Assembly (NCBI RefSeq): GCF_009914755.1 | Contig: NC_060931.1 | Strand: one strand, 5' to 3' | DNA: 64,000 bases | Origin: the human T2T-CHM13v2.0 reference genome, Homo sapiens | Shown: positions 1 through 64,000 of the stretch, in pieces | Position numbering within the stretch: position 1 is the first letter of the stretch | How the letters are laid out: the number at the start of each line of letters is the position of its first letter | The notes under the pieces: generated by a model | The model's database searches: none | Seen by the model: only the letters and a program-made list of their open reading frames with translations | Told to the model about the DNA's origin: nothing | Position numbers and translations under genes: made by a program

Positions 1-920
1 AACTCCTCACCCCACGCACGGTCACAGGAGCGAGGGCGCGTCGTGGGGTCCACGTCAAGGGTCTGCTGACACTGCGGGCACACCCTTGCTCCTCATCTGG
101 AGAATGGGGAGGGGACAGCCCTCTCTGGCAGCAAGCGGCGTGACCTGGACTTTTCTCTTTTTAACTTTAGATTTACATGCACATGAGTTAAGAGCCCAGG
201 AATTCTGTGGGGTGTGTCAGGGAACAGCGGTCTCCACACTTCTCATTTCCTTCCTTTCTCTCCAGAGTCCACCATGTTCACCTCTCAGCCGATCATGTCG
301 GTATTAACTGCATTTCTCTGGAATACACATTCTGTGGCTCCTTCTGGACTTGAGCGCTCGGACGTCCTGCTGACTTCCCGAGAGACAGCGAGGCTTCAGC
401 TCTCCCTCCCTCCCACCCTGCAACACGCGTCTCCCTCCTCCTGGTCCCCTTTCTTAATATGAGGCTCAGGGCTGTGTTCAGATCAGGCCTCAGCTCCCTT
501 ACGACTGTGTGAGGCTGCTCAGGGCCAGCTCAGAATGCAGGACACTGCTGCTTCTGCTGCTTCTCATGCAACTCTGCTGTCCCCAGAGCCAATGGTCGTC
601 CTGCTTCCCACGCACTCAGCCTTCTAGGTGCTCATGGCTCTTGGCAGCCATCCCTCTTTGCCAGCTGTCTACACAGGTGCTTCCCAGTCTTTTTGTGCGG
701 GGCAGCAAACCTAAAACCTGAGAAATGTGTGTGGCACGCAGGGAAGGAGGAGGCTGCCAAAGAGTGACCCAGGGACCTGGGGACCAACGTCCATGGCAGC
801 CCACGCCTGGCACACACGTGTGGAAAGCTCCGGTCCGCATCATGACACCCAACGCACCAGGTTCTGTCCTAGAATCTCTGGTGGGTTCCAGCCCCCGCTG
901 GAGGCTGCCCAGGCTGGGGG

Positions 921-1080
921 CTTCCTTCTCTGCTCTATATCCCAGAAACTCTGGCCCGTTCTGGCCCCTGCCAGCTGCTCCCCAGGCCTAAGGCTTCCTT
1001 CTCTGCTCTATATCCCAGAACCTCTGGCCTGTTCTGGCCCCTGCCGGCTGCTCCCCAGGCCTGAGGCCTCCTTCTCTGCT
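921..1080. repeat. Local tandem duplication, ~73-bp unit, ~2.2 copies
   Basis: cttccttctctgctctatatcccagaa...ccccaggcct recurs at 921 and 994, and partially at ~1067. Confidence 0.85.
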
Positions 1081-1129
1081 TCCGCGGCAGAAGCCCCTGT
1101 GGTCTGCTCTGCGTGCCACAGCCACACTC

Positions 1130-2850
1130 TTTCCTGGTTTACTCCCTCATCCTTTGGGAGTGCATCCTCTGCCAGCTTCCTGAGAGACGGTGCGGGGCCG
1201 TCAAGTTTTTAAGGCCTTGAACCCTGCAGATGCCCGTACTTCTTCCTTCAGACCTGATGTGGGGCTGGGGGGCTATGAGATCCCGAGATGCAGGTCACTC
1301 TGCTAGAAACTCGGAGGTGCTGCTGCTAGGAAACGCTAGATGACTGATCCCGGATCCTTTGACAAGTGACCTCTGTGTTTCTTCTCTGAAGTTCTCAGGG
1401 TCTTCCTTTCGTCCTGTGTCCTGAATCTTCATGCTGCCGCACACTGTGCGGGTCTATCCCCAACCACAGACAGCCCAGTCTGAGCCTCTCCCGGGAGGCA
1501 GGGAGCTGCGTCCTTCCTTCAGGGAGACGTCCTTGAGGCACTTCTGTTATCATCTGCTTTTTCCCTGTTCCCTCCTTCCATGTTCCTGTTGTTCAGACAG
1601 TGGGCTGTACCTCTAATGTTCTTACTTCTCTTCTCCTGTTTTCCATCTCGTTGTCTTTACTTTCAGACTTTCTCAACGTTACTTTACAAATCTTCTTAGA
1701 TTTCCATTCACTGTTCCCTACTTTTGCCTTCCCCCTGCTCACTGCTTTCTCTTGGTGTGTGTTAAGCTGCCCTGTTGTTTGGTTGCTGAAGCCCCGTCTT
1801 CTCTCTGAGGAGATCCAGGAGACAGTTTTTGGAGATTTTCTTTGCTGGGACAGTGGGTTCCCTCCCCGCTGACGCTGTGTTTCTCTGCGTTTCGCTGTGC
1901 TCTGTTTTCCCTGCTCGTTTCCTGTCCTTTCCCTTGGGCTGTCTGACAATCCCTGGGTATCAGCTCCTCACTAGGGGAGGGCACTAGGGGCCCAGGGATA
2001 CTCCGGGTAGGAGCATGGAGCCGTCTGCCACGGTTTTCCCCAGGGAGCGATCCATGGGAGCTGTCGAGCTGGGGAACTGCCAACGCCAGGTCCTTCTGGG
2101 CTGCTCGGATACACAGGGAGGTCTTTCCACCATGGCCTACAGGGTCACACCTGCTGCCCGTGTTCTGCAGGGCACGTGGCGGGGGTGTGCGATCCAGGCC
2201 CACACCTGCATCTATCAATCCGGGCTCAGTTCAAGCCTGTTGTCCTGACTTGGGTCTGTCCAGGGACCTTGCCAGCCCTCTCCAGAGCAGCGGTCCACAA
2301 ACGCGCTGAGCATCCGCGTGGTCTGTAGGGCTGCCTAGCACAGACTGCCGGCCGCCCCCAGGCCTCTGGCTGAGCAAGTCTGAGATGAGACCTGAGAATC
2401 CACATTTCTAAGAGGCTCCCAGGGAGGCAGCGGCCGACCTGGGTACTGCACTTTAAGTATCACTGCTCCAAGAATAAACTGCTGGCTTGTTTTGGAGTCT
2501 TCATCTTTCCTGGGGAGCGGCAACTGCCCAGGGCACACAGATGGACAGATGGTTCCGGGGACCCATCTCTTAATTCAGCAATCAAGCCTCCAGATCCACT
2601 GTGCTTCAGTCAGTGGCATCCCTCCCCTAACGCCACTTGCAGCCAGTTCCTGGGCTGCGTTGGAGTTTTGAGGTGTAACTCAGGCGGGTTCTCAGCTCCA
2701 CCCGCCGCTGGCTTAGATTCCGGTTTCCCAAGTCTACTCAGTCCTTTCACTGCTCACCCGCCAATTCCAGACTCCAAAAGTCTGCCTCTGTATCCTCTCC
2801 CTCTGTGGGGTTAGGCCTTACATAAAACAGAGGCCACCAACACTGTGATT
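1130..2850 (-). mobile_element. Highly degenerate ancient LINE-1/HAL1-like remnants
   Basis: T-rich degenerate stretches (e.g. 1540-1830) resembling antisense L1 ORF1/5' region. Recognised by eye; boundaries approximate. Confidence 0.35.
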
Positions 2851-3100
2851 TTTGGGGGCACAGACACGCGCTGCATCAGCCACTGGGGCCTGGACGCCCG
2901 ACCCACCCTCACCTCCTGGTGGCGCCATGTGGCGCGGCCCCCACTATCCCAGGCCTCTGCTCATCCTCCCCTTCCTGCTTCCAGACCACGCTGGCCCTGA
3001 CTTCTCCATGGTCAGCTCAGACACGCCTCTTCGCACCCCCCACTCCCAATCAGCCATGGCCCGGGCACCTGTCACAGCCAGATGCCGACCACCCGCGTGC

Positions 3101-3845
3101 CTGAGACGCGCAGAGACCCAGACAAGAGGTTAACGAACAGACGGGCGAACCCGAGACAGGCAGAGACCCAGACAACAAGGGAAGGAACAGACGGGAGAAC
3201 CCAAGATGCGCAGAGACCCAGATAACAGGTGAACAAACACACGAGCGAACCCTAGACAGGCAGAGACCCAGACAACAAGGAAAGGAACAGACAGGTGAAC
3301 CCGAGATGCGCAGAGACCCAGACAACAGGGGAACAAACACACGAGCGAACCCGAGACAGGCAGAGACCCAGACAACAGGGGAACGAACAGACGGGCGAAC
3401 CCGAGACAGGCAGACACCCAGACAACAGGGGAACGAACAGATGGGCGAACCCGAGACAGGCAGAGACCCAGACAAAAAGGGAAGGAACAGACGGGCGAAC
3501 CCGAGATGCGCAGAGACCCAGACAACAGGTGAACGAACACACGAGCGAACCCGAGACAGGCAGACACCCAGACAACAGGGGAACAAACAGATGGGCAAAC
3601 CCGAGACAGGCAGAGACCCAGACAACAGGTGAACGAACAGACGGGCGAACCCGAGACGGGCAGAGACCCAGACAACAGGGGGACAAACAGACGGGTGAAC
3701 CCGAGACGGGCAGAGACCCAGACAACAAGGGAACGAACAGATGGGCAAACCCGAGACGGGCAGAGACCCAGACAACAAGGGAACGAACAGACGGGCAAAC
3801 CCGAGACGGGCAGAGACCCAGACAACAGGGGAACAAACAGACAAG
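3101..3845. repeat. Minisatellite/VNTR, 50-bp unit, ~15 copies
   Basis: Consensus gacaacaggggaacgaacagacgggcgaacccgagacaggcagagaccca with a strict 50-bp period. Confidence 0.95.
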
Positions 3846-5452
3846 CGAATGGGTGCACAGCCAAGGCACAGGCCCGTGACAGCAGGGGATGGAAGGCCCC
3901 TTCCCAAATCCTCTCCCAGGGTGCAGAGCCACCTAAAAATATGGCTCCAAGTCTGCATCCTCAGCTCCGAAACTTGCCAATAACACCTGCAGAATGCAGG
4001 GCGGAGAGGGAGCCACGGCTGGACCAGAAAGGGGGCTGGGGACATGGGGGCTCAGGCCCTCACAGCCACAGTGGAGACCGGGAGCAGCCCTTGTGCAGGT
4101 GGGGAGCTGGAAAGGAGCCCCCGACTGCCATCAGCTCGCCCCTCAATCTGGCAACACAGGCCCCCCCTTCTGGCTTTTGTCCTCCAACCCCACCATACTA
4201 CTCCAGGAGGGCAGACCACCCGCTAGCCAGCCACTAAGCCCCTACCTGCCGGCAGGGTGCGCCCAGACTCAGGGCAGTCTTGGCTTATGGGGGTGGGGCA
4301 CAAGAGGGAGGGAAGACCCCACCTAAGACCCTCCCCACAAAGGAGCGGGGCAGAGGACAATCACTCCTGATACATCAGCCTGGGTGCTGGGCTGTGGGAA
4401 GCGGACAAGTCACCGCCACACAACCTCTGCACCTGCATGCTCACAGGGAATGCTCTCCCACAGTACAGGGCGCGATGGCAAGTAGGTGGGAAGAAACAGA
4501 AGAAGGTATCATCGGATGAAAGCTGAGTCTGAAATCACCTCGAGATGCCAAAGGCCAGAAAGCAGCAGCCTCCAGGCCCCACCACAGATGAGCCTGCAGA
4601 CACCCCCAAGGGAGGGGGCTGGCAGCCGGGTGGCTCTAACACAGGAGCAAGGGGACGCCGGGCCACGCTCCAGGCTGCTGCTAAGGGCTGGACAGGGAAC
4701 CCTCCCCCAGGTCCCCCCAGAACCAGGAGCGTGGGGCAGTGCCCAGCTCCCTCGAACAGCAGAGAGCAACACAGGGGGCAGGGGTCTCCTGAGCCCCACA
4801 GCCTCGCTGGGGGTGCAGACTGCACAGTGACTCTGGACTCCCAGCCCTGCTCCTTCAGGGGCACCCTGCAGAGTCGACACAGCCCCGGCAGCACCCTCCG
4901 AGGCTTGGCGTGGGCAGACCCCAGCACCACCTCCCCACATCAGGGGATAGGCTGGCGTTCCAAAGGCCGTGGGCCTCACGTAGACCTGGAGGGTGTGGGC
5001 AGGCCCTGCTGGCCCTCATGGAGGCCTCATTCTTCCCTGGGACGCCACAGGCCTTGGCCTCAAAGGGCTCTCTGGACGCCATGAAGCACACTTAAGCTGG
5101 TGAGAGATGGACTTGTTTTCGTGGAGGACTGGATTTACTTGTGATTAATGGGGTACATATAAACTGACAAATGATACGAATTAGTTTAAGGGCCTGAAAT
5201 TTCAGCCCCTTGCTTCTCCACAGCTGCCTGCAGACTCGGATGGCTCCACCTGTTTGCACAACCCCACGGGGCCATGGGGACACGGGGCCAGGGTGCTCTG
5301 CCCCAGCAACCACCAGACCCGGCTGCCCACAGGGGAGGACAAACCCTCTGGGGATGACAGGCAGGGGCGCCTGAGGCTGCCCCAAAGGCGCACGGATGGA
5401 CCTACCCACGGAAGGTCGAGGATGGCAGGGACCGGGGGTGGGGGGTGCCTAC

Positions 5453-5663
5453 CTGCCACCTCCTTGGACGATGGCAGACTCGCGGCGGCAGCCTCAAGGT
5501 CGGCTGGGACGGTGCCTCCTCTCTCCATGGCGCGCAGGAGCCCGCGCAGTCGCTCGCACTCCGCCTGCAGCTGGCTGTGGTCCTCGTGCAGGCGCTGCCT
5601 GGCCACACTGGTGGGGTTCAGGCTCATGTGCAGCACTTTGGTCCTGCTCTGGTCATAGTCACC
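5453..5663 (-). CDS. MAD1L1: MAD1L1 coding exon (exon 17, 211 nt) containing the MAD2-interaction motif: [29 protein letters not shown]...SSKEVA
   Basis: Acceptor gtgttcctgcag|GGT and donor GGCAG|gtaggc. Peptide in ORF 5202..5684 matches MAD1, including the KVLHMSLNP motif. Confidence 0.97.
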
Positions 5664-5672
5664 CTGCAGGAA

Positions 5673-5782
5673 CACACACAGCACAAGTCACCATGGCCCA
5701 GGCACACACGCAGCACGGGTCACACACAGCATGGGTCACCATGGCCCAGGAAGACACACAGCACGGGTCACACACAGCACAG
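5673..5782. repeat. Short degenerate repeat abutting the exon-17 acceptor (~16-bp subunits, ~48-bp higher order)
   Basis: cacacagcacgggtca and ccatggcccagg modules recur. Confidence 0.75.
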
Positions 5783-6312
5783 TGCTCAGTTCTTTTTTCT
5801 TCTTGAGCCTGCCTGGCAGCCATCTCTCCTGGAAGGAGTGGCTCCTTCCCTGTGCCCTGTGGACAGGTGCAGGAACAAGGCCTGGCCACCTGCTGGGTCC
5901 CTTCTGCCTAACCACAGGAACAGGGTGAGAGGGGACATGCGGCCTTTGCTCAGCCAAGTGCGGTGCTTCCCAGAATTCCACACTCAGTGCCCAGGAGGGA
6001 GGCTTCCTCTCCTCTGAGGTTCCTGGCTGGGATGAGACTGGGAGCCCGTGTGGCCATGTTCCCATCTCTTCCCTACCAGCCTGGAAGGTGCCCCGTGCCA
6101 CAAGAGAAACAAGGTCAACCACACAGAGATGGAAGGCAAGGGAGCCTGGCATCAGCGTGGGTGGCTCAGGAATGCGCCTCGCAACCTGATGTTCCCACGA
6201 AACCCAGGGCCGGGATGTGTGTGGCATCCTTGAGGGAGGAGTGCGCCTGGAGGCCCAGCCTGCTGACCTGTGGTGGGTGACCGACCCCCAGCAACAAGCA
6301 CCATGCAGCCCT

Positions 6313-6888
6313 GCAGCAGGGACAGCCCCCCACAGCAGGGGACAGCCGCCCACAGCAGGGAACAGCCGCCCACAGCAGGGGACAGCCGCCCCCAGCAGGG
6401 AGGTGCAGGGTCACTGCGCACCCGAGACCCCGACCTCACGCCACACACAAACATCAGCCGCCCACAGCAGGGAGGTGCAGGGTCACTGCGCACCCGAGAC
6501 CCCGACCTCACGCCACACACAAACATCAGCCGCCCACAGCAGGGAGGTGCAGGGTCACTGCGCACCCGAGACCCCGACCTCACGCCACACACAAACATCA
6601 GCCGCCCACAGCAGGGAGGTGCAGGGTCACTGCGCACCCGAGACCCCGACCTCACGCCACACACAAACATCAGCCGCCCACAGCAGGGAGGTGCAGGGTC
6701 ACTGCGCACCCGAGACCCCGACCTCACGCCACACACAAACATCAGCCGCCCACGGCAGGGAGCTGCAGGGTTACTGCGCACCCGAGACCCCGACCTCACG
6801 CCACACACAAACAACAGCCACCCACGGCAGGGAGGTGCAGGGTCACTGCACACCTGAGACCCCGACCTCACATCACACACAAACATCA
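6313..6888. repeat. Compound minisatellite: ~20-bp unit x ~4, then 72-bp unit x ~7
   Basis: cagccgcccacagcagggaggtgcagggtcactgcgcacccgagaccccgacctcacgccacacacaaacat; 24-aa periodicity in overlapping ORFs. Confidence 0.95.
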
Positions 6889-6959
6889 ATTCCACCACAT
6901 TCTGTCTCCTGGGAGTAGACACAGGTTACTCAAACAGGGTTCAGGAAGTGCTGGCCGTA

Positions 6960-7255
6960 AAAGAAAAAAAAAAGAGTACAACTGACCTTATAGAAATTAA
7001 GAACTTCATCCACTGAAACAGTGGAAAGGCACCCACAGAGCAGGAGGTGCTGTTTGAAAATCACATTTCTGAGAAAGGGTTCAGATCCAGAACATACGAA
7101 GAAGTCAGAAATAACCAAGGGCATGTCAGAAATAACCAAGGGCATGTCAGAAATAACCAAGGGCATGTCAGACAACCCACTCTAAAAATCTGCAAAACAT
7201 GTGAGCAGACACTTCCCAAAAAGACACCCAAAAAGCTGATAAACATATGAAAAGG
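6960..7255 (+). mobile_element. Old L1 (L1M) ORF2 3' fragment containing a 21-bp x3 repeat (7104-7172)
   Basis: aaattaagaacttc...atccagaacata...aaacatatgaaaaggtgc resembles L1 3' ORF2; gtcagaaataaccaagggcat x3. Confidence 0.65.
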
Positions 7256-7387
7256 TGCACACACATGGGCCAGGGCTGGGGCCAGAGGCGCGCGCGTGCA
7301 CACACACACACACACACGCACGCACACAGAGACCAGGACTGGGACCAGAGGCGCACACACACACACGGGCCAGGGCCGGGGCCAGAG

Positions 7388-7420
<33 letters not shown>

Positions 7421-7444
7421 CACAGTCCAGGGCCGGGGCCAGAG

Positions 7445-7479
<35 letters not shown>

Positions 7480-7938
7480 GGCCAGGACCGGGACCAGAGG
7501 CGCACACACACGGGCCAGGGCCGGGACCAGAGGCGCACACACACGCACACACACACACACACACACATGGGCCAGGGCTGGGGCCAGAGGCACACACACA
7601 CACACACGGGCCAGAGCCGGGACCAGAGGCGCGCACACACACACGGGCCAGGGCCAGAGGCGCGCACACACACACGGGCCAGGGCCGGGACCAGAGGCGC
7701 ACACACACATACGGGCCAGGGCCAGGACCAGAGGCGCTCACACACACACACACACACACACGGGCCAGGGCCAGAGGCACACACACACGGGCCAGGGCCG
7801 GGACCAGAGGCGCGCGCACACATGGGCCAGGGCCGGGGCCAGCGGTGCACGCACACACATACACACACACATACACACACACACAGGCCAGGGCTGGAGC
7901 CAGCGGCGCACACACACGCACACACACGGGCCAGGGCT
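7256..7938. repeat. Compound mini/microsatellite: gggccagggccgggaccagaggcg modules alternating with (CA)n tracts
   Basis: About 14-15 modules with (CA)n tracts of variable length, directly visible. Confidence 0.95.
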
Positions 7939-9431
7939 CCCGCCAAGTGCTGAGATTCTGCAGCTTGTGGCTGTGAGCTGTGGGGCAGTGAGACTGGATG
8001 GGCACCCGGTCCCTCAGGCACAGACATGACCATGGTCATGACATGGGTCATGTCAGGCACAGACATGACCCAGCAAGCCAGGCCAGCACCACGCATAGCA
8101 ATGGCCTCCTCCCCTTTGGCAATGAGTTCCTGCCACCCTTGGGGCTTCTGCCCACGCACTCTCCTATCTCCCAGAGGGGAACAGGGAAACACATCCTGTG
8201 TTCAGATCACCCCACGCTCTCAGGAGAGGCCGGTGTGGACACACCCCACGGGGTGAAGAGACCGGGCGCAGTAAGCCTCCAGCCTCCCAAGAGCTTAGGC
8301 TGCTGTGGGCCACTGCTCTCCAAGTCCCCGAAGGACGGCGAGGCCTGGCTTGGGCTGTACCCTGGGGACCTCACTTGGGCTGGAGCTCATCAGCCATGGG
8401 CAATCGTGGTCCCAGAGCCCAGAATGTGCCTCCAACAGGGAGAGAGGAGAGGATGGGGAAGAAGGGAAGAGACCTCACCCCTCCTGGTGCCACCCCGGAC
8501 TCTAAGACATCCCCCTGACGTCACGTCACACAAGCTAACTGCTGGCCCTGCCACCCCCCTCATGGAAGAGGCCAGTGGAGATGGACATGCTGACCTGGAC
8601 CAGGGACCTCCAGCCCCATGGCACGATGGCAGAGGCCGCCGCAGAGGGAAGCGGGGTTTGCAGACACGGCTCGCTTGGCCGCTCCCTCTGTGCTTCTCCT
8701 GGGAAGGAGGAGGGGAGGGGAAATCCACCCACTCAGGCCCAGGGGAGAGGGAGGCGGCAGCCCTGCCGCTGGGCCGGGGCAGGAGAGGATCCGCGCAGCT
8801 CTTCACAGGTTTTCTGAGAACCTTGTAAACCTCAGAGGATGAAGAGACATCTTGTAACTCTGGCTGAATCACAGACTCTTGGGGTTGAAAGGATTGCTAC
8901 TTCATCCAGTTTTCACAGCCGGGGTTAAGATAACCCAGTATGCAGAATCCAGCCACCCACACGCACTCAGGAGACCCCTCTGACGGGCGGCACTGGCTTT
9001 CCGGGGCCTCTGTGGGCTGGACAGCATCTCAACCTCTTCACCATCCTACGGAGCCTCGAGGAGCCAGGGAGGATGTGGGCAGAGGGTGGGGCCGCCTCCT
9101 GCGGAGAGCAGCCAGTCACGGGGCTGTGCAGTCACCCTGCCCCCGTCCTAACCACGTAGCGCTGCAACTGCACCCAGAAAGCCGCAGGGCACACAAGGCC
9201 AGCATGGGCCCCGCTGACGGAGCTGCGGGCACGGAAACACGAATCTGAATTTCAGATAACCCGCGTGTGTCCCAAAATATTCTTCTTTTGATTTTCTTCA
9301 ACCCTTCAAAAATGTACAACGGTTCTTAGTTGAGGGGCTGCACAGAAGGCGGGGCTGTAGTCAGCTGACCCCTGGCAAGAACCAGGCCGCACAGCGTGTA
9401 CTCAGCCCTCCTCTGACCCAGAGCAGTGAGA

Positions 9432-9688
9432 CCCTCCTCCCCCAGGCCTCACCCTCCTCTTCCTCCCCCCGCAGGCCTCACCCTCCTCTTCCTCTCCCAG
9501 GCCTCAGCCTCCTCTTCCTCCCCCCGCAGGCCTCACCCTCCTCTTCCTCTCCCAGGCCTCAGCCTCCTCTTCCTCTCCCAGGCCTCAGCCTCCTCTTCCT
9601 CTCCCAGGCCTCACCCTCCTCTTCCTCTCCCAGGCCTCAGCCTCCTCTTCCTCTCCCAGGCCTCAGCCTCCTCTTCCTCCCCAGGCTT
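9432..9688. repeat. Pyrimidine-rich minisatellite, ~26-bp unit, ~9 copies
   Basis: cccaggcctcagcctcctcttcctct repeated. Confidence 0.92.
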
Positions 9689-11319
9689 CAACACCGCGGA
9701 CCTCCTGAAGGGACCTCCAGGTGGGAGGAGGTAGTGACCATCCTAGAGGCTGCCCAGCAAGGCCTCGCCTGGCCCCAGCATCCTCCTACTTAGCAGATAG
9801 GGGGACTTGCAGGAGGGGTCGGGGGTCAGCGGTGGTGCGCCCAGCGCTGGCGTTGGACCCAGCAGTGCCTGAGGACGTCAAGTTCCCCGGGGTGGATGTC
9901 CTGGCAACGTTCAACGTTCCACGGGCAGGAACGAGAGCCAGAGGCACAGCCCCAGCCCCCAGCCCCCAGCCAGGGTGCCCCACGACCGGCCCATCATCCT
10001 GGGATGAGGTTTCCCCCCTGATGGGGGGCTTGAGGTCCAGGAAACAATTCTGTATATTAGAGGATTTAAGGACCAAAAGCCCAAGCCAGTAGAGATGAAG
10101 GAAACCAAATCAAAACAGAGAAAAGATAAAACTGAGAAGTTCTTCTTAAACACCAATCCTGTCACCCTCTGGCCCCCAACAGTGCAGCGCCCTGCACTGC
10201 TGGCCCCGCTGGGGGCGAAGGCTTGGTGTGTGCAAAGCCACCGTGTCCGGGCTGGGACCAGCCCCCAGGCTTGTCCTCCTCAGCCGCTACGCATGCACCA
10301 CCAGGTCCTGCTCTCCCGGAGCCACAGTGTGAGGCCAAGGTCGGCGCAGGTTCCCGTGGCCCGGCTTCCACCTGCAGCAGGAGGCCCTGGGTCACGGAGA
10401 GCATTCACTGGGCACCCGCGGCTGGGGCTGGAGCGACCTGCGATGGCACCGCTGACCAGGGCTGAGAACAAGCCTGGGCTCCATAACTGGTGGCGTGGAG
10501 AACCCACCTCCCAGGAGGGCGAGGGAAGTGGGAGGACAGGCGCTAGGGCTCTGCAGATGGCAACATTCCAGGCAGCTAGTCGTCTTTCTGTAAGTTCAGG
10601 GGACTTTCCCTGCCTAACGCCTGGAGAAGGCAGAGCCCCTAGAGGCAGCACGGGAGGGGCAGACTGGGCACCACCCACCCGCTCACGTCCCCACCGTGAT
10701 TTTGGGCCAGGCTCTTGACCTCCACGCGTTCGTTCCTGCCATCCTTCCTTTCTTCCCTTAGTCCATCCACCCGCACACCTGTCTGTCCATCTGACATGAT
10801 TTCCAGGCCCTGGATGCCCTCAGCACAGCTGTGAATACAGGGGTGGAGCTGCCACTCATGGTGGGAGCAGCTGGCATCCCACAGAGGAGCCTCCTGGGCC
10901 AACACTCAGCACGTGGAGGGGACATTCCCGGCCCCTCCAGAAGGAGGCCACGCCTGAGCCCCTGGGGGCCCAGGACCTCTGCTCCAGGTGAGACAGGACC
11001 GTGCCCCAAGGTGGCTGGGGGCGACAGCCAAACTTCCAGCCTGCTGCTGTGACCACAGCCTGGGCAGCGCAGAGTCAGGCACACCATTCCATGCCTCGGA
11101 GCCCGCGCGCCACACATTTCAGCAGGTGCTGGAAGTGCAGGGGTAATGGGAGCCCTGTGCTGAGGCCCGTCTCCAGGGCAGCCGAGTGTCGGGATGGGAG
11201 GACGGCCCTATGTCCTATACAAACAGCACCACTCCTGCACCCACCCCACCAAGAGGAGCCATTTCAAACACACAGGCAGCAAAACAGCATGGGAGGAAAC
11301 TAGGCGGGATCTAGGTGAT

Positions 11320-13060
11320 TAGGAAACATCCCATGTCTCGGATCAGAAGACCCGGCGCTGTCGGGACCAGAGACTCCCAGGGCTGATCTGCACATTCTGT
11401 ACAATCCCAGGACTCAGCCGGCCTCCCTGAAGAACTGATAAGCTGATTCTGAAACTCACACGGAACTGCAGGGGCTCAGAAGAGCCACCACAGGCTTGCA
11501 AAGGGGGAACACGGGAGGAAGACTCAGTCTCCTGATTTCAAAACTTACTACAAAGCCACTGCAATCAGGATGGTGTGGTGTGGGCATGAGGACCGACGTA
11601 CAGACCAACAACACAGTGGAGAGTCCAGGAACCAACCACACGTTCATGTTAAGTGATTCTGAGAAAGGTGTTAAGACCTTTCGATAGGGAAAAATAGTCT
11701 TTTCAACAAATGCTGCTGGGACAATGGGCTGGCGCATGCCAAAGAATGAAGCTGGGCCCCACCTCCCACCATAAACAAAAACTAAGTAACAATGGATCCA
11801 AGACCCATGCAAAGCCCAACCGTAAAACCTGTGGAAGAAAACAGAGGAGGAAACCCTCCTAACCTTGGATTTAACAAAGAATTCTTAGCCCAAAGCACAA
11901 AGAACAAAAGAAAATAACAGGTAATCAGACTTCATCCAAACTAAGAACTCTTGTGCTTCAAAGGACGCCAGTGACAGGCAAAAACAAGCCACAGAATGGG
12001 AGAAAATGTCTGCAAATCTATACCCGAAGAACTTACACCTCAACACATGAAGCACTGTCAGCAAACGACCCAGTGTCACAATAGGCAAGGCGTCTGCAGA
12101 CAGACTCCTATGAGGACCCAGTGTCACAATGGGCAAGGCATCTGAAGACAGACTTCTATGAGTTCAATAGACACATGAAAAGCTGCTCGGCATCATCCGG
12201 CATCCAGAGACAGAAAGTGAAATCACAGCCAGGTATCACTTTGCACCCCCAGGACGGCTGGGAAGTCACGCAACAACACGTTGGTGAGGATGGGGATAAA
12301 CTGGAACCCTAGTGTGCGGCAGCCCTGGAGAACAGTCTGGCAGTTCCTCCAATGGTGAAACGGTTACCATGTGATCCAGCAGGCCCAGTCCCAGGCAGAC
12401 CCCCGAGAGAACTGCACACACATCTACACAGACTCGTCCGTGAATGTTCAGGGCAGCTGTGTTCATAACAGCCCCAAAGCGGAAACCATCCAGATGTCCA
12501 TCAGGCGATGACTGGATATGTAAGATGTGGCCGTGCAGACAGTGGGGTGTTTCAGCCACAAGAAGGAACACAAGGTCCACCAGTTGATGACTGGATATAT
12601 AAGATGCGGCCGTGCACAGTGGGGTGTTTCAGCCACAAGAAGGAATACACCACTGACACCTATGACCACATGGGTGAACCTTGAACAAGGGAAGTGAGAA
12701 AAGCCAATCACAAAGGCCACAGGACTCCCTTCCCAGGAAATGCTGGTAATGGGCCACGGGACTCCCTCCCAGGAAATGCTCAGAACAGGCCACGGGACTC
12801 CCTTTCCAGGAAATGCTCACAACAGACAGACCCACAGAGGCAGGCAGTAGCCGACTGGTGGCTGAGGGTTTGAGGGCACGGGAGACAGCAGGGTGATGGA
12901 TAACTAGAGGGTTCGGGCTTCCTTGAGAGGGGATCAAAACGTTCTGCGAAGGGTGACAGTGGTTGCACTAGCCGTGGACATAAAAGTCGCTGAACTGCCC
13001 CCTTCAAAGGGACGAGGTACGTGGAATGTGCGTCGCATTTCAATAGAGCTGTTAGAAATG
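11320..13060 (+). mobile_element. Old L1M ORF2 3' end and 3' UTR with internal local duplications (~12067-12162, ~12495-12650, ~12714-12822)
   Basis: Typical L1 motifs such as aagctgattctgaaactcac, aaacttactacaaagc, gtcttttcaacaaatg and gttggtgaggatggggataaactggaaccc. Confidence 0.8.
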
Positions 13061-14619
13061 GCGGGCCGGGTGGGGAGTGAGAAACAGCAGGAAGCGTGGA
13101 TGCAGCTGCCAGAGCCTGCGGGGCTGAAACCAGCCTCTTCCTTTGCATGTGCCACGATTTCAACTTCAAGAGCAGCTCTCCACGGGGAGGACAAGGGCTG
13201 AGAGGGGCTGCCTGGAGGGAGCTCCAGGGTGAAGGAGAAACTCTGGGGCTCCGTAAGGAAATGTCCTTACTTGTATCCTGCTTGGGCTGGGAAATGTGAG
13301 GCTGAAGGGGATCCCTGCCCCCAAGACCCTCCTCCTCCACAGCCGGAAGAGCCTCTAGGGCACAGTGGCCTGACCATCACCCCCCACCCCGTCGGCCCTC
13401 TCCCACTCCTGCCAGCTGGGCCCAGACACCAAGTGCAGTGACCACAGTCTGCAGGACCAGGTGACGTCAGGGTGTGCCCACAGGGCCCTGCCTTGGTGGC
13501 TTCTTGGAGCCTGCAGGCCACCTCTGCAGCTGATGGGGACAAAGACCCCTGTGAGTCAGCAGCTGACAGGCAGGGGACCGGCTGGCCTGGCTTCTGTGGC
13601 TTGGCAGCCCCTGCAAGTGCACAGTGCAGTGGCCACCAAGGGAGCCGGAAGCAGAGGGAGACGGGTACGGGCAGCCCCTCACCTGGGCCGTCGGCCACTG
13701 GGAGAGACAGTGGACACCGAGACCCTCCCGCTAGATGGGGGCTGCGAAGGGCCAGGCCTCCGTCTCTCTCTGCAGAGCAGGGAAGCAGCACGGTGCCTCG
13801 GCGCCCGCTCAGCAGGGGCCCAGCAGAGGCCGGCTGCCAAGGGTGACTGCTGTTGCCAGCGGGACACCCCGATCAGCCTAAACACTCATCTCAGTAGGCG
13901 TCCTCCACGCCAGAAGTCCAGCTCCGCGGTGACAGGGACTCCTGTCCACCACCACAGCCCCAGCACCGAGGACTATCCCGGCACAGGCTCCATGTGGAAG
14001 ATGTGTTTGCTGAATGAATGCATGATGATGATGAACACTTACTACACTCGGATGTGCTCCTGGGGCTGAAACCAGGTGGCTAGAGTGGTTAAAGTAACGC
14101 GGGAAGTAAGAGCAAGTAGGTCCCACGAAAGGGCTTGGAACCCTTCTCCAAGTCGTGGAGAGTCCCACTCTCACTTCCTGGGTCACAGCCGCAACCCAGG
14201 AGAAGCAGAGGGTGTGGGAGAGGTGCCACTGCTGCTGGGCCCACCCTGGAGATGAAGGGAAGGAGGGTGAGGGCAGCGGCCATCTGCAGACGCCATGGGG
14301 GGCCGGGCCCAGCCAGTGCTCTGTGAGCCCTCTTTCATGTATTCTGCTGCTTTCTGGAGGAGAACGGTCATGCAGCACTCACGCGACCCCTCAGGGGTGC
14401 GGGTAAGGTGGCGGCGCTGGGCCGCAGACCAGGGTTAGGGCTCTGCATGGCGTGGCTGTGGCTGGGGGCCCCAAGGGACTCAGAGGGTGGCCTGAGAAGT
14501 CTGGAGGCAGTGGGGGAGGGACCACCAGGGCAGGAGGTGGTCCAGGGGCATCCCAGATGAGGCACAGGCCAGTGCAGCCTCAAGATCCTCCTACGCAAAG
14601 ACCCAAGCACTTCCCACCA

Positions 14620-14750
14620 TGGACATACCAAGCCTCCAGCCCAGAGGAAGGGCCAGTGGGTTCTGCACTGGGGCCAGGAGGCAATGGACACACCAAGCCC
14701 CAGCCCAGAGGAAGGGCCAGCGGGTTGTACACTGGGGCCAGGAGGCAGCG
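14620..14750. repeat. Tandem duplication, ~65 bp x2
   Basis: tggaca(t/c)accaagcc...cagcccagaggaagggccag...cactggggccaggaggca occurs twice. Confidence 0.8.
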
Positions 14751-16226
14751 GATGTGGGGTGGGCTCTGCAGCCCAGGAGGCAAGATCACTTCCTCCCAGG
14801 CCCCATCTGCCCATCCGCTCAGGGCCACCCCTGCCCTCTGTGCATTCTGGCAGGACGCCTCCTGCTCACAGAACCCACCTCTAGCTGCAGGCCCAGGGGG
14901 TCAGTGTGAGGCTCCAGGCGTGGGGAGAAGCCCCTCCAGTGCTGCCCCGGCCCCGTGCACCCCACCCACCTAGGGCGCTGAGCACTGTGTGTGCCAGCAA
15001 GCAGGAGCATCGTTGGGGGCTGGCACCACTCAACTCAAGCAGATGGGAGATGGAGCAACCTTGCTGGAATCGGCTGTTAGCTGACAGCTTCCAGGAAGAA
15101 AGGGGAAAATGGCTATAATCTTCTGCTAAAATTTGTTGCCTTGTTTGATTCACAGCTGAGAAAACTGTTGAGACGCTGACGAGAATCTCAAAAGGAAAAG
15201 TTTGGAGCCTTCCTTTGATGCGATGGTGCAATCATTGACTCAACAGAAATCTTTCACTTGCAGAGCGAGCAGGCGCTCTGGTGCTGCTACCCAGCGCGGT
15301 TAAGCGGAAGAGCCGGCTGGCGGGTGCAGCGGGAGAATGCTGGGACGGGCAGGGCAGGTCCCCGGCCACTTGCAGGCCTACTGTCTGTCCAAGCTCCCCT
15401 CCAGGCTGGGCCTAGGGTTCTGGAGATGACAGGGCCCCACCTTCAGACAAAGCGGTCTTGGAGGGGTCTGCACAGGGAGAGACAAGGCCCAGAGAGGGTG
15501 CGGGTGCTCCCGGGCTGCCTTGTAAGCCCACACCTGTGCCTCCAGGAGGCCTCGGCCTCGACGGCCCGTTTCTCTCTGTGTTCAGGGGACTGTCTACAGC
15601 CCAAGTCCTGGAGGAGGAGGCTGGGTGGGGGCTGGCGTTGGCTCCATCTCTGTTCCCACTGTGAGTTCCGCCCCTAACTCGCTGGTAGGTCTCCGTCCTC
15701 TCTGGGCCTCGGCTTCCCATCTGTGAGGGTGAGTGTGGTGAGTTTCACCTTAAGGACCTCCCTTCCAGCCAAAATGCTCATAAGACCCGGAGCAGAGGGC
15801 AGGAAAGCCCTGAGCCCACGCCCTGGTGCGTGCAGGAGCTGGGTGCCATGGGCCCTTGGCTGCCCCGGGCAAAGGAAATGGCTTCTGAGGGGCCCTATCC
15901 TCAAGGTCCCTGCTGGGGAGGAGGCTGCCTCCAGCAAGGCCCAGGCAATACTTGGGGAGGGAGGCGCCTGTCCCCGTGTGCCTGACGCGCATGCCGAGAG
16001 CAGAGAAAGCGCTGGAAGGAAGCAGCGACAAGAGGGGAATGGAAAACACAGTTAAATAACCACCAGTCCTTATGCATATTTATAGATCGTCCGGCGTCAA
16101 AATTCAATCAATACCTCTCCCGGCTGAAGGAAATGGCTCACGGAGGAGAGCGAGGCAGCTCGGGCTGTGCCTGTTGGGCCAGGGCATTGCAGAACCAGGC
16201 CCACCAAGAGGCACAGGCAGAGGCCC

Positions 16227-16365
16227 GGCCTTCCCATCTCCTGCCCGTGGCCTTGCCCGCTTGGCCTTCCCATCTCCTGCCCGTGGCCTTGCCCGCTTGG
16301 CCTTCCCATCTCCTGCCCGTGGCCTTGCCCGCTTGGCCTTCCCATCTCCTGCCCGTGGCCTTGCC
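16227..16365. repeat. Minisatellite, 36-bp unit, ~3.8 copies
   Basis: ggccttcccatctcctgcccgtggccttgcccgctt; 12-aa periodicity in ORFs. Confidence 0.92.
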
Positions 16366-19300
16366 TGCCGCACACGGCTGGGTTGTGGAACCTGCCTCTG
16401 TAACAAGCCCAGGCGAGGGTCACACCTCCCAGCCCTGCCCTCAGCAGCGGCCTGACCTTGGGCAACTTACTCAGGGCCAGCAGGAGAGCTGAAGGGCTGG
16501 ATGCACCTATACACACCTGTCGCCGAGGGGCCTGCGGGGCCGTGTCCCACCTATTCCAGGAAAGCAGCTCCCAAGCAGGTAGAGGCACATGGATGGGAGA
16601 GGGCAGCCTGAAGCAGACAGAGAAACTGAGGCCCAAGGAGGGACAGAGGCCATGCTGCTGTCCGTGACCAGTGCCCGGGAGCGGTGGGAGGATGAGAACT
16701 GGATGGGGGTAGGACAGAACCCCGAGAGCTCCCTTTCTGCAGAGCTGAGTGCTCCACCATGGGGAGTGAGTGTCCCGGGCCTCATCTGGGGCACCTGCAG
16801 GGGGAGAGGGAGTGGCCCGGGGTCACAGGGCAGAGCCCCTGGAGGCCCCTCCAGCACACGCACCATGGCCAGGCTTCACCAGAAGTGGAAACTCCCCACA
16901 GCCAAGGCGTCCACGGCAAAGCCAGCCTGCAAGTGAGCCCACCCACCTGCGCCATGGGCCCCAGCAAACGCCCCCCATGACCCCCCTCCACCCCCCAGTG
17001 ACCGTGTGCTGTATAGCCTCCGCTCAGGGCCCTGCCCAGAGGCTAAGCGAGGGTTCACCAGGGCCTGAGGGAGGGGCCACAGCTTTCCCCAGCGGGACAC
17101 GCCCTGTGAGCCAGCACGTCTGCCAAACCAGTGGAGCCGGGACACTGGCACCCAGGAGACGGCGCTGAGGCCACCGCACAGCTCCGGAGCTGGCCTTCCC
17201 GGCCTGAGACCCTGCTGGGCAGCTCCACGTGAAAGGCCAGGGGAGGAGGGAGCTGGGAGGGGTCATGCCTGTCCTGGTTCCAGCAAGGATCAGGGGCTCC
17301 TCCCATGACACCCCTGATAACAGCCTCTGTGGTTCCATAGCAGAGAAAGGGCGGGCGGCCTGCCGTGGCCAGGGAAGACGGCATGTGAGAGTCTCCACTG
17401 GTCAGCGGGGCGGGGACAGCATCCCCTTCCTAATCTGGCCAAGGCTGAGACCGGATCACCCTGGGCTGAACTCCTGGGCTCCAGGGGCTGTGCCTGTGGT
17501 GAGGAGGAGATGGTCCTGATGGCACCCAGCAAGGCTGACATCTGCCCCACCTGCCTGGAGCAGTCCCTGAACAGAGACGAGATGCATAGCTCTGGAGGGA
17601 GACCCAGGCCAGACACTCGTACAACACAGGAGGGGCTGGGCCCGAAACACACACAGGATCCAGGAGGAAGGACAGACAGCTGCTGCCCCAGGACGCCATG
17701 TGGGGCTTCCCTGGACCTGTCAGCAAAGGAACAGCCCAGCTGGGGCAACGCTGCCCGGGCCCTGCTCCTTGAGGCTCCAGGGTGGCTCTCCTAGGAGGGG
17801 CCCGGGGCACGGCCCCTAGAGCTGACACTCTGCGGTCCAGAGTGTGTGCACACGCACTAGCTTGCTCTCTGAGCCTCGATCTGCTGTCTGTAGAGTGGTG
17901 GCTATGGTGACCTACCAAGTCCATGGAAAGGTCGGGCGGGTTAACGGACGTGCACATGGTCTCAGGCTCTAAGGAGCTCTGCCGGGCACGCAAGCATCGC
18001 CCGGGGGGACCCGCGCAGTGAAACCAAAGACGTGGATCTCCTCCCTCTGCCACATGCGCCCGGCTCTGAGTCCCTCTTGAACTCCATCCCTGTCTGAGGA
18101 CTCAAGACGTCCTTGAGAACCGAGGGGCATCTGGCAAACCAGGCCATGGGCAGGCTCCAGGTCCAAACCCAGTTCCTCATGAGAGAAGCAAAGTGCTTCC
18201 CCTTCCCCAGAGTCCTGCCAAGTGGAGGCGGCGGGGAGGGGCCTCTTCCTGGCCCCCAGGAGAGCCGCAGCCACTTTCCACCTCCCCTCAAACCCCACAG
18301 GCACCGGCAGGGCCCTGTGCTTCCCTTCTCCTCTAAAAAGCTGCTCTCATCCGTTTCTCTGCAGATACGCCCAGGAACCAAAGGACATCGGTCCCTTGGA
18401 CGCAGTGCCTGCAGCAGCGGCTGCTTGGGGAGACCTCCATCGTGCCATGTCCAAGAGCCGCGGGGACTGGCACCCCGTGCGGGGCACTTGCAGACAGGGC
18501 CACGGCCCTTGCTTCCCAGAGGAGGCCCCGGGCCTCCAAGAGGCTGCAGACATGCTCAGGGATATCAGCTTTGAGGAGCCCGGACCCCCCAGGTCCCACC
18601 TTTGAGTTTGGTTTTCTACCCCAAGTGCAAGACATGGCTTCAGTCCAAGTGGCAGCAGCAGGGACAGGCTGGGGGAGATCGAGGTGCTCAGCAGTGGGTC
18701 CCTGGGCACATCTCTACTTGAGGGGACAGCAGAGACTACTAGACGATCTCTAGGACAAAGGACAAGGGCTCGTGGGCCAGGCGTGCATGCCCATGCCTGC
18801 CCAGGCAGCAGACGCAGGGGTCTGGCAGAGCCCGAGCTGGGTCCCAGTTCCACCAGCCACAACTGTGTGACTCTGGGCCAGTCCCCAGCACCCTGACCTC
18901 AGTCTCATGTCACCCAGCGGCGAGAATGGTCACCATGTGATAGGGAAGTGAGAACTCGGGCACACTCACACCATCCGTCTGTCCGTCCGTCCGTCCAGTG
19001 GCTCTGCCGCCCTCCTGCACGTCCCGCGCCACCTCGAGGCCCGCAAGCCCTCATGAAAGCTCCCCTGACCTCAGGCCTCATCAGCAGATGAAGGACTCTC
19101 AGCACAGCCAATTACCCGGTGCTGGTAATCACCCGCTGACTTCCACCCGAGTCCTTCAGAAGGTAATCTGCGGAGGGCGACTTGTAAACAATTTGGAGGG
19201 AGAAGATAAAAACCCCAATCGTCAGAAGGGTTGGACAACAGTGACTTGGGCTGAGGCCTGGCTCTGAGCGCCAGTCGACCCCGCACGGGAGCCCCTCAAT

Positions 19301-20089
19301 GTCTGCCCCCAGCTGCAGCTCTCACCTCCTCCCCTGCACCCAGGCCCTTCGCCACCCTCTGCTGCCTCTGTGAGCAGCTGCAGGCCCACAGGGGGAGGGT
19401 GCTCTAGTGGGGCCGTTGGCAAAGCTCAGCATGGGGGGAGCAGCACACGTGGGCAAGTGGGGGATGAGCGGGCAGAGCCCAGTGAGCACCGCGGTGGGTC
19501 CTGGCTCTGCCACCCGTGCTCCTCGTTCAGCTCACAGCACATCGCCTGCCCCATCTGCAGACGAGGCATCTACCTGAGCTCCCACCACGGCAGTGTGGTC
19601 AGTGCACAGGGCACCCACTGGCCACCCACCCTGGGCACGAAGCCCATGCTTCCTGGGAGGAGGAGGCGGGGGACCAGCACTGTCCTGGTCCCGCTGCAAC
19701 CACAGGTCCTCCTCCTCCTTCCCAGACACGTGGGCTTCACCCGGGAGGCTGCTCCCCTGGCCTGCCGAGGAAGTGAACTGGGTCCCTGCCAGACTGGCGG
19801 ATGAGCAGGAGCCCTGGACAGCCTCTGCTATCCCAGTCTCCCCACTACAGGGCACAAACAACAGCCAGCGCCTAAACCATCCTGCCTGAGGCTCAGCCAG
19901 AGCTGGCAGGAGGCCTCAGGGGCTCAGGCAGCAGGTGCAGGACCAGCTGGTGGATGAAGGGCCTGAGGAAGGCAGGAGTGACCGAAGGACAGAGGCCGTG
20001 TGAGGGCAGGGTTGGAGTAGTCACCCCAAGCGCCCTGCCCCTCCCGTCCGGGGTGTGGCTCACTCCTAACAAGCTGCCTGCTGGGTCTC

Positions 20090-20660
20090 ACTGTGGTGAA
20101 ACGCACGTGACAGGAAGCTGACCGCCATAACCATTCTAAGTGCACAGCTCCCTGGCATTCAGCACACTCTCAGTGCTGTGCGGCCACCACCACAGCCCAT
20201 TCCCAGAGCTTCCTCATCTCTCCAGGCTAAAGCCCACATCCATCAACACTCACTCTCCATTCCCCTGCCCCAGCCCCAGCCCCTGGCACCGGCCTCTCCA
20301 CCTCCTGTCTATGGATCTGATGACTCTAGGGGCCTCGTGTAGGTGGAATCACATAGCCTGTGTCCTTCTGGGACTGGCCGGTTTCACCCAGCTCAGCGTC
20401 CTCAGGTCCATCCATGCTGCGGCAGGTGTCGGGACGCGCCTCCTCCTTGAGGCTGTATCTATCATGCTCCACCATATGGAAGGACCACACTGTGTCCATC
20501 CATGCATCTGTCCACAGACGCTGGGGTGCGCTCACCTCTGGGCTACCGTGAGCGAGGCTGCTGTGAACGTGGGTGCCCGTATCCATGAGTCCCTGCTTTT
20601 GGTTCTTCTGGGCATGTACGCAGCGGTGGACTTGCTGGTCAGTGTGGTGAAACAAAGCCA
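20090..20660 (-). mobile_element. L1MB-like 3' UTR fragment
   Basis: aaccattctaagtgcacag...ggcattcagcaca...tggaatcacatag...catccatgctgcggca resembles an antisense L1MB 3' end. Confidence 0.7.
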
Positions 20661-23600
20661 CTCTTCCATCAGTGGCAGCACCATGGCCAAGCCCCCATCG
20701 GTGACATTTCTTCTAGAATCTCAGGCTTAGTCTGCAAACTCCCATGGCAGGAATTACCTAAGTGATCACACTTTCCTTTCTCCCTAGGCTGCCAGGAAGC
20801 TCCGATTAAAACAGACGCCCAACTTCACCGGCACCTTCAGCCCTCGTGGGCAGAACATTCCTGGTTTCCCACACACAGCATCGGCTGCCGGGAATCTGTG
20901 GAGCAGTGAGATCTCATGGAAAGAAAACGAGCACCATCATAGAAAACACGATGCTGCTCCGAGGACTGCGGCCGACTCAGCCTCCCCGGCGGCCCGGTCC
21001 GGAGTGGGCGCTTCTCCTGTCCTTCCACGAGCCACGGGAGGAAACCAGGAGCCCTTGGTCCCGCCAGGACCTAACGTGGGTCCCTGGGGCCCCGTGCCAA
21101 TGACCTGCTTCCTTTCACGGACGGGAAGCACCTCATCCGTCTGAACCATCAGCTCGCTGTATGACTCCCACAGAACAGGGGCCCAGAACATCCGGGCTGT
21201 GGCTCCTTGGCCCCCGCTGTGCCCTGGCTTAGAGCAGCGCCTGGCACAGAGGAGGTGCGTGAAGGTGGCTCACGCATGGGAGGGGAGGGCTGGGCTGGTG
21301 AGCATGGAGTCCCATGGGCCCTGCAGAGCTGCCCTCCCGTGATCCTGCCTCCCAGGAAAAGTCCAACCCCCTTGCCTCACAAAGGAGGCCCTCAGGGCAC
21401 AGAGAGGAGCACTTCCCGAGGCCACCGGGTAACACCAGGCCCATCGTCCCGGTCCAGAGGCCACACTCTGTCCAACATGGTAGAAGGTTCAGGAGAAAGA
21501 GCCGAACACAGAATGAAGGTCCCACTGATGAGCCACATGCGTTACTAAGAGTCCAGCGAGCGGGAGAGGCCAGACCTGAGGAGGTTGGCTCAGAGCACCC
21601 GCCGGGAGGCCCCGGTACAGGGACACGACCCCAGCCCACCACACCTGGGCATGGACGCCAGCACAAAGGGGGCAGCTGTGGCTCCAGGAGGGGACGCGGC
21701 CCTCTCCCAGGGCAGCTGCAGCGTTGGTGGCTTCAGAATTCCAGGGATCTGGGGGCCACAGGGATGGCATCTCAGGGAGGGGGTGAGGAGGTCTGAGGAG
21801 AGGTGACGGGCCCGCCCCACCCTGGTCCCAGGGACGCGGACCAGGGATGTGAGGTACCGCACCACCTGCCTGCTGGTGCAGACGGGAGCAGAACGGTCTC
21901 CGTGTGCTTCCAGCTTCTGCTCACAGGGAACCCGGCAATCTTCTACCCACTCCTTCCCAAAACAGATGCACTTATTTAAACGTCACAGGGCTCTTGTCTG
22001 GTCTCTTTCCTGAACAGCACTTGGGACACTGAGGTTGGCCCCGGCCACAAACCCCACCCAGGCCCCCGCCAGGGAGGAGCAGGCAGGTGGGGCGGGGAGG
22101 GAGCCGCACTGGGGGGCTCCACCAGCCCTGACCACCAACCTGCCCAAACAAGCACCATGATGAGGCCACATCGAGGAACGGCTGGAGCACGGGCTTCAGA
22201 ACCCAAAGATGAATTCTACTTAATTACACGCACACTGAGGCATTTAGAGGAAGCGTGCAGATGTCTGCAATTTACTTAAAGCGCGTCAGAAGAATAAAGT
22301 GGCGCGGCGGCTGGGCGAGGGATAAAGAGATGTCAGGAAGCCCCGCGGCGGAACATCCGTGGTGGAGCCTTGGTGGCGGGTGACCAGGCGCTCGCCGCAA
22401 ACTTCCCTCAGCTTCACAACATATCTTTAAATGTTCATCATCAAATGCTGAAAAAACCCAACAGGGTTGAGTCTGAATGCTGCTCCCATCACTGCTGGGT
22501 GACACGGGGGCCCCACGGGGCACAGGTGCCGGCCCAGGCTGCACACTTCACACACACAAGCTGGAGGCTCCTGGGTGGGACTGTCAGGTGGGGATGCGCC
22601 CGCCCAGCCAGAAGGTCAGTGTCCTGCCCAGTGCGGCCTCCACTGGACGTGCCCCTCTCTACCCAGGGCGGCCTGTGAGCCCCGACTAGCCTCACTGTGT
22701 GTCCTGCCCCGTAGCCTGTGAGCCCCGACCAGCCTCACTGTGGGTCCTGCCCCAGCTCGGTGCCCTCCATCCCCGCATGTGGCCCATCAGAACCACAGAC
22801 GTGGAAAACGTCCAAGTGTCTTGGAGGTAAGGACGACGGTATTATGACAGACAACAGGAATGGCCACCATGCAGGCCTGGTTCACCAGGTATGTGCAGGG
22901 CCCTCCAGGAGCCATCACCGGAGATCTCCAAAGACCGCCTGCGGGAAAGGCCCGTGCCCTCCACATCCTTGGGAGCACACTAAGGCCAGGCTGCAGCCAG
23001 TGGGAGACAGAGCTGTGGCCCACCCCAGGCTGTGGGGTCCAAGCTGACAAGGCCCAGTGTCCCAGCTATGAGGTGGCGCATCAGAGGGCAGCCGGGAGCC
23101 AGAAGAGAACAAAGCGCTGGGGCCCCAGCTCCTCAGTTCTAGGCCTGGGGAAGAGCACAGGGCACACTCAGGAGGTGGGGACAGGGGTGGGGCAGGAGGC
23201 CGTGGCTGCAGGTGGGGTCAGGGACTGTGCCGCCCACCTGACCTGACTCCTGCGGCTGCACCAATAGCCATGGGGGTCCCTCTGCCGCCAGATCTGGAGT
23301 TCCACGGGGTCCGCCCGATTTCTGTCTTCACTTCAGAACACTGCAACACGTTCAAGACTCATTCTGCCTCCCAACATGGAGAGTCTGAGCTCCTTCCTCC
23401 TTCACACGCAGGCTCCCTGTGGGCCTCACTTTCCCCATCTCGAGAGGGGGCGCCAGAAGCCCGGCCAGCCACCGTCCGTGGGTGCCCCGAGCTCTCCCAC
23501 CCCCACCACGGGATGGGAGGGCTTGCAGTCCAGGAGCCCCGCCCACCCACTTCCAGCCCCTTCAGCGACACAAGGGTGCACCCAGTCGGCCCTAATGAGT

Positions 23601-23990
23601 GTGTGGACAGCTCTGGGCTCTTAGGGAGACCCAGAAAGGCCAGTGCCACAGCAGGGCCCAGTGACGGCCCTCCCAGGAAGGCAGCACGAAGACCTCCCAG
23701 GCCTGGTCTCCTGGCCTCAGCACCGCGGGAGGGCAGCGGCACTCGCGCCCAGCTCTAAGGGGTAACTGAAATTCTCTTTCCTCGCCAACCAGCTGTGAAC
23801 TAATTACAAAAAGTTCTAACTAGTCAAGCCCCTCTCCAAGCATATGTTCCCAATTAAGTCAGACTGCAGCTGATTTTAATCAATCTTCCTTGAAGCGGCC
23901 CAACTTGAAGGCTTCTCCAGAGGGAGTGGGAGCAGGGAGAGGAGAGGGCATCGCATAGTGGGTGCAGGGGCGGCAGCCGGCTCCTGGGGC

Positions 23991-24817
<827 letters not shown>

Positions 24818-26302
24818 ATGGCACAGCCCTGGGCATCCAGAGCCAGGGGCAGCCTGAGCCACCACAGGGCCTGTGAGGCCTCACCTTCCCCAGGGCCACC
24901 CTGGACGTCCCCCCACTAAGGGTGTAATCGCAGGGGGTGTCAGAGGTGGTGGCAGCTGGAGGGCTGTCTGGAAGTTTCCAACACTCCACAGGCCGAACCC
25001 CAGTGGCCTCCCCGCTTCACTGCTCTGCACTTGCTTCTCCCACGCCATCCGGGCACAGTTGTCCCTGTTGCCCTGACCCAGGGAGGAACAGCTCCTGAAT
25101 CCTGGGCTAGGCTCGAGGTCACCATATCACGGCATAAACATCTGCTTCCCCAGGACCACCAGGCCCAGCCCTGTCCTCTCCCCAAATGGCCACACTGGCC
25201 ACACTGCAGCACCACGCCTCAGCTCTGAGCAGCTTCAGGACATGCCTAGGGGCAGAGCCCCCACCCCTCCAAGGCCCTGGCAGAGCTCAGGAGAGGGTCA
25301 CAGGTGACACTGCCAGCCCCACTCCTCATGCCAACCCCGCGGTACCTGACAGCCCTTGGCATCTCCCACAGAGGAGTGCTCCGCTAGTGAGCTCCCGAGC
25401 ACACGCCGTCTGCGCAGAACAGGGATGGTGGCCAGGCCCCATCAGGTGTTCACCAGTGCTGGCACCGCACTCACCCACACCCCTCACCTCATTCAAGCCT
25501 CAACAAGCTCCAAGGGCCGGCCACTGAGGACACCTTGGGGAAAGGGCTGGAAGCTGGAGCAGGGAAGCCGTAAGTGGTGCCTGCAGGGATGCCTGGCCCC
25601 CAGTCAGCAAGCAACGTGGGCACCAAGGAGCAGGGTTCAGGCTCTGCTCAGCCCAACACCCAGAAAGACGTTCAGCAGCTCTGACGCAGAGCCTCTGGTG
25701 GGCGGGCAGCAGCCCCGTGACCGCTCCCTGTACACCACGGCCCAGTTAAAACAAGATGACAGGTCCTAGGCTGAGGACAGGCCAGCGCGGCTCGGAGCCG
25801 CCCATCACCACAGATGTCACTCCTCCCATCGTCAGAAACTGGTCATAAAAAATAGATTTGATCTGCCTCTAACAGGTGCCAAGATAAAATCAATGGCCTG
25901 TCCAAAAACCCGGTAACCTCGAACCTGAGGGCTTCCTGCCATGCAGCAACTCAGGAGGATGAAAACCAAAGAGAAAGTACAATTAAAAGAACACAAACAG
26001 CAGTCCAGCCTCGCCACAGCAGATCCCGGGTGGGCATAGTGCAAATCTGCCCAGAGCCCACTCCACCGACACCAGGCGTGTGGGTGGTGCGGGCCGCAGA
26101 GGACTCCAGAGGCAGCCAGTGCAGGCCTGTCAGCGGCATGGCCTCCCTGCCAGGCAAGGGGGTGCACATGGGAGGGAGGAGAGTTCAGACAGACGAGCCA
26201 GAAAACGGGTGTTCTGTGGCAGCAGGAACCACGGTCGTTCACGACGCCCAAAGAAATGAGAGGCCCAGGCAGTGCCTCACCCAGAGGCTGCCCCGCCCTC
26301 AC

Positions 26303-26393
26303 CTGCAGAGCTCGCCGCTCCAGCTGTGCCTCCAGCATCCTCTTTTCCTCCTCCAGCCGACTCCGCTCGCCTTCCAGCTCCTCGACCTTCAAC
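26303..26393 (-). CDS. MAD1L1: MAD1L1 coding exon (exon 16, 91 nt): (R)LKVEELEGERSRLEEEKRMLEAQLERRALQ
   Basis: Acceptor ctgtccttgcag|G and donor CTGCAG|gtgagg. Coiled-coil peptide at the start of ORF 25832..26392. Phase 2 in, phase 0 out. Confidence 0.96.
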
Positions 26394-27643
26394 CTGCAAG
26401 GACAGCAAGACGGTGACCAGGTGTCCGAGGCCAGCCATGCTGGGGAAGTCCCACCCTCTGGGTGATAAGGAGGTGAAAGGTTAGGAGACCCAGCTATACA
26501 GCTTTATTTCTAAATACATATCTGTGAAGCTCTCAGAGTCCAGCGATAACATCAAGAGAAAATTGGAAAACGACACAAGTACAGGATGGGGGAGTCCGTG
26601 GCGGCCCCTGCTCAGCTGGAGGAGCCTGTGCGGAGAAAGTCTCTGTCGACCACACCTTGGCTGGAAGCACAGAGGGAACCAGCCCGAGGCAGGACGCCTG
26701 GGAGTCAGTGTGTCCGTGTCCGTCAGCCACTCCCAGAGGGTGATGTGATGGCGGAGTGCAGGGGACACTGAGGGACAGGAAAGCAACCTCGGGACATCTT
26801 CAGAAATGAGGAAAAGACAGGAAAGGACTTCTACTGCGGGGTGTGGAAGAAGCTGATGACAGGGGACCACAGAGGCACAATTCAGATGAGAAACAAAAGC
26901 ACGCTTCCAGGCGACCCATGGTGAGTTCCCTTCTCCACAGTGGGAATAGAATACAAAACAAACCTCCATGGCCGCAACCGGAATGGGGCCAGTTTTAGTT
27001 CACTGTAAAAAGCTGTCTAGTTTTGTCTTCATTTCTAGATCTAATATTTTGAATGGAAAACATATTCATGCGGTTTAAAAATAAAAAAAGTCTGTCAAGG
27101 CCTGTAGTGATGGAAAGATTACTCGACACCGCACAGGGACAGGAGCAGGGACAGCTATTCCAGCCTGAGAACTGCTCCAGGGCGTCCCAGCACACCACAA
27201 CAGCAAGACCCGAGGAAACCCAACTCTTTCCAAGAAACCTAACTGCATCTCTGAAAAAAGATCAAGAAGATTGATACAAATGCAAAAACGTCTAGAACAC
27301 AACAAGCTAAAATTCACAATGCCTGCCATCCAGTCAAAGATTACCAGACATTTAAAGCAGCAGGAAGACACGGCCTATAATGAAGAGATTAACCAAACAA
27401 CGAATACCTACCAAGACGCAGCGTTGCACAGACGGCAACACTGGCAAACAGGGACATTTAGACAGTTGTTAAAACTACTGGAAAAATGCAACAGTTCAGA
27501 CTCGGAAGAGACACAGGTAGAAGTGGAAACTACCTGTCAGATAAACATGCTGGATGGGATTAATGACAGATTAGAATCCGTAAGAGAAAAGTTTAATGTC
27601 CTCGAGGGCACAGCAATAGAAACTATCAAAAACAAAACACAGA

Positions 27644-27947
27644 GGCCAGGCACGGTGGCTCACGCCTGTAATCCCAGCACTTTGGGAGGCCAAGGCAGCT
27701 GGATCGCTTGAGGCCAGGAGTTCAAAACCAGCCTGGCCAACATGGCGTAACCCCTTCTCTACTAAAAATAAAAAAATTAGCCGGGCGTCGTGGTACACCC
27801 CTGTAGTCCCAGCTCCTCAGGAGGCTGAGGCATAAGAATCGCTTGAACCCAGGTGGTGGAGGCTGCAGTGAGCCAAGATCACCCCAGTGCACTCCAGCAC
27901 TGACAGAGCGAGGCCCTGTCTCAAAAACAAATAAATAAGCAAACAAA
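27644..27947 (+). mobile_element. Full-length Alu (S/J type), antisense to MAD1L1
   Basis: ggccaggcacggtggctcacgcctgtaatcccagc...A-rich tail; flanking direct repeat aaacacaga. Confidence 0.95.
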
Positions 27948-30343
27948 CACAGAGAGGAAAAGATTCCTGAAAAATGAAAAGAGAATCACTGAGCTGTGGG
28001 ACAGCTTCATGAGGCATAAAATTCATGAACGAGAGTCCCCAAAAGAAAGAAGGCAGAGGAAGCGACGGGACAAATACTATAAGAAAGTTCCACTTTCAAT
28101 GGAAAGGATAAAGCCACAGATGTAGAAAGCTCAACAGACACGAGGCAGCGCAAGGAACACAGGCCCAGGAAACAAGACGCTGGCAGCCCCAGAGCACAAC
28201 AGGACAAGCCTGCTCAGGACCACGGCACGGAAAACCATCTTAAAGGCAGAGGTGGTACCTACAGAGGCACAAGGCGGGGTTCTCATGAGAAACAGTGCAA
28301 CGGAGAAAAGAGGAGGGAGAAATTTCTGAAATAACGAAAGAAATAAAAACCGCCACCTTAACGGTGAAAACATCTCCCAAAACAGAAGCAAATAAAGATG
28401 CCTTCAGATCAGACACGAAAGCTTAAAGAATTCATCATCAGCCGACCTGCTCTACAGAAATGTCAGGTAAGGCCTGCAGGTGAGGGAGGACAAGGGCGGG
28501 GCGGGGCAAATACACCCAGATCTGCACGGAGAACCAGGAGGGCTGGAACAGCAGCTGCATTTAGGGAGGATCTTTCTTACATTCAGGTCTCTTAAAAAAA
28601 TTTAAATTATTAACTTTTTAAAGTGATTAATAGATTAAACAAAACTAATGAAAATATATTGGGGATTTAATATATAGAATAAATAAAATGTATGACAACA
28701 GTATAAAGGCTGGAGGAGAAAAACCAACACTGCGGCTGTAAGGTGATTATACTGTGTGTGAGAAGACGTAATATCACTTGAAGGTAGGCTGTGGTAAGTT
28801 AAAGATGTATACTATATACCCTACAGCAAGCCCTAAAATAACAAAGACTTATAGCTAAGATGCCAAAAAAGGAAATAAAACAAAATCAGAAAAATACCAA
28901 AGTGGATTGAAAAAAGGTAAAAAGAAAAAAAAAAAAGGAAACAGAAATGAAGAAGAGACAGATGAGTAGAAAACAGTCAAATGACAAGATCAAAACTAAT
29001 TATATCATAAACAAATTAGATGTAAGTAGCCTAACTACCACAATTAAAAGGCAGACACTCAAACTGGATTAAAAAGCAACACCCAATCAGACACCGCTGA
29101 CAATAATGCACTTTAAATACAAAGATGCAAAAAGACATAACATGCCATCACTAAGAAAACCAGCAAGAGAAAGCCAGAGACGCTACTAATACCAGAAATA
29201 GTAAATTTCAGAGCACATATTATTACCAAGAAGGTAACTTATAATAATAAAGAGATTGATTAATCAAAGGAAAATAATAATCCTAAACATGTGTGTGCTA
29301 ATAAAAGAGCTGCAAAACAAATGAAGCAAAACCAGCCAGAAATGCAGGGAGAAATAGACGGGTCCTCAATGACAATCTGAGACTTCAGTATCCCTCTCTC
29401 AATAGCTGATAGAACAACGGGCAAAATATCAGGAGGACAAGGACCACATGATCAGCCAACTTGACCTATTTCACCTGGATAAATGCTTCGACTCTTAAGA
29501 GCAGGAGACCCAGTCTTTTCAGGAGCACTTGAACTATGTACCAAGAAGACCTCATGCTAAACCATAAAAGAAGGCTCAGTCTATTTAGGAATTTCATAAT
29601 TCTAACTATGTTATAGGACCATCATGGAATTAAACTAGCAATCAGCACCAGAAAGTCATCTGGAAAATACTACTGACAAAAGCATCCAACACCATGAAAT
29701 ACACAGAGATGGAACGGAACAGGCCAAGAAAAACCTGCACATGACAAGCTCCGAGCACTGTGAAGAGAGCTCCAGGGCAACCTCCACACAGGGAGAGAGA
29801 GAGGCCTTGTCCACAGGCTGGGAGACTCTGGGTGTTGGGAACGCACTTCTCCCCCAAATTAATCCACAGAATCAGCAACCTCAGTCAAAATCCCACAGGC
29901 TTCTTTGTACAAATTGGCAAGCTGATTCTAAAATTCATATGGAGATGTAATGGACCTAGAATAGAGAAAACAACATTGACAATGAAAAAGGAGGGGCTAC
30001 CTAATTTCACCAACTACGTTAAAGCCGTAGTAATCACAACAGTGCAGTACTGGTCTGCAAGACAGACAGACCGATCAAACAAAACAGAGTCCAGAAATAG
30101 GAGCACAAACACAACCAATTTTTGAAAAATATATGAAGGCAATTCAGCGTAGAAAGGACAAACTCTTCAACAAATGGTTCTGGAACAACTGGGTGTTCTT
30201 GGGGGAAATAAAGAATTAAAATCTTGTACAATAAATGAAAATCCTGCTCAATCCTGAACCAAAAGTTACAAAGTTATTAAAAGAAAATACAGGAGAAAAT
30301 CTTGTGAATTTGGGACAGCCAAAGATTTCTTAGCTATGATACC

Positions 30344-31094
30344 TGATAGGGTTTGGCTGTGTCCCCACCCAAATCTCATCTTGAATTGTAGCTCCCATAA
30401 TCCCCATGTGTTGCGGGAGGGATATGGTGGGAGATAATGAATCAGAGGGCAGTTTCCCCCATACCATTCTCGTGTGTTGTGGGAGGGACATGGTGGGATA
30501 TAATGAATCACAGGGCGGTTTCCCCCATACCATTCTCGTGTGTTGTGGGAGGGACATGGTGGGAGATAATGAATCACAGGGCGGTTTCCCCCATACCATT
30601 CTCGTGTGTTGTGGCAGGGACGTGGTGGGAGATAATGAATCACAGGGTGGTTTCCCCCATACCATTCTCGTGTGTTGTGGGAGGCCTGTGGTGGGAGATA
30701 ATGAATCACAGGGCGGTTTCCCCCATACCGTTCTCACGTGTTGTGGGAGTGATGTGGTGGGAGATAATGAATCATAGGGCGGTTTCCCCCATACCATTCT
30801 CATGTATTGTGGGAAGGACACGGTGGGAGATAATGAATCACAGGGATGGTTTCCCACATACCATTCTCGTGGTCGTGAATAAGTCTCACAAGATCTGATT
30901 TTATAAGGGGTTTCCCCTTTGGCTTGGCTCTCATTCTCTCTTGTCTGCCACCATGTAAGATGTGCCTTTTGCCTGCTGCCATGATTGTGAGGCCTCCCCA
31001 GCCATGTAGAACTGTGAGTCCATTCAATCTCTTTTTCTTTATAAATTACTCAGTCCGGGTATGTCTTTATCAGCAGCATGAAAATGGACTAATA
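30344..31094 (+). mobile_element. THE1-family (MaLR) solo LTR expanded by an internal VNTR
   Basis: Starts tgatagggtttggctgtgtccccacccaaatctcatcttgaattgtag and ends cagcagcatgaaaatggactaata. Confidence 0.92.
30404..30870. repeat. Minisatellite, 66-bp unit, ~7 copies, inside the THE1 LTR
   Basis: gtgtgttgtgggagggacatggtgggagataatgaatcacagggcggtttcccccataccattctc; 22-aa ORF periodicity. Confidence 0.95.
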
Positions 31095-31472
31095 TCCAAA
31101 GGATCATATATAACAGAAAACATTGAAAAATTGGACTTTATCATAAAAAAACTTCTCTTCAAAATACCTGATGAAAGAACGAAAAGACAAGACACAGACT
31201 GGGAGAAAATATTTGGAAAGCAAATAATCTGATAAAGGCCTTGTATCCAGAACATATAAAGAGCTCTCCCAAACTCAACAGTAAGAAAAATAATCAAATT
31301 TTAAAATGGACAAAAAAACAGGTGCTTTACCAAAGAAGATCTACAGATGACAAGTGAGCTGAATGAAAAGATGTTCAACATCATTAGTCATTTGTGAAAT
31401 AAAAAATAAAAGGCCACAGTGAGACATGACTGCCAACCTATTAGAAAGCCTAAATGAAAACCTTTAAAAAAC

Positions 31473-31646
31473 TAGCCGGGTGTGGTGGTGCACACCTGTA
31501 GTCCCAGCTACTCAGGAGGCTGGGGTGGGAGGATCACTTGAGCCCAGGAGTCAGAGGCTGCAGGCAGCTATGATCCCACCACTGCACTCCAGCCTGGGCA
31601 ACAGAGCAAGACCCTGTCTGTAAAAGAAACATTTAAAAAAATAAAA
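31473..31646 (+). mobile_element. Alu right monomer (AluJ/FRAM-like)
   Basis: tagccgggtgtggtggtgcacacctgtagtcccagctact...ggaggatcacttgagcccaggag...A-rich tail. Confidence 0.88.
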
Positions 31647-34633
31647 GAGGGACTAAGGAAAAAGACTGTGCTGCATGCTGGTGAGGAGAAGCTGCACACC
31701 AACTACTCTGGAAGACGGGCAACCTCGGAACACGTTACACACGTGACCGCCAGCCACTCCACACTAGGCGTTTACCTGAAAGAAAACGAAGTCGATTTCT
31801 ACATGGGACTTTATTTATAATATCCAGCAGTTTCAGAATAGCCAAAAACCAGAAAAACTCCAAATGTCCATCGCAAGGGAACGTATAAACTGGTGTCTCC
31901 ATACGACAGAACACAACTCAGCAGTGAAGACAACACAGCTGTGTGCACAGTGATCTCTCCCCCAACCAGCCATGCTGCGTGGAAGAAGCAAAAAGAGGGA
32001 GACCACATGCTCCAGGACCAACGCCATGCCCAGAAGACTCGACAGCCGCCCGCCAATCTACAGTGATGGAAAGCACGTCGGCGGGTTTGGGGTGGGGAGA
32101 GGAGGCAGGGAGGAGGGATTCCTGTCAAACAAGAGCACATGTCTGGGGGTCTTGAATATGAATGTGGTAACGGCTCCATGGGTGTATGTGTGTGTACATG
32201 CAAATTCACCACACTGCACTTGACATCGCGCAGCTTACTGCACACCAGTTATACCTCAGGAAAGCTGTAAAAACCATACTGTAGTGAATGACCTCTGACA
32301 TCTGCTTCCTGCTTGTACGGCGCACCTGCAGGACATGCTTCCGGAGGCGAGGCTGCTGGCCAGGGGCAAGCGTCTCTGTCATCCCAGCAGACGCCGTGCG
32401 CTGCCCTCCCTGGGTGTCTGGGGCACTCCCACTCACACCAACATCCTGAGCATGGGCCTAGAAGGTATTTCTGCAGCAACAATGCTTCGCTCCTCTTGAG
32501 GCAGGGAGCGCCGGCAGGGGAGACATCTGAGCACAGCCCAGTGTCACCGTCTCTCGGCAGGGTGGCCGTGCAGTGTGAGACCTAGCACACACCTCCGGCA
32601 CCAGCTGATGCCTCCTGGAGAGGTTTTGGGAGCCCCGCAAGTGCTGTGGCTTTACAAACAACCCCCTCAGTCTTCACATCAATCTAGCAGGGAAGTCCTG
32701 GTGCCTGAGTAAAGGGGAGACTGAGGCTCAGAAAGCCATCTGAGAGGCCCCTGATCACAGAGCCGGTAAGGGGCCTGGCCGAGGGCCCAGGGTGGGTGTT
32801 CCTGACCCTCGCCTCCCAGGGCTTCATAGGGGAGTGAACCTGCCCAAGGTGATGAGTGACGACATGGTGGGGGCCTCCAAGGCCATCTCCGAGAAGCTGC
32901 CTTCTGCAGGGGCTTCTTGACTTAGGGAGACGCTGGATGAAAAGGCCCCTTTTAAAATGATATTATGGATTCTGAAGGCTTGGGAGCAAAATGCTTTCAA
33001 GGGCTGAATTGGAATGAGCGCACGCGTGTAGCTGCAGCCATGTTAACAGAATGACCTGCGTGACCCACCCTCGCCGCCAGACAGCAAGCCCACATGCGGG
33101 CTCATTTGTGCACCGAAGGGGTGCGCTTTCTTCTGCTGCCCTCCTTTCAGACAAACTGCTACCGCACAGAGAGCGAGAAAGAGAACAAACGAATAAACAA
33201 GTTGGGGGGATGGTGCTCAAAAGCTCAGAATTCTGGTTTGCCTTCAAATGGCTCAAAGCAATCAGTTCTGGCATAAGCTTCTTGAAATTGACTTACTGCA
33301 ACTTTTTTAAACACGAGGAGCGCTACATAAATTAGCTGCCAGCCTAGATCTTTCCTCGAGAAGATGACGCCAATCAAAGCAGGTGCCTGTCTCCGAGCGT
33401 GTGCGTGGAAAGCAGGTGGAGGGTAGCCGGGTTCTTGCTTATAACAAACCCATCACACATGGGGGAAACTTTTGCAAGAAAAATGATTAGTTGTTTTTGC
33501 TGAACTAAAAGATGCATAATGGGGGCGGGAGGCCTGGGTGCCGCAGGTGAGGCTCCTGGGGCCTGGAGAGGGGACAGTAGGGAGACCCGAGGCCCAACGG
33601 GCATACAGCATCCAGTCCAGGAAGCCCCTCACCCAGGCCAGCCTCCCACGGGTCCCAGACCCCTGCACTGCCCGCCAGCCCCTCCCCAGTGGGCCTTGAC
33701 CACCACACTTCACATTTTACTTCTCTGTCCCCTTCATCAAATGGCTAGCTCCACGTTTCCAGCCCTGATCATGGTGTCTGGCTCACAGCAGGCATTGATG
33801 ACCATTTCCCTTGAACAACGGGTGTGGGAACCCCACCAGAGAGGCTGGCGAGTGGGGTACGTAGGACCCCCAGCCCTGGAGATGGTCACACAAGGGTGGG
33901 TGGGGCCCAGCTTAACCCAACACTCGCTGCGTGTCCTGACACGGAGCACCTCGCCCCTCCAGGCTTGTTTGTCATAAAGAGAGCACGTGACAAAGCCGCG
34001 CAGACATGGCAGTGTGACGGGTGCCCACGCCTGCCCTTCCTCTCCCACAGACAGGGCTACAATGCCTGGACACGTGCCCGGCTCTGGAAGGCCCACCGCA
34101 CTGGTGGGTAGGGAACATCGTGGCTCTTCTCTCGCATCCCCTGACCTCAACCTCGTGCCACCATCCAGGCAGTGGTGAGGCTGCTGTACCAGGAGCTCAA
34201 GGCGAAGTCCTCCAGCACTCACCTGGGGGCCGGAAAAGAAAGCCACTGAGCTTCAGGAGCGTGGGACCCTCCCTGCTCGGAGTATGGACTCCCCGGCCCC
34301 CGTGGCCCCTGCCTCTGCTCTTCGCACACTACCACGGGCTCAGCCCACAGGGCTGCAGTGGCGGCAGGGAGCCTGAGGCAGGAGCCGTGCTCTCTGTCTG
34401 AAGCTGCTGTCGTTCCAGATGGGCAGGACAAACTCTAGCTGCGTTTTCCTCCCTGTCCTCCCTCCTGCAGGGCCGGGCGTGGGCCCAACCTCCATGACAC
34501 CAGCAAAGTGCAACAGACGGTGCGAAGAGAGCCCCACGTCCCTGGAGGACCACAAAGGGGAGACCCAGAAACGTGAAAGGACCCGAAGATCACAGAATGG
34601 AAGGACTGAAAAGCGTAGTCCTGGAGAGTTGGG

Positions 34634-34770
34634 GGGCATCCCTGGGTCGGCCCATGCCTGGGTCCCATCCACACTGGCATCTGAAGCCGGTGAGAGCTGA
34701 GGGCGTCCCTGGGTTGGCCTGTGCCTGGGTCCCATCCACACTGGCCTCTGAAGCTGATGATAGCTAAGCT
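34634..34770. repeat. Tandem duplication, ~67 bp x2
   Basis: tccctgggt...tgcctgggtcccatccacactggc.tctgaagc occurs twice. Confidence 0.75.
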
Positions 34771-36456
34771 GACAGGCACTGCCAACGTCCCAGGCCAAGG
34801 CCAGGAGCGCTGCCAAGGCTTCACAACCTGAACTGGGATGGGAACCGCGCCCCACAGAAGGTCGCTGGGACCTGGGCTAGAAACCACCCAGGTCGGCTCA
34901 CTGCTAAACTAAAACACTCTCATTTCTCACAGGACTTAAACACAAAACCTCTTCTCACAATGCTCAGGACATAACCCCAAATTACTCGGCACATGAAGAA
35001 CCACAGAGATTTCAAGTCAGCCTGGAGAGAGGCAGTTCCAGCTGCCGGGGCTGAGGAGATGGGGCTGGGTTATCTGGGAAGTGCGGCGGAGAGGGGCCAC
35101 AAGACGGCCCATGCAGACGAGTGTGCACGCTCTCACAGCACACGGAAACCCAAAGGTCTCAGCAAATTCACAGAAAAGTGAATTGCTGAAAAAGTATTTA
35201 AGGAAATAAATGGCTGAAATATCCCAAACTTGGCAAAAAAAAAAAAAAAAAAAAAAAATCCTTAGAGATTCAAGAAGCTGAGCAAACTCCAAACAGAATA
35301 AACCCAAAGAAATCCACACCCAGACACATCCAAACGAAACTGCTGAAAACTGAAGGCAAAAAAAATGGTGAAAACAGAAAAAAACTGTGTGACCTCAAAG
35401 GGAACAGCGATTCGAGCGTCTGCAAATCTCTCCCCAGGCAGGAACCGCGGTGAGGAGGAGGAACGCCGCAATCGTGGCGTGCTGGGAGGCGAGGGCCGCG
35501 GGCCGCGCTGCGTGCGCAGGGCAGAGCTCCTTCAGGAACACGAGAGGAATAAAGACGGACCCACCCGAGGGAAACCGTGAGGAATCGTAGCCACCTGCTC
35601 TCCAGGAGAGGCTGCCGGAAATCCTTCAGAAGGAAAGAGGACATGAAGGATACCTGGAGCATCGACAATGAAGGAGGAACAGATGGCAGCTATCTGGGCT
35701 TACAGATAATACCCGGGTCTCTTACTGCCCTTTTCAAAACACTGTATGACTGAAAACAAAACCTGTGGCATTTCCATGTAGGTAGAGGGACAGCAGGAAG
35801 GGAGAGGGCAAGGGACCTGCCGGGAGGGGCTTCCAGGTGTGACTTCAAGTGGGATGAGGCTGATTCTCAGTAGGCAGTGATAAGTACTCTAATTCCCAGA
35901 GCAAACACTCAAAACATCAGACTGAGAAATAGTCAGATGCCCATCTGCTAAATTAAAATGAAATACTAAAAACCATTCAAGTAACTCAACAGAAAGCAGG
36001 AAGCATGAAAAGGAAAAACAAAAATGGAGGAGACACACAAACAAATAATAAAATGGTAGCAATGAAAAGACAGAGATTGCCATGATGGTTTAGAAACTGA
36101 CCCGATGACATCATGTATACAGAAACTCAAAGAACGGGTACAGGTACACTGCAAGTAAAAGGACAGAAATATTTACAGCACGCAAACACTACGGTAAAGG
36201 CAGCTGGCGGGAGGGTGTAGAAGCAGTGCCGTCCCAGGAGCCACAGGCATACCCAGACCCTGACCTGGGCTGCTCAGGACTGTGCTGCCAAGAGAAGGCT
36301 CCGGGCTCCCTGGAGGAACGGATGATTGGAAAGCTGGGGCAGAGGACACGAGGTGAGTCTGGAGCACCCTGTGGTGCCAGAGAGTGAGGAAGGGCTCAGA
36401 AAACCCAATGACGGGGCACAGCAGGGCGCGGCCGGCCGCGGGGAGATCACGCAGCG

Positions 36457-36690
36457 AAACAAGTCCCGCTGCATGCACCGGATCAGAACACAGAGCACGC
36501 GGCAAACACCCTCCAGTCCACACTGCTGGCAATAAACAAGTTCCGGTGCGTGCACCAGATCAGAACACAGAGCACGCGGGAAACTCCCTCCAGTCCACAC
36601 TGCTGGTAATAAACAAGTCCTGGTGCGTGCACCAGATCAGAACACAGAGCACGTGGCAAACTCCCTCCAGTCCACACTGCTGGTAATAAA
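36457..36690. repeat. Tandem repeat, 77-bp unit x3
   Basis: aaacaag...caccagatcagaacacagagcacg...ccctccagtccacactgctgg starts at 36457, 36534 and 36611. Confidence 0.9.
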
Positions 36691-36864
36691 TGAAGAAGTG
36701 AATAAATGGGGAAGAGGAGACACCTCCCTCACAGAACTCCACATCATACATGTAGAACTCATCCCTCCAGAGGGGGAGCGTCGCCTGTGCCCTGAGGGAT
36801 TCGCTTCCAAGGAAGAGACTGGAGAAAGTGCAAACAGCTTCGCGGACGAGGCACCCGGCAGAGC

Positions 36865-37318
36865 ACGCCTCAATCCGGCGGTCAGGTCCGCCGTCGACGC
36901 CTCAGTCCGGCGGTCAGGTCCACCGTCAACACCAGCGGTCTTGTCCACATCAACGCCTCAGTCCAGCGGTCAGGTCCACTGTCAACGCCTCAGTCTGGTG
37001 GTCAGGTCAACCGTCCACACCTCAGTCCAGTGGTCAGGTCCACTGTCAATGCCTCAGTCCAGCGGTCAGGTCCACTGTCCATGCCTCAGTCCGGCGATCA
37101 GGTCCACCGTCAACGCCAGCAGTCATGTCCACCATCAATGCCTCAGTCCAGCGGTCAGGTCCACTGTCCATGCCTCAGTCCGGCGGTCAGGTCCACCGTC
37201 AATGCCAGCGGTCATGTCCACCATCAACGCCTCAGTCCAGCGGTCAGGTCCACTGTCCACGCCTCAGTCCGGCAGTCAGGTCCGCTGTCAACGCCTCAGT
37301 CCAGCGGTCAGGTCCACC
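36865..37318. repeat. Minisatellite with 32-bp and ~25-bp interspersed units
   Basis: acgcctcagtccagcggtcaggtccactgtca interleaved with acgccagcggtcatgtccaccatca. Confidence 0.92.
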
Positions 37319-37774
37319 TGCTGTTGCGTGGATGTCAGGGGCTCCCTGATGGGACGTGGTGAGAAAGGACTTGTCGTCTGTGATCTTCCTTCCAAAAACC
37401 ACCATCTCAGGTTAACAATGAAACACATCACACAAGCTCGCTTCGGGGGCGTTCTAGGGACTCCTAAACATACTGAGGTCAGGAGAAGCGAGGAAAGACA
37501 AAACTGTCACCGACCAGCGGCAGAAGAGATGTGACGACTAAAATCAACACGGTGCCCTGGCTGCAACATGCAGGAAAGCCTGGTGGATCCAAACAAGGGC
37601 TGGAGACAGGCCCAGAGTCACACGCCGGTGACGAGCACCATGGCAGCGTGAGATGTCAACAGCGAGAGAAACCGGGTGAAGAGGGTATGAGAACTCTCCG
37701 TCCAATTTCCGCAACTTGCCTATTGAATCTGGTAAACAGTGTGGCAATTCCATCTTTTCAAAAAATCGACTGTT

Positions 37775-38079
37775 GGCCAGGTGTGGTGGCTCCCGCCTGT
37801 AATCCCAGCACTTTGGGAGGCCGAGGTGAGTGGATCACCTGAGGTCAGCAGTTTAAGACCAGCCTGGCCAACGTGATGAAACCCCATCTGTATTAAAAAT
37901 ACAAAAATTAGCCAGGCATGGTGGCACATGATTGTAATCACAGCTACTCGGGAGGCTGAGGCAGGATTCACTTGAACCCGGGAGGCAGAGGTTGCAGTGA
38001 GCCAAGATGGTGCCACTACACTCCAGCCTGGGTGACAGAGCGAAACTCCACCTCAAAAATAATAAATAAATAAATAAAA
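37775..38079 (+). mobile_element. Full-length AluS with (TAAA)n tail
   Basis: ggccaggtgtggtggctcccgcctgtaatcccagc...ggatcacctgaggtcag...aaataaataaa. Confidence 0.95.
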
Positions 38080-38978
38080 CAAAAAACCTATAGCTTATGT
38101 CAATCTCAATGGTGAAAGGCTAAAAGCTTTTCCCCTAAATCAGGAACAAGACAAGAATGTCTGCTTTTGCTGCTTCTATTCAACATAGCCAGAACAATTA
38201 GTCAAGAAAAAGAAATAAATTGTATCCAAATTGGAAAAGAAAAAGTGAAACTACTTCTCTCTCTTTGCAGATGCCAGGCTACAGAAAACCCTAAAGAAGC
38301 TGCAAATAACCTGTTCTAGTCAATAAACAAAATCAGCAAAGTTGCAAAATACAAAGTCAACACACAAAAGATCAGTTGTATTTCCCTGTATTAGGAACAA
38401 GCAATCTGACAAGGAAATCAAGAAAACAATTCCATTCATAACAGCATCAAAAAGAACAAAACACTCTGCAATACATTTACCCAAGGAGGCATAAGATTTG
38501 TACCCTAAAAACTGCCAAACATTGCTAAAAGAAATGGAAGAAAACCTAAGTAAATGTAAAGCCATCTGTGTCAGGGAGAAGAAGACTGCCCACTGTTTAC
38601 CCGTCAGCGGAGTCAAACCCCCTGAAAAAGAACCACCACCAGGGAGACTCATAGCTCCTGACCTCAAAATTTATGAGAAAGCTACCTAAGTGAAAAAGGA
38701 ACTGACTTTTATACACAAACAACCTGGATGGATCTCGCTCGAGGGCGTTGTGCTGAATGAAAGGAGCCAGTCTCAAAAGACTGCATGTTGTAGGACTGGG
38801 CTGGAAAAAGCCGAGCCGCAGAGTTGAGCAGACATGTGCAGCTGCCGGGAGGTCCCTGTGTGGCTGGGTGAATGGAAAGGGGGACCATGGAGGATTCCTG
38901 AAGGGTTGATGTTATTTTGCACTCTGATTACAGGGTGATTAGAGTTCATAGAGCTGTATCCTATAAGAAAAAAGTTAA

Positions 38979-39313
<335 letters not shown>

Positions 39314-39635
39314 TAATTTTAAAAGTAAAAAATTTAAACACCTGCTGGGCTGTGTCCTATATCTTACTGTGGTGGCTGCATGCTTGTGCATACATCTATT
39401 GAGACGTGACGGTGGCATCTGGTGGGGGAATGGTGGTAGAATTGTAGATCATTGCTGGCATTCTTTAGAACTGCAGGCATGTGGTGGTAAGAAGTGCATC
39501 CACTTTTATTTACTTATTGTTTTAAAACTCTGAAGATAATGTAGCCTCTATGACCTGCTCCCCGGATAAGGGTACCACCGCCCGCCCTTGGTACTCGCCG
39601 ACCATGAACTCAGGTTTAAATGAATCCCTTCCATT

Positions 39636-39862
39636 GTGTGCGAGTTGCGCTAATACAGTAGATATCCTTAAACTCCTTCTCAGGCCTGCAGTTAGAATTC
39701 AGTAGTGTGGAGATGCATGCAGTGCCACCCGGGGCCCACAGCCAGCCCTTCGGTGTGCGAGTTCCACCTCAATACAGTGAATATCCTTAAACCCCGTCTC
39801 AGGCCCGCAGTTAGAACTCGATCAACGTGGAGATGCACGCAGTGCCATGCGGGGCCCACAGT
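39636..39862. repeat. Diverged tandem duplication, ~117 bp x2
   Basis: gtgtgcgagtt...aatacagt..atatccttaaac...gcagttagaa...gtggagatgca.gcagtgcca...ggggcccacag occurs twice. Confidence 0.8.
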
Positions 39863-40619
39863 GAGCCCCGCACAAACATCACTTGCCTCTCACTGCAATC
39901 ATGGCCACCGCTGCTGCTGGGGGCTGTTGCCGTCACCAGTAAGAAACACAAGCGATGGGATTTCTCAGTGCAGCCAGGCTCCTACAGGCTACAGTTGGTC
40001 TTTCCAGACACACAGAATTCTCTCGCACAGAAGTCAAAACATGGCCAACAGTTCACCTTCATTCTCACTAGGTGAAAACGCGAAACCACTCAAGCTCCAA
40101 AAGGGGTTAATCAACTATACATTAAGACTTACAAAAACCTATAAAAACATGGGGAAGTGTTTATGTTATAATATATAGTGGAGAAACAGGATGCAAATGA
40201 TGTGTGTTTCACTTAAAATATATATTATATAAACGGAAAAATCATCAAAGACTTCAGTTAAAGACGGTAGCTTGAACACGTGCACTTAAGTGTAATCTCT
40301 CTCAAAATCCCGGTAAAACAAGGGTAAAGGTTTTGCTTACTTTTTTTGAGGCATTTACCTGAAGACAAAGAAAAGAAGGCACAGCATCAAATAGCCTTTA
40401 AAATGGAAGCTGGAAAGCTTCCAGACAGATGAGTGGCAAACGACCCCAGAAAAGCTGAATCCCACGCCAGCAATGGAACAGCCAAGAAGCTTTGACACCA
40501 CAAGCTCCCCAGGTTCAGGGATACCCACCCCAGCAACAATTTCCGGAAGCAGGGAGGAGGGAGCGCTGGAACTGCAGGGCTGGCTGGAGACCTTTAAAAC
40601 AGAATGAAGACCTCATCAC

Positions 40620-41990
40620 AGATTCACAGCAATTTGTGGGAAACGTACAAGGAGGTCCGTGTCCTCTTTACCCAATCTCCCTCGATGGTAACAACTTAAA
40701 CAGCAATATCAAAAACGGGACAACTAACATGGGTACAATCCAGAGACTGCTCGCCTGCCGCCAGCTCACAGACACTTCCCTCCATGTCTACTCCCACGTG
40801 ATCTGTCATATGTGTGGATGTGTGCGCCCACAACTGCCATCCAGACACAGGCCTGTCCTGACACCGGAAGGCTCGCCCCGCTGTCCTTTTGTACACACAT
40901 GCACCCCCGTGCCTAAACCCTAGCAATCTCTTCAATTTTCTGTGTCAAATTGATCTTAATTATTAACTGTTTGGTAGATTTCTCTAGGGAAACCATTTGG
41001 GCCTAGGGATATCCTTCGCATCTTTATGACTTCAATTTTTTTTAAAAAAATAGTTTACAAGATTATTCAGATAACCTATTTCATCTTGGTCGAGTCTGGT
41101 GGCTTGTGGGTTCTGAGGAGTGAGTCCGCTGCTTCAAGTTGTTTGTGGCATAACACCCTCTGCTTAATGGCTACAGGGCCTGTAGTGATGGCCCCTATTT
41201 CATTGCTGATATTGATGATTTTGGTGGTGTCTTTTTATTTTTGTCAAATTTGCTAGAGATTTGTCAATTTTATTGAATTTTTTTTTCCAAAAAAGCCAGA
41301 ACTTATTGTTTTAATAATTTTCTCTATTTTTTTTTTAATTTCATTGCTTTTTGCTCATGTTATTTCCTTCATCCATGCTTGCTCTGGGCTATTCCACTCT
41401 CCTTTCTCCAGGTTATTGAGATAGGAACATAAATTAAGAGACCATTCCTCTTTCTCAACGTGAACACTGAGCATGACGTACTTCCTTCTCAGCACCGGTC
41501 TAGCTGGACCCCACTTACTTAGATGTGTGTATTTCCATTATTGCCCAGTGTACTTATTTGTACCGGGAGACCTCCTCCCCCACACGGGCAATGCAGACAT
41601 GTGTTGCTAATCTCCTAATGCTTAGAGACTTCCCTGTTGTTCTTCTGTTACTGACATCTAGTTTGGGTTCATTACACTCAGAGCACACAGTCTGAGTGAA
41701 TTCGATTCTTTCGAATTTACTGGGGTCTCTTTGATGACCCGTGATGTGATCTGTTGTGACTGTCCCAGGTGAATGCAGAGGCAAGAGTCCTCTGCTCTCG
41801 GACAGGGTGTTCCACAGACACTGATTAGGTCCTGCGGGCTGATGAGGACACTCAGTTCCGTCAGTCGTGGAGGCTGAGGTGTGAGTTCTCAACTGTAAAT
41901 GTAGATCTGCCCGATTCTCTGTTCATCCCAGACACTTCTGCGTCCTGGGTTTTCTAACTGTTATTTGGCTTGTGTACATCTAGGAGTGCC
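40620..41990 (-). mobile_element. Old L1 fragments (3' end and ORF2), antisense on the + strand
   Basis: T-rich; aaaccatttgggcct, gctagagatttgtcaattttattg, and tttgggttcattacactcagag resemble antisense L1. Confidence 0.7.
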
Positions 41991-42084
41991 AGACCTGGGG
42001 GCAGAGTGGGAGTTCTGCCACCGCACAGACCTGGCAGACACCATCCTGGTACACGCGGAGTGCGGACGTGCACCTGCTCACAAG

Positions 42085-42305
42085 GGCGACAGACAGGCAG
42101 GTGTGAACTGGGCCCCTAGAGTGGGGATGCGTACCCCACTCACGAGGGCCACGGACGGGTGGATGCGAGCTGGGCCCCTACAGTGGGGAATGTGTACCTG
42201 CTCACGAGGGCCACAGACAGCTGGGTACGAGCTCAGCCCCTAGAGCGGGAATGTGTACCCCACACACGAGGACCACAGACAGGGGGGTGCGAGCTGGGCC
42301 CCTGC
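42085..42305. repeat. Diverged tandem repeat, ~61-62 bp x ~3.5
   Basis: gagctgggcccctagagtggggaatgtgtaccc...cacgagggccac.gac recurs. Confidence 0.7.
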
Positions 42306-44879
42306 CTGTCTCGCCACCACCACGGACAGGAGGCATGAAGGGCAGCGGCAGCCTCCCTGCTGCAGGGTGTGGGGAAGGCCCTGCTGAGCCTCTGACATGG
42401 GGTCCTGGGGGTTGAAGACCCCCCTCCACATCCTGCTCTGCCTCGGTGCTGGGTGAGGTGTAGGCTCCGATCCCTGTTGGGCATGGCAACACTACTGGAC
42501 CAGAGAGCCAGAGCTGGGCCTGCCTCTGCTGAATGGCACCAAGGTCCCTGCCATCAGCCCTGCTGACCCTGCCCAGCACAGACACAGGAGCAGTGCCGGC
42601 TGCTGAAGGCTGGGGCAGGAGACGCGCTCCCCGAGGGGCCACGCTGATGCTGCTGGGCGGGGACAGGGCACTCTGCTGGCTTCTGCTTCTGGGAGTGAAG
42701 GGCAGGAGCCTGCATGTCACTCTGCACATCCTGCATAAGATCTCCGGGCTGAGACAGGCCCTTAGGTAAGGCACGGACAGGGTGCCCCACCGCAAGAGGA
42801 GTCCTGCATTGGCGACACACTTCCCTGCTCAGCCCCCAGGAGCTGGCAGCACAGGCCCCCAAGCCAGAGTCACCCAGGCTGGAGAGGAAAGATCAGAGGC
42901 CCCTCCCAAGGGCTCCCCAGTGGAAGACCCAGCCGGATTCCTCGGAGAAGCACAGGGCAAACCCACCCTGGCACAGGCAGCTGGGACCACCAAACGCTTA
43001 AGGAAATCATCCAGAAAGAAAAGAGTAAGGTCCAACACTGGCAGAAAAACAGCAACTTAGAGCAACAGAGAACAGGGTTCACTAGGAGAAGAAAACTCCA
43101 AAAAGCACTATTATTAACATCAAAGACACAGTGACCCCACTGCACTCATGAACACTGACAGGATGCTTTATACATAAAAGAATCCTCAGAGAACAGAAAC
43201 AGACTCTCAGGAAACGAAGAGTATAGCAACAAATAAAATAAGAACAGGTTAACAAAGCTGAGAAAATACAGAAGGTAGGACAAAAATAAGGAAAATAGGA
43301 TCAAAAAGATTTAAGAGAGAGAAAACTATTCGAAAATCCAACATCCAAGTAACAGTTTCAGAAAGAAGACACAGAAAACAGAGGAGAGGAAATGATCAGT
43401 GAACAGAGCCAGGAAAGCTCTCAAGAGCAGAAGGGCGTGAGACGCCAGAAGGAAAGGCCTGGAGTGCCCAATGCAGCGCACAGAGCAGGCCCCGGCCAGA
43501 GTGTTCGGGTAACCTGAGGATGCTGGGGACCAGGGGACCAGGGGAGGTGGGCAGGCTTTCGGAGAGAAAGAAGCAGGTCCGGGGTACAGGACCCAGGCAG
43601 GCAGGGCCCTGAGGACCCAAGCTGCAGGCCGGACCTGGGGAGCGCACCTGCCTTCACTGGCTGTGGTCACCGGCACCACCTGCAGAGCCCAGGCGCAGGG
43701 GCCGCTGTCGCTACCGGCAGCCAGGCAGTGGGCTGGGGACAGCTCTGGTGGTCACGGGCCTGCTGACAGTGCTGCCCAGCCAGGTGGAGGCAGCTCACCA
43801 GCCTTCACCCTGTTGACCTGGCTGCCTCAGCCTGCTCCTGAAGCTGCTCGGGGGAGGGAGAATGAGGCCACAAAGGCTCCCCAGGTCCTGCCCTGGGCTC
43901 CTGATCCCCAGATGGGCTGGGCAGTCCATCACCAGGCCCCCTCGGGGCCACGCCTTCCCACCTGGGACCATAGCATCTGAGGGTGACCTCTTTCCAGCCA
44001 CAGCTGCCCTTCCAATGGGACCAATCACTTGTACTCCAGACCCGGCCCAGCCAGCAGGTTCTCCACGGTGGGCAGCAGGAGCGGCTGCAGAACAGGACAG
44101 AACCAGGGAAAACCAGTTCCACTTTCCCAGGCTGAACTCTCCCTGGCGGCCTGGGCTGGGCACGGTGAGCTCAAAGATCAACCCACTGCCCTAGAAGCTT
44201 GGCAGGCAGGGACTGTCTTTCCAGTTACCTCTATGTAGTTTCATGAGGGGACTTAGAGCAGCGGTGTTTAATGGAGATTTGTTGGATGAAAGATGATAAT
44301 TTCTACAAAAGAACATTAAAAGTCTAGCACCTGGCCCTCTGGAAAGGACGTGGGCCTGGGCACTGGGTCCCTGGGGTGTGAGTGGAGATCACAGAGTGTC
44401 CTGAAGAGTGGGGACCTCGGGTGAGTGGGGTCATGGGTCACCTCTCGTCCCCTGAGGCAGGCCGGCGTCTCCAGGGCCCCCAGCACCTCCCGGGACCCAG
44501 AAGACATCACACGGCCGGGAAGCGAGGGTCCGAGTGTGACTAGCAGGCACTGGCACAGATAGGCAAGCCTCTGGAATTAGCAAGCGTCTAACCAGTTGCT
44601 GAATCTACAGGCAACATTTAGGATTTGCTAGAGCTGCTATTTGACAGCAGAGAGGACGGGCTCAGATTTGTTCTGGCTGAAAGGGCTCCTCAGCTGCTGC
44701 CTCTTAAAAATCCCCACCGACGCTCTCTCTAGCTTCAGTGTTGAAAAACGATGCTATGTGATACATGTCATTCACATACAACAAATAAATGGATGTGAAA
44801 ATGTGAGTGTGCATCTGGGCAAGAGCAGGCACACATGTGTGGCTGTGCATGTGTGTGTGAGGACCATCCCTGGTCCTCC

Positions 44880-46266
44880 TGTGTCCGAGATTGGTGGGTT
44901 CTTGGTCTCACTGACTTCAAGAATGAAACCGTGGACCCTCATGGTGAGTGTTACAGTTCTTAAAGATGGTGTGTCTGGAGTTTGTTCCTTCCGATGTTCG
45001 GACATGTTCGGAGTTTCTTTCTTCTGGTGGGTTCGTGGTCTTGCTGGCTTCAGGAGTGAAGCTGCAGACCTTCATGGTGAGTGTTACAGCTCTTAAGGCA
45101 GCACGTCTGGAGTTGTTCGTTCCTCCCAGTGGGTTCGTGGTCTTGCCGGCCTCAGGAGTGAAGCTGCAGACCTTCGTGGTGAGTGCTACATCTCATAAAG
45201 CAGTGCGGACCCAAAGAGTGAGCAGCAGCAAGATTTACTGCGAAGAGTGAAAGAACAAAGCTCCCACAGCGTGGAAGGGGACCCCAGCGGGTTGCCGCTG
45301 CTAGCTCTGGCAGCCTGCTTTTATTCCCTTATCTGGCTCCACCCACTCCTGCTGATTGGCCCATTTTACAGAAAGCTGATTGGTCTGTTTTGACACGGTG
45401 CTGACTGGTGCGTTTACAAACCTTTAGCTAGACACAGAGTGCTGATTGGTGCATTTACAAACCTTGAGGTAGACACAGAGTGCTGACTGGTGAATTTACG
45501 AACCTTGAGCTAGACACAGGGTGCTGATTGGTGTATTTACAATCCTTTAGCTAGACATAAAAGCTCTCCAAGTCCCCACCAGATTACCTAGACACAGAGC
45601 ACTGACTGGTGCGTTTACAAACCTTTAGCTAGACACAGATTGCTGATTGGTGCATTTACAATCCTCTATCTAGACATAAAATTTCTCCAAGTCCCCACCG
45701 GACTCAGGAGCCCAGCTGGCTTCCGACAGTGGATCCCACGCCGGGCTGGGGGCAGAGCTGCCTGCCAGTCCCACGTCACACGCCTGCACTCCTCAGCCCT
45801 TGGGTGGTCAATAGGACCAGGCGCCGCAGAGCAGGGGGCCGCGCCGTCGGGGAGGCTGGGCTGCGTGGGAGCCCACGGCTGGGGGTGGGTGTGGGCTCAG
45901 GCATGGCGGGCTGCAGGTCCCAAGCGCTGCCCCACGGGGAGGCGGCTGAGGCCCAGTGAGAATTCGACTGCAGCGCAGATGGGCCAGCAGTGCTGGGGGA
46001 CCCAGTGCACCCTCCGCAGCTGCTGGCCCAGGTGCTAAGCCCCTCACTGCCCGGGGCCGGCAACGCTGGCCAGCTGCTCGGAGTGTGGGGCCTGCCAAGC
46101 CCACGCCCACCCAGAACTCGCACTGGCCTGTGAGCACCACGCACGCAACCCCAGTTCCTGCCTGCGCCTCTCCCTCCACACCTCCCCGCAAGCAGAGGGA
46201 GCCGGCTCCGGCCTCGGCCAGCCCAGAGAGGGGCTCCCACAGTGCAGTGGCAGGCTGAAGGGCTCC
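44880..46266 (-). mobile_element. LTR12-family (ERV9, LTR12C-like) solo LTR, slightly 5'-truncated, sense to MAD1L1
   Basis: Minus strand ends ...ccaccaatctcggacaca. It has tandem ctagacacagagtgctgattggtg (CCAAT) repeats, a GGGAATAAAAG TATA-like box and a GC-rich U3 (ggagcccttcagcc...cactgtgggagccc). Confidence 0.93.
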
Positions 46267-48840
46267 AAACAAAATGGTGGGGACGAGAAGCTTTGACCTT
46301 GATGTAAAAGATATCAATGATAAAGGCCTTTTCTTAAATTGTAAAAATGAATAAACCCCAAGCATGCCAGCCCACACAAATCTGACACACGCCTGGCCAT
46401 GCTCCCATCAACTGCAGAACGAGAGGTTCTAGGTGCCAAAAGGCCCAGCAGAAAGCAGAGTGCCATCTCAGAGAGCGGGGAGCCGTGCAGCGTGACGCAG
46501 GCTCCTGCGTGGGCAGCCACGGGCCGGGACACGCTGACCTTCCTGAAACCTTCACAGATGCTGGAAGCCACAGCTGCAACTCCCCAGATTTAAGAACCTA
46601 CTCCACCACCTCCCACGTGGCTCCTGGGGACTGGAGGACAACGGTGGAGACCACCCTGCCTCGCGTGGCATTCAGGACCTTGCAGGGTCAGGCACCAGCC
46701 ACACCAGCCCAGACCTTCCCGATGCGCTGCTGTGCACGGCCTCTCCCCCTGCGCCCGCGTGCCTCCAGAGGCCCTTTCTCCATGATGACAAGGTGTGGCC
46801 TCTGCTGCTGGTCCCAGCTCCCCCTCTCACTGCAGACACACATTGAAGCCTGTCTGGCACGTCATCCAGCCTTGGCCTTGGTGAGCTCCTGACCTGCCTG
46901 GGCTGCCCTTCTGGGCCATTCCTTCTGTCTCACTACACACTACCCCCTCTCCGAGGCCTCCAGGCCCGCTGCTCTGTGTGGCAAGGGTCTTTCTCCCCAG
47001 GTGGGGCTGCTCTTGCAAGTCAGGGTGTGTGTGGGAGGCATATTTTGCTCATCTCTGCAAAGGAAAAGCCAACTCCGGCTTCGGAGGGGCTCCCAGCACC
47101 AATGCTTGGTGAGCAGGTGGTGGGGACGGCCCCTCTGCCACTCTCCTTCCCCTCCCCAGGCCTGGCAGCCAGTGCTTTCTCCAGTCACATTCTTCCACTT
47201 TAAAGCCTCTAGTGCCTCCCATTGCTGCTAGGAAAGAGACTGCATGCTCACCATGGCACCTGCCCGGTCTCCAGCTTCCCCCACCCCACACCCACACTCA
47301 CACACAGCCCCCAACCCCATCAACCCGAAGACCACACGCAGACGCACTTCCAGGGGGAGACATCCACTGTCACAGGACCACGTGCACCTCACAGGCTGTA
47401 ACGACAGAGCCTCTAGGTGAAGAATGGCCCCCAGGTCCCCGAGACATGGAGACGCAGATGAAGACGGAGAGCGCGTCGGGGCCCACTCACCACTCCATCA
47501 GCCTCCATGCTCGGCCCTAAGGACGCCACGGCACACACTCAGTATCTGAACACTTGAACGGCTGAGCAGATGTAAATGAAACCGCTCAGACTCCGGCAGA
47601 TCCCAGAGAGGGCGATGTGTAAGGCACAGCCCATGCATGAGGAATGCTTCAGAGACGCTGGAGGAACATCGAATCTAGAAGGCATCATAGCTGCCATGTG
47701 CAGAGCACTTCCTGGGCCGGGGCCACACTAAAGGCAGCCCTTTTCCTGCTTTACTCTCGGCAACCCTGAGAAAGAGGGGCCATCCACAGGTGAAAACTGG
47801 AACCCCAGGGAGTGGGTGTGACGGACGAAGCAGAGGCTGCTGCCGCGGGGGGTCCAGGGGCACACACACCAAAGCTGTGTGGCCTAGGAAGGGTGCTCTC
47901 TCCCCACTGCCACCCCCATCTCACTGCAGGGCCATTTGATGTCCCCTGGAGCTGTCTCAGTCCCCTGTTCTCAGTTCCTCTGATGACCAGGAGAAACCCT
48001 GGATGCCCAGGGCCTGGCCTGCTGCAGACACTCAGAGCAGAGGAGTGGCCAATGCAGGAAAGCCATGGGCCTCCTGCCACCCCACCCTGTGCCCACAGCC
48101 ACCGCCTCCCACATTGGATTCTGGCAGGATACTCGGGTTGCCCCACAGCCACTTTCAATCCGCACTGGATGGGGCAGCGCCAACACAGGCACCAAAGCGG
48201 AGCCCGGAGCTCCACCTGCATCTGCCTGGAAACCTCTTGCCTGAGGACCCTGATGGGTCCACAAGGCGGGGGAGAGGCAGAGAGCTCTAGAAAAGCAGCC
48301 CGGCCTGCAGACCCTGCTCTAGGGGCGCCGTGTGCAAGCAGGAGCTGGGGTGAGGGTGGCCTAGGACAGTGCAGTGGCAGAGAGCTGGCAGCATGTCTGA
48401 AGCGGAGCCCAAGGGCTGCTGGACACGCCTGGCTGCTGCACTGCCTGGGCTCTGCTCTGAGCCACACTCCCGTGCAGCCATCTCGGCACAGCACTGCCAT
48501 GCAGCCCCTGCGGCTGCAGACCCGGCTCCAGCGCCGCCCCCTGATGGAGGACCTGCTCCCTTCTGAGCGTCAGGGACACTGAGAGACCCCTGCTGTCAGT
48601 GCTGGCTGGAGAAGTGCTGCTGAAGAAAGGGCCACACCAGCAGAGACGAGTGTCCCTGCAGAGAGGAACCTAGGTGGATGGGATGGGACTTACAAAGAAA
48701 AGCCCTTCCAGGAAGGCAGCAGAGGAGCAAGACTTTACTCCAGCCACCCACGGGGGAGCACACAGAGAAGGTCACGGCCTGGAGAGGGGGACAGGAGGCT
48801 GCCGGTGGACGTGTCTCCCGCACTCCCCTCCTCTGGAAAG

Positions 48841-49150
48841 GGCACACCTGAGCGTGCGCACCTCCCCGCTGGGGGACACGCCTGAGCATGTCCACTTCCT
48901 TCCTGGGGGACACACATGAGCGTGCCCACCTCCCCCCACCCCACAGGACACACCTGAGCACGTCCGCCTCTTCCTCCGTGGGACACACCTGGGCGTATCC
49001 GCCTCCTCCCCCACAGGACACACCTGGGCGTATCTGCCTCCTCCCCCGCAGGACACACCTGGGCGTATCCGCCTCCTCTCTGGGGGACACACCTGGGCGT
49101 GTCCGCCTCCTCTCTGGGGGACGTACCTGAGCGTGTCCGCCTCCTCCCTG
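48841..49150. repeat. Minisatellite, 34-35-bp unit, ~9 copies, overlapping the exon-15 donor
   Basis: ggacacacctgggcgtatccgcctcctc... repeated; the last copy is the exon end and donor itself. Confidence 0.9.
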
Positions 49151-49215
49151 GAGAACAGGAAGCTCTGTTCGGCAGAGCTGGACTGAGACTTCAGCATCTT
49201 CAGCTCCATCTCCAG
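49127..49215 (-). CDS. MAD1L1: MAD1L1 coding exon (exon 15, 89 nt): LEMELKMLKSQSSSAEQSFLFSREEADTL(R)
   Basis: Acceptor ttgctttctcctag|CTG and donor CTCAG|gtacgt. Starts in phase 0 and ends in phase 2, matching the next exon. Lies within ORF 48772..49209. Confidence 0.96.
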
Positions 49216-49611
49216 CTAGGAGAAAGCAAAGGATAGAGGGTCAGCAGACACGAGCGCACCCAGGTGTGTGGGGAACCCCAGCCCAGGCCCCTGAGACCAC
49301 CCCTGGCAGCACCCCCGCCCTGGGCTGGGAGCTGCGGGAGAGACCTCTCTCCTGGAAGCCTGAAGCTGCCAGGCCAGACAGCACTCTAACTTTGCAAACT
49401 CAAGTTCTCTCATTTTTTTGTCACTTCCATCTCCTGAATAGCAACAGATGCACAGGCTCACGGTGAGGTGTGTGGGGTGCATGTGAGAGTCTCTGGAGAG
49501 TGGACACGCAGCTGGGGAGAGAGCACGCTCCAACGCTGCCGTCGGTTTGGTTTAACAGCCACAAGCCGTCGTTTATTCCGCTACTTCCAATTCCTCTACA
49601 GAACAGCGTGA

Positions 49612-49940
<329 letters not shown>

Positions 49941-50489
49941 AGGAGTGTGGATTCTAACTCGCCCCTACACACCTAGGGTGGGAGGCATCAGGGGCAGCAG
50001 ACGGTGGGGAGGCCAGGAGCCAGAACGGACTGCAGGCTCAAGGAAGAGCAGGGCACAGACGGGGGCCTGGTCAGGCAGGCTGGCGCAGGCTGAGGGGCTA
50101 CGTAGGCACCAGCTCCAGGGCCCGGGGGTGCTAAGGAAGGCCCACCCAGAGACGCCCCTCACCACTCCTGGGGTGTCTCATGGACAGGATCCGATGGGTT
50201 CAGGGAGGTAAATCCTGCCCCTGGCCCAAGTCAGAACCTTGTTCCCACCAGTCCTGACCCACTCCAAAGCCCAGCTCACTCCGTCACGAAGGGAGGAGGA
50301 AGGGCAGTGTGGCCTCAGGGAGGGAAGGACAGGTGCCAGCAGGTACCACGGCAGCCGGAGGCCCCCAGCAGTGAAGCTGCAAAGCCTGCCAGACACCCAG
50401 GGTGGAATGATGCGAGGGGGACAACACCCCCTGGGCTGGGGGCCAGCAGGAGCCTGGGAAAAAAGGCACTGGGGCAGGGGGTGCACAGT

Positions 50490-50610
50490 GTGCAACAGGG
50501 CAGGATATGCTAATTACCCTGATCTAATCACCATATGTTACATGTACTGAAACATCACTATGTACCCCATAAATATATACAATTATCATGGGTCCATTAA
50601 AAAGAAAGAT
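50490..50610 (+). mobile_element. L1MA-like extreme 3' end fragment
   Basis: ggatatgctaattaccctgatc...aacatcactatgtaccccataaatatatacaattat. Confidence 0.7.
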
Positions 50611-50857
50611 CCACAGTTCAGACAACAAACACGGATGCCCATGCCCTGAGCAGCCTGTCCCCAACTTCCAACCCCAGCGCCCCAGGCCCCCGACTCTCAG
50701 CCAGCCAACGTTCTGAGGTTTGAGCATATGTTCCTTCCGGAGGCTGCTGGTGCGCATGCCAGCAACATGTCTATGTTCTTCCTCCCACCACACTTCATTT
50801 TATTTAACAAAAATGGTAAGATGTCCTACACATCATTTGGTACCTTGCTTTTTTTCA

Positions 50858-51182
50858 CTATATATATAAAATATAAAAATATATACATAAATATACATAT
50901 ATATTCTGAGACAGAGTCTCGCTGTGTCACCCAGGCTCGAGTGCAGTGGTGTCATCTCAGCTCACTGCAGCTCCCAGGTTCAAGCGATTCTCCTGCCTCA
51001 GCCTCCCAAGTTGCTGGGATTACAGGTGCACGCCATCAAGCCCAGCTAATTTTTGTATTTTTAGTAGAGACGGGGTTTCACCATGTTGGTGAGGCTGGTC
51101 CGGATCTCCTGACCTCAAGTGATCCACCTGCCTCAGCCTCCCAGAGTGCTGGGATTACAGGCGTGAGCCGCCGCGCCCAGCC
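50858..51182 (-). mobile_element. AluS with (TA)-rich degenerate tail and a small internal deletion
   Basis: tatatataaaatata...tgagacagagtctcgc...gtgagccgccgcgcccagcc. Confidence 0.92.
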
Positions 51183-51199
51183 TTTTCTTCTTCTTTCTA

Positions 51200-51814
51200 A
51201 CTTATCTTTGTATACGTGATTTTAAATTTTTGTTTCCCGCCCCCTTCACTAAATTCCGACCGACAGCAGCAGTTCTCAGTTGATTCTCTTGGCACATAAT
51301 CTTATCAGCAGCAAAGAGGGACGATTTTCCAATTTTCCTCCTCCTTCCCAATATTGATACCTTGGGTTTCTTTCCCTTGTCTACTTTGGATGACTAGTAT
51401 CTCCAGAATAATACGAAATCACAGTTGTGATACTGGACATCCTTAGGTGGCCTGTGGCTTCACTGGAGCTGAAGCCAATACTTTCTTATTTACAGCACAT
51501 GACCTTTTTTTTCAAATAGGTATTTTCTATCACAGTGAGAAATTACCCATATATTCCTATTTTATTAAGAGTTTTTAATCAAGGCTGAGTGTTGGATTTT
51601 GTCAAACGCCCCCATGAAGAGGGTATTCTATAAATTGATATCCTAAAATCAAGCTGACAGGCTGGTCCTGGAATAAATCTTACTGCATATGATGTATTTC
51701 AACCTGCTGTTGAATTTCACTCGTGACATGTTAACAATGACACTGATACACGTATGCGCGTGCATGCACACACACACACGTGCACACACGCACACACACC
51801 CACAGACGCGCGCG

Positions 51815-51856
<42 letters not shown>

Positions 51857-53700
51857 CTTGTAAGGCCTTTGCAGTTGTTGGTGTCAATACAACACTTCCA
51901 GAATGCCTTCCCCTCCTTTTCCCACAGTCTGAACTGGTTTACACAGTGCTCAAAGTATCTGCGCTTTGAAGATCTGGTAGAATTTTCCCATGAAACTGGC
52001 TTGGCCTGATGCATCTTCTGTTTCTTTCCTCTTGTGGTGGGGGAGAGCAGCCATGGCAATTTTGGGACAACGTTTTTCTACAGTAATTGATCTGTTTAAA
52101 ATTTCTCTCTCTTCTGGAGTTGGGATTGATAGGTAACATTTCCCTAAAACGTCATTCATTTCCCACAGATTTTTAAGTTTATTAAAATGGAACTGAGATA
52201 TAATTCATAATTCTTTTTATAGAAATCAGACAAAACTCATAATTCTCAATTTTTTAATTTTTGCTTTTCTTTCCCATCGAGGTATACATAATTTACACGC
52301 AGTAAACTTCTCAATCTTATGTGCACAGCCTGATGGCTTTTTATACATGTCTTCACCTACGTATCCACCGTCCAGATCAGGACACAGAATTCTCAGCACG
52401 CCTGAAAGCTCTCGCATGCTCCTGCTCAGTCAATAGCTCCAGGTAATTAGTCTTGTTTCCTATTTTGGATGGTGATACTTTCTATCAATTTTTTATTAGA
52501 ACTGTGAATAATTCATATGTTTTATTGGTTTTATTTCAAATAACAGGTATTTGGACTTATTTATTATTTCTACCATTTTTCACTTTCCTATTAACTTCTG
52601 CTTTGATCTTTACAAATTCCTACCTTTTTGTTTCACTAAGGTTTACTTTCCTTTTGTTCTCTGACTTCTTGGGTTGAAGGTCTAATCCATATATTTACAT
52701 GCTTTCTTGTTCAATGATATAAATATTTAAACTTGTGAATTTAGGTGGTTCCCACAGGCTCTGATGAGAAGTGTTTTCATGACAATTATTTTCTACATCT
52801 TATGCACTTTTGAATCGTACTTCTTTGAACCAAGAATTGTTTAAGACACAGTGTTTTGTTCTGTTTGGGTTTTGTTTTTTAAATTCCAAGTGTTAGGAGC
52901 TTTTTTTTCCCTGATTTTGTTCTTGATTTCACATCACACTGCAATCACAAGAAGTTGTATTAGTTCTACTTATTTTAATTTATAAAGGCTTTCTCTATTA
53001 CCGAATACACAATTAATCTTTGTGAATGTTTTCTATGCACTCCTTTTAACATGAGTATATTCTCTAATTTGGGGGATATGGGTTTTACGCACATATGTAT
53101 TTTTCTGTTTTCCATTATTCTTTGCCCACTTGCTATATCGCAGATTAGGACATAAATCCTGCTACTGGCATCTTTGACAATTTCGCCTTGAATCTTTCCT
53201 CATTTCTGCTTTTCCCAACAGCGGTGATGTGTTATTTGGCTAACCCATCTGAACCTCACTGTGAAAAGCGCCCACCTTTGTTTCTGAGCGGCTTCTGGCT
53301 TGAACTCACACTGCATGGAGATCATAGCTCCTGCTTTCCAGGTTCACTTCACCAGGATGCCTTTGCTTCCCGTACTTTCCAACATGTTTGGTTTTGCTTT
53401 GCAATCCAATCAGGAAGTCCTTTCCTTTTAATAGGAGAGTTTAGTCCAACTATAACTGGATTTGTGTCTATTTCTGTTGTATTATGTTGTTATGCTTTCG
53501 ATTTTGTAGCTTTTACATCTATCTCATTCTGTGGCCTTTTTAATCTAGTTTACTTTTTTGCGTGTAATTCTCTCGAGGCTTAGAAAAGTGTGCATGTTTT
53601 ACCCTGGTTGCTTTTATAACTCAGCTTTGTTTCACACCGATACTTTCCTACTAGACAGTACCTACTGTATCTCCTATGTTGGGTGCCTAACTAGTCAGAT
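51200..53700 (-). mobile_element. Degenerate old L1 ORF2 region
   Basis: T-rich; tggacatcct, ttcctattttattaagagtttttaatcaagg..gtgttggattttgtcaaa, and tggtagaattttcccatgaaac. Confidence 0.7.
51747..51853. repeat. (CA)n/(CG)n alternating purine-pyrimidine microsatellite
   Basis: tgcgcgtgcatgcacacacac...gacgcgcgcgcacgcgcgcgcacacacacacacac. Confidence 0.95.
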
Positions 53701-53730
53701 ACATCATCCTCCCTGTTGAACTTTATAGTC

Positions 53731-54180
53731 TGTGACGGTTCATTCCATGTGTCCACTGGACAGGACCTGGGGTACTCAGATCAAAACACTTTCTGGGTGT
53801 GTCTGGGAGGGTTTGTGGATGAGATCAGCATTTGAATCGGGGACTCAGCAGACGGCCCCGGGCAGCATGGGTAGGCCTCCTCCAACCCCTTGAGGCCGGA
53901 ATGAAATGAAAACTGGAGGAGGCGACCGTTCCTCCCTTGCCTGCCTGGTGGCCTGAGCGGGGCAGCTCCCGTTTTCCGCCCAGGACTGGGGCTTTCACCA
54001 CAGGCTCCGCTGGTTCTCAGGCCTGCAGAGCGGACTGGGCACAGCACAGGCTCTTCCAGGTCTGCTGTGCGCAGATGCAGACCACGGGATCCTGGCTCCA
54101 TGGCCAAGAGCGAGGCCCTCACAGTCACTCTCTCGGGATAGACCAGTCTACCGCACCTGGTGCTCTAGGGAGCCTAACAT
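53731..54180 (+). mobile_element. MLT2-like (ERVL) LTR
   Basis: tgtgacggttcattccatgtgtccactgg...ttctgggtgtgtctgggagggtttgtggatgagatcagcatttgaatcgg. Confidence 0.75.
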
Positions 54181-54973
54181 GCAGCTCGATCTGCTCTCCC
54201 CACCTGATACTACCTTTAGATGGTGTGTCTGTGTCTTCGGCTCTCAACAGCGAAGCCGCCATCCTCATGTTCTCTCCTCCCTCTGCCATCCTGACACTTC
54301 TTTTTGAATACATGACATGTAGCACTTACATTTCCAGGCTTCCACATTCACTTCATCTTCCAATTCAGGAGATGGAACTCTTGCTGCGGGTTCTTTAGGT
54401 AGTTTTCCCCGTGATTCGCCTCCCCGTGCATCCGGTCACCTTCCTTCCTGTACTGCCCCCTCTCCTGCTCTGAGACCCTCCGGGTCCTGTCTCATGCACC
54501 CCCCGGCCTCACCGTCTCTTCTTGGAGCGTGTGCGTTCCGCCCAAGCCTCACAGACTCTACCGCCTCGTTAACTTTTGTTTCTTGGCAAAATGTCTGGAT
54601 AGAATTTTCATCTGCTCAATGTCCACCGTTTTTCTGTGAAACTTTTTCTGCCACTTGTTTTTGTTCTTTTTCTCCTTTGCTCTAACACAAATGCATGGAG
54701 TAACCTTTACTGCTCACTGCTGAAGATGAGTTTTATTGAATCCGGCTCCGTGCACAGGTTCACAGTGGGGAAGGACAGGCCTGCTTCCTTTTATCTGAAA
54801 TCCAGTGACAGTTTTGCTGCGAGTCCAATCAGCCCCCAGTAGCTCCCTCCGGCAGGAGAGAAAGGACACCGTGAGTTTTCCTAAGAGCAAATGTTCTGTC
54901 TGCCACAGATGCGGCTTCAAGTACGTGTGATGCACCTGTGTGACCCCTCAGCTCAGCACCAACCTCTGCTGCA

Positions 54974-55220
54974 GCTTGGAACCACACGCCAGTCCAGCTT
55001 GGAACCACACGCCAGTCCAGCTTGGAACCACACGCCAGTCCAGGGACCCCCGTTCCAGCTGCCGCCGGCCCCCGCACTGCGGAGCCAGGGTCAGGGGCCG
55101 CCTCTCGCAAGGGCTCACGCCGGCAAGGGAGTTCTACTCCGCGGCTCCCTCGCGCCGGCAAGGGGGTTCTACTCCGCGGCTCCCTCGCGCCGGCAAGGGG
55201 GTTCTACTCCGCGGCTCCCT
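54974..55220. repeat. Two adjacent short arrays: 23-bp x3 (54974-55043) and 35-bp x3 (55117-55220)
   Basis: gcttggaaccacacgccagtcca and cgccggcaagggggttctactccgcggctccctcg. Confidence 0.9.
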
Positions 55221-57644
55221 CATGGAGCTGCCTCCACCCGCACTGCTCCAGGCTTCCCCGGGGATGTGTCTGCTCACTGCGTCTGCTCACTGCACTCTCC
55301 TGCACCACGGGCTTCCTGCCTCTGCCTGGGGCTTGGTTTGCAGCTGCATTTCTGTTTTGTCAAAATTTAAGTGCCATTTTGGTTTTCACGCTTCTTGTTA
55401 TTTGTAGATGATTTCCAGGAAACAAGGGGGAAATGCTGACGTGTGCCACAATGTTCAGAGCAAAAAATCAAGCCCTTTTATTTTAATGTGTAACCTTAGA
55501 CTCATAAGTAAGCTCCCAACTGTATTCTCAGAGTAGCCAATGCCTGCCCCCTTGAGCCTGTGCCCGACACCCCCAGCCATGCTGCAGGTCCTCCACCCAC
55601 CCTGCACCTCCCCGCCAGGCCAGCTCTCACCCCTACATCCCCCTCCAGGCCCATGGCACAGGACAGTAGCCACAGAGGGCCAGACCCATGATCCATGTCT
55701 GTGGGCCACCTTCCACCTACACCCCCCGCTCCCATCCACCATTTAGATCCAGTGGAAATGCCGCCTTCCCCACAATCTGTCCTGGCAGCTCCCTCACCCC
55801 TCCCCTGCCAGCTGGAAGTGCCCACCCCCACTCCTCTGTGACCGCACCCTCTACTCCACCACACCACATGGTGACTGGGCACGTGACTCTCCTCCCCACT
55901 GGATGGGACGTTCCCTGGAGGAGACGTGGTAACCATGTAGGGCCCCATTGCCAGCACAGAACCTGGCACACAGTCGGTGCTTGGACGGGCACACGGGTGG
56001 GCAGATGGTGGGCACAGACGCGGCAATGGCCACTTCCCAGGCACGTCCAGCGTGTGTGCGGCCGAGCTCGGAACGGGGAGGTACTGGGGCGGGTCTAAGT
56101 ATCCCGGATGAAGCGAAGAGAGCCGCCCATGCTGAGCACACAAGCCCCGGAGTCTGCTCTGCTGTCCGCCAATTTGAGAAGCCGTGTAGACATATCAGTA
56201 TTTAAGGGAAGGAAAGCCATCGGGGAGGGGGGGAGAGGCAGGTGGGGGAAGAGCAAATGCGAGGATGGTCCCGGGGTGCTCTCGGCACCAACTGCAGTGC
56301 CCTCGCCCAGCCGCCGGGCCCGCACGGCAGGTCCACGGCCGCCCAGCAGCCCCGGCTCCACGTCTTTTCTCCTGTGGGCTCGGCAGCCGAGAGTGGAGGG
56401 TGCAGAGGGCTCCTTGTGAGGACCTGTGGGACTCGCTGGCAGGGCACAGGCCCGGGGCAGCAGCGTTCTCAGAGGTAACTCACAGGCACCTGTGCCTCCA
56501 GCCCTCACCGTGACGACGGGGATACCACCACCTGTCCCTGGGTGGGAAACCCGGGCTCCCAGGCACGGGACCATGTCTGAAGCTCCGATCTCTGGGGCAG
56601 CCTACAGCCTAGGGAGGAGGCTGAGCTGGCAGGAAGTCAGGCAGGCCCCTAGGAGGCATCCTCACCGAGGACCTGTAGAACACCTACTCACACCCGGGGC
56701 AGGCCCATGAGAGGCGAGGAGCGGCAGGAGGCCCGTGAGGGAGGGGAGACCCAGAAGAAAAGGAGTAGCAGGTAGATGGAGCAGCGTGCGGAAGCACGGG
56801 TGGGAAGGTGGGATCCAGGAAGAGGGCGCTGGGGACAAGGAGAGGGCCCTGCTGAACGCTTCCTGACATGGCGGAGGGCCCATTCATTATTCATCCAATG
56901 GTCACAGAGCAAGACTCACCTCCCACACCTCCCAGGGGCAACTCTGCCGCTGCATCAGGCAGCGCACACAGCAGCCCGGCCGTCCCCCGTTCAGGTGGCA
57001 CACAGCAGCCCAGCCATCCCCACCACAGGGACCTGAGGCCCAGGCACTTTGTGGAGCGCCCAGCCTACAAGACTTCAGCGCAGACAGATCAGGGCCCCAC
57101 CAATGCAGTGACAGGGCAGGGAAGCCCTCCAAAGCCAGGCCTGGGGACAAGACACTGCTCTGGGCCTGGCCCAGGCACAGAGCACTCAGTACCTAAAACT
57201 TCGTTTTCTGTGTTTACTCCCTCATGCCTGTGTCACGGTGGCTGTGAAGCAGCAGCACAGTCCCTGACGGACTCTCTGGAGGACCCGGCCGCGCTCCAGG
57301 GTGGCCCAGGCGCACAGCGTGGCTGGGGAGGGCAGCGCCACAGGCAGACTTCTTGGGAAGGGCCGTGATCCCACGGCAAAAGCCTGGAGGACAGGATTCC
57401 CGGCGGCCAGGGCTGCCTTCCAGGGGCCCTGCGTGTGCTCCGGGCAGTCCTAGCACTGAGCCTATCCTGTGGAAATCATTCTCTCTGGCCAAACCCTGTG
57501 CCCGCACCAGGCTGCAGGAGGCAGGGCCACGTGTGCCTGGCCCCTCCATGCCCCTTCCCAAGGCCCACAGATGGCCATCTCCTCCCTGACAAGGCCCTGA
57601 TGCCCAGCAAGACTGAGAGCCCTTCCTGGGCTGCCTCACAGGAG

Positions 57645-57928
57645 CCCCTTATATCACATACCTGAGAAGGGTCTAGTGTCTAGCACACATGAAGACTTAC
57701 CACTAACCAACAAAACAACCCATTTACAAAGTGGGCAATGGATGGGGCAGACACTTCTCCAGAGAAGACAGATGCGTGGCTGATAAGCACAGGGTGAAGT
57801 TCAGGACCACTGGCCTCAGGGTAACGCAAACAAAGCCACGGGAGCCACTCCACACCCGCCAGGACGGCTCTAACGAAACGTGGAAAATTTCACACCCGCC
57901 AGGACGGCTCTAACGAAACGTGGAAAAT
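57645..57928 (+). mobile_element. Old L1 fragment ending in a ~41-bp perfect duplication
   Basis: aaacaacccatttacaaagtgggcaa...cagacacttctccagagaaga; cacacccgccaggacggctctaacgaaacgtggaaaat x2. Confidence 0.65.
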
Positions 57929-58287
57929 GGCGGCACCACTGTCACTTCTCTCACGCCCAGGAGCGTTCATTTGTGTCCTCTTAGTTACGATTAGTCTGGC
58001 TAGAGGTTTATCAATTTTATCTCACAGAAACAGATTTTGGTCTCATTTACGGAACTCAACTGTATGTTTGACTGAGATGAAGCAACCTGTTGATCTCCGG
58101 TGGGGCCGACAGGGAGAGGGGAGCAGAAAGCCAGGCACGGGCTGGGAGCCCTCGGCGGCGGGAGCCGCCTCACCCTGGAAGACGGAGCTCGCACAGCAGC
58201 ATGTGCGCTGCCCAGACCCAAACTGGAACAGGTGTGGGGACCCTGGGAGAGCAGCCTGAGCGCGAGCACAGACGTCCCGGCAGCGCT

Positions 58288-58445
58288 CCAGCCTCAGCGT
58301 GGACCAGCCCCAGCGTGGACCAGCCCCAGCGTGGACCAGCCTCAGCGTGGACCAGCCTCAGCATGGATCAGCCTCAGCACAGGTTGGCTTCAGCATGGAT
58401 CAGCCCCAGCGTGGCCCGGCTTCGGCATGGCCCAGCCTCAGTGTA
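58288..58445. repeat. Minisatellite, 16-bp unit, ~10 copies decaying rightwards
   Basis: cagcgtggaccagcc(c/t) repeated. Confidence 0.88.
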
Positions 58446-59359
58446 GGCCGGCTGGCCCCATGTTCCTCTGCCTACAAGGTCCCTCCCTCCTGGAGTACAG
58501 GCCTGGCCTACCAGATCCACTCATAGCCCCAACCTTCATGAAACATTCATGCTAATGGTCCTTGTGGCAAACTCACTAGCGCAGCATAACCTTTAAATAG
58601 AGACCTTGCATTCGGTTTAATTTGGGAAGATGCAGGGTGTGCTCCCAGGCGCCTTCCCTAATGCCACAAACTAATAACAAGAGGAGGAGCTGGGTAACTC
58701 CCCCCACCGCAATTCTAATTAACGAGGCTGCCGCTGAGTGCCAGAGTGAGGGCGTCCACATGCGCGTGCACCCGCCGCCTCATCGCCAACTCACGTGGCA
58801 TCGCTGAGTCTCAGCTGCAACCTGTGCCCGGGAGGTGGTGAGGCTGAGGCCCAGAGCCTCACAGAACCCTGGCTGCAAGGTGAGGGCCCACATCCCAGGG
58901 CTCCCTGGGGCTGACTGGGGCAGAGGCTCCAGGTCTCCAAGAGATGAGAGGGTGCTGAGGCCACAGCTGGGCATCCTGGCCAGAGGCCACCTTTCCGCTC
59001 AACTCTGCACCCTCTGGCACCAGGAAGCCTTCTGGAGTGGCTGTGGCTTCCTAAGGAGGCCTCGGGGGGATCTTAGGTGGAGTCCACTCTCCAGCTTCCT
59101 TTCCAGCCTGGAGGAGACACAGGCACTGTGGGCCATGGACAGCCCCCTTGGCTCACCCAGACATTTCCTCGTGAGCACAGATGTGCGCCTGAGCTGGGAA
59201 ATGCTTTCTCCTCAGAAAAAAACAGCCCAGCCGGAGGGCATGTCCCGGCCGAATGTTCGCCTGATGCACCGCCCCTGGGATGAGGCCGCTGCAGAACCAG
59301 AGCAGCTTTGCTTGGAGGAACCGGGGCCTCACCACCAGGGCTGCAGCGTGCCCAGGGCC

Positions 59360-59648
59360 GCCACTGCTGGCCTCACGAGCACCGCTGGGTGCCTGAGCAC
59401 CTGCCCCACCAGAGCGCCACTGCTGGCCTCACGAGCACCGCTGGGTGCCTGAGCACCTGCCCCACCAGAGCGCCACTGCTGGCCTCACGAGCACCGCTGG
59501 GTGCCTGAGCACCTGCCCCACCAGAGCGCCACTGCTGGCCTCACGAGCACCGCTGGGTGCCTGAGCACCTGCCCCACCAGAGCGCCACTGCTGGCCTCAC
59601 GAGCACCGCTGGGTGCCTGAGCACCTGCCCCACCAGAGCGCCACTGCT
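59360..59648. repeat. Near-perfect minisatellite, 56-bp unit, ~5.2 copies
   Basis: gccactgctggcctcacgagcaccgctgggtgcctgagcacctgccccaccagagc starts at 59360, 59416, 59472, 59528, 59584 and 59640. Confidence 0.95.
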
Positions 59649-61997
59649 CTGACTTCCACGCTGGATACCCAGCCCCATTTACACTCACGGAGGAGCGTTG
59701 GGAAGCCAGATGGGTGGTGTCTCTCTATGTGGCTTCCAAGGGCTCCAGAACCTTCACTGGGATCAATGAGGCTGCCTCCTCAATAGGAGCAGTTGTTAAC
59801 GCTGGGGAAGGGGAACAGGTGTCAGAAACCTTTTGAAGATGGCAACTGCTCTCTGGAGAAAAACGTGTGCAAGTAACGGAAATGTGTATGCAGCCTCAAG
59901 CGCTTTGTGGAGAACTGAGCACCTGCCCTGGGATGCTGGATAAAGAGCCCCTGCTTAGAAACAAGCCTGAATTTGAAAGCTCTCCCTACAGAAAGGGCCT
60001 CCCTCCCTCCTATCAGCTCCAATCCTACATCTGCCTTTTTAGGACATCTGAGGCCACCTCCTGTCCCTGTGAAGCCTCTCACTGTGGAAGTTAACTCTGC
60101 TGGGGGAGCTTGGGGAAGGCTGTCTGCCAGGGCTGCTGGCTGAATCACAGGCAAAAACAAGCCCCCAGGCGGCCCAGTCCAAGGGAAAGTCCCAGTGTCT
60201 CCAGGACAGGTGGATGTGAGGATGGCATGGGCTCTACGTCAGGGAGGCAGGCGGCAGGGGCAGGGGCAGGGGCAGGTGACACCATTGTGGGCCTGGGGCC
60301 AGAACGGGATCAGCTTATGGAAGATACACGTAGCTGAGAAAAAGCTTAAGCCAGAAAGGGCCACTGCAGAGACACGACAAGTTTAAATCACAGGAAAATG
60401 CTTCGTACTTAGGATGAGGGTACTATATTTCCCCTATACAGAATTACTCCCATAATTTTTCAAGATAAATGAACCGATTTCCTTTCTCGTGGTTATTATA
60501 GACTCGATCTAAGTTTCGTGGAGTGGAATGCACGGGGGACTTCACTGCTCTGAGTCTGAAGTGCCCACCTTCTCCTCATCCCCGCCCCCAACGCCCAAAA
60601 GATGCCCCCATGGGTCATATGGCAAGTGTGCAGACAGCAGTGACATGCAGGTGTCTGAGATTCTAAACCACCCAGGAATAACCCTAGTAAGCAGTGGGCA
60701 GGACCCACAGTGCAGGGAGGGCACAGGGCTTCTGGGGGAGCCACAATGCAACCAGCTTGCCTTCCCATGTCAGTCCGCAGACCAAGGCAATGCAAGAGGA
60801 CTGGCAGGAACCTTGGCAAGCTCCCTCTAAAGTTTACCGGAAAAAACATTGGAGAATATCTAAGATCATTCTGAAAGAGAAAATAACACAAAGGTCACGA
60901 CGTATCAGACACACTCTGAGGCTCTGCTAGCTCACACACTGTGGCACTGGCCCAGATAGAAAACAAGCTTACGCCTTCCCTCTGCACTGAGATTTTCTTC
61001 TGTTTTTTGGAGGAGAAGCAGGGATCCAAATCCTCTACAACCAAGGCTCAGACATTATGCCTGAGAAATCTATTTTCTGGGCGAAGAAACCATCTTCTCA
61101 GCTACTTTTTCTAAAATGCAGATGATCCTTACAAGGTAACGACATTAAATCACCAGCATCTTCTCATAAGATCTTTGCAAACTGGTAAAAACTGAAAAGG
61201 CTGGGTCCTCACACTGGGAAAGGGGACAGAGGGAAGATGAAGCATCCTCCTCCCACCTGTCCCCACTCAGCACTCGGCAGATGCTTTAAACTCCCCAGCT
61301 GAATGCCTGGCCCTGGGCTAACGCTGGAGCCCCAGAAAGCCCTGGGTCCTGTCCTGGTGGATTTCACAGACAGCCTGATATGAGGAAGCCCCTGCAACTG
61401 CCCTGGCCACAGGGTCTGGGGTCAGCCTGCCTGGGTGTGAACCCTGGAGCACTCTCCACCACTGCCGGTGCCAACACGGGCAGGTCACTAATCCTGGCTG
61501 CCCCTGTTCCTCGTCTGAGTATCTGGGGCCACAACCAGCTTGTGGGTTTGCTGCCAGGATCACAGGGGGATAATCTGTGTAAACAACAAGTGTGTACTCA
61601 TGACATGGTGAGCAACAGCACACACTGGCTTTGCACGTGCCACCGCCACACCCAGGGCAGCACAGGGACGATGGTGGCGGTGATGGTGAAGGTGCAGGCC
61701 CCGTGAAGGCAGGGAGGGAAGAGCGTGTCTGCGATGCAGGGGCAGCAGCACGGGTCCAGCTCAATTCCCAGGGGGCCTGAGGCTCCGCTGAACTGAAAAG
61801 ACATCCTCAGAGGGGGAGCAGCACAGGGATTGCTTGGAAGGGCGTGAGAAGATGTGCTCAGAGGGTGGGGACATCACCGTAGGCAGGGCAGGCCCATCGG
61901 GCACTGAGGGACCAGGCAGAGACCCCCCAGTAGGAGGACTGGGCAGGGCAGTGAGCGCCCACCGGGTCTCACACAGCAGGAGGGAGGTGGGCCCATG

Positions 61998-62470
<473 letters not shown>

Positions 62471-63549
62471 CAGCCACAGGGTCTCTGTTCCCTCAGACAA
62501 CAGCCTAGAAGAGGCACTCAACAAATGCTTGCTGAATTAGACAACTTCCCTCCAATGCAAGAGGCATTTAAAGCAAAGGTTGCTCCATGTGACACCTGCT
62601 GTGGCCAGCACGATTCCTTCCACTCTGTGGAGAAGCCTCGGGGGGCACCTCGGGGCACGCACTGAGGATGAGGCTGGACGCAGGGAAACCTGAGCTGGTG
62701 AACGGGCAGCGAGCCTGGAACCAGCCCCGGGGCTGCTGAGGAAGATCAGGCCCCTGTTCTCACCCAGAATCACTTCCCAGAACAGCCTGGATCTTCCCAG
62801 CACACGAACTCACTTAGCTTTGTGAGACTCCAGGGAGGCTCCCCGCTTCCTCTCTCCACCCTGAGGACCAGGCAGTGAAGCACCTGCCTGTGGCCACACA
62901 GCAAGAGAGGTGACAGGTGTGGCTGAGGGAAGGGACCAGTTGTGTGGGATGGAAGGGCGGGCGCAGGAGCCCCAGGCGGGGGGCCCAGGAGAGGCCGCCT
63001 CCAGGGCTGGAGAGGAGGAGAGTGAGCTAAGGACACAGTCTCAGACTTTGAGCCATTCCCCAGACCTGCCCCAGACACATCCCTGGCCCCAAAGAGCCTC
63101 TCCAAGCTCAGGACACCTGCACACCAGGGCGCGCGGGGACATACATGCTGGTGCAGCGTGAACTGAACAGGTTTCCAGGGACCAGGAGGCTGCCAGCAGC
63201 CATACAGAACCCCGGTGCCACCAGCCATACAGAACCCCGGTGCCAGCAGCAAGCCCCTCCAGCATGCCAAGCACGAAGCACTCCAGTCAGAAGTAGCACT
63301 TCGTCGTGGAGCAGGATGGGTCCGGAAGGTGAAATGAGGTACTGTCAGTTACCACACCAGGAGGCTCTCATGATCATTCATCTGCAGGCACTGGCCATGC
63401 TGCTGGATGTGACCAGACAGATTCCGGGCTGGGCACAGCCATGAGGACCAGCACTGACGAGGGGCTCACAGCTGCCTGGTCCATCTTCAGTAGCAGCACC
63501 AGTGAAGATAGAGGCACCAGCCACGCCTCCCGTGTGTGCCGGGCCCTGC

Positions 63550-63941
63550 CGGTCTACACACAGCTCCTGGGCATGCAGGGTCCCCCGGGTCTACACACGG
63601 CTGCTGGGCGGGCAGGGTCCCCCCGGGTCTACACACGGCTCCTGGGCGGGCAGGGTCCCCCCGGGTCTACACACGGCTCCTGGGCGGGCAGGGTCCCCCC
63701 CGGGTCTACACACGGCTCCTGGGCGGGCAGGGTCCCCCCGGGTCTACACACGGCTCCTGGGCGGGCAGGGTCCCCCCGGGTCTACACACGGCTCCTGGGC
63801 GGGCAGGGTCCCCCCCGGGTCTACACACGGCTCCTGGGCGGGCAGGGTCCCCCCCGGGTCTACACACGGCTCCTGGGCGGGCAGGGTCCCCCCGGGTCTA
63901 CACACGGCTGCTGGGCGGGCAGGGTCCCCCGGGTCTACACA
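63550..63941. repeat. GC-rich minisatellite, 38-39-bp unit, ~10 copies
   Basis: gggtctacacacggctcctgggcgggcagggtcccccc repeated, with C-run length variation. Confidence 0.95.
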
Positions 63942-64000
63942 TGCCTCACTGGGAGTCTCTTCAGGGAAGCTCCGCCGGTGTCCTCAGCCTCCCATGAGAA

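What the first reader, a model, noticed from the sequence alone, without database searches (positions are those of the whole stretch)
48841..49150. Minisatellite made of copies of the exon-15 splice donor; one copy gives a stop-free in-frame +46 aa MAD1 extension
Seen: the 34-35-bp unit is the exon 3' end plus 5' splice site. The real site is GAGGCGGACACGCTCAG|gtacgt; the copies read GAGGCGGA(C/T)ACGCCCAG|gtgtgt. Intact GT copies lie 34, 68, 103, 138 and 173 nt into the intron (GT at 49091-92, 49057-58, 49022-23, 48987-88, 48952-53). The +138 site is in frame with no stop. It adds YVPQRGGG...GEEADTPR (46 aa), which ends with an echo of the native REEADTLR; the others frameshift. Inference: the array is a ladder of competing or decoy donors. 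Copy-number or sequence alleles could tune NMD-bound versus insertion isoforms that break the coiled coil upstream of the MAD2-binding motif.
Basis: partly seen in the sequence, partly recalled or inferred. Interest (0 to 1): 0.8.

Follow-up and report, generated by a model that had tools for sequence, protein, structure and literature searches.

The report
Splice-donor copies repeated in MAD1L1 intron
A short tandem repeat in a human MAD1L1 intron began as copies of the end of an exon plus its splice signal, a known kind of arrangement in which the extra signals usually stay silent or are used only rarely.

Summary
A 34-35 bp minisatellite (window 48843-49151, about 9 units) starts inside the MAD1L1 exon at 49127-49215. 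It repeats the exon end plus 5' splice site into the intron. Five copies read exactly CAG|GTGTGT, at +34, +68, +103, +138 and +173. Three decayed copies follow. The +138 site is in frame and stop-free.

That openness is trivial: the array has no stop triplet in any sense frame. A second in-frame site lies at +279.

The architecture is a known class, described for F7 IVS7, IFI6, CBS, LMNB2, PDGF and ABCA7 intron 18. In those genes either only the first site is used, or the first one or two copies are used at low level. I found no description of the MAD1L1 array.

Copies match U1 almost as well as the native site (-7.7 versus -7.9 kcal/mol). Each copy sits in a predicted 8-bp sense-RNA hairpin. 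The native site's two differences (+3A, +4C) break that hairpin. This is in silico only, lacks covariation support and is not robust to fold window.

No splicing or population data could be reached. Best reading: mostly silent pseudo-donors, a new member of a known kind.

The parts
49127..49215 (-). It ends with 2 nt of a codon.
   Evidence: Gene table in the finding; reading frame 0 is open through the three window exons, with acceptor ...CTCCTAG| and donor GCTCAG|GTACGT.
49121..49129 (-). Native 5' splice site CAG|GTACGT (GT at 49126-49125).
   Evidence: It has 8 of 9 matches to CAG|GTAAGT. U1 duplex -7.9 kcal/mol. Local hairpin only -5.4 kcal/mol, z -0.23.
48843..49151 (-). 34-35 bp minisatellite of about 9 units. 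Unit 1 holds the last 25 exon bases and the native donor.
   Evidence: TRF. One search gives the unit layout: 34, 34, 34, 35, 35, 35, 38, 34, 34 nt; unit identities are 91% (units 2 v 3), 94% (4 v 5) and otherwise 58-83%; single copy in the genome.
49087..49095 (-). Pseudo-donor +34, CAG|GTGTGT. It shifts the frame, with a stop at the start of the exon at 5453-5663.
   Evidence: Hairpin -13.8 kcal/mol, z -3.06.
49053..49061 (-). Pseudo-donor +68, CAG|GTGTGT. It shifts the frame, with a stop in the exon at 26303-26393, 86 nt before that exon's donor.
   Evidence: Hairpin -12.2 kcal/mol, z -3.25.
49018..49026 (-). Pseudo-donor +103, CAG|GTGTGT. It shifts the frame.
   Evidence: Hairpin -8.5 kcal/mol, z -2.45.
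48983..48991 (-). Pseudo-donor +138, CAG|GTGTGT. It is in frame and would add 46 aa.
   Evidence: The printed 47-residue stretch (the insert plus the flanking R) has 6 Pro, 9 Gly and 3 Cys. Hairpin -12.0 kcal/mol, z -3.50.
48948..48956 (-). Pseudo-donor +173, CAG|GTGTGT. It shifts the frame.
   Evidence: Hairpin -7.9 kcal/mol, z -1.38.
48842..48918 (-). Three decayed donor copies: CAT|GTGTGT (+211), CAG|GCGTGT (+245) and CAG|GTGTGC (+279, in frame, +93 aa).
   Evidence: U1 duplex -1.9, -5.3 and -6.7 kcal/mol. Hairpins -12.8, -13.3 and -9.4 kcal/mol.
49246..49269 (+). Inverted partial copy of the unit in the upstream intron. CCCAGGTGTGT at 49259-49269 on the + strand is a perfect 11-nt complement of pseudo-donors +34 to +138. 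It also holds the donor of the predicted lncRNA exon 1 (49183-49263).
   Evidence: (I1, I9-I12), (CAG|GTGTGT at 49263/49264; the model's introns are GT-AG).
26303..26393 (-). Next MAD1L1 exon. Its acceptor at 26393 would receive any of the donors.
   Evidence: (...CCTTGCAG|GTTGAA) and the gene table in the finding.

Best explanation
The array is an intronic minisatellite that arose by tandem duplication of the exon end plus 5' splice site of a MAD1L1 coding exon, in a part of 7p22 that is full of minisatellites. It leaves a row of pseudo-donors behind the true donor. I expect the true, most upstream donor to be used in nearly all transcripts, for three reasons.

1. The exon has very long introns on both sides. 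Under exon definition the donor nearest the upstream acceptor wins, as shown by mutagenesis for the F7 IVS7 array.
2. The true site pairs slightly better with U1 (A rather than G at +3).
3. Each copy, but not the true site, is predicted to sit in the 3' arm of a local 8-bp hairpin of the sense RNA.

Residual use, most likely of the +34 and +68 copies, would shift the frame and feed NMD. The copies would serve as ready cryptic donors if the true site were damaged. The anatomy, frames, U1 pairing and local hairpins are shown here. The origin, the silence of the copies and the role of the hairpin are inferred.
For: Anatomy.

Minisatellite-rich setting: 47 TRF rows at score 80 or more in 64 kb, which I group into about 28 arrays.

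Old, decayed array: unit identities are 58-83% except for two pairs at 91% and 94%.

Long introns: the downstream intron runs from 49126 to 26394, and no upstream exon lies within the window (gene table in the finding).

Precedent for upstream-site dominance:
- In F7, pseudo-sites are functional but silent, and the most upstream working site is always chosen (PMC1557585 abstract, Introduction, one Results section and Discussion).
- With large flanking introns the sites closest across the exon are preferred (PMC9225289, abstract only).

No RefSeq transcript in the supplied gene table ends this exon elsewhere.

U1 duplex: -7.9 kcal/mol for the native site against -7.7 for the five intact copies.

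Hairpins:
- Local folds of the 8 copies give -7.9 to -13.8 kcal/mol, with z from -1.38 to -3.78. The native site gives -5.4 kcal/mol, z -0.23 (same energies).
- 68 of 72 stem cells pair, and both central mismatches are the native site's +3 and +4.
- The hairpin is much weaker as antisense RNA (-3.6 to -10.4 kcal/mol) and as DNA (-5.6 kcal/mol, z -1.73).
- In a 551-nt fold the mean unpaired probability over -3..+6 is 0.68 for the native site and 0.17-0.45 for the copies.

All six frame-shifting sites put a stop more than 55 nt before a later exon junction.
Against: - The copies are good donor 9-mers, nearly equal to the native site in U1 pairing. The identical 9-mer is the donor of a predicted lncRNA on the other strand.
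- In IFI6, CBS and ABCA7 the first one or two copies are in fact used.
- NMD would hide the +34 and +68 products, so their absence from RefSeq is weak evidence.
- The hairpin rests on energy models only.
- Covariation among units is not above shuffles (215 of 500 and 179 of 500 shuffles reach the observed values).
- The G/U-rich arm tolerates most transitions, so high pairing may simply be inherited.
- In a sliding-window accessibility measure the native site leads only at the shortest span: 0.016 against 0.0001-0.009 at W80/L40. It loses its lead at W150 and W300. The measure also does not mark the other two annotated donors as open.
- No RNA-seq, splice-score model or population data could be consulted.
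Confidence: 0.65

Rival explanations
1. The copies compete with the native donor in normal cells. Copy-number or sequence alleles set the share of NMD-bound transcripts and of a +46 aa insertion isoform, and so tune MAD1 dosage or function.
For: U1 pairing of copies and native site is nearly equal. The frames are as stated. In ABCA7 an array of this kind shows one-unit retention and length-dependent splicing changes (PMC5954066 passages). IFI6 and CBS use two copies (PMC1557585 Introduction).
Against: - No transcript in the supplied gene table uses a copy.
- In every studied relative only the first one or two copies are used, and +138 is the fourth.
- The unit length is not a multiple of three, and openness is trivial.
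- The printed 47-residue stretch (the 46-aa insert plus the flanking R) has 6 Pro and 9 Gly, so the insertion would not continue a coiled coil.
- The array is decayed, which argues against a highly length-variable locus.
- Local hairpins are predicted over the copies.
Confidence: 0.12
2. The copies act as U1-binding sites that are not themselves spliced. Extra U1 recruited just downstream strengthens definition of the 89-nt exon, or protects the long intron from premature cleavage and polyadenylation.
For: There are five 9-mers with 7 Watson-Crick pairs plus 1 G-U pair to the U1 5' end, within 173 nt of the exon. The intron is very long (gene table). That intronic U1 sites can have such effects is recalled general knowledge and comes from no call.
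Against: The predicted hairpins would hinder U1 binding. In F7, deleting or adding monomers was part of the construct series, and the authors excluded intronic auxiliary elements (Discussion). Nothing here tests U1 occupancy.
Confidence: 0.1
3. The array works at the DNA level as a transcription-factor site cluster or proximal promoter, for the antisense lncRNA or for MAD1L1 itself. This would resemble the PU.1-binding VNTR elsewhere in the gene.
For: There are six CAGGTG E-box cores at 34-35 bp spacing, GC is 68% and CpG observed/expected is 0.54. The array lies 32-340 bp upstream of the predicted lncRNA start at 49183 (gene table). Another MAD1L1 VNTR, at window 9435-9690, is a published expression VNTR (PMC11701250 passages).
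Against: CAGGTG is simply the core of the donor copy. The lncRNA is a predicted model. I found no mention of this array in the VNTR catalogues I could search. There is no binding or chromatin data here.
Confidence: 0.08

Closest known systems
F7 intron 7 minisatellite (37-bp monomer spanning the exon 7/IVS7 boundary; Borensztajn et al. 2006, PMC1557585)
   Same: The first monomer holds the exon end and the true donor. A similar number of units carry donor copies in the intron (5-9 in F7), and the unit size is similar. The true site is the most upstream one. Some copies would keep the frame.
   Different: - F7 copies are strictly identical to the true site, whereas here the true site differs at +3 and +4.
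- F7 shares only 4 exon bases; here 25 are shared.
- The F7 authors found no secondary structure specific to the copies (Discussion), whereas here each copy has a predicted hairpin.
- F7 has mutagenesis and patient data; MAD1L1 has none.
ABCA7 intron 18 VNTR (25-bp unit including the exon 18 donor; De Roeck et al. 2018, PMC5954066)
   Same: The array starts at the donor of a coding exon. Use of a copy retains one unit and shifts the frame toward NMD.
   Different: - ABCA7 is C-rich and much longer: 39.9 or more copies in the 3,020-base stretch I fetched, which ends inside the array.
- It is highly length-variable and disease-associated.
- Its donors are weak for U1 (-2.0 to -5.2 kcal/mol) and have no hairpin (-0.8 to -3.6 kcal/mol).
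IFI6 (6-16) exon 2/intron 2 minisatellite and CBS intron 13 minisatellite, as summarised in the PMC1557585 Introduction
   Same: The donor is reiterated by a boundary-spanning minisatellite.
   Different: In those genes the two most proximal copies are constitutively used alongside the true site. The original papers were not read. That the IFI6 unit is 12 nt, so that each step keeps the frame, is recalled and comes from no call. The MAD1L1 unit of 34-35 nt does not keep the frame.
5' splice sites held in a local hairpin (MAPT exon 10, SMN2 exon 7 TSL2)
   Same: The donor lies in a short stem of about 7-8 bp that would compete with U1 (PMC6720520 and PMC1802598; only the starts of the abstracts in a search listing were seen).
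   Different: Those stems regulate the true donor and are backed by mutations and experiments. Here the stems cover unused copies, are predicted only and have no covariation support.

Membership tests
Exon-intron-boundary minisatellite with reiterated 5' splice sites (F7 IVS7 type) | Tandem array of several units of minisatellite size | tested here: met
   TRF finds 8.9 copies of period 34, at 48843-49151.
Exon-intron-boundary minisatellite with reiterated 5' splice sites (F7 IVS7 type) | First monomer spans the exon-intron boundary and holds the true donor | tested here: met
   The array reaches 49151 and the exon ends at 49127. The native unit matches the 23-nt copy consensus with 3 mismatches.
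Exon-intron-boundary minisatellite with reiterated 5' splice sites (F7 IVS7 type) | Following units keep GT in a donor-like context | tested here: met
   Five copies are exact CAG|GTGTGT and three are decayed. The 9-mer occurs 7 times against 1.02 expected.
Exon-intron-boundary minisatellite with reiterated 5' splice sites (F7 IVS7 type) | Copies identical in sequence to the true donor (strict F7 form) | tested here: not met
   The native site is GTACGT. Seven of the 8 copies have G at +3 and T at +4 with GT at +1/+2; the +245 copy has GC at +1/+2.
Exon-intron-boundary minisatellite with reiterated 5' splice sites (F7 IVS7 type) | Length polymorphism in the population (VNTR in the strict sense) | not testable with these tools
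   Only one genome is held. Catalogue supplements gave nothing that I could tie to this locus.
Exon-intron-boundary minisatellite with reiterated 5' splice sites (F7 IVS7 type) | Known splicing outcome (only the first site used, or the first one or two copies as well) | not testable with these tools
   There is no RNA data. The supplied gene table shows one exon end only.
Hairpin-masked 5' splice site (MAPT exon 10 type) | Donor bases lie in a stable local stem | tested here: met
   This holds in silico for 8 of 8 copies (-7.9 to -13.8 kcal/mol). Six of the 8 have z of -2.45 or below, and the native site has z -0.23.
Hairpin-masked 5' splice site (MAPT exon 10 type) | Stem supported by compensatory change | tested here: inconclusive
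   There is one double change. Covariation is not above shuffles (215 of 500 and 179 of 500). The accessibility advantage is not robust to window size.
Hairpin-masked 5' splice site (MAPT exon 10 type) | Opening the stem raises use of the site | not testable with these tools
   This needs a minigene or structure probing.
In-frame donor ladder that yields protein isoforms (IFI6 type) | Unit length a multiple of three, so that each step keeps the frame | tested here: not met
   Units are 34, 34, 35, 35, 35, 38, 34 and 34 nt. Only +138 and +279 are in frame.

The most novel reading that the evidence does not exclude
The donor copies are held shut by sense-strand RNA hairpins, which the true donor escaped through its two substitutions at +3 and +4. 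Alleles that open a hairpin, weaken the true site or change unit number would divert transcripts to frame-shifted, NMD-bound products. That would lower MAD1 dosage and contribute to MAD1L1-linked aneuploidy or psychiatric association signals.
Probability: 0.08. Interest if true: 0.65.

Novelty: new member of a known kind. Interest (0 to 1): 0.3.

Why it matters
MAD1 dosage matters for the spindle checkpoint. A preprint reports that coding and splice-altering MAD1L1 variation affects blood-cell aneuploidy (PMC13622753 passages).

An array of near-equal donors directly behind a coding exon is a standing source of cryptic splicing. It bears on how variants at this donor are interpreted, because a ready replacement site sits 34 nt away and would shift the frame.

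It is also a natural test bed for how the first of several similar donors is chosen. Unlike F7, the true site here differs from its copies at just two bases, and those bases also decide a predicted hairpin.

If the copies are simply silent, this is an ordinary by-product of a minisatellite-rich region.

Tried and rejected
Steps that could not be completed:
Residue numbers in this report are recalled.
- The 5' splice-site activity atlas (Wong et al. 2018, PMC6179149) is not held. No MaxEntScan or SpliceAI model is available. Site strength therefore rests on consensus matches and U1 duplex energy only.

VNTR and splicing catalogues:
- Hamanaka 2023 supplements list only an AC repeat for MAD1L1, and one file was not searched.
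- The PMC11701250 supplement has no MAD1L1 row.
- The Bakhtiari 2021 supplement lists only a different coding VNTR.
- The Eslami Rasekh 2021 supplement has five MAD1L1 VNTR ids without coordinates.

Literature searches for this array:
- One search returned 12 papers; I read passages of 2.
- One search matched 334 papers and listed 25; 2 of the listed hold MAD1L1.
- In one search, 0 of the 12 listed papers hold MAD1L1.
- One search was too broad to help.
- None described the array.

Ideas tested and rejected:
- G-quadruplex: no canonical motif on either strand.
- DNA hairpin as a driver of slippage: weak (-5.6 kcal/mol, z -1.73).
- Selection on the hairpin: no covariation above shuffles.
- Dispersed repeat family: only the self-match in the whole genome.
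- Coding potential of the array: all three frames are open, and 343 of 5000 composition shuffles are open in frame 0, so openness says nothing.

F7 primers are not given in the paper, so F7 was not fetched for comparison.

Full report
**What is there**

Read on the minus strand, which is the MAD1L1 sense strand, the exon at 49127-49215 ends ...GGCGGACACGCTCAG and is followed by GTACGT. Tandem Repeats Finder reports an array at 48843-49151: period 34, 8.9 copies, 77% matches. It also reports a purer sub-array at 48946-49147 (period 35, 86% matches) and a two-unit period of 70. The exon ends at 49127, so its last 25 bases belong to the first unit.

Cutting the sequence after each donor-like position gives units of 34, 34, 34, 35, 35, 35, 38, 34 and 34 nt. 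Units 2 and 3 are 91% alike and units 4 and 5 are 94% alike. All other pairs are 58-83% alike. This is an old, decayed array with two younger duplications. A search of the whole genome with the 309 bases found only the locus itself.

**The donor copies**

| Offset | Sequence | GT position |
|---|---|---|
| native | CAG\|GTACGT | 49126 |
| +34 | CAG\|GTGTGT | 49092 |
| +68 | CAG\|GTGTGT | 49058 |
| +103 | CAG\|GTGTGT | 49023 |
| +138 | CAG\|GTGTGT | 48988 |
| +173 | CAG\|GTGTGT | 48953 |
| +211 | CAT\|GTGTGT | 48915 |
| +245 | CAG\|GCGTGT | 48881 |
| +279 | CAG\|GTGTGC | 48847 |

The 9-mer CAGGTGTGT occurs 7 times in the window against 1.02 expected, and 0 of 100 shuffles reached 7. Five of the seven lie in the array. 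None is expected by chance.

**Frames**

The three window exons read open in one frame, and the exon ends with two bases of a codon. Splicing from each candidate site to the acceptor at 26393 gives the following:
- +138 and +279 stay in frame without a stop, adding 46 and 93 residues.
- +34, +103 and +211 stop at the start of the exon at 5453-5663.
- +68, +173 and +245 stop in the exon at 26303-26393, 86 nt before its donor.

All six frame-shifted products would therefore be expected NMD substrates, by the usual rule of a stop more than about 50-55 nt before a later junction (established knowledge).

The stop-free state of +138 carries no weight. The 279 nt contain no TAA, TAG or TGA in any of the three sense frames, and 343 of 5000 composition shuffles are open in frame 0. 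The printed 47-residue stretch, which is the 46-aa insert plus the flanking R, has 6 prolines, 9 glycines and 3 cysteines. It would not continue a coiled coil.

From recalled residue numbering (His at position 558 in the exon at 5453-5663), the insertion point is near residue 502, upstream of the MAD2-binding motif. I could not check this against solved structures.

**Setting**

The window gives 47 TRF rows at score 80 or more. I group these into about 28 separate arrays. One of them, at 9435-9690, matches the motif of a published MAD1L1 expression VNTR that binds PU.1 (PMC11701250 passages). Minisatellites are thus the rule here. What sets this one apart is only that it starts inside an exon.

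**What is known**

The arrangement is a described class. The Introduction of Borensztajn et al. 2006 (PMC1557585) lists minisatellites whose first monomer spans an exon-intron boundary:

| Gene | Donor usage reported |
|---|---|
| IFI6 6-16 | 25 copies; the two nearest are used as well as the true site |
| CBS intron 13 | two copies used |
| LMNB2 | only the true site used |
| PDGF intron 4 | only the true site used |
| F7 intron 7 | 37-bp monomer, copies identical to the true site, only the most upstream site used |

Their mutagenesis shows that the F7 copies are functional. It also shows that the most upstream working site is always chosen, and that exon skipping rises as that site moves away.

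De Roeck et al. 2018 (PMC5954066 passages) describe a 25-bp VNTR that includes the ABCA7 exon 18 donor. There a one-unit retention shifts the frame, and splicing changes depend on array length.

I fetched the ABCA7 locus from the same genome. The anatomy is the same: native CCT|GTGAGC followed by CCC|GTGAGC copies.

Carranza et al. 2022 (PMC9225289, abstract only) report that with large flanking introns the sites closest across the exon are preferred. The MAD1L1 exon has a downstream intron of about 22.7 kb and no upstream exon within the window.

My searches found no description of the MAD1L1 array (supplements). Supplements that I could not read, and coordinate-only tables, may still list it.

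**How strong are the copies**

Paired with the U1 5' end (a recalled 11-mer), the native site gives -7.9 kcal/mol with 8 Watson-Crick pairs. The five intact copies give -7.7 kcal/mol with 7 Watson-Crick pairs and one G-U pair. The decayed ones give -1.9, -5.3 and -6.7 kcal/mol.

The same 9-mer is the donor of the predicted lncRNA exon 1 on the other strand, at 49263/49264, and that model's introns are GT-AG. The copies are therefore credible donors. No trained splice-site model was available.

**A difference between the true site and its copies**

Each unit is an imperfect palindrome: GGA(C/U)ACGC, a four-base loop ending in the last exon-like bases, then GUGUGUCC.

Evidence for a hairpin that covers the copies but not the native site:
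- Folded as 24-nt sense RNA, the eight copies give -13.8, -12.2, -8.5, -12.0, -7.9, -12.8, -13.3 and -9.4 kcal/mol. Their z-scores are -3.06, -3.25, -2.45, -3.50, -1.38, -3.23, -3.78 and -1.55.
- The native unit gives -5.4 kcal/mol, z -0.23 (same energies).
- The stem's 3' arm is intron positions +1 to +8.
- Across the nine units 68 of 72 stem cells pair. The two central mismatches are exactly the native site's +3A and +4C.
- The structure is strand-specific. Antisense RNA gives -3.6 to -10.4 kcal/mol, and DNA gives -5.6 kcal/mol, z -1.73.
- In a 551-nt fold the native site is the most open: mean unpaired probability 0.68 against 0.17-0.45 for the copies.
- ABCA7 donors show no such stems (-0.8 to -3.6 kcal/mol).

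Evidence against:
- Covariation is not above shuffles (215 of 500 and 179 of 500).
- The G/U-rich arm tolerates most transitions.
- In a sliding-window measure of all nine bases being free, the native site leads only at the shortest span and not at W150 or W300. That measure also does not mark the other two annotated donors as open.

I therefore treat the hairpin as a plausible contributor and not as shown.

**An inverted copy**

In the upstream intron, 49246-49269 carries an inverted partial unit. The 11 bases at 49259-49269 are a perfect complement of the +34 to +138 pseudo-donors in the pre-mRNA. This stretch is also where the predicted lncRNA's first donor lies. It could pair with one copy at a time. 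I did not take this further.

**Verdict**

The functional claim of a tuning ladder has no support that I could reach, and the +138 isoform is the least likely outcome by every precedent.

The best reading, at about 0.65, is a boundary-spanning minisatellite whose pseudo-donors are mostly silent. The reasons are that the true site comes first in an exon-defined exon, pairs slightly better with U1, and may be the only one not locked in a hairpin. Rare use of +34 or +68 would be lost to NMD.

This is a new member of a known kind, of modest interest. It would rise if junction data, population data or minigenes showed use of the copies or a hairpin effect.

Noticed in passing
window 9435-9690: A 26-bp tandem array (9.7 copies) whose unit contains the motif CCTCCTCTTCCTCTCCCAGGCCTCA. 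That motif is published as a fine-mapped MAD1L1 expression VNTR that binds PU.1 (hg38 chr7:1,940,924; PMC11701250 passages). The gene table lists RefSeq enhancers only nearby, at 8426-9155.
   Followed up: partly
window 5673-5781, next to the exon at 5453-5663: A 48-bp tandem repeat (2.3 copies) ends 10 bases from the acceptor of the next-but-one MAD1L1 exon. The unit (...CCTGGGCCATGGTGAC...) resembles the acceptor-exon junction (...TTCCTGCAG|GGTGAC...). A second exon boundary in this gene therefore touches a minisatellite, this time on the acceptor side.
   Followed up: no
window 5453-5663, minus strand: The translation reads ...ARQRLHEDH.... From memory this is the His allele of the common MAD1L1 Arg558His polymorphism. 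A preprint names a MAD1L1 missense variant as a top signal for chromosome 15 gain without giving the residue in the text I saw (PMC13622753 passages).
   Followed up: no
window 49246-49269 and 49459-49479, plus strand: Inverted partial copies of the repeat unit lie in the upstream intron. The first gives a perfect 11-nt complement to four pseudo-donors and holds the donor of the predicted lncRNA LOC124901573 exon 1. In the 551-nt fold it pairs with the +103 or +173 copy at probability 0.47.
   Followed up: partly
window 48843-49126, minus strand: Several units also carry GTCCCCCAG followed by a purine, which is a short acceptor-like motif a few bases after each donor copy. It is too close to the donor of the same unit to form an intron. 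I did not test whether it could pair with a more distant donor.
   Followed up: no
whole window: Minisatellites are very dense: 47 TRF rows at score 80 or more, about 28 arrays by my grouping. Several have 95-100% identical units, for example 16227-16365, 59359-59648 and 63551-63953. These are likelier than the present array to vary in length.
   Followed up: no
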